Below, one piece after another: positions 1 through 64,000 of a stretch of 64,000 nt of DNA; position 1 is the first letter of the stretch; every line of letters starts with the position of its first letter. The position numbers and the translations under genes are program-made. The notes under the pieces are model-generated. The model was not told where the DNA came from and did not search any database. It was given only the letters and a program-made list of their open reading frames with translations. Source of the DNA: Alphaproteobacteria bacterium (GTDB lineage: Bacteria > Pseudomonadota > Alphaproteobacteria > UBA9219 > RFNS01); assembly GCA_037200005.1 (NCBI GenBank), contig JBBCGY010000001.1, positions 42,416-106,415 of the forward strand, read 5' to 3'.

Positions 1-8
1 TCACTTAA

Positions 9-38
9 CCGCGCACCGGCCTCCGATGCGCGGTTTTT
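9..38 (+). terminator. intrinsic terminator-like hairpin for a gene ending left of the window
   Basis: CCGCGCA (9-15) pairs with TGCGCGG (27-33) and is followed by T5 (34-38). Confidence 0.5.
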
Positions 39-59
39 CTATGCCGACTGATCGCCAAT

Positions 60-545
60 TTACGTTTTGAATGGATTATCGAAAACGAGACCGACCTTGC
101 CTGAGAGCGGCCAAATACCATGCTCAGAACCGAATCCTAATTCGAGGGAGAGTTCGCGCAAGGATTTAAAGATTAGAGAAAAGATGCTCCATATCTTACA
201 TGCGATAGAGACGACGTATTCTTTGACCCGCTCGATGAATTCGATAAGCGCATCTCTGGTTCGTCGTGCATAAGTTCTAAGAGAGGCCAACACGCTAGAG
301 GCCAAAGATTTTACATGCAGGAGAAATCGCTCGGCATGCCCTTTGGTCAATTCAACTCCTCTCGCTATTCTATCTGGCATGATGTCGCAATATTCTAGAA
401 AAGCAGAAAAAAGTTCACCTTCTTCCTTTGGAAATTCTCTAGTCGCATCGGTATCTTTGGCGATCCTTATGTCCTGTTTTAGACTCACGAGGATGGCATT
501 GACGGCTGCATCGTCAGCTTTTTCAGATAGTTCTAGAATAAGCAT
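60..545 (-). CDS. hypothetical protein (161 aa)
   Basis: Uninterrupted ORF in an AT-rich stretch with natural-looking helical, charged composition. No motif recognised. Confidence 0.5.
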   Translation of the reverse strand: MLILELSEKADDAAVNAILVSLKQDIRIAKDTDATREFPKEEGELFSAFLEYCDIMPDRIARGVELTKGHAERFLLHVKSLASSVLASLRTYARRTRDALIEFIERVKEYVVSIACKIWSIFSLIFKSLRELSLELGFGSEHGIWPLSGKVGLVFDNPFKT

Positions 546-745
546 GGGCTTGATCCTCCCCTATAGATTGCAAAGACTAAATTAAACACATCCATTCCTT
601 AGAATCCAAGCTTCTTCATACCGAACAACTGAAACATACACCGTTATGTGTCTGACCGATAAACCGTCAGCTACTGCTGCGCAGCATTTAAACGCACCCA
701 TCTCTTCAAAACAATTTCCCCCTCACCTCATAGAAAGGAAAGCAT

Positions 746-1006
746 ATGAAAACATCCATGTCCGAAATCATTGATCTTACCCTCACGCAAGCTATTGAGC
801 GTTACATGGAGATGGAGCCGGAGGCGGTTCACGATGCCATTGTCGCCGAATGGCCGGAACAACTGGCCGTCATTCTGGTGGAGTTCTTTTTCAAAACCAC
901 ATGCGGCAATTGCGACGGCTTGCCGGATTTTATCCAAATCCCAAGAGAGCAGAGCGACATTTATTACATCGTCCCGCTATGCGGCTGCGAATGGGGCGGC
1001 GAATAG
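746..1006 (+). CDS. hypothetical small Cys-containing protein (86 aa)
   Basis: ATG is preceded by AGAAAGGAAAGCAT. The same CATAGAAAGGAA upstream element precedes the next gene. It has CGNC...CGC cysteine pairs. Confidence 0.5.
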   Translation: MKTSMSEIIDLTLTQAIERYMEMEPEAVHDAIVAEWPEQLAVILVEFFFKTTCGNCDGLPDFIQIPREQSDIYYIVPLCGCEWGGE

Positions 1007-1091
1007 CGTCTTAACCATACTGAGGGCGTGCGCACGACTTCGCCAAAGATTTTAAGCCCCGATTATTCCAACCATAGAAAGGAACCCTATT

Positions 1092-1772
1092 ATGAAAGCC
1101 GGAAACACCCATACCACGCGCGAAAGCTGGCTGCGGTCGGCGACGAATGAATTACGCCCGTATTTCAGCAAGCTCGGCTACGAATTGCCGGAGAAGATTC
1201 GTTTTGCCATCGCGTTCACATCAACCGGCAAGCGCGGACACATGGCCGGAGAATGCTGGCATCCGGCGTCATCGGCAGACGGGCATTATGAAATCATCAT
1301 CCGCGCGGATATTGCCGATCCCGCAGAAGTCCTTGGCATTCTTGTGCACGAACTTGTGCATACGTTGTTGCCGCCCGAAGTGAAACACGGGAAAGAATTC
1401 AGAGCCATTGCGCTGCGCATCGGCCTTGAAGGCAAAATGCGCGAAACAACGCCCACGCCGATCTTGGCGGAGCGTTTAAACGCTATCGCCATCAATCTCG
1501 GCGCATTGCCTCACGCCAAACTTAATTTTTCCGAGAACGCCGATGCTCCCAAAAAACAAAAAACCCGCTGGCTGAAAGCTGAATGCGGCGCGGCTTGCGG
1601 TTATAGCGTTCAAATCACCGCTAAATGGGCGCGCGCCGGGCTTCCCATTTGTCCAATCGATACCGATCATGGCGCATTGATTTGCAATTTGCCGGATGAT
1701 GGCAAGGACGAAGAAATAACCATGGACAACAAATCGGACATGCAAACAAGCAAAGCAATTTTGCGTTCCTAA
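1092..1772 (+). CDS. SprT-like zinc metalloprotease domain protein
   Basis: HExxH motif (VHELVH) lies in an SprT-like context (ECWHP...YEIIIR). The C-terminus has a Cys-rich ribbon (CGAACG...CPIDTDHGALIC). A Shine-Dalgarno (SD) sequence GAAAGGAA is present. Confidence 0.7.
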   Translation: MKAGNTHTTRESWLRSATNELRPYFSKLGYELPEKIRFAIAFTSTGKRGHMAGECWHPASSADGHYEIIIRADIADPAEVLGILVHELVHTLLPPEVKHGKEFRAIALRIGLEGKMRETTPTPILAERLNAIAINLGALPHAKLNFSENADAPKKQKTRWLKAECGAACGYSVQITAKWARAGLPICPIDTDHGALICNLPDDGKDEEITMDNKSDMQTSKAILRS

Positions 1773-1823
1773 ATAACCGACATTGAGAAATTGATTTCGT
1801 CGCAGGCTCCGCAAGGTGTGGGT

Positions 1824-1872
1824 CGTGTGACGTTGTCACACGCCACCCCCTCTGTGTGACGCGTCACACAGA
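1824..1872. promoter_or_regulatory. two tandem palindromes sharing GTGTGAC/GTCACAC half-sites (candidate operator pair)
   Basis: CGTGTGAC-GTT-GTCACACG at 1824-1842 and TCTGTGTGAC-GC-GTCACACAGA at 1851-1872. Centres are about 28 bp apart. Confidence 0.4.
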
Positions 1873-1996
1873 GATAGCAGGGGCTTCGCCCCATGCACCC
1901 CCATATTCATTTCAGCGAGGATATTCACATGACTATTTCGCAAAAATCACGGTTATCAACCAAGTCCTTTCTCAGCATCCGCGAGAGAAAGACGGA

Positions 1997-2200
1997 ATGC
2001 AGTATCATTCCGTCAATATTGAGTCTCCAGTGTTGCCGACGCCGATCAATGCCGCGCTATTCCAGGACAAGGAGGATGACAGCAAGTTCAACCTCATATG
2101 GAACAGGCCGGAGCAGCAGGGACTCAAGGCCGAAGCCACCCTAAGCGTCGCGGGTCAGCCCCAATCCCGCCGCTTCTCCGGCCCGCGCGCAACGCCGTAG
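1997..2200 (+). CDS. possible small ORF (67 aa), hypothetical
   Basis: In-frame ATG inside ORF 1856..2200. It is bracketed by the twin palindromes upstream and a perfect hairpin 20 nt after its stop. The start and its reality are uncertain. Confidence 0.25.
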   Translation: MQYHSVNIESPVLPTPINAALFQDKEDDSKFNLIWNRPEQQGLKAEATLSVAGQPQSRRFSGPRATP

Positions 2201-2220
2201 GTAGTAACGGAGAGGACGAC

Positions 2221-2250
2221 ATCCCCGCAGGACGCTCGTCCTGCGGGGAT
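2221..2250 (+). terminator. perfect 14-bp-stem GC-rich hairpin (terminator-like, no U-tract)
   Basis: ATCCCCGCAGGACG-CT-CGTCCTGCGGGGAT. Confidence 0.35.
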
Positions 2251-2331
2251 TAATCGGAAAATATCGAACGAATGCCCTATGGCGCAATCCAGAGGCCGCC
2301 ATTATAATGCGCGGAAACTAAGGGATAGCAT

Positions 2332-3892
2332 ATGGCGCAAGCGAAAAAGGCAAAGAAACAGGGCGGCAATGGGGCTAATTTGGGGTTTGAAGCCCAGATG
2401 TTCCAAGCCGCCGACAAAATGCGCGGCAGCATGGATGCCAGCGAATATAAGCATGTCGCCCTGGGACTGATTTTCTTGAAATATATCTCCGACGCTTTTG
2501 AAGCCAGACATGCGACTGTCAAAGCGGACGGCGAGGACCCGGAAGACCGCGATTTTTATATCGCGGAAAATGTCTTCTGGGTTCCCAAAGAGGCCCGATG
2601 GAACCATCTACAAGCGAATGCCAAGCAACCGACCATCGGTAAATTGATTGATAATGCCATGCTGGCGATTGAGTCGGCGAATGCCTCTTTGAAGGGGGTT
2701 TTGCCAAAGGATTATGCCCGCCCAGCCCCTCAACAAACAAATGCTTGGCGAGCTGATCGACCTTATCAGCGGCATCGGGATGCATGAGGGCGCAGGCAAG
2801 AGCAAAGATATTCTTGGGCGCGTTTACGAATATTTCCTCGGTGGCTTTGCCGGAGCCGAAGGCAAGCGCGGCGGTGAATTTTATACGCCGCGTTCCGTAG
2901 TCATGCTGCTGGTTGAAATGCTGGAGCCTTATAAAGGCCGCATCTATGACCCTTGCTGCGGTTCGGGCGGCATGTTCGTTCAATCGGAGAAATTCGTGCT
3001 GGCGCATGGCGGGCGCATCGGCGACATCGCCATCTATGGCCAGGAAATGAATAACACCACATGGCGCTTGGCCAAAATGAATATGGCGGTGCGCGGCATT
3101 GACACGGATATTCGCTGGAACAATGAAGGCAGCTTCCATAAAGATGAATTCAAAGACTTGAAGGCCGATTATATCCTCGCCAATCCACCGTTCAACGTAT
3201 CGGATTGGGGAGCGGATCGCCTGCGCGAAGATGTGCGGTGGAAATACGGCTTGCCGCCTGCTGGCAATGCCAACTACGGCTGGCTACAGCATATCATCCA
3301 CCATTTAGCGCCGAATGGCGTTGCCGGCGTTGTGCTGGCCAATGGCAGCATGTCTTCCAATCAGTCCGGTGAAGGCGAAATCCGCAAGGCTATGATTGAA
3401 AAGGATTTGGTCGATTGCATGGTGGCCTTGCCAGGGCAGCTATTCTATTCAACCCAGATTCCGGCCTGCCTGTGGTTCTTGGCGCGGAACAAAAAAACAT
3501 CGCATCCGCGCAATCGCAGCGGCGAAGTCTTGTTCATTGATGCCCGGAAAATGGGTGTCATGATTGACCGCACCCGCCGTGAGTTAACGGAAGATGACGT
3601 TAAGAAGATCGGCGCTCTCTATCATGCCTGGCGCGGTGAAAAAGACGCCGGGAAATATGCCGACATTCCTGGTCTTTGCAAGGCGGCAAAGTTGGATGAA
3701 GTCTCCGGTCATGGCTTTGTCCTCACCCCTGGCCGCTATGTCGGCAGCGAAGCGGTGGAAGATGACGATGAACCGTTTGAGGTGAAATTTCCCCGACTGG
3801 TTGTTGAGTTGGAAAACCAGTTTGAAGAAAGCGATAAACTCACTGCCCAAATTCGGCGGAATCTGACTTTGTTGGGAGGGTCGCAAAAATGA
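2332..3892 (+). pseudogene. hsdM: type I restriction-modification methyltransferase subunit HsdM, frameshifted
   Basis: The HsdM N-terminal domain (ORF 2332..2787) and the methylase core (ORF 2714..3892) lie in different frames. Core motifs include [15 protein letters not shown] and NPPFN. Removing one C from the C4 run at 2726-2729 gives a continuous ...[19 protein letters not shown]... Confidence 0.85.
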
Positions 3893-4380
3893 CGCTCAAC
3901 CACAAATACATCAAACAGATATTGATTTCCTTGCGGGACAATCCAGCTCCCAGCATGGACAGTTATGATCTGGCAAAAATTTGTGGCGTTGATATGAACC
4001 ATATTGATGAATTGGCGTTTGGTAAGTTTGTGACCCAACTGCGCCTGCTAAAGGATATGGCATGCATAGACTGTCCCGTGGACAATCTCGGCTTTAGCCA
4101 GAACATCAATCGCCACTGGATAATTTGTCGCACCACCTATCGGCTCTCCAGCCAGGGGCACAGTTTTCTGGACACAGAAAACAAAAATACCCTGTTCAAT
4201 AAGGGAAAGGCGTTCTTCTTTTCAGCCTTTACGGAAGCTGGAAAGCGTTTTCTGATTCAGGCAATAACGGCAATTTTTATTGTTGTGCTGGCTACCGTTG
4301 CCGCAAACGCTGGTCTTTTCAAAATTTCGAGTTCGCATGGCCTAGCTAATCTCAAAAATCCAAAAGAGCGAGGGCTATGA
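3889..4380 (+). CDS. hypothetical protein, N-terminal wHTH-like (DUF2513-like) region plus C-terminal TM helix (163 aa)
   Basis: Its start overlaps the hsdM stop (ATGA) and its stop overlaps the hsdS start (ATGA). It has a hydrophobic segment [20 protein letters not shown]. The family call is inferred from the N-terminal pattern only. Confidence 0.55.
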
Positions 4381-5696
4381 TGTCTCTTTCGGAATGGCAA
4401 ATATTATCATTTAAAGAAGCTGGTGTTCAGTTGATTGATTGCGATCACAAAACACCCCCGGCATCTTCTTATGGGTATCCATATGTTACGATCCCTCAAA
4501 TCAAAAATGGGCGCATAGATGTGTCTGAAGCAAGGCGGATTACCGCAGAACATTTCAAAGAGTGGACAAGGAAGGCCAATCCAAAGCCCTTTGACGTTGT
4601 CTTATCTCGTAGATGCAACCCAGGAGAAACTGCCCATGTCCCTGCGGGGCTAGAGTTCGCTCTTGGACAAAATCTCGTTTTGTTGCGTGCAAATGGTGAA
4701 AAGGTATTTCCGCGATATTTACGATGGCTTACGCGGGGAGTGTTATGGTGGGAACAGATATCAAAGTTTATTAATGTGGGCGCCGTTTTCGATAGTTTGA
4801 GATGTGCGGACGTTCCAAATTTTCAATTTCCAATACCAGCACTGCATGAACAAAAAGCAATTGCTTCAATATTGACCGCACTGGACGATAAGATCGAACT
4901 GAACCGCCGGATGAATGCGAACCTGGAGGCGATGGCGCGGGCGGTGTTCAAAAGTTGGTTTGTCGATTTCGACCCCGTCCGCGCCAAAATGGCAGGCCGC
5001 CAACCCTTCGGTATGAGCGCGGCTACCGCTGCCTTGTTCCCCTCGCGCCTCGCCCCCTCCGAACTCGGCGATATTCCGGAGGGGTGGTCGGTCGATCAAA
5101 TCGGGAACGCGGTCACCGCCGTTGGCGGCAGCACCCCCAGCACCGAAAATCTAGAATATTGGACTGATGGGCAGTATGCCTGGGTAACGCCAAAAGACCT
5201 CTCTGCACTGAAATCGCCTGTTTTGTTCACAACGGAACGCAGGATAACAGATGCAGGAATCCGTGTTATCAGTTCCGGACTTCTGCCGTCGGGTACTGTT
5301 TTGATGTCTTCCCGTGCGCCAATCGGCTATATCGCAATCGCCGAAACGTCCGTTGCCATCAATCAAGGCTTCATAGCCATCGTTTGTGACAAAGAGCTTC
5401 CCAATTTATACGTCTGGCAATGGCTGCACGCCAATCTTGACATGATCAAAAGCCATGCAAACGGCTCAACCTTTCAGGAAATCAGCAAAGGCAGTTTCCG
5501 GCCTCTCCCCTGCATCATTCCATCAGCAAAGGTTCTCGAAAAATTTCAGGCAATCGTTTTGCCTATCTGGCAAAAACTCGTTGCGAATGAAAAAGAGTGT
5601 CTGGGGCTAGAAAAAACGCGCGACTACCTTCTTCCCAAACTAATCTCCGGCGACATCCGCATCCGCGACGCCGAGAAATTTATGGAGGCTGCATAA
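4377..5696 (+). CDS. hsdS: type I restriction-modification specificity subunit HsdS
   Basis: Two target-recognition halves are separated by the conserved central helix (LDDKIELNRRMNANLEAMARAVFKSWFVDFDP). The conserved C-terminal helix is LEKTRDYLLPKLISGDIRI. Confidence 0.85.
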   Translation: MMSLSEWQILSFKEAGVQLIDCDHKTPPASSYGYPYVTIPQIKNGRIDVSEARRITAEHFKEWTRKANPKPFDVVLSRRCNPGETAHVPAGLEFALGQNLVLLRANGEKVFPRYLRWLTRGVLWWEQISKFINVGAVFDSLRCADVPNFQFPIPALHEQKAIASILTALDDKIELNRRMNANLEAMARAVFKSWFVDFDPVRAKMAGRQPFGMSAATAALFPSRLAPSELGDIPEGWSVDQIGNAVTAVGGSTPSTENLEYWTDGQYAWVTPKDLSALKSPVLFTTERRITDAGIRVISSGLLPSGTVLMSSRAPIGYIAIAETSVAINQGFIAIVCDKELPNLYVWQWLHANLDMIKSHANGSTFQEISKGSFRPLPCIIPSAKVLEKFQAIVLPIWQKLVANEKECLGLEKTRDYLLPKLISGDIRIRDAEKFMEAA

Positions 5697-7150
5697 TGAA
5701 TCGCTGGGTAAATTCGTTCCAGAACCATCCTTTCCAAAAGCCATGGAAAGATATTGTGGAGCTTTCAGAAAAGATTGCTCTTCAAGATGAGACTGTCGCA
5801 ACTGACGTCCAAGAGCTTGCGCGTCTAAAAAAGGTTATAACCTATGTTGGCCAGTTAATAGGTGCAGCTGATCCGGAATTGATTCCATTAAGCATATGGA
5901 GTTCTTTTCAGGACCAGGCCACGCAGTGTGCAGATCAAATCAATCAGTACAACAGCAATAAGAACATTACTCACCTCAGCAACGCTAATAGCAATCTAGA
6001 TAATTTATTGACATATGTTCGCCCTTATGTGGTTTCTGCAGAGGGGGCGGCTCAGGCGGCAATGTCTGCGTTCATAGTGTATTCCGACACCATCAATACA
6101 CAGACCGATCTGATACAATCAAAAACCCAAGCCTCTGTTAACGGTACGCAGGCGAACAAAGAAAAGTCTGATGAAATATACAAAGAAATAGAGCAGTCAA
6201 AGCACAACATTCAACAATTGGAACAAAAATTTTTGATCGGCGATAGCAATGAGAAGAGCCTCCAGGAAAGAATGCAGATTCTTCTTGGGGAAGCCCAGGA
6301 GTGGAATAAAATAATTGGTGAGTTTCACAAACGGCTGACAAGCGGCAATGAACAAGAAAGCGCAATTTCGCTACAAATCGAAGAAGCAAAAAATAAAGCT
6401 ACTAAGGATAAGGAGGCTATAGAAAGTGCCCTTCAATTATCTGAAAATTTAATCAAAGACCTCAAAGAGTTTTATGAGCGAGTTTTTGGCAAAGAAGGCA
6501 GTGACGGAAACGTCATGGTCGGTCTAAAGCAAGAATTGGATAACCGCATTAAAGAGCTTGATAATTTTAAAATTAATCAAGGAACAGCCTACAATACCTT
6601 ATTTCAAAAAATTGAATCTCTACTGCCCGGAGCAACAAGCACTGGTCTTGCCAGTGCGTATAGAGAATTAAGAGACTCTTTTGCTGCGCCCATCAATATC
6701 TATACGCTAGTGTTTTGCTTCACCCTAGCAGTGATGTTTTTTGTTGGCTTGTGGGGTGTTGACTTCGGTGATGATGTGGGATTGAACAAGATGCTCGGCA
6801 GTCTCTATCACAAACTCCCACTTTTACTGCCCATCCTGTGGCTGGCAATTTTTGCTTCCAGACGAAGAAGCGAAAGTCAAAGGTTGCAACAAGAATATGC
6901 CCATAAAGAGGCGCTCGCAAAATCATTTCAAAGCTTCAAAAAACAAATTGATGCATTGCAGGAGAAGGACGAGGTCCTTACCAAGAAACTCCTGGATGCT
7001 ATGATCGGTGCCGTGTCCCATAATGCATCACAAACACTGGATGGAAAACATGGAGATAAAATTCCAACGCAAGAACTTCTAGAGGGAGTTATCAAGAAAT
7101 TTCCTGCGCAAAGCTTTTTTGAAAAATTAGTCGATAAAATCCTTAAATAG
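5696..7150 (+). CDS. coiled-coil protein with two C-proximal TM helices (484 aa), function unknown
   Basis: The ATG overlaps the hsdS stop (TAATG). About 340 aa are heptad-like and Q/E/K/N-rich. Then come TM segments (IYTLVFCFTLAVMFFVGLWGV; LPLLLPILWLAIFA), an RRRSESQRLQQEYAHKEALAKSF segment and a helical tail. Confidence 0.65.
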   Translation: MNRWVNSFQNHPFQKPWKDIVELSEKIALQDETVATDVQELARLKKVITYVGQLIGAADPELIPLSIWSSFQDQATQCADQINQYNSNKNITHLSNANSNLDNLLTYVRPYVVSAEGAAQAAMSAFIVYSDTINTQTDLIQSKTQASVNGTQANKEKSDEIYKEIEQSKHNIQQLEQKFLIGDSNEKSLQERMQILLGEAQEWNKIIGEFHKRLTSGNEQESAISLQIEEAKNKATKDKEAIESALQLSENLIKDLKEFYERVFGKEGSDGNVMVGLKQELDNRIKELDNFKINQGTAYNTLFQKIESLLPGATSTGLASAYRELRDSFAAPINIYTLVFCFTLAVMFFVGLWGVDFGDDVGLNKMLGSLYHKLPLLLPILWLAIFASRRRSESQRLQQEYAHKEALAKSFQSFKKQIDALQEKDEVLTKKLLDAMIGAVSHNASQTLDGKHGDKIPTQELLEGVIKKFPAQSFFEKLVDKILK

Positions 7151-7233
7151 GGAACAATGTGAATGGTCTGTTAGGGGCAAAAAACTCGTCACATCCAACT
7201 TATCAAGTACGTTCCTCGGAAAGAGCTACTCAC

Positions 7234-8319
7234 ATGACCTTTGACCGCAACACACCCTACAACGATCTTCCGCTTTTGCCACCGGCGCAGATCGACCTGG
7301 AAACAAAGCCTATTCTCAAAAAGGCGATCACGGCGAATATCGCGCTTGCCAAGCTGTTCGACGCGGGAAAGTTGATTCCCAATCAGGCGCTTCTGGTTCA
7401 GGCGATTGGGTTGCAGGAAGCCAAGCTGTCCAGTGAAATCGAGAATATCGTCACGACCAATGACGATCTTTACCGCGCTTTCGCGGATGAGGGCGTGCAT
7501 TCCAGCCCCGCAGCCAAAGAGGTTCTGTTTTACAAGGACGCGCTCTGGAAAGGCTATAACGCGATCAAACTGGAAAAGCGCCCGCTCTCCACGCGCCTTT
7601 TTGAAGATACGTTCCGCATTATCAAGCAATCCTCTGACGGCATCCGGCGTTTGCCGGGCACGAAATTATCGAACCCGGCAGGCGAGATTATCTACACGCC
7701 GCCCGAAGGCGAAAATCTTTTGCGTGACAAGCTCTCCAATCTCGAAAAATTTCTTTACGCCGAAGACGGGCTTGATCCTTTGATCAAAATGGCCGTCATG
7801 CACTATCAATTCGAGGCTATTCATCCCTTCACCGACGGCAATGGGCGCACGGGGCGCATTCTCAATCTTTTATATTTGATCGAGTGCGGGTTGCTGGAGA
7901 TTCCGGTTTTGTATCTATCCCGCTACATCATCGAACACAAAACGGATTATTATCTGGGACTGCGCGGCGTAACCGAGGGGCAAAATTGGGAATCGTGGAT
8001 TCTCTATATTCTCGATGCGATTGAAGTGACGGCGCAGATGACCAGAGATCGGATTCTTCGCATTCATTCTTTAATGGACAAGACGGCGGAGGCGGTCAAA
8101 GCCCAGGCTCCCAAAATCTATTCCAAAGACCTTATTGAGGTGATTTTCCGCCAACCCTACTGTAAAATTCGCTTTTTGGAGGAGGCAGGGATTGCCCAAA
8201 GGCAGACCGCCTCCACTTATCTCTCCAAATTAGAGGCTTTGGGTATTTTGGAGTCCGTAAAGGCTGGACGCGAGAAATATTATATTAATCCGGCATTCTT
8301 TAACCTTTTGGCAGAATGA
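7234..8319 (+). CDS. Fic family protein (AMPylase-type), class with N-terminal inhibitory helix
   Basis: Fic motif HPFTDGNGRTGR is present. SSEIEN fits the inhibitory [ST]xxxE[GN] motif. The N-terminus PYNDLPLLPP is typical of the Fic_N domain, and the tail is wHTH-like. An alternative GTG start exists at 7159. Confidence 0.85.
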   Translation: MTFDRNTPYNDLPLLPPAQIDLETKPILKKAITANIALAKLFDAGKLIPNQALLVQAIGLQEAKLSSEIENIVTTNDDLYRAFADEGVHSSPAAKEVLFYKDALWKGYNAIKLEKRPLSTRLFEDTFRIIKQSSDGIRRLPGTKLSNPAGEIIYTPPEGENLLRDKLSNLEKFLYAEDGLDPLIKMAVMHYQFEAIHPFTDGNGRTGRILNLLYLIECGLLEIPVLYLSRYIIEHKTDYYLGLRGVTEGQNWESWILYILDAIEVTAQMTRDRILRIHSLMDKTAEAVKAQAPKIYSKDLIEVIFRQPYCKIRFLEEAGIAQRQTASTYLSKLEALGILESVKAGREKYYINPAFFNLLAE

Positions 8320-8385
8320 CATGGTTATTTTCTGCATGTTTATGAAGTGCTTAGGTGATATGTTGTTTTGATCGACACATCGTTC

Positions 8386-8422
8386 CAACATGTCGAAAAA
8401 ATCAGAAAATTTCGACATGTTG
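8386..8422. promoter_or_regulatory. 13-bp perfect inverted repeat between fic and hsdR
   Basis: CAACATGTCGAAA (8386-8398) and TTTCGACATGTTG (8410-8422) have an A-rich 11-nt spacer. This may be an operator or a bidirectional hairpin. Confidence 0.3.
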
Positions 8423-8503
8423 AGGCTTGTGCCCTTGTTGGTTCTAAAATGCGCTTAACCGAGGCCAAACAGGCAACGGCATCGCAGTCCAAAGAGAAAA
8501 TCG

Positions 8504-11500
8504 ATGGTCGCTGACATTCAATACACCCAGCCGGAACCGAATTATGACGGATTCCGCGAAGCGCATGTTGAAGAAGCAACTTTCGATTGGCTCTCTGGGC
8601 TTGGCTGGACACTCGCGCATGGGCCGGATTTGGCACCGGAAGGCAAAGCCCCGGAGCGGGCCAGTTATGGCGACGTGCTGTTGTTGGGGCGGTTGAGGAC
8701 AGCCTTGGCCGCGATCAACCCGCAACTCCCCGCCGATGCGATTGACGACGTGGTGCGTAAGATTATCGCAGTCGAAATGCCGTCTTTGGTCGAAGAAAAC
8801 CGGCGCTTGCATAAACTGATGGTCGATGGCGTGGCTGTGCAATACATGCAGGCCGACGGCACGATCAAAAACGACATCGCGTGGCTGATCGACTGGGAAA
8901 ACAAAAAGAACGATTGGCTGGCCGTCAATCAATTCACGGTCATCGAAGAACGCAACAATCGCCGCCCCGACGTGGTGATGTTTATCAACGGTTTGCCCCT
9001 TGCCGTTATTGAATTGAAGAACGCGGGAGACGAAAACGCGACAATCGAAGGCGCGTTCCGCCAGACGCAAGCTTACAAGCAATTGATCCCTTCTCTGTTT
9101 CGCACGAACGGCATACTGATTATTTCCGACGGACTGAAAGCCCGCATCGGCAGCCTGACCGCAGATTATGAGCGTTTCATGCCATGGCGCACGGTGGATG
9201 GGGCCGGTGTCGCGGCCAAAGGAACGCCCGAATTACACACAATGATTCACGGCGTTTTTGAGCAAGGGCGTTTTCTGGAGTTATTGCGCCGGTTCACCGT
9301 GTTTCAAAGCAACGGCAAAGATATTTTCAAAATCGTAGCAGGATATCACCAGTTCCACGCCGTAAAGCTCGCCGTTGCCAGCACCATCGACGCAACGGCC
9401 AGTGAAGGAAATCGCAAAGTCGGCGTCATCTGGCATACGCAAGGATCGGGCAAAAGCCTGTTGATGGCATTTTATGCGGGCAGCGTGATTGCCAATCCTG
9501 CGATGGCCAATCCGACTCTGGTTGTGCTGACCGACCGGAATGATCTGGACGACCAGCTTTTTTAACACTTTCAGCCTATCTCGTGATCTTATCCGCCAGA
9601 CGCCCGCGCAAGCGGGAGATCGCGATGAATTGCGGAAGCTTCTGGCGGTATCATCTGGCGGCGTTATCTTTACGACCATTCAAAAATTTCTGCCCGCTGA
9701 TAGTGAAAAAACTTTCCCGCTGTTGACTGACCGCAAGAATGTCATCGTCATCGCCGATGAAGCGCACCGCAGCCAATATGGCTTCAAGGCCAAGTTGGAT
9801 AAAAAGTCGGGCGAATTAGCTTATGGTTTTGCGAAACACCTGCGCGATGCGCTGCCGAATGCGTCCTTCATTGGCTTTACAGGAACGCCTATTGAGAAAG
9901 CAGATGTCAATACGCCCGCCGTATTCGGCGATTATATTGATGTCTATGATATTCAACGCGCGGTCGAAGACGGCGCGACGGTGCCAATCTATTACGAAAG
10001 CCGCCTAGCCAAACTCCAGCTTGACGAAGAGGAAGTCAAAAATCTTGATGCTGAGGTCGAAGAACTGACCGAAGACGAAGAATCCAGCGAGCGCGAGCGT
10101 AAGAAAAGCAAATGGTCGCGCGTTGAAGCCCTGTGGGAGCCGAAACACGCTTGGCTCAAGTAGCCGCCGATATTGTTCAGCATTTTGAGAACCGTATCAG
10201 CGCCTTAGACGGCAAAGGCATGACCGTATGCATGAGTCGCCGTATTTGCGTGGCGCTCTATAACGAGATTATTAAATTACGGCCCGCATGGCATTCAGAC
10301 GATGACGCGCAAGGCGCTATCAAGATTGTGATGACGGGCAATATCGCCAACGATCCGCCTGAATGGTTGAAACATACGGGCAGCAAGGCGCGCCGTGATT
10401 TCCTGGCAAAGCGGGCGCGCGACGCTAAAGACCCGCTAAAACTTGTTATCGTTCGTGATATGTGGCTTACGGGCTTTGATGCGCCCTGCATGCACACGAT
10501 GTATGTCGATAAGCCGATGCATGGTCATGGCTTGATGCAGGCCATTGCCCGTGTAAATCGCGTATTCCGCGACAAGCCAGGCGGCTTGATCGTTGATTAT
10601 ATCGGGATTGCCCATAATCTGAAACAAGCTCTCTCTATTTATTCCCCCGGCGACCGCGAAGAAGTCGGCATTGACGAGCAGCAAGCCGTCGCAGAGATGA
10701 TGCGCCGCTATGAAATCGTCCGGGATATGTTTTATGGATTCGATTATATGCGCGCGCTGCACGGCACACCGGCTGAACGCTTAGTGCTGATGGCCGAGGC
10801 TCTGGAGTGGATTCTCGATTTGCAGCAACGTGAAGCTGCAAAAGAACAGACCGAACAAGCCAGGAAAGAGGTGCGCCGCAAATTCTCAGACGCCGTTGTT
10901 GGCTTATCGCGCGCCTATGCGCTGGCCGCAACCTCGCCAGAAGCGGGGAAAATTCGTGATGAAGTCGGTTTCTTCCAGGCTATTCGTGCAGCCCTGGCAA
11001 AAAATGAGCCGGGCAAAGGTAGCACACAGGCGGAAATCGATGTGGCCGTCCAACAAATGGTCAGTCGTGCCGTGGTGTCAACGGAGATTGTCGATATTCT
11101 GGCGGCGGCAGGCATTAGAACCCCGGATATATCCATCCTCTCAGATGAATTTCTGGCAGAAATTCAAGGCATGAAGAAGCGTAACCTTGCATTGGAAGCC
11201 TTACAGAAACTCATCAATGGAGAAATAAAATCCCGCATCAAATCGAACGTGGTGCAATCTAAGAAATTCAGCGAACGACTGGAAGCCGCCGTCCGGCGCT
11301 ATCATAACAACGCTATAACTGCCGCGCAGCTTTTGGAGGAGCTGATTGCCATCGCAAAGGATATTAAAGCTGACCGCGAACGAGGAGAAGAACAAGGACT
11401 TAGCGAAGAGGAAATCGCTTTTTATGATGCTCTGGCTGAAAATGAAAGCGCATTGCAGTTGTTGGGCGATGAGAAATTACGAGTGATTGCTACTGAACTG

Positions 11501-11680
11501 GTTGTCTCCGTTCGCAATAATGTGTCTGTTGACTGGATGCACCGCGATAGCGCCCGCGCCAAGTTGCGCATCGAAGTCAAAAAGATTCTCAAGAAATATG
11601 GCTATCCGCCAGATTTACAGGATGCAGCGGTGCAACTGGTGTTGCAGCAGGCCGAAGTTTTGGCCCCACTCTGGGCATAA
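8504..11680 (+). pseudogene. hsdR: type I restriction endonuclease subunit HsdR, two frameshifts
   Basis: Three consecutive ORFs (8504..9565, 9540..10163, 10133..11680) each carry bona fide HsdR sequence (DEAH box DEAHRSQYG, helicase C, C-terminal domain). An extra T in the T6 run at 9558-9563 gives DQLF*. A missing G near 10131-10136 makes expected ...[13 protein letters not shown] read EALWEPKH. Confidence 0.85.
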
Positions 11681-11772
11681 CAATCGCTGACGGCGATCTT
11701 TGGAATTCTATGTAAGAGGCTGCAACAGGTAAGGCCAGATTATGACCGAGAGGAACGAAGATTCTTAAACAA

Positions 11773-12903
11773 TCAAAGCGCCAGCCGGGGCCGGATTAGC
11801 GACAAAGGCCGGGCAGTGGAAAGCTGGAGGCCAACAGCTTCGTTTGGAACATTGGAAAAATCGGTAATAAGCGGCAGCATGGCGTTAGGGCCAAGGGCGC
11901 GTGGTGAGGCACCTAGTTCTTTAAGAGCGGAAACAATTTCCGGTTCATTTAGCGCATGAATGCGCATAAGGGGTTGCGTAGTGTCAGGAATCCATTTCCT
12001 GCGCGAGACTTCATCGCGGCCCGTCGAGATAAGTGCCGCGACCACGTCCTTGAGTTTGTCGCCTTTCGGCAGATTGCCGTTGCTGGTGATTTGAGCGCGG
12101 ACAATCGGCTCGCCCAGGAAGGTCGAAATGGCTTCCGTAAAACTGGCGGCGATTTTCTGATTGCCGTCCTCACTTTGCCAATTCGCCAGGAACACATTTG
12201 GCAAGCTGGAGTCTTTGCCGGGTTTCGCGGCGAAGTCCGCGAGCTGGATTGCAACTCGTGAGCGGCCCGTTTCAATGGGCGCATCGCCGATAAATTCCAG
12301 AACGGCGCTATCGTCCGGCGCTCCCATCGTCGCACCGAGTTTCTTGAAGATGCCGGTCATGGCCGCATTGCCGCCCGCATATTCGCCGACGCGGCCGCGC
12401 GAGACGAGGCCATAGGGCGAATAGCCTTGTTCGCGGCTGACGGATCGCCGGATTTTCTCGTAGATAAAATGCGAGCCAAGTCCAATGCCATTCGGGTATT
12501 CCGCGCTTTTTGTGCGATTACGGAATTCCTGGGATAGTTCCGGCGACACATAGGTATCTTCGCCATAGATAGCAGGATAATGGCGGAAATCCCGGCCATT
12601 GCGTTCCGTGAGAACGGTCGGAAACTCGATTGAGCCACCGGCGAGTTTGGGGCTGCAATTTTCCCACTCCACGATGGCGAAATAAGCCTGAATTTTATTT
12701 TTCTTGATGGCCTCGATAACTTTGCCGAATTTGGCGTTATCAGCGGACGCTCCATGCGTCACGGCTTCACTTTCGACGATTCTATAAAGAATCTCATCAA
12801 GCGCCATATGATGAACGACGTCCGTACCGTTCATGCGCACGATGCTGGCTTTGGCGTTTCCCGGCAGCAGACCGGGCATATTATCGAGCGCAACGGAAGA
12901 CAT
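11773..12903 (-). CDS. protein of unrecognised family (376 aa), paralog of 24000..25298
   Basis: Intact ORF with SD AAGGGGA. Its start lies 2 nt after the XRE gene stop. Long blocks are shared with the 432-aa paralog (HYPAIYGEDT, YPNG[IL]GLG, IAASFT..IST..G.PIVR.Q.TSNGNLP, MRIHAL..PEIV.ALK.LGA.PR.LGP). Confidence 0.7.
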   Translation of the reverse strand: MSSVALDNMPGLLPGNAKASIVRMNGTDVVHHMALDEILYRIVESEAVTHGASADNAKFGKVIEAIKKNKIQAYFAIVEWENCSPKLAGGSIEFPTVLTERNGRDFRHYPAIYGEDTYVSPELSQEFRNRTKSAEYPNGIGLGSHFIYEKIRRSVSREQGYSPYGLVSRGRVGEYAGGNAAMTGIFKKLGATMGAPDDSAVLEFIGDAPIETGRSRVAIQLADFAAKPGKDSSLPNVFLANWQSEDGNQKIAASFTEAISTFLGEPIVRAQITSNGNLPKGDKLKDVVAALISTGRDEVSRRKWIPDTTQPLMRIHALNEPEIVSALKELGASPRALGPNAMLPLITDFSNVPNEAVGLQLSTARPLSLIRPRLAL

Positions 12904-12905
12904 GA

Positions 12906-13556
12906 TTATATTTTCCCCTTGTCGTCGGGGATCGAAGCATTTTCCCAGAATGATTCAAATTGCTCGACATATCTTTCGGCCAAGGGCTTGGAGTGTATCG
13001 AAACGACTTCGACATTATGATCGCTGCGATGCACCGCCTGGGCGATATAGTCATTATAGACGTAATAGGGAATGAGGATTTTCGTCGTCTTATCCAGCCA
13101 GCGATATTCGCAATAGCTGGCGGAGAAATTATAGTCGCCATCCAGGATAAGAACGCGGGCGTCAAGATTCGGAAGCTTGCTCATTCTTTCCATATGCTCG
13201 GTCGCATAATCTTGCGCATAGGAAAGGGTCTTGCCGTCGCTGGAATTAAACTGGCGAATGCGTCCACCGTCTTTCAGCGTTTCGTATATATGATCGAGGA
13301 ATTGTCGGTATCCGGCTTTGCCCGAAAAAACCCTGACTTGGTTTCTCCGCATCCGAACGCCCTCGTCATCCAGGAATTCGACGCCGTGCCGGTCGAAAGC
13401 ATTGGTTATGCTGGCGATGGTCTTCTCATGCGGTTGTACCGTATCGGCCTCGATTTTGCTCACGGTCACGCGGGTAAGCCCGGCCTCCCTAGCCAAGTCT
13501 TCCGCTTTCCATTCCAGTAAGCTGCGCGCTGCGCGAATTTGACGCCCGGTAATCAT
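12906..13556 (-). CDS. XRE-family HTH regulator with uncharacterised C-terminal domain (216 aa)
   Basis: N-terminal HTH: GRQIRAARSLLEWKAEDLAREAGLTRVTVSKIE. It is the first gene of a two-gene minus-strand unit. Confidence 0.75.
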   Translation of the reverse strand: MITGRQIRAARSLLEWKAEDLAREAGLTRVTVSKIEADTVQPHEKTIASITNAFDRHGVEFLDDEGVRMRRNQVRVFSGKAGYRQFLDHIYETLKDGGRIRQFNSSDGKTLSYAQDYATEHMERMSKLPNLDARVLILDGDYNFSASYCEYRWLDKTTKILIPYYVYNDYIAQAVHRSDHNVEVVSIHSKPLAERYVEQFESFWENASIPDDKGKI

Positions 13557-13817
13557 AAAGTTAGCACTAGCATATGGTTTAGTTAAAAATAGATAACAAT
13601 CGAGATAACTAAAATTGGCAATAACATATTAATATTTGTAAAAACATGCCCTGTCAATTCAGAAACATTAGTTTCATGTAAAATTTACTGATACCATAAG
13701 TATATTCTTCTTGATTCCCAGTCGGCTTTGCATTTATGTTCCCAAATATTGGTAATGCCTAATGGTTGAAATTAGCTCGATTAAGCCATTTAAAGCGATT
13801 TTCAAGGGGAATTTCAG

Positions 13818-13991
13818 ATGACCAATTCATTTAACGCTTATGTCATGCGCCAGGGCGAACCGGCCATTACCGCCATCATCGAAAATTGGGAAAGGCTTGT
13901 CGGCTTGCGGGCCGAGGCCGAAACGCCGCTTGAGCAGCGCTGGGCGGCGATGATGCATGGTTATGAGCCACAGGCAATGGCAGTCGCATGA
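13818..13991 (+). CDS. small hypothetical protein (57 aa), first gene of a coupled four-gene operon
   Basis: ATG at 13818 follows AAGGGGA. Its stop overlaps the next start (ATGA). It falls below the ORF-track length cutoff. Confidence 0.45.
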   Translation: MTNSFNAYVMRQGEPAITAIIENWERLVGLRAEAETPLEQRWAAMMHGYEPQAMAVA

Positions 13992-14278
13992 GCCGGAAAG
14001 CCGAAAAACCTTTCAGCCCGGTTGACGAGATGCAGCTTTCTCAGCCGATGGGCAATCGAACCGCCGAACATTTCCGCGATGCCCTGGATGATTTGGAGCA
14101 TGAGGCGACCGCGCAGGACGCAAAAATAAAGCAATTGCGCCAAGCTATTCTGCAACGCGCACAAGAACTCGACACTACCGTTTGCCAATCCTGGCTGGAT
14201 TCAGAAATCGAAAAAGCGGACCACCTCGCGTTGGAAGCGCGGCTGGAAAAACTCATCAAGTTCCTATCGGAAAAATGA
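13988..14278 (+). CDS. small hypothetical helical protein (96 aa)
   Basis: ATGA overlaps at both ends. The composition looks coiled-coil-like. Confidence 0.55.
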   Translation: MSRKAEKPFSPVDEMQLSQPMGNRTAEHFRDALDDLEHEATAQDAKIKQLRQAILQRAQELDTTVCQSWLDSEIEKADHLALEARLEKLIKFLSEK

Positions 14279-14493
14279 TGATGGCGAATTTTCATGAACG
14301 CCCCATGACATATAAAAAGCTCGTCGCTCGTTACGGCCATGACATGGCTTTCGATTTACTCGTCACTATCGAGAGCCTTGCGAAGATTAAGCACGACATC
14401 ATCGAGATCAACGAAGAAATTCGTCTGCAACGCGCGCTGGAAGTTTTGGACGAGGCGGAATTCGGACAGGCAGATAAAGGCGGGGTCAAATGA
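14275..14493 (+). CDS. small hypothetical protein (72 aa)
   Basis: The start ATG at 14275 overlaps the previous stop, and its stop overlaps the next start (ATGA). Confidence 0.5.
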   Translation: MMMANFHERPMTYKKLVARYGHDMAFDLLVTIESLAKIKHDIIEINEEIRLQRALEVLDEAEFGQADKGGVK

Positions 14494-14738
14494 TTTCCGG
14501 TAATAACATACCCAATAAAAAGCTTGCGCCGCGTGAAATCGAAGTCATGACCTTAACGGCGCGTGGCAAGACGACCACCGAAATTGCAATGCTTCTCTCG
14601 ATTGCCGAGGATACAGTTAAGACTCACATCAAACGATCCTGCCAGAAATTGAACGCGGCCAATAAAACACACGCCGTTGCTCTCGTTATGGCTCGCGGCA
14701 TAATAGAATGTTCCTGTTGTCACCCGAAAGGGGGATAG
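14490..14738 (+). CDS. LuxR/GerE-type HTH protein, DNA-binding domain only (82 aa)
   Basis: REIEVMTLTARGKTTTEIAMLLSIAEDTVKTHIKRSCQKL matches the GerE HTH pattern. Confidence 0.8.
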   Translation: MISGNNIPNKKLAPREIEVMTLTARGKTTTEIAMLLSIAEDTVKTHIKRSCQKLNAANKTHAVALVMARGIIECSCCHPKGG

Positions 14739-14820
14739 AACTGCATTTTTATTTGCGCTACATAGTTGCGGCGCATTGGCGATGAAGTTAGAGTAAATTT
14801 TCGCGAAGGGGAGAACGGCG

Positions 14821-17800
14821 ATGGTGGCACCTGCGAAGAAATTTCACGAAGCGAACGGCGAACTCACCAATGAGGCAGGGGCAACGCGACCGCCGCTCTC
14901 GAGGAACAGCCTCTGGCGGACACTGCGCCCCGGGATCTCGGTGGGAGTAAGCCTCGCGGCAGTCGTCGCTTGCGAAAGCGGCGAACCCAACGCTTCAAAT
15001 GACAACATCGTTTCGATTTCCCAAGCGATAGGCTCTGCGACAATCTATAGCTTGCCTACCAATGTTTTGATGCCCAATGCCATCAATAATCAAAATCTCA
15101 TTGTGGGCCAGGGTCTGCCTTCGATCTATGATGCCAACACGGGAACATTTAGTAGCCTTGAAGTAAACCAGCCTTCGGGGGCGGTCACTTCCTATGCAAT
15201 TAGCAATGCCGGTCACGTTGTCGGCAATTCATTCAATGTTGGGCCGGTTTCCAATTCGGCGTTCATTTCACAGGGCGGACATTTGTCCGATCTATACGCC
15301 GGCAACAACAACGGGGTGACCAGCGTCGCTTACGGCGTCAACAATTATGGCCAAGTCGTCGGCACGATGCCGGTGACGGTCAACGATGCGAACAATAGTC
15401 CACATCCTTTCACGCATGCGTTCTCGTGGCAGGGCAGCGTTACAGACCTTACACCGAACTACTATGGAAATTCAGCCGCCTATGGCATCAACGATGCTGG
15501 GCAGATCGTGGGAACGATAGGAACTGCGGGGGTCAAGTGGCAGGGCGGATCGTCAAGCACGCTGCCGAGCGGCACCAGCACGCCCGCCATGATCAACAAT
15601 GTCGGTCAGATCGTCGGGACATATAGTTCAGGCGGTTCGTCGCACGCTTTCCTTGTGCAGAGCGGCACCCTGACCGATCTCGGAGCCATACAGGGAAGCA
15701 CACCTGTGAGGATCAACAACAAAGGACAAGTTACGGGCGGCTTCTACAACACGGGTGCCGGACAATATTACCCGAGCGTCTGGCAGAATGGCGTCGTGGT
15801 TACGATTCCCACTCTGTCGGGCATTCCCGCAGGCTGGTCTATCACGTCGATAAACGGCATCAATGACAGCGGAACCGTCGTAGGGCAAGGCACGCTTTCG
15901 GGTTCTTCACGGGGTTTTTACCTAACTTCGCCGCAGCTTCTGAACTACGCCATTGCCGGAAAGCCCTACGATCCGAAAGCGAATGGTGGTGAGGATTCGG
16001 CGTCAACCCCGACAGACGATCTATGTGGAACTCATGGCATGTGTGTGCCCAACGCGCAATTGCTGTCGGCCAGCTTGAATTTGAACGATACGCCGATTGG
16101 GTATCAGCCGCCCAAAGGGCCACCAGCCTATATCCGGCTTACATATAATCATCGTGACAGTGTCGCGCCCAGCAGCACTTCCTCGCATGTTGGGCCAAAC
16201 TGGACTCTGAATGTCATTTCTTACATTCAGGATGATCCGGCCAGCCCGGGCCAGAGCGTCACGCGCAACGTGGCGGGCGGCGGTATCGTCGACTACACTT
16301 TTGAGGCAGGGCAGTTCAATACCACCACGGGTGCATTCGGGCCGGAGAAGCAAACCGGGGCGATCTTGAAACGGACTCCCGCGACAGGGTTCAGCGCCAG
16401 TGCTTCCTATGAGCTTTCCTTTCCCGATGGGGCCAAGCAAATATTCTCCTACCCGGATGGAAGCTTCAATTATCCGCGCCGCGCATTCCTGACGGATATC
16501 GTTGATGCCTCAGGCCAGGGCCTGCATTTTGGCTACAATTATCTTCAAGGAACTTTCGGCGCGATCAATTGCACGCCGGGATGTCCGCAACTGCAATCAG
16601 TTTCTGATGCTAATTTCCGTGCAACAAACTTCGTCTACGGTGACGCATCTAATGTCTTGCGCGTGACGCGGATTAATGACCCGTTCGGGCGTCACGCCGA
16701 TTTAGCTTATGATGGCAGCGGACGGCTTTCGTCAATCACGGATGTGATCGGCATTCAATCGTCTTTCACCTATGACACCACCGACCCTACTTTCATCAAA
16801 AAGCTAACGACACCCTATGGCGATAGCAATTTCGTCTTTGGGCAAGATACGGCGACGGATCGTCGTTGGCTCACACTCTCCGATGCCGTGGGCAATACGG
16901 AAAAAGTGGAATACCGGGGCAGCAGCGCCAGCGGCATAGCGGCGTGCGACAAAAACACGAGCGATGCGTCGTGCAGTGTCTCGACCTCCGTGCCGACAGG
17001 CATGCCTAACGGCATCAATAACGCCGATCTCGACAAGCGCAACACCTTTGTCTGGAACAAATGGATGTATGCGAATGGCTATGGCAGCGATTACACGCAG
17101 GCGAATGTTACCCATTGGCTCAAGGACGGTGCGGGCAATCCCGTGGGGATTCCGGAAAGCGTCAAGCCGCTGTACGAATCCCGCATTTGGTATAATTATC
17201 CCGGCCAGAACGATCCTAGCACCCCAGGAACCCTGTCTGTGCCGAGGGCGACGGGCCGCGTGATCACCGATCCGCTTTACGGGCAAGCGCCGCAGAATCA
17301 GGTTTACCAAAGTCAATATAACAGCCTCGGCAAGCCCACCTTGACCGTCGATCCCTACAAGGTTTCAGGCAACAACAATGAAGGCCGAACTACACGCATG
17401 ACCTATGATGCCTCCGGCGTCGATCTTTTGACGGTGGAACAGAAAACCGGCAGCGGAACGCCGGGGACATGGGCGACGATTGCTTCCTACGTCTATACCG
17501 ATCCGACAGAACAGCCCACATCGATCCACAAACCGATCCGCTATACCGACGCGGCGGGGCAAACTTATAAATTCAAATACAATGGCGACGGCCAATTGAT
17601 CTATGCCGCCAATCCCTACAACGATACGACGTATAATGAATATCATCCGTCCGGCAAGCTCCTGCGGACGACCATGCCTGTGCCGAGCGTAAACTGGAAT
17701 ACCATCGATTATGGAACCGATATTAACGGCGCGCCGACGGGGGCGAGCAACAGCAGCGCCCTAAGGGACACCGCCATTACCTACGACTCCGCCGATCGTC

Positions 17801-20202
17801 CGTATGACGTGACCGACCGGATGGGTCTGGTGAAGCGTTTCGGCTACGACAATCTCGACCGGGTAACGCGGGTGGATTACGCCCCCGGCACGGCGGGCAC
17901 GACCTATGAGACGAACACCTATACCAACCTCGACCTGACATCGCACCGCGACCGGCTTGGCCGGGTTAGCACCGATGTTTACACGGCGAACCGGCAGCTG
18001 TGGCTGAGCTTCAATGCTTCGGGAACGCGGCGGGGCTTCACCTATTACCCGAACGGCGCGCTACAAGGCTACTACGACGAGAACGACCATCCTACAATCT
18101 ACGGCATCGACGGCCAGGGACGCGCCAACGCCGTCGTCTATCCCAATGGCAACCAGACGAATTACTACTACGATGATGGCGGGCGGATGCGCACCATTGT
18201 CGATCTCGACGGCTCGAACCAGCGCTGGCGGAACATTAAATATAACGTCGATAATAGCGTCCATATCCGCGACTATACCAACCCGGCAAATCCGTCCGAT
18301 CCCGTGGTTCTGGCGACGACAACCGCGACCTTCACCTACGATCCATGGTTCCCCGGACAAATGACTTCAATGGCCGATGCCAGCGGAACGACCAACTATA
18401 CATACAAAACCGTAGGCACCGTCGGCGCCTTACAACTCGCGACCGAAAATCCGCCGACGGTAAGCGGCGACGCGGATAAAATCACCTACACCTATGACCA
18501 GAAGGGACGGCTCGCCTCGCGCCAGATCGGTATCGGCACGGCGAGCGTGCTGCCGCAGGAAAGCTGGGTGCGCGACACCTATGGCCGCATTAACAGGCAC
18601 ATCATTCCCGACGGCAACCTGTTCTATTACGACTTCAACGGCGCGAGCAATCAGGTGACAATGCGCGCGTTTCGCAATCAGGCGCTGACGGAGATCGACC
18701 CGCTGAATACGCGCACGATGATGAGCTACGACACGGCGGCGAACGACTCGCGGCTGCTGACGATCAACAACCCGCCCTACGACAACAGCGCGCCCGGCGC
18801 GCGGGACTTCACCCTCAATTGGGGATCGTCGCCCGCCAATCCGTACGTTCCGGCGACGATCACCGACTCCGCTGGAGGCCCCGGCGGGGCGTGGGGACAG
18901 CGGGTGTGGACGATGGGCTATGACGCGCGCGACCGGCTGACCTCGGCGGTCGCCGCCGACCGCAGCTATTCGTTTACCCTGGACGCGCCGGGCAACGCGA
19001 CGAGCTTCACCAGCACGCACTATCCGAGCGGCGGGCTGTATAGCTTTAACTCGACCTACAACACGTCGAACCAGATGACGGTGGCGAACGGCAACGCGCT
19101 GATCTACGACCCCTACGGCAACCTCGTCACCCACACGAACTACCGCAGCTTCAAGTACGACGCCGAGAACCGCCTGATCGAGGTCGACTTCCCCGCCGCG
19201 CCCGCCGACAAGGTTGAGATGCAATATGACGGTCTTGGTCGCCGCACGCAGATCAAATCCACCATCGGCGGCGTCGTCACGACGCGGAACCTGCAATGGT
19301 GCGCCCAGACGACCTCGCCGCCGTTCCAGGGCGCGGCGGAAGAGATATGCGTCGAGCGCGACGCATCGGGCGGCATGCAGCGCATGGTCTATCCCGAGGG
19401 CGAATATCGCGCCAACGGCGGCCGGTACTTTTATGAACGCGACCAGACCGGCAACATCCGCGACGTGATGAAGATGGCGGCGGGATTGACGACCGCCGCG
19501 CGCGATAGCTCCTTCAACTACACGCCTTATGGCGGCGTCGACGGCAAAGACGGCACTGCCGAGCCGCTGCAGCAGTTCGCGGGACTGCTGTATGAGAAGA
19601 ACAGCAACCTGTTCCTCTCCCGCACCCGCGCCTATGCCCCATGGATCGGCAGATGGCTCCAGCGCGATCCGATTGGGCAGAATGGGGGGAGTAATGTTTA
19701 TGAGTATGCGGGGGCGAGTCCGATTAACAAGATTGATCCGAGCGGGTTGCAGGGGGTGCGACCTGGGTTAATAGAAACGATGCGACCTACAATAGGAGTG
19801 CCACCAGCAGCGGGGATCAACGAGGGGGCAGGAAATTACGCCGATTATCTTCAAGAAAATGGAGAAATGATGGGTGATCTAGCCACCCTTTATAGGGCCA
19901 CTAGCGCGGCGGTTGCCGGTGCGAGCAACCAATCAATGCGAGAGGATATTGAAAAAGCAAAAGTATGCACATCGTTTGGAAACAGCATGTCGGCGGATCA
20001 GCCGTTATGGTGCGGGCCTGGCGGATGCGCGGATAGCGTCAGGCAGCAGTGGCTGGATGCGACCGGCGGCTTAGTGTATCCACAAATCATCGAGTCTTTC
20101 AAAAAGAGGTTTGAACCGGCTCCCTCGCGGCTTGTGTCGACGCCGATGCGTGGCAATGACTTCGGTAATTCGGTTTTATTCCCTAATGTGGGCCCAGGTT
20201 AG
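14821..20202 (+). CDS. Rhs/YD-repeat polymorphic toxin with N-terminal HAF-type repeats and unrecognised C-terminal tip (1793 aa)
   Basis: Lipobox-like signal (SLAAVVAC). HAF-type repeats (HAFSW..., YGINDAGQIVGT, HAFLVQSGTLTDLG). Many YD repeats (YDGSGRL, YDASGVDL, YDNLDRV, YDQKGRL, YDAENRL, YDGLGRR). The core ends RWLQRDPIGQNGGSNVYEYAGASPINKIDPSGL and is followed by a 150-aa tip. Confidence 0.9.
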   Translation: MVAPAKKFHEANGELTNEAGATRPPLSRNSLWRTLRPGISVGVSLAAVVACESGEPNASNDNIVSISQAIGSATIYSLPTNVLMPNAINNQNLIVGQGLPSIYDANTGTFSSLEVNQPSGAVTSYAISNAGHVVGNSFNVGPVSNSAFISQGGHLSDLYAGNNNGVTSVAYGVNNYGQVVGTMPVTVNDANNSPHPFTHAFSWQGSVTDLTPNYYGNSAAYGINDAGQIVGTIGTAGVKWQGGSSSTLPSGTSTPAMINNVGQIVGTYSSGGSSHAFLVQSGTLTDLGAIQGSTPVRINNKGQVTGGFYNTGAGQYYPSVWQNGVVVTIPTLSGIPAGWSITSINGINDSGTVVGQGTLSGSSRGFYLTSPQLLNYAIAGKPYDPKANGGEDSASTPTDDLCGTHGMCVPNAQLLSASLNLNDTPIGYQPPKGPPAYIRLTYNHRDSVAPSSTSSHVGPNWTLNVISYIQDDPASPGQSVTRNVAGGGIVDYTFEAGQFNTTTGAFGPEKQTGAILKRTPATGFSASASYELSFPDGAKQIFSYPDGSFNYPRRAFLTDIVDASGQGLHFGYNYLQGTFGAINCTPGCPQLQSVSDANFRATNFVYGDASNVLRVTRINDPFGRHADLAYDGSGRLSSITDVIGIQSSFTYDTTDPTFIKKLTTPYGDSNFVFGQDTATDRRWLTLSDAVGNTEKVEYRGSSASGIAACDKNTSDASCSVSTSVPTGMPNGINNADLDKRNTFVWNKWMYANGYGSDYTQANVTHWLKDGAGNPVGIPESVKPLYESRIWYNYPGQNDPSTPGTLSVPRATGRVITDPLYGQAPQNQVYQSQYNSLGKPTLTVDPYKVSGNNNEGRTTRMTYDASGVDLLTVEQKTGSGTPGTWATIASYVYTDPTEQPTSIHKPIRYTDAAGQTYKFKYNGDGQLIYAANPYNDTTYNEYHPSGKLLRTTMPVPSVNWNTIDYGTDINGAPTGASNSSALRDTAITYDSADRPYDVTDRMGLVKRFGYDNLDRVTRVDYAPGTAGTTYETNTYTNLDLTSHRDRLGRVSTDVYTANRQLWLSFNASGTRRGFTYYPNGALQGYYDENDHPTIYGIDGQGRANAVVYPNGNQTNYYYDDGGRMRTIVDLDGSNQRWRNIKYNVDNSVHIRDYTNPANPSDPVVLATTTATFTYDPWFPGQMTSMADASGTTNYTYKTVGTVGALQLATENPPTVSGDADKITYTYDQKGRLASRQIGIGTASVLPQESWVRDTYGRINRHIIPDGNLFYYDFNGASNQVTMRAFRNQALTEIDPLNTRTMMSYDTAANDSRLLTINNPPYDNSAPGARDFTLNWGSSPANPYVPATITDSAGGPGGAWGQRVWTMGYDARDRLTSAVAADRSYSFTLDAPGNATSFTSTHYPSGGLYSFNSTYNTSNQMTVANGNALIYDPYGNLVTHTNYRSFKYDAENRLIEVDFPAAPADKVEMQYDGLGRRTQIKSTIGGVVTTRNLQWCAQTTSPPFQGAAEEICVERDASGGMQRMVYPEGEYRANGGRYFYERDQTGNIRDVMKMAAGLTTAARDSSFNYTPYGGVDGKDGTAEPLQQFAGLLYEKNSNLFLSRTRAYAPWIGRWLQRDPIGQNGGSNVYEYAGASPINKIDPSGLQGVRPGLIETMRPTIGVPPAAGINEGAGNYADYLQENGEMMGDLATLYRATSAAVAGASNQSMREDIEKAKVCTSFGNSMSADQPLWCGPGGCADSVRQQWLDATGGLVYPQIIESFKKRFEPAPSRLVSTPMRGNDFGNSVLFPNVGPG
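18991..19746 (+). repeat. direct repeat copy 1 (Rhs core 3' end)
   Basis: Near-identical to 21502..22257 at a constant offset of 2511 bp. There are 3 aa differences over about 250 codons. Confidence 0.9.
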
Positions 20203-20206
20203 TCCT

Positions 20207-21478
20207 ATGAAAAAGTTTACTCTATTGCTTGTCGCGCTTTGTAGTCTGACAATGTTACCGGCTCATGCCGCTGACCAAGACTCCAAACCACCCGTCATTG
20301 ATATTCCTGCCACGCGAAAAGAGGCGGAGTCTGGAGATGCTCGGGCTCAATATAATCTGGGCATAGCTTATCTCAACGGTTACGGGGTGAAGAAAAATAA
20401 AGATGAAGCTATTGAATGGATTTACAAAGCAGGGAAGAACAATGATGCCCTCGCAATATATTTCTTGGGCAGCGCATATCATGATGGCGACCTTTTGCCA
20501 CAAGACTACGCCAAGGCTATGAAGTGGTATCACAGGTCCGATGAATTATACGGCAGTCCCCTTGCGCAGAATATGCTTGGCGTGATGCACGAAAACGGTC
20601 AGGGGGCTCCACAGAATTATGAAGAAGCGGCTAGGTGGTATCGCAAAGCTGCCGAGAATATTTACGCACCGGCTCAATCCCATCTTGGATTCCTATACTA
20701 CGCTGGACGCGGCGTTCCTAAGGACGATCAAAAGGCTCTATATTGGCTTAAGAAAGCAGCCATACAAAACGATGCGCCAGCAAAGCTTATGCTAGGCATT
20801 ATGCACTATAAAGGCGAAGGAGTGGAAAAGAATTACGTTAAAGCTGTCAGCTATTTTCGCGAAGCCGCAGACGTCGGAATATCGATAGCTGAACGATATT
20901 TGGGAAATATGTATTACCACGGCGAAGGCGTTTCCAAGGATGAAGCCCAGGCTGTGTCTTGGTGGCGCAAAGCCGCCGAACAAGGGGATAGGGAGTCGGA
21001 AAAGATCATAGGTGGTATGTACTATTATGGCACAGGAGTGTCGAAGGATTTTTCCCAAGCCGTTTTATGGTGGCAAAAAGCTGCGGAAAAGGGTGATGTC
21101 GATGCTCAATGCAACTTGGCGAAAGCTTACTATCATGGAGAAGGTATAGGAAAAGATGAAACTCAAGCTGTGTTATGGTGGCGGAGGGCCGCGGCACAAG
21201 GACATGGAGAATCCCTCCTTTATTTAGGACAAGCGTATTTTAGTAGCATAGGCGTATCGCAAGATGATGTGCAGGCTTATATATGGCTAAGCTTGGCGGC
21301 TACAAGAAATCAGTCGTCAGCGGTTGCAACACTCACGGAACTCGAAAAGTCCATGACGCCGGAACAAATCGCTGAAGCCAGAAAACGCGTGGCAGAATGG
21401 AAACCCAAGCCTGAGCCAAAGCCTGCCCCAATAGGGCCAATACCCGAAATTCTAAAAGAAGTCCGTGAAGATTTATGA
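20207..21478 (+). CDS. secreted Sel1-like repeat protein (423 aa), candidate cognate immunity/partner of the Rhs tip
   Basis: Signal peptide MKKFTLLLVALCSLTMLPAHA. About 10 Sel1 repeats (AQYNLGIAYLNGYGVKKNKDEAIEWIYKA...). The start lies 5 nt after the Rhs stop. Confidence 0.8.
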   Translation: MKKFTLLLVALCSLTMLPAHAADQDSKPPVIDIPATRKEAESGDARAQYNLGIAYLNGYGVKKNKDEAIEWIYKAGKNNDALAIYFLGSAYHDGDLLPQDYAKAMKWYHRSDELYGSPLAQNMLGVMHENGQGAPQNYEEAARWYRKAAENIYAPAQSHLGFLYYAGRGVPKDDQKALYWLKKAAIQNDAPAKLMLGIMHYKGEGVEKNYVKAVSYFREAADVGISIAERYLGNMYYHGEGVSKDEAQAVSWWRKAAEQGDRESEKIIGGMYYYGTGVSKDFSQAVLWWQKAAEKGDVDAQCNLAKAYYHGEGIGKDETQAVLWWRRAAAQGHGESLLYLGQAYFSSIGVSQDDVQAYIWLSLAATRNQSSAVATLTELEKSMTPEQIAEARKRVAEWKPKPEPKPAPIGPIPEILKEVREDL

Positions 21479-22668
21479 TCTCGACTTCGAGGATGCATTT
21501 GGGCAATGCGACGAGCTTCACCAGCACGCACTATCCGAGCGGCGGGCTGTATAGCTTTAACTCGACCTACAACACGTCGAACCAGATGACGGTGGCGAAC
21601 GGCAACGCGCTGATCTACGACCCCTACGGCAACCTCGTCACCCACACGAACTACCGCAGCTTCAAGTACGACGCCGAGAATCGCCTGATCGAGGTCGACT
21701 TCCCCGCCGCGCCCGCCGACAAGGTTGAGATGCAATATGACGGTCTTGGCCGCCGCACGCAGATCAAATCCACCATCGGGGGCGTCGTCACGACGCGGAA
21801 TCTGCAATGGTGCGCCCAGACGACCTCGCCGCCGTTCCAGGGCGCGGCGGAAGAGATATGCGTCGAGCGCGACGCATCGGGCGGCATGCAGCGCATGGTC
21901 TATCCCGAGGGCGAATATCGCGCCAACGGCGACCGGTACTTTTATGAACGCGACCAGACCGGCAACATCCGCGACGTGATGAAGATGGCGGCGGGATTGA
22001 CGACCGCCGCGCGCGACAGCTCCTTCAACTACACGCCTTATGGCGGCGTCGACGGCAGAGACGGCACCGCCGAGCCGCTGCAGCAGTTCGCGGGACTGCT
22101 GTATGAGAAGAACAGCAACCTGTTCCTCTCCCGCACCCGCGCCTACGCCCCATGGATCGGCAGATGGCTCCAGCGCGATCCGATTGGGCAGAATGGCGGC
22201 GCGAATGTTTATGAATATGCGGGGGCGAGTCCGATTAACAAGATTGATCCGAGCGGGCTTCAAAGCATCCAGAATGCGGATGACTGGATAAAACAGAGAA
22301 ATGCCCCTGCTCAGCCGTCAAATAGTATTTGGAGTGAGATCCTAGATAAAATCAGAGAACCTGTGTCTAGAAATGAAGCCATTAGTGAGATTACAAATTT
22401 CCGTCAATCTGGAGAGGCCCAAACTGAAGCACAGATAGCTAGAATGCTCATGGGTTTACCCGTCGAACCTGATTTTTCTGTTGCTATAGGAGGGGCTGAA
22501 GGTGAGCAAGATCTTGGCAGAGCGATTATGTCGGTAGCGCGCGAGATTTTGCGCCGCCCTGCGGAGCAGTCGTGCCCAATAGTTCAGAGAAAAGTCTTCG
22601 GTCAATCCTTGCCACCAAGTGATTTTGGTGACAAGAATCTCCCACTGCCATCTATATTAACCCTTTAA
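21475..22668 (+). CDS. orphan Rhs C-terminal cassette (Rhs core fragment plus alternative toxin tip, 397 aa)
   Basis: The ATG overlaps the Sel1 stop (ATGA). Residues from GNATSF to DPSGL duplicate the main Rhs. They are followed by a different, AT-rich 135-aa tip. Confidence 0.8.
   Translation: MISTSRMHLGNATSFTSTHYPSGGLYSFNSTYNTSNQMTVANGNALIYDPYGNLVTHTNYRSFKYDAENRLIEVDFPAAPADKVEMQYDGLGRRTQIKSTIGGVVTTRNLQWCAQTTSPPFQGAAEEICVERDASGGMQRMVYPEGEYRANGDRYFYERDQTGNIRDVMKMAAGLTTAARDSSFNYTPYGGVDGRDGTAEPLQQFAGLLYEKNSNLFLSRTRAYAPWIGRWLQRDPIGQNGGANVYEYAGASPINKIDPSGLQSIQNADDWIKQRNAPAQPSNSIWSEILDKIREPVSRNEAISEITNFRQSGEAQTEAQIARMLMGLPVEPDFSVAIGGAEGEQDLGRAIMSVAREILRRPAEQSCPIVQRKVFGQSLPPSDFGDKNLPLPSILTL
21502..22257 (+). 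repeat. direct repeat copy 2 (orphan Rhs core fragment)
   Basis: See copy 1. Homology starts at GGCAA(C/T)GCGACGAGCTTCACC and decays right after the codons for DPSG. Confidence 0.9.
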
Positions 22669-22700
22669 AGAATATGAGTGGAATTGAGGGAGTTAATGCA

Positions 22701-23489
22701 ATGAAGAAGATAATTATTATTACGGCATTTGCTTTGATGGTCGCATCAGTTCAAGCTTATGCTGCCGTCCAGGATGAAAAAGCCGACAGTTTGTTAGGGC
22801 ATCGCCTGTCCGAACAATTACGGAAAACAGAAGCGCAGACAACTCTTGCTGCGGGAAAAGAGCTATTTAAAACAGGCGAAGGTCTTTCTAAGGATAATGT
22901 CGATGCAGTAAAGCTATTTCGCGTAGCTGCCAATCTTGGCTCGATGGAGGCACAAACAATTCTCGGCGCTGCATACCTTAGTGGCGATGGAGTGCAAAAA
23001 GATATTCCTGAAGCTTTAAAATGGATACAAAAATCTGCCGCCCAAGGAGACGCCAAGGCTCAACATTTATTGGGTGTATTGTATCATGAAGGATCAGACG
23101 TAAAAAAAGACAATGTGAAATCGTTAAAATGGATACGGAAAGCAGCGGAGCAAGGTTTGCCATCGGCACAATTTAGTCTTGGCACTATGCTTTCTAAAGG
23201 ATATGGAACACACCGAGATGAAACTTCAGCGATGGAATGGTTTCATAAATCCGCAAACCAAGGCTATGCTAAGGCCCAAATTATGCTCGGAATTGCATAT
23301 CACCTAGGTAAAGATATATCTAAAGACGATATTCTAGCTGATCAATGGCTGATATTGGCCGGGGAAAAAGAGGCACGTGATGATTTGGAAAAATCCATGA
23401 CCCCCGAACAAATCGCCGAAGCTATAAACCGCGCGGCGGAATGGAAGCCGAAACCACCAACCAAGCCCGATCCTGAATCCAAACCGTAG
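22701..23489 (+). CDS. secreted Sel1-like repeat protein (262 aa), candidate partner of the orphan tip
   Basis: SD GAGGGA. Signal peptide MKKIIIITAFALMVASVQAYA. Sel1 repeats are present. The C-terminal LEKSMTPEQIAEA...AEWKPKP tail is shared with 20207..21478. Confidence 0.8.
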   Translation: MKKIIIITAFALMVASVQAYAAVQDEKADSLLGHRLSEQLRKTEAQTTLAAGKELFKTGEGLSKDNVDAVKLFRVAANLGSMEAQTILGAAYLSGDGVQKDIPEALKWIQKSAAQGDAKAQHLLGVLYHEGSDVKKDNVKSLKWIRKAAEQGLPSAQFSLGTMLSKGYGTHRDETSAMEWFHKSANQGYAKAQIMLGIAYHLGKDISKDDILADQWLILAGEKEARDDLEKSMTPEQIAEAINRAAEWKPKPPTKPDPESKP

Positions 23490-23513
23490 CGTCTAATTTC
23501 AAGGCAAGAAGCG

Positions 23514-23882
23514 ATGAAATTTATCCGATTTTATGTCGTTGCATCTCTTGTTCTTGGAGTTTTGCAGATTGCTGACGGCATCGTTCTTGTTTCGTATGGC
23601 ACAATAGCAATTAGTAATATTTTCTCTTTGCTCGAAGCTATATGGGTTGTTGTCTCGATGATAGCGCTTTGGTTTTTCATAAAAAGCAAATTTCCAATAT
23701 TCATTCCGACGACATATATTTTATACAATGTTGCTGGCTGGGGATACGGGGCCTATTTGTTTTCACAATTGCAAAATTCTGACCAAATAATCGACGTTCC
23801 TCTTTGGTTTAAAATTGCGGGTATTTGTTTTGGCATCTATTTTGCCTGCGTAAATTTCATATTGTATAAACGAAAACTGTGA
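23514..23882 (+). CDS. small integral membrane protein (122 aa, about 4 TM)
   Basis: Four hydrophobic segments in a very AT-rich gene. The start lies 24 nt after the preceding stop. Confidence 0.6.
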   Translation: MKFIRFYVVASLVLGVLQIADGIVLVSYGTIAISNIFSLLEAIWVVVSMIALWFFIKSKFPIFIPTTYILYNVAGWGYGAYLFSQLQNSDQIIDVPLWFKIAGICFGIYFACVNFILYKRKL

Positions 23883-23999
23883 ATCATCTTCCAGCAAGCT
23901 GGGTAGCGCACTGACTTTGGCGATGAAACTAAATTGATTGATTGCCCCATGCTGGCATTAAATTGTATATTCTGAGGTACATTTTAGGGCGGCATATTT

Positions 24000-25298
24000 A
24001 TGAATCAGGCATTTAACTCCGATCCCTATAAGCGCCTGCCCGGCGGCATCCGGGCGGCGGTTTTGCCGATGCAGGGGGCCGACCTTGTGCATCAAGCCAC
24101 GCTCGGCGCGGCGCTTGAGCATATCATCGGTCATGAGGCTGCGGTTCATGAAGCGGCTTTCCAAAGCCAGCATTTTCACAAGATTTTGAAGGCAAGCGAG
24201 AAAGGCGAAATCAACGTCCTTTTTCTTATGGCCGCGATGCATACATGTTTGCCGAAATTGGCGGGCGCGGCGATTGAACTTCCGACCGTCATTACGAAAT
24301 GGCAAGGCAACGAGTTTAAGCACTATCCCGCCATCTATGGCGAAGATACATGCGTTCTGCCGGAATTCTCCAAAACCTTCCGCGAAAAGACGGCGGGCGC
24401 GCTTTATCCTAATGGCCTGGGCCTTGGCACATGGTTCGCCAAAGAACGGATCGAAGGATCGGTATCGGGCCGCTCTGGGTTCGCGCCTCTCGGCATGGTG
24501 TCCCAAGGCCGTGTTTGTGAATATTCCGGGCATAACGGGCCGATGATTGGACTCTTGAACAAATTCGGTGCAACGACTGCGCCGGACGCGAGCGCAGTCC
24601 TCGAACTCGACGGCCTCACTCCCACGATGAAAAGCCGCTGGCAAGTGCCGGTCGATACTGAAGCCTTGGCCGATCAGAACGGCAAGCCCCTCGACAATAT
24701 TTTCGTAACGAGATGGTCAGGCGAAAGCGGCAAGCAACAAATCGCCGCAAGCTTTACGAAAACCATCTCCACCTTTACCGGCGATCCTATTGTGCGCGTT
24801 CAGCTAACGAGCAACGGCAATCTTCCGAATGGCGATATGCTGCAAAATGTACTATCTTCACTGCTGGCTGCCGGTCACGACGAAATCCGCGAGCGGAAAT
24901 GGGCCATAGCAGGCGAATTAAAAAGTGTTGCTAGCAACCGAAGCCCGATCATCCCGCTCCTTGCTTCCCGGCAGCAGCAAATGGCTGCGCTTCTGTCCGC
25001 AGGGCGAGATGAAATTCTATCCCGGCGTATCGGCATGGATGATTTAAGCCATATTTTCGGCGGCGCGGTTCCGACAATGCGGATTCATGCGCTCAGGAAG
25101 CCGGAAATAGTCGCGGCCTTGAAAGACTTAGGTGCACAACCCCGTATTCTCGGCCCCCACGTCATGCTGCCCGCGATTATGGACTTCGCCAATATGCCGC
25201 AGGAGGCGCTTAATTTCGATCTGCCCCCGGCGAGGCCGCTGAATACGGTCAATCATAGAGGCGCAACCAGCACGCCGCTTTTCTCTCTGGCGGCATAA
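24000..25298 (+). CDS. protein of unrecognised family (432 aa), paralog of 11773..12903
   Basis: Collinear similarity to the 376-aa protein over its whole length. It has an extra ~50-aa segment that duplicates the LL[AS]AG[HR]DEI..R motif. Confidence 0.7.
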   Translation: MNQAFNSDPYKRLPGGIRAAVLPMQGADLVHQATLGAALEHIIGHEAAVHEAAFQSQHFHKILKASEKGEINVLFLMAAMHTCLPKLAGAAIELPTVITKWQGNEFKHYPAIYGEDTCVLPEFSKTFREKTAGALYPNGLGLGTWFAKERIEGSVSGRSGFAPLGMVSQGRVCEYSGHNGPMIGLLNKFGATTAPDASAVLELDGLTPTMKSRWQVPVDTEALADQNGKPLDNIFVTRWSGESGKQQIAASFTKTISTFTGDPIVRVQLTSNGNLPNGDMLQNVLSSLLAAGHDEIRERKWAIAGELKSVASNRSPIIPLLASRQQQMAALLSAGRDEILSRRIGMDDLSHIFGGAVPTMRIHALRKPEIVAALKDLGAQPRILGPHVMLPAIMDFANMPQEALNFDLPPARPLNTVNHRGATSTPLFSLAA

Positions 25299-25524
25299 CC
25301 ACCTCTTGATCTAAATTCCAACAATAGATCGACTTTCCGCGAGGGCGCGGAAAGCGGTTCCCGCCGCCGTTCTGCCGCGTAAAGAACGCGGCGCGGTGGC
25401 TCGCTACGCGCTGCGCCGACAAGAGCGGCTTACGCTTTCGCGCCCCCAAGCGGGCGCATTTGCTTACCGGCATGAGTGAGCGCGGCCAGCACCACTCTCT
25501 ATTTCCAACCGCCTTTTTCTAACC

Positions 25525-25551
25525 CCCTCTTTCGCCGAAAGAGGGTTTTTT
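25525..25551 (+). terminator. rho-independent terminator
   Basis: CCCTCTTTCG / CGAAAGAGGG stem followed by T6. It lies 34 nt upstream of the xis-like start. Confidence 0.7.
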
Positions 25552-25584
25552 CATTTCAACCACAGCATAACAAGGGAGGAAGAT

Positions 25585-25776
25585 ATGAGCCAGGAAGCAT
25601 ATCGCGTGAAAGAATTCTGCAACCGCTACGCCATTTCAAAAGCCAGCTTCTACCGGGAAACAGCGGCGAAGCGGCTGCATATCCTAAAACGTGGCCGTAC
25701 AACGCTCGTTGCCCGCACCGAAGCCGAACGCTGGTTTGAAAGCCTTGGCCAAGGCCAGCCGCAGCAATCAGCCTGA
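25585..25776 (+). CDS. excisionase/AlpA-like small HTH DNA-binding protein (63 aa)
   Basis: SD AGGGAGGA. The pattern YRVKEFCNRYAISKASFYR...RWF resembles MerR-superfamily excisionases. It lies immediately upstream of the integrase. Confidence 0.65.
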   Translation: MSQEAYRVKEFCNRYAISKASFYRETAAKRLHILKRGRTTLVARTEAERWFESLGQGQPQQSA

Positions 25777-25843
25777 TCGCATTCAATATCCCGAATATTT
25801 CCAAAGCCATTTTTCGTCAATCTTATTCTCATGGAGGCATGTC

Positions 25844-27031
25844 ATGCGCCATACGGGACATATTCGCCAGCGTTCAGAAGGGAGTTTCGAGCTTCGCTAT
25901 AGCATCGGCACCGATCCGGTCACGGGAAAATGGAAAGTCAAAACCGTCACCGTTAAGGGAACGCGCAAAGCTGCCGAGAAAGAATTGCGCCGCATACTCG
26001 ATGCAATCGATGACAATGATTATGTCGAACCCAATAAAATCACTACCCGTGATTTTTTGACACAATGGCTTGAAACAATGCGTTCCCAGATAACCCCCAA
26101 ATCCTATGAAAGCTACGCTGAAATAGTCGATAACTTCCTTATCCCAACTCTTGGCGGTCATATTCTGGCGAAACTTGCTCCGGCTGTTATCCAAAAAGCC
26201 TACAATGGATGGGAAGCTGGTGGCCGCAGGGATAAAAAGGCGGGCGGGCTGGCGGCGCGTTCCCGTCTCTATATCCACCGCATCCTTAAATCGGCACTCA
26301 AACATGCCGTGCAAATACAGCTAATCGCCCGCAATCCCGCCGACGCGGTTAAAGCGCCGCGCGTCAAGAAAGCCGCCATAACTACATTGACCGTGGATCA
26401 ATCGGCGGCGCTGCTCGATGCCCTGTCCGGCAAGCCGCTTTATTGGCCTGTGTTGCTTGCCCTAACAACGGGCATGCGCCGGGGTGAAATTCTGGCGCTT
26501 CGCTGGAAGAATATCGACTTTGAAAAGAAAACTGTTCGCGTCGTCGAAAGTCTAGAGCAAACCAACACAGGCATTCGCTTCAAGGCTCCGAAAACGGAAC
26601 GGAGTCGTGCCGTCATGTTGCCGGATTATGCCGTTGAAGAACTGCGGAGACTGAAAAAAGAACAGGAGAAAAAATTGTCGGAATCAGGAATCGGCCAAAC
26701 CACTGAAACGCTGGTTTGCGGTCGCTATGACGGCGAACCGCTATGGCCTACCTCACTTACGCATGAATTCGTGAAGGCCATGAAGAAACTGCCGAAACTG
26801 CCGCGCGCCAGATTCCATGATTTGCGCCATTCCCATGCCACGCAACTCCTGACAGCAGGAATCCATCCCAAAATCGCGCAAGAACGGCTGGGACATACCA
26901 CGATTACGACAACCCTAGACCTCTATTCCCATGCGACGGACACCATGCAAGACGAGGCTGCATCAAAGCTCGACAATGCCTTCCGTTCTGCTATAAAGGC
27001 CCGTTCCGACCAAGCGCCACGACTAGGATAA
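25844..27031 (+). CDS. int: tyrosine recombinase / phage-type integrase (395 aa)
   Basis: ATG follows GGAGG. Catalytic signature: RRGEILALRW, HDLRHSHAT, LGHTTITTTLDLYSH. Confidence 0.9.
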   Translation: MRHTGHIRQRSEGSFELRYSIGTDPVTGKWKVKTVTVKGTRKAAEKELRRILDAIDDNDYVEPNKITTRDFLTQWLETMRSQITPKSYESYAEIVDNFLIPTLGGHILAKLAPAVIQKAYNGWEAGGRRDKKAGGLAARSRLYIHRILKSALKHAVQIQLIARNPADAVKAPRVKKAAITTLTVDQSAALLDALSGKPLYWPVLLALTTGMRRGEILALRWKNIDFEKKTVRVVESLEQTNTGIRFKAPKTERSRAVMLPDYAVEELRRLKKEQEKKLSESGIGQTTETLVCGRYDGEPLWPTSLTHEFVKAMKKLPKLPRARFHDLRHSHATQLLTAGIHPKIAQERLGHTTITTTLDLYSHATDTMQDEAASKLDNAFRSAIKARSDQAPRLG

Positions 27032-27036
27032 ATTGG

Positions 27037-27059
27037 TTCTGTAGCAATTTCTGTAGCAA
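27037..27059 (+). repeat. tandem 11-nt direct repeat TTCTGTAGCAA x2 (possible integrase arm-type site)
   Basis: Copies at 27037-27047 and 27049-27059, between the int stop and the tRNA. Confidence 0.35.
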
Positions 27060-27111
27060 AATCGATTTTGCTTCCGGTAGGAATACTCTAAGTGTATGTT
27101 TTTGCTGATGT

Positions 27112-27187
27112 GACCTTGTAGCTCAGCCGGTAGAGCATCTGACTTTTAATCAGGGGGTCGCGGGTTCGAACCCCGCCGAGGTCACCA
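27112..27187 (+). tRNA. tRNA-Lys (anticodon UUU), CCA encoded
   Basis: Manual cloverleaf. Acceptor GACCTTG/CGAGGTC, D arm GCTC-AGCCGGTA-GAGC, anticodon loop CTTTTAA, T arm GCGGG-TTCGAAC-CCCGC, discriminator A, CCA. Confidence 0.9.
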
Positions 27188-27220
27188 GCTATAAACGGAC
27201 TTTTAAGTCCGTTTATAGCT
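27187..27220 (+). terminator. perfect 34-nt palindrome immediately after the tRNA
   Basis: AGCTATAAACGGACTT-TT-AAGTCCGTTTATAGCT. There is no U-tract. Confidence 0.45.
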
Positions 27221-27268
27221 GGTTATGAAGTTGGGTTCGAACCCGCGACAAAATAACAGTCGGGTTCA

Positions 27269-27291
27269 CTTCCTGCCCAAGAGGCAGGAAG
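27269..27291 (-). terminator. hairpin downstream of the REC-EAL gene
   Basis: CTTCCTGCC-CAAGA-GGCAGGAAG, 70 nt beyond the minus-strand stop at 27361. Confidence 0.35.
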
Positions 27292-27360
27292 CCACGCGGC
27301 AAAAAATCCAATAAAACACTTCGCGTACAACCCCGCCACAGCGCCGCCATACACGAGGCT

Positions 27361-28557
27361 CTAACCCCGCCCATAACCCGCGCAGAATTCGACGAGCGAT
27401 TCCAAATTCATCGGCCTGGCGATAAAATATCCCTGAGCGAGATCGCATCCCATGCCCTTCACGGTCTCCCAGTCTTTCTCAGTTTCGATTCCTTCCGCGA
27501 CGCATTGGATCTCCAGCTGATGCGCCATCTCAATGCTGGATTTTACGATGATGCCCAATGCGTTGTTGTCGGCGCAGTCTCTGATGAAGGACTGGTCGAT
27601 TTTCAGTTCTCTGAAATCGATGCGCATCATCTGCTGGATATTGGAAAATCCCGTGCCGTAATCGTCGATGGAAAGCGGAAAGCCGTGCATCCTCAGCCTG
27701 GCCAGATTTTCCAGGGAATGCGCGACATTCAGCATGGCCGCGGACTCGGTGATCTCGAACATGACGAGATTCGGATTGATGCCCGCATCGCGCACGACCC
27801 GCAGGATTTTATCCGCGAGATCGGGATTGTCCAGGAGACTGGGGGATAGATTGACGGAGACGGAAAGCGGATGGCCGTTGTCGTGCAGAAGCCGGCAAGC
27901 GGCGATGGATTTTTCCATAATGAGGTAGGTCAGCTTCTCGATATTATCGCTTTTCTCGAGCGGCTCGATGAAGGCGTAGGGGGAGATGACGCCATGTTCG
28001 GGGTGAATCCACCGGGCGAGCGCCTCCGCGCCATGCACGATGCCGGTCTTAAACCCGACCTTGGGCTGATAGAAAGGCTCGAACTGCTTCTGCTCTATGC
28101 CGTTCAGAATATCCTCGATGGTAAAATCAGGCGTCGCCGCCTGCCTGGACGTCCTGGACTGGAGGGCGCGATGCCGTGAAATAAAGGCTTCGATATGCAA
28201 CGGCGAAAGAGGCTTCTGTATCGCTCCCAGCAGCCTGACATTATAGGCGGCGGCCATTTTCTTCACCGTCCCGATGAGGGCGCCGTCGTGCGAGCTTATG
28301 ATGACGACGGAAACGTCCGGATGATTCTTCCCCAAATGGCGGAGAAATTCCATGCCGTCCATTCCGGGCATATTGAGATCGCAAAGAACGATATCGATCG
28401 AATTTCCGTCCTGGCGCCGGAGTATCTCCAGCGCCATTTTGCCGTCGGATGCTTCCAATACCGGCTTGGAGCTATGCGGGCGCAGCATATTCGCCGTCGT
28501 CAGCCGCAAGAAATCGTCATCGTCCAGCACCAGGAAATTCAACTCATCTTTGCTCAT
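27361..28557 (-). CDS. response regulator receiver + EAL domain c-di-GMP phosphodiesterase
   Basis: REC motif (DIVLCDLNMPGMDG). EAL motifs (GAEALARW, DDYGTG, KIDQSF). Confidence 0.85.
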   Translation of the reverse strand: MSKDELNFLVLDDDDFLRLTTANMLRPHSSKPVLEASDGKMALEILRRQDGNSIDIVLCDLNMPGMDGMEFLRHLGKNHPDVSVVIISSHDGALIGTVKKMAAAYNVRLLGAIQKPLSPLHIEAFISRHRALQSRTSRQAATPDFTIEDILNGIEQKQFEPFYQPKVGFKTGIVHGAEALARWIHPEHGVISPYAFIEPLEKSDNIEKLTYLIMEKSIAACRLLHDNGHPLSVSVNLSPSLLDNPDLADKILRVVRDAGINPNLVMFEITESAAMLNVAHSLENLARLRMHGFPLSIDDYGTGFSNIQQMMRIDFRELKIDQSFIRDCADNNALGIIVKSSIEMAHQLEIQCVAEGIETEKDWETVKGMGCDLAQGYFIARPMNLESLVEFCAGYGRG

Positions 28558-29338
28558 GGGCCGCCTTCCTATGCATCACGGTCGGACAGTTGGTATAGTA
28601 ATATTCGAGCTTCTCGGGAGAAAAATTCTTGGCGACGAAGCCCTTGGCGCCGAGATTCTTAGCGGTCAGGACATTATCCTTCACGCTGTCGCTGCTGATA
28701 ATAATAACATAAGCGCTGGGGTCGAAGCTAAGAATCTCGGATAACGCTTCCATGCCCGAGCCTCCAGGCAGATGAATATCGAGAAAAAGTATGTCGGGGA
28801 GCATACTTAAGTATGTTTCCACGAGGCCGTCGATGCCGCCCACTTCGACGACATGTATTTTGGGATGGAAAACCCTGGCGATCAGCGACCTGACGAACAT
28901 ATCGTCCTCGACCACCATGACGATGTCGCGCGCCCTTTCCATTCTCGCCGTGAGCAAAGGAGGCGTGTCCGATTTTTCCTTCATGGCGTCCTGAAGCCGA
29001 AGCTGGAGCCTGGGCAGCCCTCCCATGGCGGCGGGCATCGCCTCGACGGAACAGCTATATTGCGGCATTGTCTTTTCAATATCCGAGCACAGGCCGTCAG
29101 GATCCGTTTGCGGCCCCATATTGACGAGCGCCAGAATCTCCCGGCCGGCGCATACGAAAATAACCCCATCGATGCCGCGAAAGTACTCGCGCAACTTCCA
29201 TGCTATATGGGGCGCGTTATGCGTGGTCTTCCCTGTCAGGGAGACGGCGACGAATTGCCACGCGTTTATATCTTTTTTGACTTTGGCGGCGAATTGTAAG
29301 AGCTTCGCATGATCATAGGAAGGCAGAAACTCCATCAT
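28544..29338 (-). CDS. response regulator with C-terminal REC domain and uncharacterised N-terminal domain (264 aa)
   Basis: The C-terminal half carries REC motifs (VVEDD..., DILFLDIHLPGGSG, KGFVAK). The N-terminal ~130 aa are unrecognised. Confidence 0.7.
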   Translation of the reverse strand: MMEFLPSYDHAKLLQFAAKVKKDINAWQFVAVSLTGKTTHNAPHIAWKLREYFRGIDGVIFVCAGREILALVNMGPQTDPDGLCSDIEKTMPQYSCSVEAMPAAMGGLPRLQLRLQDAMKEKSDTPPLLTARMERARDIVMVVEDDMFVRSLIARVFHPKIHVVEVGGIDGLVETYLSMLPDILFLDIHLPGGSGMEALSEILSFDPSAYVIIISSDSVKDNVLTAKNLGAKGFVAKNFSPEKLEYYYTNCPTVMHRKAAHEQR

Positions 29339-29346
29339 CTTCTCCC

Positions 29347-31860
29347 ATGCCGCATAAGGTGGCCTTATGCATAAGGAATGAAACCGTGGCCGAGCCGTAT
29401 AATGAACAATTTTTGACTAAACTCCACCTGTTTGTCAAAGCCGCAAGCGTAGCCATTATTCTGGGCGGCTGCGCCTCTATTGCCGGGTGGCAATTCGATA
29501 TTGCCGCGCTGCGGAGCCTCGGGCCGGGCTTCACGGCGATGAATCCCGGCTCGACGGCGATCGGCTTTTTGCTGACGGGCTGGGCGCTATGGGGCCGGCA
29601 GGCGGGAGTGCCTCACCGTCTAAAATATCAGGCTCATATATGCGCTTTCGGCATTCTGGCGATCGCTATCTGCTGGATCGTCGTCCGATGGCTCGGCTGC
29701 GATTGCGGCATGGACCAGATGCTGTATCGGGATAAGCTTCACATGGAAGCTCTGCTCACCGGCCGTCCCAACCGCATGGCGCCGAACACGGCGGCGACGT
29801 TTCTTCTTGCCGGGCTTGCGCTGCTGTTTCTCGACGTCAAATACCGCCGCATACGCATATGGCCGGCGCAGTTTCTCGCCGTAGGCGTCATATTAAGCTC
29901 CCTGCTGACACTTATCGGCTATTTATACAACTCGATCTCCTTGATCGGCTTCAAGAATTTTACGCCCATGGCGCCCAATACGGCCACCTTGTTCCTGCTG
30001 ACGGGCGGCGCGATTCTATGCCTGCGTCCCAAACGCGGCCTGATGGCCATTATAAGCGGCGCAGGCGCGGGCGGCATGCAAGCGCGCCGCCTGCTGCCTT
30101 TGATCGTCGCGATCCCCGCCAGCGTCGGCTTGATAGAAGAACACGCCCAGTCGGCGGGCCTGCTGGATCAAGCCCTCCTGCTGCCGGTTTTCGCGCTGAC
30201 CAATATCGTCGCCCTTGCGGCATTGATCTGGTGGGGCTCGGCTTCCGTAGGAAAATTGGATCGCCAGAGGCGGCACGCCGAGGAGGATCTGCAAAAAGAA
30301 AAAGCCGCTTCCGACAAAGCCAATCAGGCCAAATCCGAATTCCTGGCCAATATGTCGCATGAGCTGAGAACGCCGCTCAACAGCATCATCGGCCTGAACC
30401 GGATGCTTTACGAAGATAAAACCCTCGATGCCGAGCATAAGGAAATGGTCGGCATTTCCTTCCGGGCGGCCACCAATCTGCTGAACATCGTCAATGATAT
30501 TCTCGATTTATCGAAGATCGAGGCCGGAGCCCTGGAACTCGAAAAGATCATCTTCTCGCCGGAAGAAGTGGCCAACAACATCATGGAGGTATTCCTTCCT
30601 CTATGCAGTCAGAAGGGCCTGGCGCTGACGTGCGATTTCGCCACCGGCACCGCGCCTTATCTCGTCGGCGATCCGCTCCGGCTGGGGCGCATCATGCTCA
30701 ACCTGGTCAGCAATGCCGTCAAATACACCGAGAAGGGATCGATCAAGATCGATATCTCGTTTTCTCCCGCCGGTCCGGATTACCTGACGATGGATTGCGG
30801 CGTCACGGACACGGGTATCGGGATACCGGCGGACAGGCTGGACCGCATCTTCGACAAATTCATGCAGGCGGATTCTTCCATCACGCGCAAATATGGCGGC
30901 ACCGGGCTTGGCCTGAATATCGCCCAGCATTTGACCGCGCAGATGGGAGGGCAGATGGGCGTGGAGAGCGCCGAAGGCGTAGGGTCGCGTTTTTGGTTCA
31001 GAATTCCGTTCCCGACTTCGGAAATCAGGCCCATGCTCGATAAAAGAATCTTCCAGGGCCAGCATCCGGACAGGCTGCCCGAAGAACGGCGGAAAAGAAT
31101 GGAGGATATCAGCATTCTGGTCGGGGAGGACCATCTGCTGAATCAGGAATATGTGACAAGGCTTCTGGCCAGAATGGGCCTCGGCAACCATCATATCGTG
31201 GACAGCGGGAAAATGATCCTGGAGGCCCTGGACCGGAAATCATACGATCTCATCCTGATGGATTGCCACATGCCCCTCCTGAGCGGATATGAGGCGACGA
31301 AGGCGATCCGGCTCAAGGAAAAAGAAACCGAGAACCATGTTCCCATCATCGCCATGACGGCGGACGCCATGCCCGGAACGCGGGAACGGTGCCTGATCTC
31401 GGGCATGGATGATTATATCAGCAAGCCGATCAATCCCGACGAACTGCGTCATATCATGAGCCGGTGGGTGACGTTCGCGGACGATGATAGCGCGGACGGC
31501 CCCCATGAAGCCGCGGCGGCGCTCGGCGGCGCATTCGGTCTTCCCACCTTGATGGCTTTCGCGAAAAGCGACGACGATCTGCGGCGGCTGCAGGAAGTGT
31601 TCGTGCGGCAGTCGGAGCACACCCTCGAAGGCTTGCGCAATAATCGCAGCGACGGAGAGAATGCGGCATGGGTCGAAGCGGCGCATAAATTAATGGGAAG
31701 CGCGACGGCGGCAAAGGCGGAAAAACTAAGGGCCGCGTGCGAACGGGCGCAAGAAATGGCAAACGCCGCCGCCATTCAGCGCCAGGCGATCTTCGATGAG
31801 ATTTGCGCGGCCTATGACGAAGTCAAGAAAATCCTTCTGGAAGAAAAATGGCATGGCTGA
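29347..31860 (+). CDS. hybrid sensor histidine kinase (multi-TM sensor, HisKA, HATPase, REC, HPt)
   Basis: H-box SHELRTPLNSIIG. N/G boxes NLVSNAVKYT, DTGIGIP, GGTGLGLNI. REC motif DLILMDCHMP. HPt motif AHKLMGSA. The true start is probably downstream of 29347, which lies only 8 nt from the divergent gene. Confidence 0.85.
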   Translation: MPHKVALCIRNETVAEPYNEQFLTKLHLFVKAASVAIILGGCASIAGWQFDIAALRSLGPGFTAMNPGSTAIGFLLTGWALWGRQAGVPHRLKYQAHICAFGILAIAICWIVVRWLGCDCGMDQMLYRDKLHMEALLTGRPNRMAPNTAATFLLAGLALLFLDVKYRRIRIWPAQFLAVGVILSSLLTLIGYLYNSISLIGFKNFTPMAPNTATLFLLTGGAILCLRPKRGLMAIISGAGAGGMQARRLLPLIVAIPASVGLIEEHAQSAGLLDQALLLPVFALTNIVALAALIWWGSASVGKLDRQRRHAEEDLQKEKAASDKANQAKSEFLANMSHELRTPLNSIIGLNRMLYEDKTLDAEHKEMVGISFRAATNLLNIVNDILDLSKIEAGALELEKIIFSPEEVANNIMEVFLPLCSQKGLALTCDFATGTAPYLVGDPLRLGRIMLNLVSNAVKYTEKGSIKIDISFSPAGPDYLTMDCGVTDTGIGIPADRLDRIFDKFMQADSSITRKYGGTGLGLNIAQHLTAQMGGQMGVESAEGVGSRFWFRIPFPTSEIRPMLDKRIFQGQHPDRLPEERRKRMEDISILVGEDHLLNQEYVTRLLARMGLGNHHIVDSGKMILEALDRKSYDLILMDCHMPLLSGYEATKAIRLKEKETENHVPIIAMTADAMPGTRERCLISGMDDYISKPINPDELRHIMSRWVTFADDDSADGPHEAAAALGGAFGLPTLMAFAKSDDDLRRLQEVFVRQSEHTLEGLRNNRSDGENAAWVEAAHKLMGSATAAKAEKLRAACERAQEMANAAAIQRQAIFDEICAAYDEVKKILLEEKWHG

Positions 31861-31961
31861 TGACGGCCCGCGGAAAGTCGCGGCCGGGCGCATCGCCGTC
31901 TTGAATTCTTCACAATTCCATGCGTCAATGATGGCATCATTTTTTTCAGACGGGGTGCGTC

Positions 31962-32405
31962 ATGATGCGTCATTTATTCTTGGGACTTGGCCTTATGCTG
32001 CTCTCGGACTGCGCGGCGGCCGATACGATGGCTGAGGGGATGGCCAATGGGATGGAAAGCCCATCCTGGCAGGGAGCGATAGCGGCGCATGCGGATGTGT
32101 CCGATTTCGCCGTCGCCATAGACGAAAATTCATGGCGGGAATTATGGCAGCGGATCGGACAGCCCGCCCCTTCTCCCTTGCCGGAAGGCCAAATGGCGGT
32201 CGCGGTTTTCCTGGGACAGAAGCGAAGCGGGGGCTATAAAGCCGAAATCGTCGGGGTGCAGGAGCATGAGAGCAACCTGACCGTTTCTTACCGCGAGCAT
32301 CGCCCCCGCCTCGGCGCCATGGTGACGCAGGTGATCACGTCGCCCTATGCGGTGACGCTTCTGCCGCTCACGACACTGCCGGTCAAATTCGAAAAGGCCG
32401 ATTAG
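31962..32405 (+). CDS. secreted PrcB-like family protein (147 aa)
   Basis: Signal-like N-terminus. The AVFLGQKRSGGYKAEIVGV segment resembles the PrcB C-terminal domain. Assignment is from memory of the family pattern. Confidence 0.5.
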   Translation: MMRHLFLGLGLMLLSDCAAADTMAEGMANGMESPSWQGAIAAHADVSDFAVAIDENSWRELWQRIGQPAPSPLPEGQMAVAVFLGQKRSGGYKAEIVGVQEHESNLTVSYREHRPRLGAMVTQVITSPYAVTLLPLTTLPVKFEKAD

Positions 32406-33733
32406 CCGGCAGCGGCAGGGGCCTCAGGGGCTTCTTTCCGCGCCATGATCGCCGTGAAGAATCCGTCCGTGCCGTGCTGGGCCGGGGTCAGACGCATGAC
32501 ATCCCCTTCGCACGGCGGCGGCGCCGAGGCGACTTCGCGCCAGACCTCGCTATAGGGCATAAGCGTGAAATCCTCATGCGCGGCGAGAAATGTTTCCACC
32601 TGCTGCTGATTTTCTTCCGCGAGTAATGAGCATGTCGCATAAATCAGCCGCCCGCCCGGCTTGACCAGCCGCGCGGCGCTGGCGAGAATCCGCGCCTGAA
32701 GCGGCAGAAGCTCGGCAAGTCCTGGGCCTAGCTTTTTCCAGCGCGCGTCGGGATTGCGCCGCCAGGTGCCCGTGCCGGAACAGGGCGCGTCGGCCAGCAC
32801 GCGGTCGAACGCGCCTTTCTGCCGCTTGACCCAAGGATCGGATTCCGCCGCCAGAGTCCGGGTTTCGATATTATGCAGCCCGGCGCGGCGGAACCGTTCT
32901 GTCGCCCGTTCCAGGCGCTTGCCGAGAACGTCGCAGGCCGAGACGCGCCCCTTATTCGCCATCGCCGCCGCCATGGCCAGGGTTTTGCCGCCCGCTCCGG
33001 CGCAGAAATCGGCGACGCGCATGCCCGGACGGGCGTCGGCCAGCAGCGCGGCGAGCTGCGAGCCTTCATCCTGAATCTCCACCCTGCCTTCCTTGAAGGC
33101 CGCGAGCGTCGGCAGCGCGGCGCGCGCGCCGAGCCGCAGCCCGTAAGGCGCATAGCGGCTTGGCTTGGCCGAAAGCCCGGCTTCCGCAAGCTCGCGGATA
33201 ACGTCGTCGCGGTTTGCCTTGACCTGATTGACCCGCAGGTCGAACGGCGCGGGCGCGCATAGCGCCTCGAGCTCTTCTTCGCATCGCGCGCCGAACTGCG
33301 CCTCGAACAGCGGCCATAAATCTTCGGGACATTCCACGCGGACATGGACGGGCATGCGGGGATGCAGAAGGTCATGCCCCTTGAGCTTGCCGAGAAATTT
33401 TTCCTCCTCCATGCCGAGCATGTCGGGCGCGAATCGCGCGCCGGAAAAATAGGCGGCGGTCGGCGCTTCCTTCTCGTCCAGCACCAATCGCAGATACGCA
33501 ATCGTCAGCAGGCGCGGCGACGGCGAAGCCCCGTAATGCCCGCACCACCAGGAAAGCCGCGCCCTGTGGCGCAGGATGCCGTAAGCGGTCTCCGCGACCG
33601 AGGTGCGGTCTTTCGCGCCGATATAGCGATGGCCGCGGAAATACGCGGATATCAGCGCGTCGGCGGGCCGCGCCTCCTGCTCGATCATGCCGAGAATATC
33701 GATGACGGCTTGCAGCCGCGCGGCGGGGCTCAT
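32402..33733 (-). CDS. rsmB: RsmB/Sun-family 16S rRNA m5C methyltransferase
   Basis: FCAGAGGKT SAM-binding site, DAPCSGTGTWRRNPD, YATCS. Confidence 0.8.
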   Translation of the reverse strand: MSPAARLQAVIDILGMIEQEARPADALISAYFRGHRYIGAKDRTSVAETAYGILRHRARLSWWCGHYGASPSPRLLTIAYLRLVLDEKEAPTAAYFSGARFAPDMLGMEEEKFLGKLKGHDLLHPRMPVHVRVECPEDLWPLFEAQFGARCEEELEALCAPAPFDLRVNQVKANRDDVIRELAEAGLSAKPSRYAPYGLRLGARAALPTLAAFKEGRVEIQDEGSQLAALLADARPGMRVADFCAGAGGKTLAMAAAMANKGRVSACDVLGKRLERATERFRRAGLHNIETRTLAAESDPWVKRQKGAFDRVLADAPCSGTGTWRRNPDARWKKLGPGLAELLPLQARILASAARLVKPGGRLIYATCSLLAEENQQQVETFLAAHEDFTLMPYSEVWREVASAPPPCEGDVMRLTPAQHGTDGFFTAIMARKEAPEAPAAAG

Positions 33734-34959
33734 GGCTCACCTATAAGACGCCGCGCCTCGGCCAGGCAAGCATCGCGCTCCGCCTTGAAACCGCCCGCGA
33801 TCCACCAATCCTCGATCTCGCGCATCATGACGCCGAGGCGCGGCGACGACGCAAGACCAAGCTTCAAGAAATCCTCGCCGGTCAGAGGAAAGCGCGGCGC
33901 GTTCCACGCAGCGGCAGCCGCCAGCAATTCCGGCAATAGGGGCGGCAGGCCGTCCGCTGCCGCCTGCAGCAGCAGCCGCGCCTTGCCGTAAGGTGCGCCG
34001 TAACGGTACAGCGCCTTGTTAAACGCCTTGCGGTCGGGCGCGGCGGCGCGCGCCGGATCGAGCAGATCGAGAATATCGCGCATCTCGCGGTTCGGCAGGC
34101 GCAGCGCGGCATGCAGCACCGGCTCGAGCTGCCTGTCCTCGCGCAGCAGCGCCGCGAAACGCAGTGCGAAACCGGCATCGGGCGCAAGGGACAGCAAGCG
34201 CCCCAGCCGCTCAAGATCGAGATCGAGCGGCAGGACTTCCGCCAGCACGCCGTGTTTTTTCATCAAGGCGAGCGCGGACGCGGGATCGGGCGCGAGCAAC
34301 AATTTCCGCCATTCCTGCGTGATCCGTTCGCGCGAAAGCTGGACCATGCCGCCCGCAGCTTCGGCGCAGGCGGCAAGCGCCGCCTCATCGGCTTTGGCGC
34401 GCCCGTACCAGGCATGAAAGCGGAAGAACCTTAAAATCCGCAGATAATCCTCGGCGATTCTTTCCTCGGCACGGCCGATGAACCGCACGCGCCCGGCGCG
34501 CAAATCCTCCAGCCCGCAATGATAGTCATAAACGCGGCCCTCGGAATCGGCATAAAGCGCGTTCATCGTAAAATCGCGCCGCGCCGCGTCTTCGGCCCAT
34601 TCGTCGGTATAGGCGACTTCGGCATGGCGGCCGTCGGTTTCCACGTCGCGGCGCAGGCTGGTGATCTCGTAGCCCCTGCCCTTGACCACCGCCGTGACGG
34701 TGCCGTGCGCGAAGCCGGTGCGGACCACCTTGATCCCCGCCTGCAGCAAAAGCGCCTCGGCGATTTCGGGCGGACGGTTTACGGCGAGATCGACCTCCCC
34801 CACCAGCCTGCCCAGAAACATATCCCGCACCGCGCCGCCGACGGCCCGCGCCTCGGCTCCCGCCGCCGCGAAGATGGTGAAAATCGCGCGCAGGCTTTTA
34901 TCGCGCAGCCATGGTTGCTGCGCGGCGTCGATGGCCGTCGCGGGTTGTCCTGTATTCAT
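33730..34959 (-). CDS. cca: CCA tRNA nucleotidyltransferase / poly(A) polymerase family
   Basis: GGAVRD head motif, RRDFTMNA. ATGA coupling with rsmB. Confidence 0.8.
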   Translation of the reverse strand: MNTGQPATAIDAAQQPWLRDKSLRAIFTIFAAAGAEARAVGGAVRDMFLGRLVGEVDLAVNRPPEIAEALLLQAGIKVVRTGFAHGTVTAVVKGRGYEITSLRRDVETDGRHAEVAYTDEWAEDAARRDFTMNALYADSEGRVYDYHCGLEDLRAGRVRFIGRAEERIAEDYLRILRFFRFHAWYGRAKADEAALAACAEAAGGMVQLSRERITQEWRKLLLAPDPASALALMKKHGVLAEVLPLDLDLERLGRLLSLAPDAGFALRFAALLREDRQLEPVLHAALRLPNREMRDILDLLDPARAAAPDRKAFNKALYRYGAPYGKARLLLQAAADGLPPLLPELLAAAAAWNAPRFPLTGEDFLKLGLASSPRLGVMMREIEDWWIAGGFKAERDACLAEARRLIGEP

Positions 34960-35007
34960 GTGACGAGGGTTATAGAACAGATTGCGCGGCGGGGGAACTT
35001 CCGAAAA

Positions 35008-35658
35008 TTACATGGTTCCGAACATGCGGTCCCCGGCATCGCCGATGCCGGGAACGATATAGGCGTTCTCGTTGAGCCGGTCGTCGAGGGCGGCGCAATA
35101 GACCCTGATCGCGGGATGCTTGGCGAAAAAGGCGCGCAGGCCTTCCGGCGCGGCGATCAAGGCCATGACGCGGATTTTTTCCGGCGCGATGCCCTGCTTG
35201 AGGACGAGATCGCAGGCATGAATCAGCGAGTTGCCGGTCGCCAGCATCGGGTCGACGACGAAAAACATCTGCCCCCTGTCCTTGGGCAGACGCACCAGAT
35301 ATTCGACGGGCATTTTGGTGTCGTGGTCGCGATACACGCCGATATGCCCCACCTGAGCGGTCGGCATCAGGTCGAGCAGGCTTTCCGCCATGACGAGGCC
35401 GGCGCGCAGCACCGGCACGATGCAGGGTGGCGGCCCGGCCAGCGCCGGCGCCATCATCTCGGCGAGCGGCGTTTTGATGGGACGCTTGGTGGTCTCGAGG
35501 CCGCGCGTCACTTCATAGCCGACCAAAAGCGAGATTTCGCGCAATAAGGTGCGGAAGCCGTAAGCCTCGCGCGACACTTCGCGCATCTGCGTCAGTTTAT
35601 GCTGGATAAGGGGATGATCGACGATGAAGAAATTGGGGTACTCGCTGACCTTTTGCAT
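35008..35658 (-). CDS. upp: uracil phosphoribosyltransferase
   Basis: The N-terminus HPLIQHKLTQMR and the PRPP loop VVDPMLATGNS are present. The tail is YIVPGIGDAGDRMFGT. Start taken at the ATG at 35658. Confidence 0.9.
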   Translation of the reverse strand: MQKVSEYPNFFIVDHPLIQHKLTQMREVSREAYGFRTLLREISLLVGYEVTRGLETTKRPIKTPLAEMMAPALAGPPPCIVPVLRAGLVMAESLLDLMPTAQVGHIGVYRDHDTKMPVEYLVRLPKDRGQMFFVVDPMLATGNSLIHACDLVLKQGIAPEKIRVMALIAAPEGLRAFFAKHPAIRVYCAALDDRLNENAYIVPGIGDAGDRMFGTM

Positions 35659-35663
35659 CGCTT

Positions 35664-36284
35664 CTATTCCCCAAAGACCCAATCGACCGGTATATAGACA
35701 TTCGCGGATAGAATCTCGGTGCCTGGATTAAGATAGGTCAGCCCGGCATTCGATATATGCCCGAAGGAAGCGGCGATCCGCATATCGTTATCGAAGCGCC
35801 AGCCCACCTCCATGGTGGAGCGGAACTCGACGAAAGAGCCAAGCCTCTTGCCGTTGCCGCGGTAATAAACGCCGACGACCTCGTTGGGAGCTATGAAGAA
35901 ATTCCTGCCGAAAGGAAAAATATCGAACATGAAGCCGCCATAGCCGTACAGCGCCCCCGAACTGGTGCCCTCGATTCCGGTCATGGGACGAATCTGAAAA
36001 TATTTATCCCAGCTCTTGAAACTATCCGACACGATCGGCAGCAGCGACGTGCCCCAGCGATATTCGGCGCGGAAATCCACCGCCTGATGGCGGGGATTAT
36101 TCTGGTCGACGTCATAATAGCCAACGCTGAAGCCCAGAAGATCGGGCTGCTTCCACCACAGCAAATTCCTGTCCTCGGCGGACGCGTCCTGCGACCGCAC
36201 ATAGGTCAAGGGCGGCTCGGCAGCGTGGGCCAGGCCGGCGATCAGGCATGAAAGAACGAGCGCGGCGCAGAACTTCATGGGCAT
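35664..36284 (-). CDS. PagL-like acyloxyacyl hydrolase / lipid A deacylase family outer-membrane protein
   Basis: Signal peptide MPMKFCAALVLSCLIAGLAHA. HISNAG catalytic-type motif. Beta-barrel-like alternation. SD GAAGG. Confidence 0.65.
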   Translation of the reverse strand: MPMKFCAALVLSCLIAGLAHAAEPPLTYVRSQDASAEDRNLLWWKQPDLLGFSVGYYDVDQNNPRHQAVDFRAEYRWGTSLLPIVSDSFKSWDKYFQIRPMTGIEGTSSGALYGYGGFMFDIFPFGRNFFIAPNEVVGVYYRGNGKRLGSFVEFRSTMEVGWRFDNDMRIAASFGHISNAGLTYLNPGTEILSANVYIPVDWVFGE

Positions 36285-36351
36285 GGGAGAACCTTCGGAA
36301 AGAGCGATCTTCGGAGACGGAGCCGGATTCTGCGCAGAGGCGGGAATTTTA

Positions 36352-39054
36352 TCAAGGACGTTTTGCTTGCCGCCCCGGCGAGGCGAGGGATTTCGTGACG
36401 ATTTCATAGCTATTGGTCGAAAGGCCCCTGACCGCCTGCAATTCCTTAAGCGCCGCCTGCATCAATTTCTGCCGCGCGGGATCGAAGCTCCGCCAGCGGT
36501 CGAACGCCCCGGCAAGCCGGGCGGCCATCTGCGGATTGAGCTTATCGACCTTGCTGATTTCCTCCACCAGCAAACGATAGCCCGCGCCCGACGCCGCGTG
36601 AAAGGCGAACAGATTGCCGGCAAAGCCGCCGATCAGCGAACGCAGCTTGTTGGGATTGGCGCGGTCGAAGTCCGGATGTTTCAATAGTTCCCTAACCCGC
36701 CGCACCGTATCGCCGCGCCCTGCCGACGCTTGCACCGCGAACCATTTATTAATGACGAGCTCGTCCTCGCGCCAGCGGGCATAGAAATCCATCAGCGCGC
36801 GGATTCTGAGCTTGTCGCCGCTTTGCACGAGCACGCCGAGCGCGGCGGCCTGATCGGTCATGTTGGGCGACTGCCGCACTTGCGCCGCCGCCGCGGCCAA
36901 AGCCTTCCCATCGCCGCTCAGTCCCAGATAGCCAAGGCACAGGTTTTTCAAGGCGCGCGCGCCCATCGCCTTGCCGTCCACCCCATAGGGATCGGGCGCG
37001 AGATCGCGCCAGCGCGCCCAGAACAAATCGCGATGCTCGCGGGCGATCGCGCGGCGCAAGGCATCGCGCGCCTTCTGCACGGCGGCCGGATCGACGGTCT
37101 TGCCCGCCGCCGCGAGCAACAGCGCGATTTCATGCTCGCCGGGTATTTGCAAAAGCAGCGCGGCGAAGGCCGGATCGAGCGTCTTGTCGGCCAGAACCGC
37201 GCCCAGCGCCGCGATGAATTTTTCCGGCATCGCCGGTTTGCGCCCGGCCTTGAAAGCGGCGACGAGGCGCAGCAATATGCGGTTGAACAATGTCTGTCCG
37301 GCATCGAAACGGCTGAAGGAATCTGTATCGTGCGCCAGCAGAAAAAGCAGTTCCGATTCCCGCCAGGCGTAATCAACCCGCACCGGCGCCGAGAAATTCC
37401 GCAACAGAGAGGGGATCGGCTCGGATTCGATATTCTTGAACGTGAAATTCTCGACCGGCTTGCGCAGCTGCAAAATCTCGGTGCCGATAAGATCGCGCCC
37501 GCTTTTATCCAGAAGGCCGATAGCGAAAGGAATATGCAGCGGGCGCTTCTTCGGCTGCCCCGGCGTCGGCGGGCAGGATTGCCTGACCTGCAGGGCATAA
37601 GTCTGTTTCTTCTTGTTATAGCGCGACGTCACCTTGAGCAGCGGCGTGCCCGCCTGGCTGTACCACAGCTTGAATTGATCGAGATCGACGCGGTTGGCAT
37701 CGCTCATCGCGGCGACGAAATCGTCGCAGGTCGCGGCGCTGCCGTCATGCCGCTTGACATAGAGCTTCATCCCGCGCTGCCAGCCGGTTTCGCCGAGCAT
37801 GAGATGGAGCATATGGCATAATTCCGCGCCCTTCTGGTAAATCGTCGACGTATAGAAATTGTCGATGGTGAGATAGCTTTCGGGACGGACGGGGTGCGCG
37901 TTCGGCCCGGAATCTTCGGCGAATTGCTGAATTCGCAGCCCGCGCACTTCACGTACCCGCTCGACGGCGGGCGAATTCATCGCCTCGACGAATTGCCGCT
38001 CGCGGAATACCGTCAGCCCTTCTTTCAAACTCAGCTGAAACCAGTCGCGGCAGGTGATGCGGTTGCCGGTCCAGTTATGGAAATATTCATGGCCGACGAC
38101 GCGCTCGACGAAGGAAATATCGCCGTCGGTCGCGGTTTCCGGGCGCGCCAGCACGCAATCGGAATTAAAGATATTGAGTCCCTTATTCTCCATCGCGCCC
38201 ATATTGAAGAAGCGCGTGGCGACGATCATGAACCGGTCGAGATCGTATTCGAGGCCGTAGGCCTCTTCGTCCCAGCGCATCGAATTCTTGAGCGCGCGCA
38301 GCGCGATGGCCGTCTGGCTTCCGTTGCCCGGCTCGACATAGATTTCGAGCAGCACCTTGCGCCCGGATTGGGTGACGAATTTGTCCGGCACGCGGTCAAG
38401 CTTGCCCGCGACCATGGCGAACAGATAACAGGGTTTCGGAAACGGGTCTTCCCACGACACCCAATGCCTTCCACGGAGCCGTCCGCCGGCAATCCTGCCC
38501 TTGCCGATGAGATTGCCGTTCGAGAGCAGCACCGGATATCGCGCCGCGTCCGCTTCGATCCGCACGCGAAACCGCGCCAGCACGTCGGGCCGGTCGGGAT
38601 AATAGGTGATGCGGCGAAATCCTTCGGCCTCGCATTGGGTGCAAAGCATGTCGCCGGACTGATAAAAACCGGACAGCGCGGTATTTTTATGCGGCTCGTG
38701 CGTGCTGACGATCTCGAGCGTAAAGGGCTTGCCGCCATCCGGCACGAGCTTTTTCAGGACGATAAGATGCTCCGGCGTGACCTCATATTCCGCCGCCGCG
38801 AGCTTGCGGCCATCGAGGCGGACTTCCTTCAAATCCTGCGCTTCGCCGTTCAGGGTCAGCGCGCCGCCCGCGGACGCGGCGGGATTGCGCTTCATGCGCA
38901 GCGTCGCGTGGACCCGCGTATGATCGTCATGAATTTGCACATCGAGCGCCGTATCCGTAACCAGAAACGGCGGGGGCGAATAATCGGCCCGCAGCACGGG
39001 CATGGGCTTGGGCGGCGTGGGCGCGTCATAGGGGAATTTAGAAAATTTAGACAC
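36352..39054 (-). CDS. pepN: aminopeptidase N
   Basis: GAMEN exopeptidase motif (GAMENKGLN) and HEYFHNWTGNRITCRDWFQLSLKEG (HExxH+E). Length 900 aa. Confidence 0.95.
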   Translation of the reverse strand: MSKFSKFPYDAPTPPKPMPVLRADYSPPPFLVTDTALDVQIHDDHTRVHATLRMKRNPAASAGGALTLNGEAQDLKEVRLDGRKLAAAEYEVTPEHLIVLKKLVPDGGKPFTLEIVSTHEPHKNTALSGFYQSGDMLCTQCEAEGFRRITYYPDRPDVLARFRVRIEADAARYPVLLSNGNLIGKGRIAGGRLRGRHWVSWEDPFPKPCYLFAMVAGKLDRVPDKFVTQSGRKVLLEIYVEPGNGSQTAIALRALKNSMRWDEEAYGLEYDLDRFMIVATRFFNMGAMENKGLNIFNSDCVLARPETATDGDISFVERVVGHEYFHNWTGNRITCRDWFQLSLKEGLTVFRERQFVEAMNSPAVERVREVRGLRIQQFAEDSGPNAHPVRPESYLTIDNFYTSTIYQKGAELCHMLHLMLGETGWQRGMKLYVKRHDGSAATCDDFVAAMSDANRVDLDQFKLWYSQAGTPLLKVTSRYNKKKQTYALQVRQSCPPTPGQPKKRPLHIPFAIGLLDKSGRDLIGTEILQLRKPVENFTFKNIESEPIPSLLRNFSAPVRVDYAWRESELLFLLAHDTDSFSRFDAGQTLFNRILLRLVAAFKAGRKPAMPEKFIAALGAVLADKTLDPAFAALLLQIPGEHEIALLLAAAGKTVDPAAVQKARDALRRAIAREHRDLFWARWRDLAPDPYGVDGKAMGARALKNLCLGYLGLSGDGKALAAAAAQVRQSPNMTDQAAALGVLVQSGDKLRIRALMDFYARWREDELVINKWFAVQASAGRGDTVRRVRELLKHPDFDRANPNKLRSLIGGFAGNLFAFHAASGAGYRLLVEEISKVDKLNPQMAARLAGAFDRWRSFDPARQKLMQAALKELQAVRGLSTNSYEIVTKSLASPGRQAKRP

Positions 39055-39133
39055 GGGCTGATCTCCGACGGAACCATATAGACATCAGAGAAGCTTGCGG
39101 CAAAAGTCAATCGGACTCAAGCGCCGTCCGGCA

Positions 39134-39805
39134 TTAGGCCTCCAGCGCGGTCTTCTGGAACGTACGGCGCAGCATCGTCTGGTCTATATTATAGCGCTGT
39201 TCCGCATCATAGCCGAGCACGGGCATATTGCCCGGCGTCGCCCCTTCGCGCGGCTTCAGCGCGCCGAGATAAAGGAAACCGACCTGCCCAAGAATCATGT
39301 TCCGCATCACGAAAGGCAGATAGCCCGGACGGGGCCAGCCGTCGGCGATGCCGCGCGGCTTGTCGTAATCGGGATAGCCGAAAATCTCCGCGCCGCGCAT
39401 GGTGCGAAAACCGCCCGCGCCGCCGCCCGTCTTGCCGCCGGTCTCTCCGCCGCTTTTTTCGCCGGAATTTTTCTTTTCACCGTCGTCATTGGCGGCAAAG
39501 CCGCCGCGCCAGTCGTCATGCAGCAAATCCTGCAGCGTTTTCGAAGTATCCGGCAATTCGCGCAGGAACCGCCTGTAGACCATCGCGTAATTATGCCGGT
39601 AAAGATCGCCATGCTCCCGGTCGCGCTGCGTTTTCAGCCAAAGCGCTTTCAGCTCTGACCGGTAGTACCGGAAAAAGTCGGCCTCTTTTTCCCTGTCATG
39701 CTCGGCGAGGGTATATTGGATGACGCCCATCTGGTCATAGACGATGTCGCTCCATTCCCACCAGAAACGCATGGGGATCTTTTTTTGCGGTACGAGTAGA
39801 GTCAT
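39134..39805 (-). CDS. hypothetical protein with central Gly-rich linker (223 aa)
   Basis: Intact ORF. It has a GEKSGGETGGKTGGGAGG low-complexity segment between W/Y-rich halves. No family recognised. Confidence 0.55.
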   Translation of the reverse strand: MTLLVPQKKIPMRFWWEWSDIVYDQMGVIQYTLAEHDREKEADFFRYYRSELKALWLKTQRDREHGDLYRHNYAMVYRRFLRELPDTSKTLQDLLHDDWRGGFAANDDGEKKNSGEKSGGETGGKTGGGAGGFRTMRGAEIFGYPDYDKPRGIADGWPRPGYLPFVMRNMILGQVGFLYLGALKPREGATPGNMPVLGYDAEQRYNIDQTMLRRTFQKTALEA

Positions 39806-39915
39806 GGCCGGATTATTGCTCCTTCCCGTTGCAAAAGTAAATTCCTGTTTTTAGGCAAGTCATGAGTATATATCTTGTATGAACCGGTCTTGCGTTAACT
39901 ATAATAAACTCCGCC

Positions 39916-41109
39916 ATGAATGATCCTGCCGCCGATTCTCGCCCCTTGCTCCTTTATCTCGTCACCGAGGATTGGGCCTTTATGTCCCATCGGCTTCCGG
40001 TGGCGCGGGGGGCCGAAGAAGCCGGGATGCGCGTCGGCGTCATGACGCGCGTCGGACGGCATGGCGGGGACATTCAGGCGCTCGGCTATGATTTATATCC
40101 CCTTCAATGGGTCAGGCGCAGCCTTAACCCGCTCAGGATTCTGCGCGATCTTACGCAGATTATCGCGCTATATCGCCGCCTTCGCCCGCGCATCGCGCAG
40201 CATGTGGCCCTCAAGGCCGTTCTCATAGGAGGCCTCGCGGCGCGGTTCGCCGATATCCCGGCGCAAATCGCCGCGATCAACGGCGTGGGTTTCGTCTTTA
40301 CCGATCCGGGGCTGAAGGCGCGCCTCATGCGCCTCGCTTTCGTGCCCATGCTGCGTTTTGTCCTGCGCCGCGAGCATGTCATGGCATGGTTCCAGAATGC
40401 GGACGACCGCGATTTATTCATCAGGCTCGGCATCGTCGTGCCGGAACAAACCGTCATCCTGCGCGGCGCGGGCGTCGATACCGATATATTGCAGCCGGCG
40501 CCGGAAGCGGCCGGCCCCATCACATGCGCTTATGCCGGACGGATGCTGCGCTCGAAAGGCGTGGACGCGCTGGTCGAGGCCGTGCGGCGATGCAGGGCCG
40601 AAGGCATGGATCTTCGCCTTCTTCTGGCCGGATCGGCCGACGACAATCCGACCAGTTTCTCGCAGCAACAGCTCGAAGCCTGGAATCGCATGGAAGGGAT
40701 CGAGCATCTTGGCCACATTTCGGACATCGGCGATCTGTGGAGACGGGCGCATATCGCCGTCCTGCCCTGCCGCGTGCGCGAGGGAATGCCGAAAACCCTG
40801 CTCGACGCGGCGGCATGCGGGCGGCCCATCGTGGCCAGCGACCTCGAAGGCGTGCGGGAAGTCGCGCGGCACGGGCATAACGCCATCCTCGTTCCGCCTG
40901 GCGATACGAATGCGCTCGCGGCGGCGCTCGCGGCGCTGACGAAAGACGCGGCGCGGCGGCAAAATATGGGGCGCGAAAGCCGCGCCATGGTCATGGGAGA
41001 AATGTCGGCAGCCGCCATTCAGGCAGGCGCGGCGGCGATTTACCGCCGGATCATAGCGTCTTCCCGATCAGCGCCGGATTCCCTTCGGCGTCGCGGGCCC
41101 GCATCGTGA
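39916..41109 (+). CDS. glycosyltransferase family 4 (GT-B)
   Basis: C-terminal REGMPKTLLDAAACGRPIVASD motif and overall GT4 pattern. Confidence 0.75.
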   Translation: MNDPAADSRPLLLYLVTEDWAFMSHRLPVARGAEEAGMRVGVMTRVGRHGGDIQALGYDLYPLQWVRRSLNPLRILRDLTQIIALYRRLRPRIAQHVALKAVLIGGLAARFADIPAQIAAINGVGFVFTDPGLKARLMRLAFVPMLRFVLRREHVMAWFQNADDRDLFIRLGIVVPEQTVILRGAGVDTDILQPAPEAAGPITCAYAGRMLRSKGVDALVEAVRRCRAEGMDLRLLLAGSADDNPTSFSQQQLEAWNRMEGIEHLGHISDIGDLWRRAHIAVLPCRVREGMPKTLLDAAACGRPIVASDLEGVREVARHGHNAILVPPGDTNALAAALAALTKDAARRQNMGRESRAMVMGEMSAAAIQAGAAAIYRRIIASSRSAPDSLRRRGPAS

Positions 41110-41803
41110 ACGTGCCGCGCGCGCAAAGCCGCCGCGCGCCGGTCAGAAAATTTTCGGCGGTCATGGCGACCGAAACCGTGACGTCGCTTCCGGAAACGGC
41201 CGTGGGATGAGCGACCAGATCGATCAATTCGCCCTGATAAGAGGGCAAATGGAAGTCGATCTCCCCTGACGCGATCATGATCATGGACTGACGGCAAAAG
41301 CGCGACGCCGCCACGAAGGCGGCCTTGCCCATCAACCCGAGCGCCGCGCCATGATCGAGTTCGCCATGATGATCGGTGGAGTCGGGAAAGATCATTTCCA
41401 TCATATGCGCCGCGTGAGGCGGCAAGGGCCGGTCGTCGCCGGGCGCCGCGCGGATCGGCTCCTTGCCGTCCACCGCCACGAGAACGAAGCTGCCGCGCGC
41501 GCAAAGCTTGCGCGTTCCCGCGATCAGGTCTTCGGCATAGAGTTCGACTCCGGCGGCGAGCGATGTGTTGCCGACTCGCTCGATGCTGCCGGCAAGTTCG
41601 ACAAGCTGACCCTGGCGCGCCGGAGCGAGGAAATCGATCTGAGCCGCGGAGGCCGTGACGAAATTGCGCCGCGCATAGCGGCTCCCGGTCAGGAAGGCCG
41701 TCTTATCCATCAGTGCCAGCGCCGTGCCGCCGTAAAGCGTGCCGTGATGATTGGCCTGCTTCGGCACGACGAGTTCGACGATCTTGGTGACGGCGAGAGG
41801 CAT
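41051..41803 (-). CDS. acyl-CoA thioesterase, tandem hotdog domains
   Basis: Two repeats of the hotdog pattern (ANHHGTLYGG...; TDHHGELDHG...). Confidence 0.75.
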   Translation of the reverse strand: MPLAVTKIVELVVPKQANHHGTLYGGTALALMDKTAFLTGSRYARRNFVTASAAQIDFLAPARQGQLVELAGSIERVGNTSLAAGVELYAEDLIAGTRKLCARGSFVLVAVDGKEPIRAAPGDDRPLPPHAAHMMEMIFPDSTDHHGELDHGAALGLMGKAAFVAASRFCRQSMIMIASGEIDFHLPSYQGELIDLVAHPTAVSGSDVTVSVAMTAENFLTGARRLCARGTFTMRARDAEGNPALIGKTL

Positions 41804-41806
41804 GCT

Positions 41807-42673
41807 TTATCCTGCGCGGGATTTCGGGAACATGAAAGCGAGCGGCAGCGCCAAAGTCTGCATGATGAGAATCAGCACCCGGAAGCTCAGAGCGTAAAGC
41901 GCCGCCACGCCCTTAGCGTCGCCCCACAGCATCAGCGAGAAAACCCAGCCCCATTCGGCGAGGCCGAGATTGCCCGGCGTCAGCGGGACCAGCACCGTCA
42001 AAGTGGCGAACGGCAGGGCGTAGGCGATATGGGCGGGCGCAAGCGCCAGATTGAACGCCATCGCTCCCAAGAGCAGACGCAGCGTCATGAACAGGATGCG
42101 CAGGAACGACCACATCAAGGCTTCGGGAAAGACCAGGCGCGGAAAAATTTTAACGCCTGCCGCGCCGCCCAGCACAGCGACCCCAAGCCCGCATATCAGC
42201 CAGGCCGGGAAGCTGATATCCATCCATAGCTGCAGCAGGCTGCCGGGCATGAACGCCATGACGATGAACAATTCCCCCAGCTGGTCGACCATCGCATTCT
42301 TGAAACCACGCTTCCAGTTGCGCTCTCCGCCGCCATGCGTCGCCAGCGCGCGTCCGGCGATCAACGCCACGGTCGAGGGCAGGATTTGCGCGAGCCAGCT
42401 TTGCCAGACGAAATGCCGCCAGTAATAACCGGTGGCGTGCGGCGCATGATGATCGAGGGCGCGGTCGAGAAACGCCCATTTGCGCGCGCCCGTCCACAGC
42501 ATCAGGAATGTCAGCGCGACGACCCCGATCAAGGCCTGAATATTGATATTCTCGAGAAGCTGCCGCCGGTCGTCGCCGGTCAACGCCGTCTGCCGCACGA
42601 GATAAATGCAAAGCCCCAGGCCGAGCGCGAGGCCCGCCGCGGCCTGAAGAGCCAGAGGAATACGTTTTTTCAT
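41807..42673 (-). CDS. flippase-like / UPF0104 (lysyl-PG synthase TM region-like) membrane protein (288 aa)
   Basis: Polytopic membrane protein. The ATG at 42673 overlaps the upstream GT4 stop (ATGA). The longer ORF-track start was rejected. Confidence 0.5.
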   Translation of the reverse strand: MKKRIPLALQAAAGLALGLGLCIYLVRQTALTGDDRRQLLENINIQALIGVVALTFLMLWTGARKWAFLDRALDHHAPHATGYYWRHFVWQSWLAQILPSTVALIAGRALATHGGGERNWKRGFKNAMVDQLGELFIVMAFMPGSLLQLWMDISFPAWLICGLGVAVLGGAAGVKIFPRLVFPEALMWSFLRILFMTLRLLLGAMAFNLALAPAHIAYALPFATLTVLVPLTPGNLGLAEWGWVFSLMLWGDAKGVAALYALSFRVLILIMQTLALPLAFMFPKSRAG

Positions 42674-43824
42674 GGGATCAGCCCGCGAAAAATCGCCGCG
42701 TAATTCTCGACGGCGTCCGGCCACGACCAGTTGGACAATGCGAAGGCTGCCAGCTCGGCGCGCCGCGTCTCCAGTTTTTCCGGATCGGCCAGAACAGCCT
42801 TGATTCTTTCCGCCCAGCGCGCCGCCGTCGCCTCGGGATCGGCGGAATCGACGGTTTCCGTAAACAATATCTCCGGCAGGCGCGCGTCGGCTCCCGCGAT
42901 CTCGGCGCCGCAAAGAATCGGAAGACCGCAGGCGGCGGCTTCCTGAACCACCAGCGGAAAGCCCTCGCCGCTGCTGGGCAAAACCAGAAGATCGGCGGCC
43001 TGATAAAGTTCGGCGACGCCCGCGCCATTGCGATCCCGCACCGCCATGCAATTGCGCAATCCCCACAGCGCGGGATCGAGCGGGCCGCGCCCGGCGAACA
43101 TCCAGTCATATTCCGGCAGCGAAGCCGCGAGGCGCTTCAGCGCCGGCAATCCCTTTTTCTCGACGAAGCGCCCCACGAACAGCATGGCGGGCTGTTCGTC
43201 CAGGCCGAATTTCTGCCGCAGCACATGGCGCCGGTCGGACGTGACCGGCTTGAAAACGCTGGTCAGCACGCCGTTGGGAATTAATTGCGGCGCGTGCTTC
43301 CATTTGCCGATCAGGCCGGAGAAATAATCCTGCACCTGCGCGGCGATGAACACCGTCTGGTCGGCATGCTGGAGCATCTTCGCGGCGATCCAGCGATTCC
43401 CGTGACGCATAAGGTCGCGCAGCAGGCGGTTTTGATAAGGCACCGCGCCGATATGCTGGGTAATCACCACCGGCCTTTTAAAGACTTTCGCGAACAGATA
43501 CGCGGCGATATTGCCGGAATAAAGCGTATCATGCAGCCACAGCGCGTCATGCTCGCGCACCGCTCTCGCCAGCTTCATCAGCGCCCGCGGCGACCAGACC
43601 GGCATCGGCACGCCGTATTTCCGCTCGATGATGTTGGTGCCTCCCATCGGCAGATAGGTCACGCCCGGCAGCTCGACCACCGGATCGCAGGCCGTTGCCG
43701 CCCAGGTGAAATCGATGCCCGGCGCGACCTGGCGCATCGTCAGCAGCAATTGCCGCGCGACCAGCTCAATCCCGCCGCCATGAGCGGGGTAATAATGCGT
43801 GACGACCAGAACCTTCATAACCAC
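42670..43824 (-). CDS. glycosyltransferase family 4
   Basis: N-terminus KVLVVTHYYPAHGGGIE. The E-x7-E motif EGFPLVVQEAAACGLPI is present. Confidence 0.8.
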   Translation of the reverse strand: MVMKVLVVTHYYPAHGGGIELVARQLLLTMRQVAPGIDFTWAATACDPVVELPGVTYLPMGGTNIIERKYGVPMPVWSPRALMKLARAVREHDALWLHDTLYSGNIAAYLFAKVFKRPVVITQHIGAVPYQNRLLRDLMRHGNRWIAAKMLQHADQTVFIAAQVQDYFSGLIGKWKHAPQLIPNGVLTSVFKPVTSDRRHVLRQKFGLDEQPAMLFVGRFVEKKGLPALKRLAASLPEYDWMFAGRGPLDPALWGLRNCMAVRDRNGAGVAELYQAADLLVLPSSGEGFPLVVQEAAACGLPILCGAEIAGADARLPEILFTETVDSADPEATAARWAERIKAVLADPEKLETRRAELAAFALSNWSWPDAVENYAAIFRGLIP

Positions 43825-44849
43825 CGCACCTGCCCGGCAGCCTGCTGCTGCAGATCCAGCACCGCCATCGCATCCGCCGCGTCGATGCCTTGCGGCTTGG
43901 CGCCGGACGTCATGGCATCGGAGAAACGGCGGAACACTTCGTCATTGCCGTAATCTAGGCGTCCGCGAAGATAGGCGATGCCGTTCGGAACATATTGCGC
44001 CATATGCCAGGCGCAGGCGCGCAGACTCGTCCCCACGATCTGCGGCAGTTCATGCGCGCCGTCCTGCGGCAGGCGGATATAGAAATCGCGGAAGATATCG
44101 ACGATGCCCAGCGCCTTCTCGCCGCCGACGGTGAGCGTCCATTCGCTCAGCGGGCTGACAAAGTTGCAGCCTATCGTCACCGGAATATCGCGCTCGCCCT
44201 GATAGACGAGGCGGATTTCGTCCGGAGTATTGTCCTTCCCCTTCCGCCACGCCACCGCGTCGCGCAGCCGCATGCCGCCCGCGAGCCGCCGCAGCAGATA
44301 GAAGAAATGCGGACTTTCGTCATAAAACAGTCCAAGCGGCAATTGCTGATACCATACCGGCAGGCGGCGGCGCGGATTGCCGAGTTGCTGCGCCGCGATC
44401 CATTTCACCGCGCCCAGCCGCCCAGCCGCGATATCGCGCTCCAGCCGGGCGAAAGCGCGGGAGAACTGAAAATTATGCACGACCGCCAGAATCTTTCCCG
44501 AATCCGCCGAGGCTTTAAGCATGGCCCTGCCTTCGTCCCCGCTCATGGCGAAAGGCTTTTCGGTCAGCACATGCTTGCCCATGCCGAGCGCCTCGCGCGC
44601 AAGCTCCGCATGCGCAAAGGGCGGCGCGGCGATCGTCATTGCTTCGATTTCATCGCGCCACGGCGCATCGGCCAGGCTCATGCCGGCCGCGTGATAGGGA
44701 ATGCCGAACCGCTCGGCGACCATTTTAGCTTTGTCGGCATGCCGGTCGATGACTCCGGCAAGCTCGAGGCCGCCGCAGCGCATGATCGAGGGAATGTGCC
44801 GCGCCTGCGCGACCCAGCCCAGGCCGATGACGGCAACCTTACGCGCCAT
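43815..44849 (-). CDS. Gfo/Idh/MocA family oxidoreductase
   Basis: N-terminal Rossmann motif VAVIGLGWVAQARHIP and family-typical length. Confidence 0.75.
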   Translation of the reverse strand: MARKVAVIGLGWVAQARHIPSIMRCGGLELAGVIDRHADKAKMVAERFGIPYHAAGMSLADAPWRDEIEAMTIAAPPFAHAELAREALGMGKHVLTEKPFAMSGDEGRAMLKASADSGKILAVVHNFQFSRAFARLERDIAAGRLGAVKWIAAQQLGNPRRRLPVWYQQLPLGLFYDESPHFFYLLRRLAGGMRLRDAVAWRKGKDNTPDEIRLVYQGERDIPVTIGCNFVSPLSEWTLTVGGEKALGIVDIFRDFYIRLPQDGAHELPQIVGTSLRACAWHMAQYVPNGIAYLRGRLDYGNDEVFRRFSDAMTSGAKPQGIDAADAMAVLDLQQQAAGQVRWL

Positions 44850-45975
44850 GGCGGGACGATCGCTTGGAAGTCAGGAACAGCACCATGTAACCCATCACGG
44901 CGGCAAGGAACGATCCGGTCATAATGGCAAGCCGCGTCCTATCGATCAAGGCTCCATCCTGAAAGCTGAGGCTGCCGATGAACAGGGCCATAGTGAAGCC
45001 GACGCCGCCCAGAATGCTCATGCCATAGACCTGCGCCCAGCCGGCATGCGGCGGCAGGCGCGAGATTCCCGATTTCACCGCCACCGCGATCGCGGAGAAA
45101 ATGCCGATCTGCTTGCCGAGAAACATGCCCAGCACGATGCCCCAGAAGACCGGATGATCGAGGGATTCAATCGTCATGCCTTTCAGCGTCACCCCCGCAT
45201 TGGCGAAGGCGAACACCGGAAGAATGGCGAAAGCCACCCATGCATGCAGCGCCGACAATACCTTCTTGCCGCTGGCGCGCGGCAGCGCGAAAGCCAGAAT
45301 CACGCCCGCGATGGTGGCGTGGATGCCGCTGTGATGCACGCAGTACCATAGCGGCACGCTCAGCAGCAGATACGGCCAAGCCCTGTCGATTTTCAGGCGG
45401 CGCAGTCCCCACATGGCGCCGACGATGGCAAGCGCATTGCCGACATACAGCGCGTCGAGCTGCCCGGCGTAAAATAATCCGATGATGAGGATCGAGCCGA
45501 GATCGTCCACGATGGCGAGCGTCAGCATGAAGACGCGCAGGCTGGGGGGCAGGCGCTTGGCCAGCAGTGCCATGATTCCCACGGCGAAAGCGATATCGGT
45601 CGCCGCCGGGACCGCCCAGCCGCGATAAAACTCCGGATGGCCTGCTACACAGATGAAATAGACGATGGCGGGTGCCACCATGCCGCCGAGCGCAGCGATG
45701 ATCGGCAGGCTGGCGCGCCGCCAATCGGAAAGCGAGCCGTGGGAACCCATTTCGCGTTTGATTTCCAGCCCGACGACCAGATAAAAAACCGGGATCAGCG
45801 CGTCGTTGATCCAGCCGGCATAATGGATGCCGAGAAACTCGACGCGCCAGAAAGCGTGATAGAAATCGGCCAGCGGCGTATTGGCCAAAATCAGCCCCGC
45901 CGATCCCGCCAGCAGCAGCACGATCCCGGACGCGGCTTCGTCGCGCAGAATTTTATGCAGCCATGATTTGGGCAC
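44839..45975 (-). CDS. nhaA: Na+/H+ antiporter NhaA
   Basis: LAIVDDLGSILIIGLFY (the DD motif) and a polytopic membrane profile. The GTG start at 45975 lies 5 nt after AGGAG. The ORF-track N-terminal extension was rejected. Confidence 0.85.
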   Translation of the reverse strand: MPKSWLHKILRDEAASGIVLLLAGSAGLILANTPLADFYHAFWRVEFLGIHYAGWINDALIPVFYLVVGLEIKREMGSHGSLSDWRRASLPIIAALGGMVAPAIVYFICVAGHPEFYRGWAVPAATDIAFAVGIMALLAKRLPPSLRVFMLTLAIVDDLGSILIIGLFYAGQLDALYVGNALAIVGAMWGLRRLKIDRAWPYLLLSVPLWYCVHHSGIHATIAGVILAFALPRASGKKVLSALHAWVAFAILPVFAFANAGVTLKGMTIESLDHPVFWGIVLGMFLGKQIGIFSAIAVAVKSGISRLPPHAGWAQVYGMSILGGVGFTMALFIGSLSFQDGALIDRTRLAIMTGSFLAAVMGYMVLFLTSKRSSRHGA

Positions 45976-46024
45976 GGAAACTCCTGGAAACAACGGATGG
46001 ATTCGCGAGGATGGAATTATAGAA

Positions 46025-46639
46025 TCAGTCAGCGCGCAAACGATAGCCGAAACGCACCTTCGCCGTCGCGTTTTCGGAACATTGCCCGGCGGCGGTGCCG
46101 ATGATCGCGGTCGGGTTGGGCGGCAAAGCGGTGATTGGGGCGTCATTGATCGAAGCCGCGGCAAGTCCGCGGGAAATTTCGCCCGGTGCTGTCGCTTTCA
46201 AGACCAGCGCGGCGCAGGCGGCAGGCGGCAGATTCAGGTAATCGACGGTGTATTGGAACGCTTCGGGCGCATCGCATCCCGCCGCGCCGGTTCCCGCCAC
46301 CGTTCCGCGCGTTACCGTCACCGCCGTGCCCCAGGGGCTGGAGATGTTATTCGCCTGCAGCATTTCGCGCGGGATGAGGGGCGGATTGATCGCCGTCAGC
46401 GTCGCCGTCAAATCGCCGGTCGCGGCGATGCAGGGCCGCTCCTGGTAATAAGTGCGGATATTCTTGTTGATAACGAGGAGTTGCTCGCCGGTCTGCTGAA
46501 GTTTTACCGAATCGCGCGTGCTGACGATCACCAGCCATACGCCGCCGAGAATTACGCCCGCGACCCCGAACACGATGGCAAGCTCGATGAGCGTCACCCC
46601 GGCGCAGAACTTTCTGGCTCTTAATCGATGCTGTTTCAT
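46025..46639 (-). CDS. type IV(b) pilin-like protein, paralog 3 of 3 (204 aa)
   Basis: Class III signal: MKQHRLRARKFCAG/VTLIELAIVFGVAG. Conserved NLPxxxC and C-terminal C...F.Y.L blocks are shared with the two upstream pilins. ATGA coupling. Confidence 0.75.
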   Translation of the reverse strand: MKQHRLRARKFCAGVTLIELAIVFGVAGVILGGVWLVIVSTRDSVKLQQTGEQLLVINKNIRTYYQERPCIAATGDLTATLTAINPPLIPREMLQANNISSPWGTAVTVTRGTVAGTGAAGCDAPEAFQYTVDYLNLPPAACAALVLKATAPGEISRGLAAASINDAPITALPPNPTAIIGTAAGQCSENATAKVRFGYRLRAD

Positions 46640-47304
46640 GACGGATTCAGCCTGAAGGCAAAATAAAGACGGTTGGCATTGGCGCTGGTGCAACTGGCGG
46701 CGAGCCAGGTAGGCGTAGGCGGCATAGGAGTGGCAATCGCGCCGGGAATGGCGGCGTCTCCCGTATCGACGCCGATACCGACCAAACCGACCTGATCCAT
46801 GACCCCCAACAATTTAGTGCCCAGATCGATGCATGCGGCTTGCGGCAGATTGCGCAGCATAATCGTAATGCCATAGCGGGGATTCACGTTGCCGAAGGCA
46901 TTGGCGACGGGGGAAGCGGACACGCAAATCGTACCGTCGCCGCAAATCGATCCCGCGCCGTCGGAACTCCAGGGATGGGCGAAATAGCAGGGCGCTCCCA
47001 GACCGCAAGTCTTCGGATCGGCATCGGGCGTCAATTTGGTTTCGGCGGGAAATACATCTTTCCTCGCGACCCTTTGCGTGAAAAGAATATAGTCCTCATC
47101 CGGCAAGATCGCCGCATTCGTATAAGCGTCGCGGACATTTTCCACGATCTGCTGCAATTGATCGACGGCGCGGTTGATGTTGTGATGATGGGCCACGGCG
47201 CGCGCGCCGAGCCATATGGCGCCCGCCAGCATGCCCGCCACGCCCAGCACGATCGCAAGCTCGATAAGGTTGAACCCGCGCTGTCGATGCGGCATGCGGC
47301 GCAT
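46636..47304 (-). CDS. type IV(b) pilin-like protein, paralog 2 of 3 (222 aa)
   Basis: MRRMPHRQRG/FNLIELAIVLGVAG prepilin N-terminus. Confidence 0.75.
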   Translation of the reverse strand: MRRMPHRQRGFNLIELAIVLGVAGMLAGAIWLGARAVAHHHNINRAVDQLQQIVENVRDAYTNAAILPDEDYILFTQRVARKDVFPAETKLTPDADPKTCGLGAPCYFAHPWSSDGAGSICGDGTICVSASPVANAFGNVNPRYGITIMLRNLPQAACIDLGTKLLGVMDQVGLVGIGVDTGDAAIPGAIATPMPPTPTWLAASCTSANANRLYFAFRLNPS

Positions 47305-47325
47305 TGTCCGTTCTCCATTCCCTGA

Positions 47326-48003
47326 TTACCGCAGCATAAACGCCCATTCCAGCGTCACCAGACCGCCCGCCGCCGCATTCTGGCATTCCGTGACCGCCTG
47401 CGTCGGATTAACCGGCAGGCTGGTCCCATTCGCCCACACCGTTCCCGCCGCCGTATAGGCCGTCCCGGCAGGGCCGCCGAATAGAACCGCCCGCAGCATC
47501 ATTTTCTGATCCGGCGCGGAGATGCGCGACGCGAGCGCGATACAAACGTCAACCGGCAAATTGGCATAACGCACGCCAAAACTTGTTTCGCCCGGCGCGG
47601 CGGCGGCGGCCGTATTCAGATCCTTGTCCATCGGCTCGACGACAACCGCTCCCCAATCATTGGCGGGCGGAGTGCCGGGCACGCCGCCGATCATGTCGCT
47701 CGGAAAAGCGCCCTGGCAGCTCAATTTGGCCGTCAAATCCGCAGGATTGCAGCCGCCAATCGGGCTGTTGTCATGATAAATTCCCCGCTGGCTGGTATAA
47801 ATGCCGCGCACATTGGCGACAATTTCGAACAGCTGTTCGCCCGCCTTGTTGATGGAAGTGGAGCGGCTCACCCGGCCCGCCGCGAACATAATCCCGGCGA
47901 CGACCATTCCAGCGACGCCCAGCACGATGGCGGCCTCGACCAAAGAGAAGCCGGAGAATGAGCGGCCCCGCCTTCTGTTTTTTTCTCTCCGGCTAAAATC
48001 CAC
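47326..48003 (-). CDS. type IV(b) pilin-like protein, paralog 1 of 3 (225 aa)
   Basis: GRSFSG/FSLVEAAIVLGVAG prepilin N-terminus. GTG start overlaps the pilR-like stop by 11 nt. Confidence 0.7.
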   Translation of the reverse strand: MDFSRREKNRRRGRSFSGFSLVEAAIVLGVAGMVVAGIMFAAGRVSRSTSINKAGEQLFEIVANVRGIYTSQRGIYHDNSPIGGCNPADLTAKLSCQGAFPSDMIGGVPGTPPANDWGAVVVEPMDKDLNTAAAAAPGETSFGVRYANLPVDVCIALASRISAPDQKMMLRAVLFGGPAGTAYTAAGTVWANGTSLPVNPTQAVTECQNAAAGGLVTLEWAFMLR

Positions 48004-49084
48004 TGCCGCCGCCCTTGCTCGAGTCGCTGATGACCACGGTGATATGCAGGATCGAGCTCATGGCGAAGGCGATGACGGTGCCGACCACGGCGAGGCCGAT
48101 ATTCCGCACCACCACCGACTGCGCCTTAAGCTCGTCGATCTGCTCCCTGATCCATTCCTGGGTCACTTCCTCGATCACCGAGCCGATATCGCCGCGCTCG
48201 GAGAGAATTTCCATGTCGAGCGCGACCTGCGGATCGGGGAAACCGTAATTGCCCTGGCGCAGCGCCTCGCCGAGATTCTTGCCCTGCAGCACCGCTTCGA
48301 CTGCCGACGCGATCCGCTCCTTGATCCAGGGATTGCCCTGCTGTTCCAGGATTTCCAGCGCGCGGCGCAGCGGCACCTGCGCGCCCATGAGCGCCGAAAG
48401 GCCGAGCATGAAGCCGCTGCCCTGCCAGATGCGGAACCACGACCAGGGCGGATATTTATCGAACTTCGCCCGCGTCTTGCCCCTCCAGAACGGCATCGTG
48501 ACCGAAGTGATGACGGCGAGCGTGCCGATCGACAAAAGAATGGCGATGCCCCATTTCATGATGAAATCCGACACGTCGGCGAGCGGCCCGATCGATTCCA
48601 GCACCGCTTTCGGCGCGTTCTTGCGCATATTCTGGATCAGGTTGACGCCGAACATCCACAAGACGCCAGAAATCAGGATGATCATGAAGGCGGGATAGGT
48701 GATCGCCTGCATGACGGCGGTGCGCATTTCCTTGGCGCTCTCGCCCATCATCATGATGGAACGCAGCGACTTCGCCACGGTGCCCGATTCTTCCCCGGCG
48801 CGGAGCATGTATAATTCCGCCGACGGCACCCATCCGGCCATCGCCTGCGAAAGCGAATCTCCCGCCCGGTCGCGCTGCAGCCATTCGCGCAGCGCCATCG
48901 CCGCGGGGCGATTCGGGTATTTGCCCATCTCGCTGGAATTGTACCAAAGCCGCTCCAAGGCGCGCGACAGCGCCTCGTTCATCGCCAGCATGCCCTGAAG
49001 CTTGCGATAGACGCGAAAGCGCATCTTCGTGTTGCTGCGGAATTTCCACATGGCGTAGGAGCGTGAGAACTCTGCGCTATTCAT
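47993..49084 (-). CDS. pilR: GspF/PilC-family pilus platform protein (R64 PilR-like)
   Basis: GspF-like repeats (LSQAMAGWVPSAELYMLRAGEESG; LGEALRQGNYGFPDPQVALDMEILSERG) with three TM segments. The start at 49084 (ATGA coupling) or 49090 is ambiguous. Confidence 0.75.
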   Translation of the reverse strand: MNSAEFSRSYAMWKFRSNTKMRFRVYRKLQGMLAMNEALSRALERLWYNSSEMGKYPNRPAAMALREWLQRDRAGDSLSQAMAGWVPSAELYMLRAGEESGTVAKSLRSIMMMGESAKEMRTAVMQAITYPAFMIILISGVLWMFGVNLIQNMRKNAPKAVLESIGPLADVSDFIMKWGIAILLSIGTLAVITSVTMPFWRGKTRAKFDKYPPWSWFRIWQGSGFMLGLSALMGAQVPLRRALEILEQQGNPWIKERIASAVEAVLQGKNLGEALRQGNYGFPDPQVALDMEILSERGDIGSVIEEVTQEWIREQIDELKAQSVVVRNIGLAVVGTVIAFAMSSILHITVVISDSSKGGGSGF

Positions 49085-51009
49085 CGCCATACACCGAGGC
49101 GCTGCTCGACTTCGGCGATCTCGCGTTCGCGGGCGAGCGGCCCGACCTCGACTTCGGCGTCGGCGGGAGAAACTTCGCCGCGGCGGATTTTTTCGAGAGC
49201 GTGCCAGGCCATCGTGATGCCATTCAGCCCATGGGGCGAAAGCCAGTATTCCTCGGCCTCGATGATCTTGCCCTCCTGGAGCAGATTCATCAGCTTGATA
49301 TCGGTTTCCGCTACCTCGGCGCAAACTGTGCGCCCGCTGCGCCCCTTGAAGCATTTCGGGCAGCCGTCGGGATTGGCGACGTAAATCTGGCTCATGTCAG
49401 GCTCCTCGATCCGGTCGAGGGCGGGCTGTCCCGGATCGGCCTTCATGCGGCGCGCGATCATCAGCGCGAGGCCGGTCCGCACCCGGCGCGCGAGGTCTTC
49501 GTAATCCGGCCCGAACTGCTTGGGCGCTTCCTTGATCGGAACGCGGCAAGAGGGGCACAGGCCCTTGAGCAGCCTTTGGCAGAACATGCCGCACAGCAGA
49601 TGCGGATCATAAATCAGATAAGGCTCGATGCCGAGATCGAGCAGGCGGCGCGGCACGGCGATCGCCGAATAGACGTGCAGCGTCGTGTAAATCTGCCGCC
49701 CGGAAAGCGCCAGGCGGAAGGCGAATTTGGCGGTCTGGATGTCGCGGATTTCGCCGAGCATGACGATGTCGGGATCGAGGCGCAGGGCGCTGCGCATCAC
49801 TTCCGAAAAGCTTTTCTCGCGCTGCTCTTCCTTGACTGACGCGGACACGCCGATCTGGCTCGCGCCCATCACGCCGCCTTCCGGCGGGTCTTCGATCAGA
49901 TAGCATTTGCGGTCGAAATTGGTTTCCACCATGCGCCGGTTGAGCATCACGCGCAGCGTCGTGGTCTTGCCTTGGTTCACCGGGCCGGAAAATATCCGCA
50001 TGCCGCCGGGCAGGCTGCGCAGGAAGCGCACCGTCTTGAGCTGTTCCTGGGAAAAGCCGATCGAATCGACATCCGCCATGGCGAAATTCTCGCCGAACAG
50101 ATGCGCCGAGTCATATTGCAGGCGCATATTGAGATAGCGCCCCCCGTCCGACAGCGGCACCCACTGGCAGCGCATCGACGGCACGCCGATCGGAAGCTGG
50201 ACGGATTCCTGACCGCCGGTTCCGGCCAGCATCGCCGCCTGCGGCTCGAGCCAGTTGGCGGTCGCGCCCGACTGGCCGATCGAATGCGAATAGACGGCGG
50301 ACAGAACCTGCTCGCCTTCGCGCTGAGTCCAGGTTTCCCACAGGCGCAGCGCGCCATCGACGCGGAACTCCACCTTGGCGCGGCCGCCCGCCGCCTCGAT
50401 GTGAATGTCGTTGGCGCCCATGTCGGCGGCCTGCTGGATCATCTCGACGATCTTGCGCCTGACGGCATTGTCGTCGAGGCGAACCATCGCCGCCTGGCGC
50501 TCGGCATAGGCATAGGCCTGCTGCACGATATTCGGGGTGACGTAATGCGGCTCGTCGACTTTATAGCCTTGCCGCCGCGCCTGCAGCGCCACCGAAGTGA
50601 CGAGCGGCGAATTGCGGTGCGCGGCGCTGACCAGCCACATGCCGTTATCGAACAGCGCGCAGAAATTGCGCGACTCGGCAGTGATTTTGAGCGTGCTGCC
50701 CTCGACGGTCAGCACCAGGCCGGTGAATTTCAGCGCCCCGGACAGCGCCATCGAGCGCTCGTCAACGATCTTGATCTGCTGCTGCGCCGCAATGGCGGTT
50801 TTGGCCGCGTTATCCGCGCCCGAGGACGCCGCCTTGCCCTGCGCGGACGGCGCTTGATCGGGGGATGGCGGGGCTTCCGGCGGAGGGGACGGCGGCGCAA
50901 CGGCTCCCTTGGCCGGCGCGGTCAGCTCTCCGGACTTCGGCGCTGGTTTCGACGCCTCCGGTGCCTTATTGATAAGTTTGCGGGTGCGGTCGGCGAGATC
51001 GGACAGCAT
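49081..51009 (-). CDS. pilQ: GspE/PilB-family secretion ATPase (R64 PilQ-like) with Pro/Ala-rich N-terminal extension
   Basis: Walker A GPVNQGKT, Walker B/Asp box DIVMLGEIRD, His box TTLHV. Tetracysteine CPSC...CPKC. Confidence 0.85.
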   Translation of the reverse strand: MLSDLADRTRKLINKAPEASKPAPKSGELTAPAKGAVAPPSPPPEAPPSPDQAPSAQGKAASSGADNAAKTAIAAQQQIKIVDERSMALSGALKFTGLVLTVEGSTLKITAESRNFCALFDNGMWLVSAAHRNSPLVTSVALQARRQGYKVDEPHYVTPNIVQQAYAYAERQAAMVRLDDNAVRRKIVEMIQQAADMGANDIHIEAAGGRAKVEFRVDGALRLWETWTQREGEQVLSAVYSHSIGQSGATANWLEPQAAMLAGTGGQESVQLPIGVPSMRCQWVPLSDGGRYLNMRLQYDSAHLFGENFAMADVDSIGFSQEQLKTVRFLRSLPGGMRIFSGPVNQGKTTTLRVMLNRRMVETNFDRKCYLIEDPPEGGVMGASQIGVSASVKEEQREKSFSEVMRSALRLDPDIVMLGEIRDIQTAKFAFRLALSGRQIYTTLHVYSAIAVPRRLLDLGIEPYLIYDPHLLCGMFCQRLLKGLCPSCRVPIKEAPKQFGPDYEDLARRVRTGLALMIARRMKADPGQPALDRIEEPDMSQIYVANPDGCPKCFKGRSGRTVCAEVAETDIKLMNLLQEGKIIEAEEYWLSPHGLNGITMAWHALEKIRRGEVSPADAEVEVGPLAREREIAEVEQRLGVWR

Positions 51010-51015
51010 AATATC

Positions 51016-51855
51016 TCACGGCGCCCCGCGCCCATGGCTTAAAGCGCCGGCATTGTCGATGCGAAGGCTGTGCTCGTTTTTATCGCCCGGAGATTTAAGT
51101 TGAACCGTCGTGGCGTCGATGAGCTGGACTTCGGTGCCATCGGCGAGCTTGTCGCCGGCGCGCACATTGATCGTCTTGCCGTCCTGCGCAGAATCCAGAT
51201 CGGCGCTGTATCTTCCGCCGGCGCCGACGATCTTGTGCACTTCATAATCCGCGGGCGAAACGGCCGATGGCGTCCGGCGCGGCGCGGAAGCCGAGGCAAG
51301 CTCGGTCACCGGCACGGCCAGAGAGGCCTTTTGCATTCCCCTGGGCATTTTCGTGACGCCGGAGGGCAGCATGGCGCCGACTTCGCTCGCCATGTCGTCC
51401 CCGCCCTCGCGCTTGGCGCGAGCTTTTTCGAGATCATGCATTTTCTGCTCGAGTTCCAGCAGAAGATCGAGGCGCGCCAGCGCTGCGCGCGCCTGATTCA
51501 TGTCTTCGAGGCTGAGATCGATTTTTCCCGTCTCGAGCTTTTTCATCACGCTTTTAACCTGATCGGGAATTTCCTTGTCTTCGCCGGTCCCATCAGTCGC
51601 ACTAGCCGAAGCGGCTTTGGTTTCCTCGGTCGTCCCTACTCCCGGGCCGCCGGGAGGATGGGCGAGATTGATTCCGCCGCCGGGCTGTCCCGCCTGCGCG
51701 GGGATCGATGGCGCGGCCGATGATGCGGCGCCCGTCATGGCAGCGGTATGGGCGACGGCGAGATCGGTTACGGTCGTTTGGGCAAAAGCCATGGAAGACG
51801 CGGCGCCGAGGGCCAGCACAAAGGCCGGAAACCAAGATCTAAAGGCAATTCTCAT
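51016..51855 (-). CDS. pilP: PilP-like type IVb pilus biogenesis protein
   Basis: SD AGGAG. Signal peptide MRIAFRSWFPAFVLALGAASSMAFA. The C-terminal block YEVHKIVGAGGRYSADL...VRAGDKLADGTEVQLIDATTVQL fits the PilP family pattern. Confidence 0.6.
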   Translation of the reverse strand: MRIAFRSWFPAFVLALGAASSMAFAQTTVTDLAVAHTAAMTGAASSAAPSIPAQAGQPGGGINLAHPPGGPGVGTTEETKAASASATDGTGEDKEIPDQVKSVMKKLETGKIDLSLEDMNQARAALARLDLLLELEQKMHDLEKARAKREGGDDMASEVGAMLPSGVTKMPRGMQKASLAVPVTELASASAPRRTPSAVSPADYEVHKIVGAGGRYSADLDSAQDGKTINVRAGDKLADGTEVQLIDATTVQLKSPGDKNEHSLRIDNAGALSHGRGAP

Positions 51856-52129
51856 CCTACACTCCTTCGACCAGCCAGGGATCGTCCGATCGGTCAAACT
51901 TCTGATAAAGCCCCCAGGATCGGAGGCCCCATACCTAATCTGGGAAGTCGGTTCATCATCGGCGAATAGGGTTAAGTTCCCGTAAACATAGGCTTTATGA
52001 ACCTCGTGCCATTAACGAATGGTTATCGCCCTGCGGCAAGGCGTCAGTTTTGAAATCGGGCATGGAGGGGGATTGGCCTTCATGTCGGCCTAGACGCGGC
52101 GCGGCGCGGCGGCAGGGCGACAAAAAGCG

Positions 52130-53386
52130 TTATTTTCTGTTTTCGTAGATCACGCCGCTGATCTGCCAGCTTCCGCTCTGCGAGACGATGCTGTTGATGA
52201 TAACGCCGGGAACGCCGCCGAAATATTGCGGCAATTCGCCTGGTAAATCGGTAACCTTCAGCGTGAATCCGCGCTTGATCCAGGGCGTAGGCGGCGGATT
52301 CCAGTCTTCCGGCCGCACATTTTCCGGTTTCGGCGGCGGCGGATCGTCAGGCAGGCGCGAAATCGTGCCGTTCCAGTTCTGCGCCAGATAGCGTTTGGTG
52401 ATTTCCGCCGGATCGATCAAATCCTGGGGGCCGCGATTTTTCAGGCCCTCGATCGGCACGCCGCGCGAAGCGTTCGACCCCGATGGATCGATGGAGGCAT
52501 CGGCAAGGGGCTGAGTGTAGCCGACGATGCGGGTCCATGACAGCGACAGGCCGCCCTTCGCGCAACTTAATGTGCTAAGATTCCATCCCAGCCTCGCCTG
52601 CGGCACCTTGTCCAGCGCGACGCGGCACGCCTCTATCAATTCCAGAGGATGAGGCTCATCCTCCCAGAACCGCTTCGGCGGCGGATACGCGATCTGAATC
52701 GGACCGCCGAGACCCGCCGCTTTCATTTCGATCGCACGCTTCTGGGCCTCGATCCTGATCAATTCCCTTTGCGCTTCCTGCGCTTTTTCTTCCTGGTATT
52801 GGTAATACCAGAATCCCGCGATACCCAATACGACGACGAGCGCCGTGACGGCCACGCCGATAAGGATCGCGCGCGGTATCTTGACCGGCTGCAAGGGGCA
52901 GTCGCCGCGATTTTGCAGCACGAAGGGAAGCGCGACCGTTTCCGAAGCGGGAATCGACCATGCTTCAGGAGCATAGATGCGCTGCAGGCCGCCAAGCGTG
53001 ACTTCCTGGATAAGACGGTCGCGGGCGCTGGCGTCATCGAGATATATCTGGTCACCGTCCGGCGCGATCAAATCGTCGCGCACCACGATGACCACGATGC
53101 CTTCGCTTAACTTGAAGGCGCCCGCCCATGAACCCGGCAGCCGGTTGGCAAGCGACGCGGCCAAGGTCGCCATGCCGAGCTTGTGGCCGGATTGCTGAAG
53201 CCCCAGACCGAACTGGGCGACGCGGCCGCCCTTGACGCCGGGACGCACCGCAAAAAAGTCGGCGTGCTGGCCCGGCTGGCGCGCCGCCTCTTTAGCCGCT
53301 TGCGCGACACGGCCGCTCGGCGAAGGCTGCCAATAGAGGCCGACCGCGTATTTGCGCCGTCCGACTGTCGCGACGCCAGATCCCAT
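52130..53386 (-). CDS. pilO: PilO-like (PilO2-type) type IVb pilus biogenesis protein
   Basis: The N-terminus YAVGLYWQP... and a single mid-protein TM (ILIGVAVTALVVVLGIAGFWYY). Its position lies between the secretin and PilP. Confidence 0.6.
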   Translation of the reverse strand: MGSGVATVGRRKYAVGLYWQPSPSGRVAQAAKEAARQPGQHADFFAVRPGVKGGRVAQFGLGLQQSGHKLGMATLAASLANRLPGSWAGAFKLSEGIVVIVVRDDLIAPDGDQIYLDDASARDRLIQEVTLGGLQRIYAPEAWSIPASETVALPFVLQNRGDCPLQPVKIPRAILIGVAVTALVVVLGIAGFWYYQYQEEKAQEAQRELIRIEAQKRAIEMKAAGLGGPIQIAYPPPKRFWEDEPHPLELIEACRVALDKVPQARLGWNLSTLSCAKGGLSLSWTRIVGYTQPLADASIDPSGSNASRGVPIEGLKNRGPQDLIDPAEITKRYLAQNWNGTISRLPDDPPPPKPENVRPEDWNPPPTPWIKRGFTLKVTDLPGELPQYFGGVPGVIINSIVSQSGSWQISGVIYENRK

Positions 53387-53388
53387 TA

Positions 53389-53651
53389 GGGTCCAACCTT
53401 AATTAGAATGGGGTTTCGCGCAGGCGAAAAAGCCGCCCGGCTACGAAAAGACAGAAGCAGGTATCGGCGACTACCTGCGAGGTCTTTGAGAACGCCGGTC
53501 GGCTTTTTCGCCGCGCCCCTTGGGTATGCAAAAGAAGGCCGATCTGCGTTGTCGGCTTCGCTCGCCGTAGATTGACTACGGCTTCGCTCGCCTCCTAGCA
53601 TCTCAGCCTTCTTTTGCATACGAAACTCCCATTCTAATTAAGGTTGGACCC
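53389..53651. mobile_element. MITE-like non-autonomous element (263 bp) with TA target duplication
   Basis: The terminal inverted repeats (TIRs) GGGTCCAACCTTAATTAGAATGGG / CCCATTCTAATTAAGGTTGGACCC match over 26 nt counting the flanking TA, and over 32/33 with one gap. TA flanks the element at 53387-88 and 53652-53. Nested internal IRs: 53423-35/53500-12 and 53524-39/53606-21. There is no coding capacity. Confidence 0.75.
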
Positions 53652-55219
53652 TAGGGCTGCTCCGCCGAGGGAACGTCCAGCTCCTGCGGCGTAATGGCGA
53701 TAAGGAGAAGCTGTTTCGTCTTGGAATTGCCGATGCCGCCGCCGAGGAGATAATTATAGGGATTGATGGTTCCCGAGGCCGCTTGGCTGGTTTGATCCTG
53801 GCCGTAACCGGCAAGCACGAGCGTGGAACCGCTGCGCAGCAGGGATTGCTGCACGAAAACCCGGCTCGTGGTTTCCGGCAGCTGCACGCTGCTGGTCCCG
53901 GAGGTGAAGGCGGTGATTCGGACCAGATCGATCAGGTTCAGCGAATATTGCATGAGCACGCGTCCGTCGGCCAGCAGGCGCGGCGTCAGCTGGATCGAAA
54001 AACCTTCGCGCAGCGTGCCGGGCGTCAGCGTCGTGGTCGTCGTGCCGCTGGTTCCGGTCGTCGTCGTGGAGGACGAAGCCAGATAGGCGATATCGCGTCC
54101 GACCCGGCGCGTAATGGTGCGCCCGTTCAGCGTCGTCATCGGGAATTGCGCGACCCGCACATTATGCGAGATCTTCGATATCGCCCGCAGAACCGAGTCC
54201 GCCGACACATTGGCGTTGTCGATGATGCCGATGGTCAGATTGCTGAAATCCGCCACGTTGGTCGCGAAAGCGGGCGCGGCGACGCCGGCGAAGGTGAAGG
54301 GCTTGATGGTCTTCAGCGCCGCCGTGAGCTGGTTGTTGAAATCGTCCTCGTTATCGATCTCGGCGGTGTAAATTTCGACATTGATGGCAAGCTGGCGGAC
54401 AAGCCGCTTGTTTTCCTCGGCGACATAATGCGCTATGCTCTTCATGATTTCAGGCGTCGTCGTCACGGTGATGGTGCCGACCGCGGGCGAAATCACCGCC
54501 GTGCCGGTGCCGCCGAGAATGGAATTCACGGTATTGCCGATCTCGGCCCACATATCGATATCGGCCTTCATTTCGATTTCTTGCTTCAGGCTGTTCGAGC
54601 CGGCTTCCGTGGGGATGGAATCCTCAAATTTGCCCTTGCCGGCCATGACCTCGACCAGAAATACGCGCGTCTCGTAACGGCTGAAAAGAATCGCGCTGCC
54701 GTCATAGCGCCAGTCGACGCCGAACCGCGAACTGGCGTGATCCAGAAGCCCGGAAAGCGGCCCCTCATAAGCGACGCTCATCGTATCGCCGGCATCGGCC
54801 ACGGGAGCGCCCGCGCCGCGGGCGACGACGGGCACTGCCGCGGAAGCGGAAGGGCCGGCCGGAACGCCGGGTCCCAGACGGACCGGAATGCCGGTTTGGC
54901 TGGAAAGCGTCGAGGCGATATCGCCCAGCGACTGCGGCGTGCGCGCGACGAACGTCACGCCCTTCGCCGTCTCATATTTTTCGGGAAGCGGCAGCCCTCT
55001 ATGCAAGCGCACCGCCTGGCTTCCCACCCAAAGCCGGTCGGTCACGACGAGCGGATTGCTTTTGAAGGGAGGCAGGGGCTGCTGGGCGCGGACGAGATTT
55101 TGTTCGACTTGCTGCGCCTTCTGTTCGATTTCCTCGCGTACCGCGCCCGTATCACAAGCGGCGACGGCACAAACAACCGCTACTAAGAACAGGTTCCGCA
55201 GTTTCATCATTCTTTCCAT
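53651..55219 (-). CDS. pilN: type IVb pilus secretin lipoprotein (R64 PilN family)
   Basis: Lipoprotein signal LVAVVCAVAAC. The C-terminal region is secretin-like (LVLAGYGQDQ...). Its position is in pil synteny. Confidence 0.7.
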   Translation of the reverse strand: MERMMKLRNLFLVAVVCAVAACDTGAVREEIEQKAQQVEQNLVRAQQPLPPFKSNPLVVTDRLWVGSQAVRLHRGLPLPEKYETAKGVTFVARTPQSLGDIASTLSSQTGIPVRLGPGVPAGPSASAAVPVVARGAGAPVADAGDTMSVAYEGPLSGLLDHASSRFGVDWRYDGSAILFSRYETRVFLVEVMAGKGKFEDSIPTEAGSNSLKQEIEMKADIDMWAEIGNTVNSILGGTGTAVISPAVGTITVTTTPEIMKSIAHYVAEENKRLVRQLAINVEIYTAEIDNEDDFNNQLTAALKTIKPFTFAGVAAPAFATNVADFSNLTIGIIDNANVSADSVLRAISKISHNVRVAQFPMTTLNGRTITRRVGRDIAYLASSSTTTTGTSGTTTTTLTPGTLREGFSIQLTPRLLADGRVLMQYSLNLIDLVRITAFTSGTSSVQLPETTSRVFVQQSLLRSGSTLVLAGYGQDQTSQAASGTINPYNYLLGGGIGNSKTKQLLLIAITPQELDVPSAEQP

Positions 55220-55270
55220 CCAAGGCTAATTGAGGCGCGAACCTTATGACTTAATTGTTAACATTGGCTT

Positions 55271-56713
55271 TCATTCTCCGCCGCTGTTGCCGCGCGTTTC
55301 GATCACCAGAATTCTCTGCCCCGCGGTCGGATTATCATGCAAGCGCCCGAAAGGCTGCGGCTTGGCGTCGACAAAACCGCTAAGCAGATTGCGCACGGCG
55401 TCTTCGAACGAGCCGGAGAAATTCACGCTGGCCTGAATCGGATAGTCATATTCGGTCGCCCATACCAGTTCGACATTGGCGCGCTCGCTCCACTTTTTGA
55501 TGACGGCGCGCAGCTGATCACCCGGTTCGGCTTTCCACGCTTCCGCCGGAGCGGCTTGCGTCGCAGGCGTGAGGGGACTCGGTGTCACGACGGAGCCCGT
55601 TACCGGCGGCGCATCGGACGGCGGCGCGGCGGTAATAGGCTGAACCGCATCCACCGCATCTTTCGCGGGAGGCACGGAAGCCGGCGCGGGCTCAACCGGC
55701 GGCAAGGGTGGCGGGGCATCGGCGGCAAGCGCGGGCGCGGCGGCCGCGGCAATCATCGAATCATCCACGACCGGCGGCAGCGCGGCAGCCGTAGCCGGCG
55801 TTTCCAGCGGCGGCAGAGGCACCATCATGGCCTCGGGGGGAGCACCCGCCACAGGCGCGGGCATATCGGAGCCGGCCGGCGTTGCGGCAGCGGCCGCCGA
55901 AGGAACAGGCGGCGCCTCGGTGGGCAACTCGGCTACCGGCAAAGGCGCGGGAACTTCCAGCGGAGCGGCGGACGCTGCATGCACCCCTGTTTTACCGCCC
56001 AGACCCGCGCGGGCAATTTTGACGATTTTACCCTCTTCCTGGGCCGACAGCCCCGCGCCCGTCAGAGCATCATTCAGCACCGTCCGCCAAGGCTTGCCGC
56101 CCTGCCAGTCGACCGACGTGGAATTGTCTATTCCCTGCTCCAGCGCAAAACCGTAATCCGGCGGCAAAATCTGTTTGAGCGCGACCGTAAGCGGAATCTT
56201 CTTGCCAAATCCCACAATGGCCGGCCCTTGGTCAACCGGAAGAGGAGGCGGGACATCGGCGGCAAGCGTGGGCGCCAATTCCGGCGGCGGGACGGATAGC
56301 GGCGCAGACGGCTCTATCGGCGACGGCTCTATCGGCGGCAAGGGCACCGGAGAAGCAACGGCAGCCATAGGCTCAAGCGGCAATGGCTCCATCGGCGCCA
56401 AGGCTTGCGGCGACGATGCCACAGGAGAGGCGGCCGCCGGGGGGCTTACTTCCGGCAATTGCATGGGAGCGGGCAAAGCGGCCTGATCGGCAGGCGCTGG
56501 CGCAAGCGGAACTGCCGGCACATCCTCGACAGGAGCGGGAACGGGCGCGGGTGCAAGCGGAACCGCGGCAGGAGCCTCTTCAAGCGGCGTGACCCACTGA
56601 AACCCGGCCTGGGCGGTGCCGCACATAAGCGTAACGCCGATGATGCCTAATGCGAGACTGAGCAAGAGACGATGTTGTCGGGCAAACCAGGCCATGAGCG
56701 AACACTTCCGCAT
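55271..56713 (-). CDS. PilL-like protein: signal peptide, long Pro/Ala-rich regions, two TcpQ-like domains (480 aa)
   Basis: Signal: MAWFARQHRLLLSLALGIIGVTLMCGTAQA. The C-terminal block WKAEPGDQLRAVIKKWSERANVELVWATEYDYPI resembles the TcpQ/PilL C-terminus. A second similar block is VALKQILPPDYGFALEQG. Confidence 0.5.
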   Translation of the reverse strand: MRKCSLMAWFARQHRLLLSLALGIIGVTLMCGTAQAGFQWVTPLEEAPAAVPLAPAPVPAPVEDVPAVPLAPAPADQAALPAPMQLPEVSPPAAASPVASSPQALAPMEPLPLEPMAAVASPVPLPPIEPSPIEPSAPLSVPPPELAPTLAADVPPPLPVDQGPAIVGFGKKIPLTVALKQILPPDYGFALEQGIDNSTSVDWQGGKPWRTVLNDALTGAGLSAQEEGKIVKIARAGLGGKTGVHAASAAPLEVPAPLPVAELPTEAPPVPSAAAAATPAGSDMPAPVAGAPPEAMMVPLPPLETPATAAALPPVVDDSMIAAAAAPALAADAPPPLPPVEPAPASVPPAKDAVDAVQPITAAPPSDAPPVTGSVVTPSPLTPATQAAPAEAWKAEPGDQLRAVIKKWSERANVELVWATEYDYPIQASVNFSGSFEDAVRNLLSGFVDAKPQPFGRLHDNPTAGQRILVIETRGNSGGE

Positions 56714-56762
56714 AGGAGGGATAAAACCGATTCGTGATTCATACTACGTTATAGTCAGTCCG

Positions 56763-56962
56763 CTTGAAAACCCGAAAAAACTCCGTCGCGCCTACCCCGT
56801 CATTAAGGAGGAAACCCATCGCGAGCGCGACATAGATTTTTCGGATTTTTAGGCGGACGTCATCCACATCACTTGAAAACCCAAAAAATATTCTGTCGCA
56901 TCCGCATGGCTTTACTGCTTGGGGGAGAACGATGGCGACGGAATATTTTTTGGGTTTTCAAG
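56763..56962. repeat. three copies of a 27-28-nt motif CTTGAAAACCC[GA]AAAAA..T.C.GTCGC (two direct, one inverted)
   Basis: Copy A at 56763-56789, copy B at 56872-56899, copy C (inverted) at 56935-56962. B and C match 27/28 and are separated by 35 nt. Confidence 0.8.
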
Positions 56963-57115
56963 CCAAGTAACTATAGGAAATAGCCGGAAAAGCGCCATGA
57001 GAAAACAACAATTTTCGACTTTTCCCCAGAAGCAGGCGTGACATGGGTGCAACGGACGGTGAACAACAAAGATTAACGGATAGATAAGCGGGAAACAAAC
57101 CGCTCGATAGCGGCT

Positions 57116-57427
57116 TTATGAAGCGGTTTCGTCGCTCTCTTCCTGCGCCCGGGCATCTGCGGCGCCATAATCGGTCATGCGCCGCCGCAAAAGACGGATT
57201 GTTGCCGGACGCTCTTGGCCAAGAACCCAGCAGCGCAGGGCGCGCAGCGCCGACTCGAAGCTCAAGCCGCGCTGCTCGACGGCCCAGAAGATCAAAATCG
57301 TGATGACGGTCAGCGTCAAGGTCCAAAGCTGGATATACATCAAGCAGGCCAGAACCACGAAAAAAAGCCGCGCGTCAAAGATAAAGAAGCGGGCGATTTT
57401 CTGACTATTGCGCCAATGATCATCCAT
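57116..57427 (-). CDS. icmT: IcmT/TraK family small membrane protein (T4BSS)
   Basis: HWRNSQKIARFFIFDARLFFVVL followed by a second TM fits the IcmT/TraK pattern. It lies directly after the dotB-like gene. Confidence 0.65.
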   Translation of the reverse strand: MDDHWRNSQKIARFFIFDARLFFVVLACLMYIQLWTLTLTVITILIFWAVEQRGLSFESALRALRCWVLGQERPATIRLLRRRMTDYGAADARAQEESDETAS

Positions 57428-57513
57428 AATTCAGACTCCAGATGTCGGTGATCGGAAAGGGCAACGCGCGCCCTATCCGCCGGTTTCGGATAACTGGCAA
57501 CCGGTATTCGACT

Positions 57514-58743
57514 TTATACGTCCGTCGTTACGGTATCGTTAACGGCTTGCGTCGCCAAAGGCTCGAAATTCTGGTCTTCCCGTTCGTCGCCGGAGAAGCC
57601 CTTGGTAAGCAGCAGATACCAGCGGCGATCGATCAGCCCCGCCTTGAACGCCGATGTCGCCGATTGTTCCATGGTCTTGCCGTAGCGCACGAGCAAACGC
57701 TGGGCCTCGCTGGTCCAGCGCTCGATCGGCATATCAAGCAGAATTTCGCGGACATTCTCGTCAAAGATCATGAATTCGCGCAATCCCATGCGGCCGCCGC
57801 CGACTTTAGGCACGAGCGCCTGCGTGACGATCATGCGCAGCGTTTCCATCAGGGCGAAAGCGCGCTCGGAACGCTCGGAGGGCTCAAACACGCTGACCAT
57901 GCGTCGAATGGTGGCCGCCACCCCGGTCGTATGGGCCGTGGAATAGACCGCGTGGCCGGTTTGCCCTGCCTCAATGGAGGCCGAGACCGTTTCGCGATCG
58001 CGCGATTCGCCGACCAGGATAATGTTGGGCTTGCGGCGCAGCGCGTTGCGCACCCCGGCCGCGAAATTAGGCAAATGCTTTGGGATTTCCGATTGCGAAA
58101 CCAGCGACCGCTCGCCGACGATCGAATCGTACACATATTCGATCGGGGCTTCATAGGTCAGCATCTTGCCGCAGCCCTGAGCCCGCTCGATCAGCATCCG
58201 GTTGCCCGCGGCAAGCAATGTCGATTTGCCGCTGCCGGTCGGTCCCGTCACCAGGATCAGCCCCTGGCGCGGCGCCCAATTATCGATGATTTTTTCCTCG
58301 ATCCCCAGTTCGTGCATCGTCGGGGGAAGATTGGGCAGCGACCGCATGGTGATCTGCACCCCGTCCCGCCCTCTGCTCAGCATGGCCGTGATGTTGACGC
58401 GAAAACGGTAACGCGTGTTGCGATCGGGCCTAACCTCGTAGGACAAATCGAGATCGACGCCCGACGCAAGCTTGGCGATAGCGTCCTGGCCGTAAATTTT
58501 GGCCAGGACATTGGCCATATCCGCCGAATCGATCGATCGCCTGGTTATCGGAAACAGGACGCCGTCGACTTCGATATAAACCGGGCGGTCGGTTTGAATG
58601 CTGACGTCGGTGGTGCGCCGCTCGACGCACCACATCAGCAGGCCGTCGACATGCTCTTCGCGAATGCGCAAAGGCTCATCGGTCCAGGTTCCAAGCTCTT
58701 CGCTTTTGCGCCTGGCATCCGCTAGCGTAGCGTCGACTGCCAC
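57514..58743 (-). CDS. dotB: DotB/TraJ-type (PilT-like) T4BSS ATPase
   Basis: Walker A GPTGSGKST, Walker B ILVGESRD, TAHT His box. Synteny dotD-dotC-dotB. GTG start overlaps dotC by 22 nt. Confidence 0.8.
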   Translation of the reverse strand: MAVDATLADARRKSEELGTWTDEPLRIREEHVDGLLMWCVERRTTDVSIQTDRPVYIEVDGVLFPITRRSIDSADMANVLAKIYGQDAIAKLASGVDLDLSYEVRPDRNTRYRFRVNITAMLSRGRDGVQITMRSLPNLPPTMHELGIEEKIIDNWAPRQGLILVTGPTGSGKSTLLAAGNRMLIERAQGCGKMLTYEAPIEYVYDSIVGERSLVSQSEIPKHLPNFAAGVRNALRRKPNIILVGESRDRETVSASIEAGQTGHAVYSTAHTTGVAATIRRMVSVFEPSERSERAFALMETLRMIVTQALVPKVGGGRMGLREFMIFDENVREILLDMPIERWTSEAQRLLVRYGKTMEQSATSAFKAGLIDRRWYLLLTKGFSGDEREDQNFEPLATQAVNDTVTTDV

Positions 58744-59549
58744 TGTTCGCTCCGCGGAATAAGCGTGGATTGGCCGGTGATGGTAACGCCCCGGTCGCCG
58801 ATGCGCATTTCGGCGCCTCCGCCCGTGATGCCGCGATCCTCGTGAATCGCGAAGGGCGGAGAAATCATCCCCTGCGCCAGCAATTCACGGTAATGCACCA
58901 TGCCGACGAAATCGCTCGTCATGCGATCGAGATCGGCCTCGAAAGTATCGTCCGCCTGAATCACGCCGGCGTCCCACCCTTCCTTGACCCATTTGCGCCA
59001 ATCGGCGCGCTCTTCCTTGGTCTTGGGCACCAGGAGGCCCGGCGGCGGCTCCACTTTGCCCCAATCGCGCTCCAGATACAGGCGCCAGTCGCGCGAGGCC
59101 GTGACGATGCGGGCGATGCGATTGATGCGGATAATCCGGTCGGCAACGGCAGCCTTTTGACCGCCGCCGGTCACGATCACGGCGCGCTGGGCGTCCGAGA
59201 CGATCGGCGGCTCGATCAAAAGCCCCGAAGGAGCGTTAATGAGCAGCCTTTTGAAATCGAAAGTTTTGCTGAGGGTCGCTTCCTGTTCGGCAAGACGGCG
59301 CTGGATTTCAAAAGTGCGGTGGGCAAGGCCGCCGCGAGCGCCGTATGAAAGGGCCGCTTCGCGCAGCGCGTCATGACGGATTTGAAGCCCCATATTCTCG
59401 CTGGGCTTGGCGTTGACGCCTTCCGTCTGTTCCTGCAGCTGCCACAGATCGGGAGGCGGTTCGAGCGGCCCGACTGGCGTGCTGTCGGCCCACGCCGGCA
59501 TTGCCGCCAACAACAGCAGTCCGATCACGATAGCGGAAAGCCTGCGCAT
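58722..59549 (-). CDS. dotC: DotC/TraI family T4BSS outer-membrane-complex protein
   Basis: Signal peptide MRRLSAIVIGLLLLAAMPAWA. Its size and position between the DotD-like and DotB-like genes fit. The ATG lies 1 nt after the dotD stop. Confidence 0.6.
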   Translation of the reverse strand: MRRLSAIVIGLLLLAAMPAWADSTPVGPLEPPPDLWQLQEQTEGVNAKPSENMGLQIRHDALREAALSYGARGGLAHRTFEIQRRLAEQEATLSKTFDFKRLLINAPSGLLIEPPIVSDAQRAVIVTGGGQKAAVADRIIRINRIARIVTASRDWRLYLERDWGKVEPPPGLLVPKTKEERADWRKWVKEGWDAGVIQADDTFEADLDRMTSDFVGMVHYRELLAQGMISPPFAIHEDRGITGGGAEMRIGDRGVTITGQSTLIPRSEQWQSTLR

Positions 59550-59550
59550 T

Positions 59551-60072
59551 TCAGATTTTACCGTCGGTTGGAGCATAACGCAATTGCACCGCGCCGGCCT
59601 TGGCATCGACCGCGACATCGGCCCGGTTGCCCAGCTGCAGCCCGATATCGCGCAAGATATCGATCAGCGGCCGCTCGTAAACATCGACCGCGACCGTAAG
59701 GGGGACGGGCGTAGGCATACCCGCCGTCCGATAGGCGTAACCGGCCTTGGCCGCCAGAGTCTGCACCAACTGCTCCGCCGGTCCGTTCCAGGTTATGGTC
59801 ACGGGCTGCGAGAGGGCGTGCGGCGCGCCCATGAAATCTTCCATCGGCGGCAGCGGATTGCGATATTGCTCGATCCCAGCGACGGTATTGAGCGCTTTAG
59901 CCGCCTTTTCCGAAGCCTGGGCAATACGAAAAGCAACCGGATCGTTTTCAGCGACGAGAGGAGACACCGTTGGATTCGGCTCCTGACATGCCGCGAGCGG
60001 CATCAGCAGGATGAGAAATAAAGCGCCCGTGAAAGCGCCGGCGCAAGTAAGTGTAAATTTGGGCATGAACAT
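59551..60072 (-). CDS. dotD: DotD/TraH family T4BSS lipoprotein
   Basis: Lipobox LMPLAAC. The C-terminal block ITWNGPAEQLVQTLAAKAGYAY...VAVDVYERPLIDILRDIGLQLG resembles a secretin N0 domain. SD AGGGA. Confidence 0.65.
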   Translation of the reverse strand: MFMPKFTLTCAGAFTGALFLILLMPLAACQEPNPTVSPLVAENDPVAFRIAQASEKAAKALNTVAGIEQYRNPLPPMEDFMGAPHALSQPVTITWNGPAEQLVQTLAAKAGYAYRTAGMPTPVPLTVAVDVYERPLIDILRDIGLQLGNRADVAVDAKAGAVQLRYAPTDGKI

Positions 60073-60153
60073 CGATCCCTGTCGATATCGGAAGTCAAGG
60101 GGCGATTCTGTTTTAAGCACAAGCACAGCCAAAAACCAAGCCCTAAACCGACA

Positions 60154-60214
60154 TAGAGCGCGATCATTCCTCAGTGAAGTGTGTCTGCGCGTCCATGGGG
60201 ATGATCGCGCTCTA
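60154..60214. promoter_or_regulatory. 14-bp perfect inverted repeat between orf99 and dotD
   Basis: TAGAGCGCGATCAT (60154-60167) and ATGATCGCGCTCTA (60201-60214). Confidence 0.3.
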
Positions 60215-60217
60215 GCT

Positions 60218-60517
60218 CTAAGTCCTGAAGCGCATGAAGAACATCGCGTAGCCGAACAGCGCTCCGGCAAGAAGCAGAAGCAGAAGGCCGTTGAGCCACA
60301 CGCCGTTAATAAGAAAATAAAGCCCGAGCGCCGCGATCACGGCGGACGCTATGCCGTAAATCACCGTCGCATTCGGCATGGCGCCCTGCTTGGGCGGCGG
60401 GCTGGCCGGCCCCGACGGCACATAGGGAGAAACCGTCTGCCCGTTTCCCGGGGCCTGCAACGATTTGCCGCCGCCTATGGCGGGAACGGCGGGCGGCTTC
60501 TCTGAATCACGGGCCAT
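60218..60517 (-). CDS. small 2-TM membrane protein (99 aa), T4BSS-associated hypothetical
   Basis: Pro-rich N-terminus followed by two hydrophobic helices. Located in the operon. Confidence 0.5.
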   Translation of the reverse strand: MARDSEKPPAVPAIGGGKSLQAPGNGQTVSPYVPSGPASPPPKQGAMPNATVIYGIASAVIAALGLYFLINGVWLNGLLLLLLAGALFGYAMFFMRFRT

Positions 60518-60549
60518 GGATCACCTCTTCCCCGCATTGCCGATGATCG

Positions 60550-61536
60550 TCATGGCGACAGATCCGACAGGATGGTGGCGACCTTGTCAGGCTTCCCGAG
60601 CACGACTTTGATCTTGCCGTCCTTGCCGCGATAAACAATGTAGGGCGTCGCGGAAATTTTCCATTCCTTGGTCATCTCCATGGTCGCCCGCACCGCCGTA
60701 ATATCGGCGGTGGGCGGCACGCCGGCAAGAGCGTTGGCATCGCCATCCACGAACTGGCTCCAAGCCTTGAAAGGCTCGGCCACGCGCAGGAATATTGCAG
60801 ACTGGCGCTCGTCTTCGCTGTCAGGCGCGCCGATGGGCAGTAATTTGACGCGCAGCTCTCCCTTGTCGACATGATCCTTGAGTTCTTTCCATGTCGCCTT
60901 GCAGAAGGGGCAATGGGGCTCGACCAGCATTACCACGAGCGGCTTGTCGCCTTGGCCCATGGTCACGCCCACCGCTCCCTGGAAATCCTGATAGAGTCGC
61001 TCGCCGGGCGACAGGGACACGAGTTCCGGCGGTCCACTTTTCGACGCAGGCTGCGGGTCACTGCCGCCACCGCCGCCCACCTTTTGAATTTCTTCCTGTT
61101 TTTCTGCCGCCGAAGTCAGCAGCGCCTTGATCTGGGGTATCTGCATGCCGACCGTATTCATTTGCTCGGCGGTAATATTGGTGCCCTCGGCCGAGAACAT
61201 CGCGCCGAAAAGCAATGACTGGCGATCGGGAGCGATATAGAAAAACTGAAGCTGCCCGTCTTTCTGCAGCATGAAGCCGGGCATGCCGGAACGCTCGCCC
61301 ATATAATAAAGCTCGGCGCCTTGCTGCAGCATCGTACGCAACACCGGTATCCTCTTGATATCCACATCGGTCGCAGGCATCTGCTGCGCCTTGGCGATCT
61401 CCGCCGGATCGGCCTTGAGCAGGGCGCCCACCGGTATTTGCGAGGATTTCTGGGCCGCCGCTGGAAACGCAAAAAGCGCAACCGCCAGAGTCAAAGGAAA
61501 AAGCCGCTTTGTCAGGGATTTCATCGTCATGGTCAT
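60550..61536 (-). CDS. periplasmic thioredoxin-fold thiol:disulfide isomerase (DsbC/TrbB-like)
   Basis: Signal peptide. CPFC active site inside a thioredoxin-like C-terminal half. Conjugation-operon context. Confidence 0.7.
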   Translation of the reverse strand: MTMTMKSLTKRLFPLTLAVALFAFPAAAQKSSQIPVGALLKADPAEIAKAQQMPATDVDIKRIPVLRTMLQQGAELYYMGERSGMPGFMLQKDGQLQFFYIAPDRQSLLFGAMFSAEGTNITAEQMNTVGMQIPQIKALLTSAAEKQEEIQKVGGGGGSDPQPASKSGPPELVSLSPGERLYQDFQGAVGVTMGQGDKPLVVMLVEPHCPFCKATWKELKDHVDKGELRVKLLPIGAPDSEDERQSAIFLRVAEPFKAWSQFVDGDANALAGVPPTADITAVRATMEMTKEWKISATPYIVYRGKDGKIKVVLGKPDKVATILSDLSP

Positions 61537-62021
61537 TCGTCCACCTTGGCTATTTTAACGTTCCGATTCTCGGCTCCCGCCGCTGATTTCGGCGGCGGAT
61601 TTGCGGCGTATAACTCGTGCGCCACCAGCCCCTTATGCTCCATCACATCGATGACTTTGCCAGCATATCGCCCGCCGCGCCAGGGGGTAGCGGAATGATA
61701 ACGCGCGATACCGCCGCGCAAATAACCCGCTTCATCGATTTTCTGCCGCAGAATCCAGGCGGAAACATAAACATTGACGCAGCCGTTATCGCGCACCCAT
61801 TGCCGCGCGGTGCCGCCATCCACGCCCCACAGCCGCGCCAATTGCGGCATCCATACCGTGTTGACTTGCATCGGGCCTAAATCGTAGCTGCCATTGGTAT
61901 TATGGACTTCCTGGCCCACGCGGCCGCCCTCGACATGCATCATGGCAATCATCACCGCCGGCGGTACATGATAGGTTTGAGCGGCGAGCAGCAGGCATGC
62001 TGCGATCATTTGCGAAGTCAT
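61533..62021 (-). CDS. lytic transglycosylase (SLT domain; VirB1 / R64 PilT-like)
   Basis: MHVEGG catalytic Glu context, GPMQVN, YN/YH motif region. ATGA coupling to the next gene. Confidence 0.75.
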   Translation of the reverse strand: MTSQMIAACLLLAAQTYHVPPAVMIAMMHVEGGRVGQEVHNTNGSYDLGPMQVNTVWMPQLARLWGVDGGTARQWVRDNGCVNVYVSAWILRQKIDEAGYLRGGIARYHSATPWRGGRYAGKVIDVMEHKGLVAHELYAANPPPKSAAGAENRNVKIAKVDE

Positions 62022-62025
62022 GGCG

Positions 62026-62907
62026 TTAGCTCCATCCTTCTTCTTCCAGCTTGGCGGCAGACGGCACCTCTAGATAAGTGCCCAGCGTCGCAAGCAGCGC
62101 CATGCGCTGGTTGAATTCTTGCCATACTTGGGCCATCGGCACAACATTGCCGTGCTTGGCGAAATAGGCCGCGCGATCATCAGGATTCATGTAAAGCAGC
62201 CGGTCCGCCTCGGCATAATGGCTATCGGCATAAATCTGCCCCGCGGATTTCAGAACCGCCCAGCACAGCAGCCGCCATTGCTCCGGGCTGGCCCCGGCCG
62301 GCGCCAGCGAACGCGTAATCTGATCGGCGGTTTTGACGAGCCGCTCCGCCACCTCGGCAAGCAAACCGTGCTCGCCGCGCCCGAAAGAATATTGCGAGAT
62401 GGCGCCAACCACGGGCACCAGCGTCTCCAGCATTTTGGCGCGAAAAGTCGCCACTTGATTGGGGACAGGCTCGATGCCGCCGGTCACAAGGTTCTTGAAT
62501 TTTTCCGGCAGCGCGCCAATGACCGCGAGAATCGGCTCGGCCGCGCCCGCATCAAGCATATGTCCCGTTGCCCGGTAATTGGCCGCGACCAATTGACAGG
62601 CGGCGCCGATAGCGCCCCAGCGCAGAGCGGCGGGGGCGGCCGCGCCCTCCATTTTATCCGCCATCTGGCGCGCTAAATTGGCGGCATTTTCGATCAGAAG
62701 CGGAAATGCCTCAAAATTCGCTTTACGGGTTGCGCCGGCGCCGGCCGCGTTGCGGTCTTGCTGGCCGGCTTCCAGCAACGCCGTCAATAAGGGCGTTCCG
62801 ACAAGACGCAGCGCCGCCGCCAGCGTTTGCATGCGCTGACCGGCGTCAATTTCGCTCTGTGCTCCCGCACTATCCATGAATAAAATCCAACCGGCATCGC
62901 CAGCCAT
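62026..62907 (-). CDS. hypothetical protein (293 aa), T4BSS-associated
   Basis: Intact Ala-rich helical ORF, co-directional and 4 nt from the next gene. No motif recognised. Confidence 0.5.
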   Translation of the reverse strand: MAGDAGWILFMDSAGAQSEIDAGQRMQTLAAALRLVGTPLLTALLEAGQQDRNAAGAGATRKANFEAFPLLIENAANLARQMADKMEGAAAPAALRWGAIGAACQLVAANYRATGHMLDAGAAEPILAVIGALPEKFKNLVTGGIEPVPNQVATFRAKMLETLVPVVGAISQYSFGRGEHGLLAEVAERLVKTADQITRSLAPAGASPEQWRLLCWAVLKSAGQIYADSHYAEADRLLYMNPDDRAAYFAKHGNVVPMAQVWQEFNQRMALLATLGTYLEVPSAAKLEEEGWS

Positions 62908-62996
62908 CCTGGGATGAACACGCCATAGCTTTCACGAAAACGGTTAACACTTGCCTTATGCCATGACAAGAAGTCATTAAGAAAACTAAAAGCGCC

Positions 62997-63971
62997 TTAC
63001 ATGCCCTTGGATTTCGACGCGGGGCCGGGGACGGTATATTTCACCCGCCGCGGGCCGGACTCGTTTTCGACCTTGATCGGACTGGCGACGCCCTCCGTAA
63101 AGTCCTTGCTGATACTGTCAACGCCGATGACAAACTGATTGAAAGTCGCCCGATAGGTTTCGTCCCGCTGTTCGGCTATGCTTTTAAGCTGGTTGCATTG
63201 CGCCAAAACGGCGGTTTTGACTGAGTCGGGACCGGTATCGGCCTCGAAGCTGTGATTGTTTTTGCAAAAAACAATATCGCGGTAATGCTGCAAGAGGGCT
63301 TGGCTCACATATGTTCTCGGATCGGGAGTGCCATCGCCGTCGATATCTTCACCCACCACCGCGTTACCGTTGCTGTCATAAGCCTGGAATATCTTCTGGT
63401 CATAGCCCGACTTGACCATATTATAGCCGATACGGATGCCATTCTCGCCGATGGAATTGGCTTTCATCAGCGGGTCGCCGACGGCGAGCTTCGTGCCGTC
63501 GGCAAGCTTGCCGTCGGGATCGGGAGCGGTGCGCCGCGCAATTTCATCGTAACAGGTGCGAATAAGCGTGCTGACCTTATCGAGCGTGCTGAAATTCTTC
63601 ATGATCACATGCACATTTTTCGGATCCATCGCCCTATCGCCGGTGATCGTATTCGGCTGGATCGCTTGAAGCTCGATATTTTGGCAAAAACGCACGGCCG
63701 ACACATACAGTTTCTGCTTGTCCGTCATGGAGTCCCACGCGCCCTTGGCCGAACCGGTCCACTTCGTGCAGGGAGAGTTGGGAATGGTGCTATCATAAGC
63801 ATCGGGACTATCGAGGCAGGTCATCTGCTCCGCGCTCGGCTGAACCATAACCAAATTGGCGAGAATGGTCGAAGGCTTGACGAAAGCGTGGGCAAAAGCA
63901 GGGTCCTCGAAGCAGGGATTGGCGGCGCTTCCCATGGCATTCCACCACTTCATGCCGAAATCGCCCTTCAA
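62997..63971 (-). CDS. hypothetical Cys-containing protein; 5' end may lie beyond the window
   Basis: The reading frame stays open from 63971 to the window edge. The listed start is TTG and the first ATG is at 63953. No motif recognised. Confidence 0.45.
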   Translation of the reverse strand: MKGDFGMKWWNAMGSAANPCFEDPAFAHAFVKPSTILANLVMVQPSAEQMTCLDSPDAYDSTIPNSPCTKWTGSAKGAWDSMTDKQKLYVSAVRFCQNIELQAIQPNTITGDRAMDPKNVHVIMKNFSTLDKVSTLIRTCYDEIARRTAPDPDGKLADGTKLAVGDPLMKANSIGENGIRIGYNMVKSGYDQKIFQAYDSNGNAVVGEDIDGDGTPDPRTYVSQALLQHYRDIVFCKNNHSFEADTGPDSVKTAVLAQCNQLKSIAEQRDETYRATFNQFVIGVDSISKDFTEGVASPIKVENESGPRRVKYTVPGPASKSKGM

Positions 63972-64000
63972 AAACTGTCCGTTCTTGCATAGCCTCTGCA

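Follow-up and report, generated by a model that had tools for sequence, protein, structure and literature searches.

The stretch of DNA analysed here (the window, 64,000 nucleotides) covers a chromosomal R64/IncI-like type IVb pilus and Dot/Icm-type cluster of an uncultured alphaproteobacterium (MAG), in which a 263-bp element with terminal inverted repeats (TIRs) lies between the secretin gene pilN and the accessory gene pilO2. The features of this junction are as follows:

52130-53386, minus strand: pilO2, encoding a complete type IVb pilus accessory protein (Pfam PAP_PilO, 4e-25, full coverage)
53386-53619, minus (pil) strand: 77-codon frame within the element, its TAA shared with TAATG
53387-53388: TA copy adjoining pilO, giving TAATG on the pil strand with the A of ATG
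53389-53651: MITE-like element, 263 bp, with TIRs and TA/TA at both ends, missing from 10 related junctions
53389-53412, plus strand: pilO-proximal TIR, 24 nt, GGGTCCAACCTTAATTAGAATGGG
53413-53418: outer-stem extension GTTTCG, 6 nt, pairing with 53621-53626 and leaving T53627 as a one-base bulge
53419-53516: arm A, a hairpin of 98 nt whose 19-nt arms (53423-41 / 53494-512) match at 95%
53457-53478, minus (pil) strand: terminator-like pattern at the arm A tip, a 7-bp hairpin and then UUCUGUCUUU, weak consensus match
53524-53621: arm B, a hairpin of 98 nt whose 24-nt arms (53524-47 / 53598-621) match at 88%
53628-53651, minus strand: pilN-proximal TIR, 100% complementary to the pilO-proximal arm
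53651-55219, minus strand: pilN, type IVb pilus secretin gene (Pfam Secretin, Secretin_N_2)
53652-53653: TA copy adjoining pilN, which with the last G/C of the TIR (53651) supplies the TAG at which pilN now stops

Both the pilN and the pilO2 reading frames are intact after the insertion. The C-terminus of pilN (...AEQP*) is unchanged, with relatives finishing in ...LEQP*, and its stop lies at the same codon, where TA and the G that opens the TIR now spell TAG. Ahead of pilO, TAATG is rebuilt by the other TA; the ATG of pilO2 is retained at 53386-53384, and the protein shows 100% query coverage against 120 homologues. The distance from the pilN stop to the pilO start is now 267 nt, and the former GGAG lies 265 nt from that start; the new TAG and the displaced ATG are as the original prediction had described them. 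The pil genes downstream of pilO are also full length. Other unusual spacers were observed in the same operon, namely a foldback at 56750-56975 and a 274-nt pilO|pilP spacer; by sequence comparison, the element is unrelated to this second foldback.

The TIRs form a perfect inverted repeat (53387-53412 / 53628-53653) of 26 nt counting TA and 24 nt without it; once a single gap is allowed (GGG-GTTTCG / GGGAGTTTCG), the match covers 32 of 33 positions, in agreement with the lengths given at first reading. Within the 64-kb window, GGGTCCAACCTTAATTAGAATGGG occurs exactly twice, in inverted orientation, when up to 6 mismatches are allowed, the chance expectation for such a pair being 0 (100 shuffles). 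An inner inverted repeat had previously been recorded as 13 bp; it is present in arm A, but its length had been understated, reaching 19 nt at 95%, and the 24-nt repeat at 88% that bounds arm B was absent from that earlier description. The 14-nt direct repeat (53553-66 / 53579-92), located in arm B around a 7-bp tip hairpin, is exact, as reported. Arm A corresponds to the stretch that had been taken for an interruption of the left arm, and a three-way-junction design reads equally well as a nested origin; arms A and B exhibit no detectable kinship, with a local score of 19 vs 14.8 ± 2.3 in shuffles (37 of 500 reaching 19). The GC content is 55% for the element, 46% for the TIR and 62% for the flanking genes. 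No sigma-70-like promoter was detected within the element on the pil strand, and one 9/12 match was observed on the opposite strand; the terminator-like pattern was found once vs 0.9 expected in shuffles.

The pilN/pilO junction was compared across 10 related loci, representing seven distinct sequences with PilO identities of 67-71%, a comparison between lineages and not between strains. All ten lack a spacer, with a stop-start gap of +1, 0 or -1 nt, and the pilN stop is TAA in every relative; the same 263 bp is thus not a conserved intergenic region of related clusters, whose junctions are tight and element-free. In silico excision of the element together with one TA gives GAGCAGCCCTAATGGGATCT, the element-free junction sequence being CCCTAATGGG, and one relative (L024) carries the same TAATG as this excision product (CCTTAATGGGT). 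Because the relatives have no spacer and one of them holds the TAATG that excision rebuilds, the 263 bp is, on this comparative evidence, an insertion with duplication of a TA target, and the proposed placement of a 263-bp TIR element at the TA of a TAATG overlap is borne out by the seven distinct empty junctions. Duplications of 3, 4 or 5 bp (IS5/Harbinger TWA, Tn3-type 5 bp) were rejected, as symmetric ends would give the unequal flanks CTA/TAA and CCCTA/TAATG. A reading with no duplication, in which TA belongs to the element, was likewise rejected because pilN would be left without a stop, against TAA in all relatives.

The element is identical in the NCBI assembly GCA_037975565.1 (contig JBBCBH010010965.1, at about 818946-819208) and in the Logan contig SRR28211700_59379; the two agree without a mismatch (100%) across 12,126 nt with the element included. 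Elsewhere the two assemblies differ by indels, hsdR being split by two indels in the NCBI contig relative to Logan, and such small errors lend some colour to the suspicion of a foldback chimera or misjoin. An artefact of this kind is nevertheless extremely improbable, given the identity of the two assemblies across the element, two flanking genes that are intact and in register, and a comparison of the element with the window in which the neighbouring sequence was not the source of the 263 bp.

Searches for further copies of the element and for a parent IS returned neither in any collection covered. No second copy was detected elsewhere in the 64-kb window (blastn, and TIR search with 6 mismatches) or in the flanks, followed for 8 kb and 10 kb past its ends, so that about 82 kb of the source contig was covered, and blastn of the element against all related loci fetched gave nothing. 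Across 185,579 GTDB representative genomes, a TIR 20-mer produced one chance match only, inside an acs-like gene; an 18-mer produced nine chance matches in JGI metagenomes, all on contigs of 30-44% GC and none with identity that ran on past the 18-mer or with an inverted partner; and a 16-mer produced chance matches only in IMG/VR. Similarly, blastn with the complete element gave nothing relevant in plasmids or phages, nor did a search of plasmids with the TIR by itself (E up to 10), in which the TIR was found at the ends of no annotated IS; as a text string in the literature, it retrieved unrelated primers only. The six-frame translation of the element gave no homologue at E up to 10 among 5.8 billion proteins, the concatenated six-frame search being aimed at ORFs called in other copies of the element. 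No transposase was present among the 58 non-overlapping window ORFs of at least 90 aa (Pfam scans), in keeping with the earlier statement on the window, or among gene calls in 18 kb of flanks, and no parent IS was found in the searched collections, the window or the 18 kb beyond it. In addition, the Logan contig, a k-mer assembly of the same sample, crosses the element unbroken; Logan is built on a k=31 graph, so this continuity argues against other near-identical copies in the sample. The element is an orphan, apparently single-copy and MITE-like, and the "MITE family" has one known member.

The single visible copy, the perfect TIRs and the duplicated TA would also suit an in-situ deletion derivative, in which a full-length TA-duplicating IS inserted and then lost its interior, the 263 bp having always been single-copy and never mobile. 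This origin is considered quite unlikely, since the interior is made up of two 98-nt hairpins, each self-complementary and stacked on the TIR stem, and not of a coding leftover, no protein similarity was detected in any frame, and this interior organisation is typical of MITEs and not of random internal deletions. A non-autonomous MITE-type transposon is the preferred reading, and four generic MITE traits were observed: TIRs, a target-site duplication with filled vs empty sites, small size with no transposase and a long stable predicted fold. The TA target with its 2-bp TA duplication is, moreover, the trait of IS630/Tc1-mariner-derived MITEs. The TIRs, the 5'-TA-3' termini, the target-site duplication and the predicted long stem-loop transcript agree with published traits of bacterial MITEs, whose transcripts influence the mRNAs next to them (PMC2229807; PMC2649163). 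Counting against the MITE reading are the one known copy and the missing parent IS, and with its 263 bp, its 55% GC and its three-way junction the element exceeds the classical bacterial MITEs of <200 bp in size and elaboration and is poorer in AT (PMC2229807). From the TA duplication alone, the element was most likely mobilised in trans, by a DDE transposase of the IS630/Tc1-mariner type, which duplicates TA. Some groups of the IS5 family also make 2-bp duplications.

Several known systems were compared with the element. The TIR of Correia elements (CREE/NEMIS) shares only the terminal TA with GGGTCCAACCTTAATTAGAATGGG, and the element, which may be Correia-like in its working, is not a Correia member. 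The Correia elements of Neisseria are likewise small, end in TA on either side, duplicate a TA target and have TIRs of about 24-26 bp; transcription together with their neighbours yields a long hairpin open to binding or cleavage by RNase III, altering adjacent expression, and their cognate transposase is not known (PMC2229807; PMC2649163). They differ in being about 105-155 bp long with a single hairpin and hundreds of copies per Neisseria genome, whereas the present element is a 263-bp, 55% GC, single-copy three-way junction in an alphaproteobacterial MAG. The RUP elements of Streptococcus pneumoniae are also MITEs at TA target sites, whose mobilisation in trans by an IS630-family transposase, that of IS630-Spn1, was inferred from TIR similarity and TA sites (PMC2229807); RUP is 107 bp long with about 108 copies and an identified candidate parent IS, whereas neither a parent nor a second copy was found here. 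The autonomous IS630/Tc1-mariner elements (ISY100, IS630, IS870) share cut-and-paste movement at TA with TA duplication (PMC2170065), but they span 1-1.4 kb and encode a DDE transposase, of which the present element encodes none.

To our knowledge, no ERIC or YPAL element has been reported at a 1-nt stop/start overlap. ERIC/YPAL elements of enterobacteria and Yersinia resemble the present case in being palindromic and intergenic inside transcription units, with filled and empty sites between relatives; many of them contain open reading frames, and their RNA hairpins make flanking mRNA segments more or less stable (PMC2229807). They differ by their unrelated sequence, shorter TIRs (7 bp) and multiple copies. 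The IS870 target CTAG completes a stop codon, a parallel to the TA and G that make the pilN TAG here. Tn3-derived miniature elements (TIMEs) have 38-bp GGGG... inverted repeats and a 5-bp duplication; membership was rejected, the 5-bp flanks CCCTA/TAATG forming no repeat and the inverted repeat being 24-32 nt long.

The RNA of the 263-nt element, whose folding had been left as a check by the original prediction, is predicted to fold at a dG of -178 kcal/mol (z -15.6), with a z of -14.8 for the DNA fold, into a 32-bp outer stem bearing two 98-nt arms as a three-way junction. So stable a predicted structure, in an operon that holds the other odd spacers mentioned above (56750-56975; 274-nt pilO|pilP), would be consistent with a native, lineage-specific structured RNA or regulatory element acquired via recombination, such as an RNase III/stability module or an sRNA gene. 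Against it, the element had no match in Rfam 15 at the gathering score, the sole match in the window being a tRNA (27112-27184), and relaxing the cut-off to E up to 10 added a spurious microRNA hairpin only (26 bits vs a gathering score of 82). The element is, furthermore, missing from all related clusters, and the arms are perfect exactly to the duplicated TA, their removal giving the junction of a relative, which is the signature of transposition and not of a gradual origin; a native RNA is accordingly held to be very unlikely.

All functional consequences of the insertion rest on these folding predictions. The pilO ribosome-binding site would be buried in the 32-bp stem, the predicted unpaired probability being about 0 at pilO positions -14 to -2, so an effect of the insertion on pilO expression is plausible. 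The pilN stop and the pilO start sit at the base of one predicted helix, and a ribosome footprint forced at the pilN stop partly frees pilO positions -14 to -2 in the folding prediction. An RNA-unfolding model of translational coupling has been reviewed (PMC12548453). In the pairs of phage f1 genes VII/IX and the MS2 coat and lysis genes, a downstream ribosome-binding site is similarly locked in a hairpin, with the opposite strand inside or beside the upstream ORF, and the hairpin is opened by the terminating ribosome (PMC12548453), but that structure is evolved and spans tens of nucleotides, whereas the one predicted here would be an accidental by-product of the TIRs across 267 nt.

Two features that might preserve coupling had been overlooked previously, namely the stop and start at the helix base and the frame running from an SD-ATG through 77 codons to TAATG. 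GGGAG lies 6 nt before the ATG of this frame (GGGAG-N6-ATG, 31 nt past the pilN stop), and no stop codon interrupts the frame before the rebuilt TAATG. Ribosomes could thus reinitiate at the internal SD-ATG, translate the 77 codons, melt the structure and stop on TAATG, in which case the insertion would be nearly neutral or regulatory and not attenuating. When the interior was shuffled by dinucleotides, a test made post hoc, open frame, ATG and SD recurred together in only 0.02% of cases, while the frame merely staying open occurred in 6.4%; the intact downstream pil genes and the open frames of many bacterial MITEs (PMC2229807) also speak for such a relay. It is considered unlikely in view of a GC3 of 0.51 vs 0.73-0.81 in host genes, hence no coding signature or adaptation, and of its own ribosome-binding site being predicted as paired (unpaired probability 0.06). 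Moreover, the frame was called by no gene caller and has no protein homologue.

The explanation favoured as a whole, to which a probability of about 0.7 is given, is that a non-autonomous MITE-type transposon mobilised in trans inserted at the TA of the pilN/pilO2 overlap and attenuated pilO. As the sequence shows, a 263-bp element with 24-bp perfect TIRs and no transposase entered the single TA of ...CCC-TAATG-GGA... by cut-and-paste, and its integration duplicated TA and left the TAG stop of pilN and the TAATG of pilO. The element would then be co-transcribed with the operon, and its RNA may fold into the 32-bp stem with two 98-nt arms, pairing all of the pilO ribosome-binding region with the stretch that directly follows the pilN stop. 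Independent initiation at pilO would be strongly reduced because its ribosome-binding region is predicted to be paired and GGAG lies 265 nt off; pilO translation would depend on ribosomes that end pilN and open the base of the stem, and/or on cleavage of the duplex by RNase III. The net effect is most likely that pilO expression would be attenuated and not abolished.

A further and more speculative proposal, which we regard as doubtful, is that the inverted repeats of TA elements make stop/start overlaps safe landing sites, with the pilN-pilO coupling relayed across 267 nt and the element acting as a coupling adaptor. Such a relay, via opening of the stem and/or the 77-codon frame, would render the insertion self-neutralising or tunable instead of a polar mutation.

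The event is tidy yet ordinary, an insertion of a known kind, and it represents a natural example of a TA-targeting miniature transposon entering a tightly coupled gene pair with both frames undamaged; in a genome of about 62% GC, stop codons are among the few TA sites able to tolerate insertion. If the coupling is relayed by the structure or by the frame, the locus would offer a simple testable model of long-range coupling made by mobile DNA, and should pilO be attenuated by the hairpin, a conjugative type IVb pilus machine would have its stoichiometry altered in this uncultured alphaproteobacterium; otherwise it would represent an ordinary MITE-type insertion, of use mainly as an annotation note for the MAG.

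The 263-bp MITE-like element lies at 53389-53651 within a run of genes that all stand on the minus strand, between the following two ORFs, both of which are intact.

53651-55219, minus strand: ORF with the Pfam domains Secretin and Secretin_N_2 (pilN)
52130-53386, minus strand: ORF with the Pfam domain PAP_PilO, matched over its entire length (pilO)

Downstream of this pair, genes for a T2SSE ATPase, a T2SSF platform protein and PilS/bundlin-like prepilins were observed, and upstream TcpQ-like, IcmT-like, TraI(DotC)-like and DotD genes; the whole is an R64/IncI-type thin-pilus and type IVB secretion cluster. All genes downstream of the element are full length. The PilO of the window displays 100% identity only to MEJ0061700.1 of an alphaproteobacterial MAG, with the next relatives at 63-71%.

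Ten loci, representing seven distinct relatives with the same gene order throughout, were fetched for comparison, and their pilN|pilO junctions read ...GAGCAACCATAAcATGGG..., ...CCCTAAATGGG... or, in the related pil locus L024, ...GAGCAGCCTTAATGGGT..., so that the pilN stop and the pilO start stand at +1, 0 or -1 nt and no spacer separates them in any of the ten. Once the element and one TA are taken out, the window reads ...GAGCAGCCCTAATGGGA..., the junction type of L024. Because excision restores this junction, the alignment of the coding sequence on either side is unbroken and PilN still ends in EQP followed by the stop, the 263 bp, judged by sequence comparison, is an insertion with a 2-bp TA duplication. 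The original prediction had proposed such a TA-duplicating insertion into a TAATG overlap and a comparison with empty sites, and the seven spacer-free relatives bear it out. Duplication lengths other than 2 bp are incompatible with the symmetric ends, and a zero-duplication reading would deprive pilN of its stop. That the element arose as an assembly artefact is very unlikely, as the window and a Logan contig of run SRR28211700 agree at 100% identity along 12,126 nt that include the element, and two indels outside the element separate the 1.83-Mb NCBI source contig JBBCBH010010965.1 (GCA_037975565.1) from the Logan assembly, indicating that the two assemblies are not copies of each other.

The type I restriction genes of the window (8504-11680 and 2332-3892) appear frameshifted, hsdR being spread over three ORFs and hsdM over two. 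In the Logan contig of the same sample hsdR is intact (at least 1058 aa), and the two indels relative to the NCBI contig lie in 10.5 kb (the pair L029 vs L030), indicating that assembly indel errors account for the hsdR splits, which do not mark pseudogenes; hsdM is divided in the two assemblies alike. Positions 1-27200 form a low-GC island (45-56%) ending at a tyrosine integrase (25691-27031) beside a tRNA gene (27112-27184), with a type I R-M system, a Fic protein, a 1793-aa RHS-repeat protein and Sel1-repeat proteins as cargo. From the last base of the tRNA gene extends a hairpin (27184-27223) whose 19-bp stem is perfect and whose loop has 2 nt (ACCAGCTATAAACGGACTT / AAGTCCGTTTATAGCTGGT); it may serve as a terminator or belong to the island attachment site. 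Past about 32 kb the GC content is about 58-66%, and this higher value is taken as the host's own since the housekeeping genes rsmB, CCA/poly(A) polymerase, upp, pepN and nhaA are located there.

The inverted repeat bounding 53389-53651 is perfect, reaching 26 nt when the flanking TA is counted and 32/33 with one gap by self-alignment, and the window has exactly two copies of the 24-nt TIR, in inverted orientation, where shuffles expect none. On the pil strand the junctions read ...GAG CAG CCC TAG GGTCC...GGACCC TAATG GGA..., with the pilN stop being a TAG formed from TA and the first G of the repeat, and the pilO start lying inside the rebuilt TAATG. The GC content of the element is 55% (TIR 46%), against 62% in the flanking genes. 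Inverted-repeat, TIR-count, self-alignment and junction checks confirmed all descriptive statements made earlier on the element, including its inner repeats and 14-nt direct repeat, two of the repeats being longer than first stated.

The pil-strand RNA is predicted to fold into a 32-bp outer stem and two 98-nt hairpins, arm A (53419..53516) and arm B (53524..53621), with a dG of -178 kcal/mol (z -15.6), and the element folded as DNA gives z -14.8. Arm A may have inserted later into a 160-bp foldback, in its left arm, which is the nested structure proposed earlier, but such an origin and a built-in three-way junction are indistinguishable; the two arms display no detectable relationship to each other, and no free-standing copy of either was found. 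Arm B also contains a sigma-70-like match (53572-53601, plus strand; TTGACT-18-TAGCAT, 9/12, a consensus match only), directed away from pilO and antisense into pilN.

Searches of the concatenated six-frame translation against 5.8 billion proteins (E up to 10) and of the element against Rfam returned no match. The element shows the traits reviewed by Delihas for bacterial MITEs (PMC2229807), namely TIRs and 5'-TA-3' termini, a duplicated target, transcripts that form long stem-loops and, in many cases, open frames, and four of five generic MITE features were found, the fifth, repetitiveness, leaning negative. It is regarded as a new, so far single-copy representative of the known MITE-type class. 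In function, three MITE families come closest: Correia elements resemble it in their TA ends and TIRs of about 24-26 bp and, as predicted for it, in co-transcription and RNase III effects; RUP, which has an IS630 partner, shares TA targets; and ERIC and YPAL are intra-operon palindromes affecting mRNA. The element belongs to none of them, having no sequence relationship to any and differing in host, size and architecture.

Copy number is the weak point of the MITE reading. No second copy was detected in the window, even with six mismatches in the TIR, or in the 8 kb and 10 kb added past its ends. Exact TIR words gave one chance match in 185,579 representative genomes (inside an acs-like gene), nine in JGI metagenomes (low-GC contigs, no extended identity, no partner arm) and chance matches only in IMG/VR, and blastn against plasmids and phages gave no match. 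Over this range, the copy count suggested originally yielded neither a further copy nor a parent IS. Logan assembles its contigs on a de Bruijn graph at k=31, in which repeats cause breaks, and the Logan contig runs across the element unbroken, which would argue against further near-identical copies in the SRR28211700 sample; the element is for now an orphan. Two Logan contigs, L002 and L028, end with a 28-nt overlap at 58228-58255 within the DotB-like ATPase gene, showing that the k-mer assembly breaks there and not at the element; strain variation or a repeat may be the cause. Among the 58 non-overlapping window ORFs of at least 90 aa, all scanned against Pfam, there was an integrase and no transposase, in agreement with the earlier statement. 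As to the mobiliser, IS630/Tc1-mariner fits the TA duplication, and some IS5-family groups, which likewise produce 2-bp duplications, are also candidates. IS630/Tc1-mariner transposases have TA duplication as their hallmark (PMC2170065).

Two other features of the same pil region were observed. At the pilO|pilP junction (51855-52132, minus strand), a second 'opened' junction of the operon, the genes are 274 nt apart, whereas six relatives have the ATG of pilP 17-20 nt within the 3' end of pilO (GTCGAAGGAGTGATCTATGAAAATCGCAAATAG). Just before the window pilP stands a second pilO 3' end in decayed form (TGGCTGGTCGAAGGAGTGTAGGATGAGAAT; W L V E G V and stop in the pilO frame), indicating that the overlap was duplicated and split by the spacer, which is unstructured (z -1.0) and has neither TIRs nor an Rfam match. 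A second foldback element (56750-56975; 226 bp, 46% GC), bounded by TATAG...CTATA, lies upstream of the TcpQ-like gene at the head of the pil genes and contains two related hairpin units (CTTGAAAACCCRAAAAA motif) with arms of 28 nt at 96% and 34 nt at 82% (RNA fold z -8.7). It has no sequence relationship to the 263-bp element, a plasmid search gave no match, and its alignment to relatives is too poor to decide its insertion status.

On the pil strand the element also carries GGGAG-N6-ATG, 31 nt past the pilN stop, which the original prediction had overlooked; the 77-codon frame from this ATG has as its stop the TAA within the rebuilt TAATG. When the element interior was dinucleotide-shuffled 20,000 times, a post hoc test, the frame was open in 6.4%, with a suitably placed ATG in 0.35% and with an SD as well in 0.02%. 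The frame lacks a coding signature (GC3 0.51 vs 0.73-0.81 in host genes), its own RBS is paired in the predicted fold, and it is unlikely to act as a 'relay ORF' restoring classical coupling to pilO.

The GGAG conserved before pilO in every relative is 265 nt more distant from the pilO start in the window. In the predicted ensemble, pilO positions -14 to -2 are paired with a probability of about 1, and the mean unpaired probability over -18 to +6 is 0.13, the unpaired part being the start codon, against 0.30 for the reconstructed ancestral junction; with a ribosome footprint held on the pilN stop, the value of 0.13 rises to 0.28-0.42. The stop and the start would be set by the stem at the base of one helix, so that a ribosome terminating on pilN would melt precisely the strand masking the pilO start, an opening of the kind described by the RNA-unfolding model for translational coupling (PMC12548453). 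The 26-32-bp perfect duplex would also be a plausible RNase III substrate, like those demonstrated in Correia elements (PMC2649163). A terminator-like hairpin at the arm A tip on the pil strand is weak, no more than expected by chance. The best estimate from this modelling is that pilO translation would be attenuated and coupling-dependent, not inactivated, and the full-length downstream genes are compatible with either a recent insertion, to which the perfect TIRs point, or a tolerated one. The exact landing in the TAATG overlap is elegant yet expected for a TA-targeting element, since stop codons supply tolerated TA sites in a GC-rich genome.
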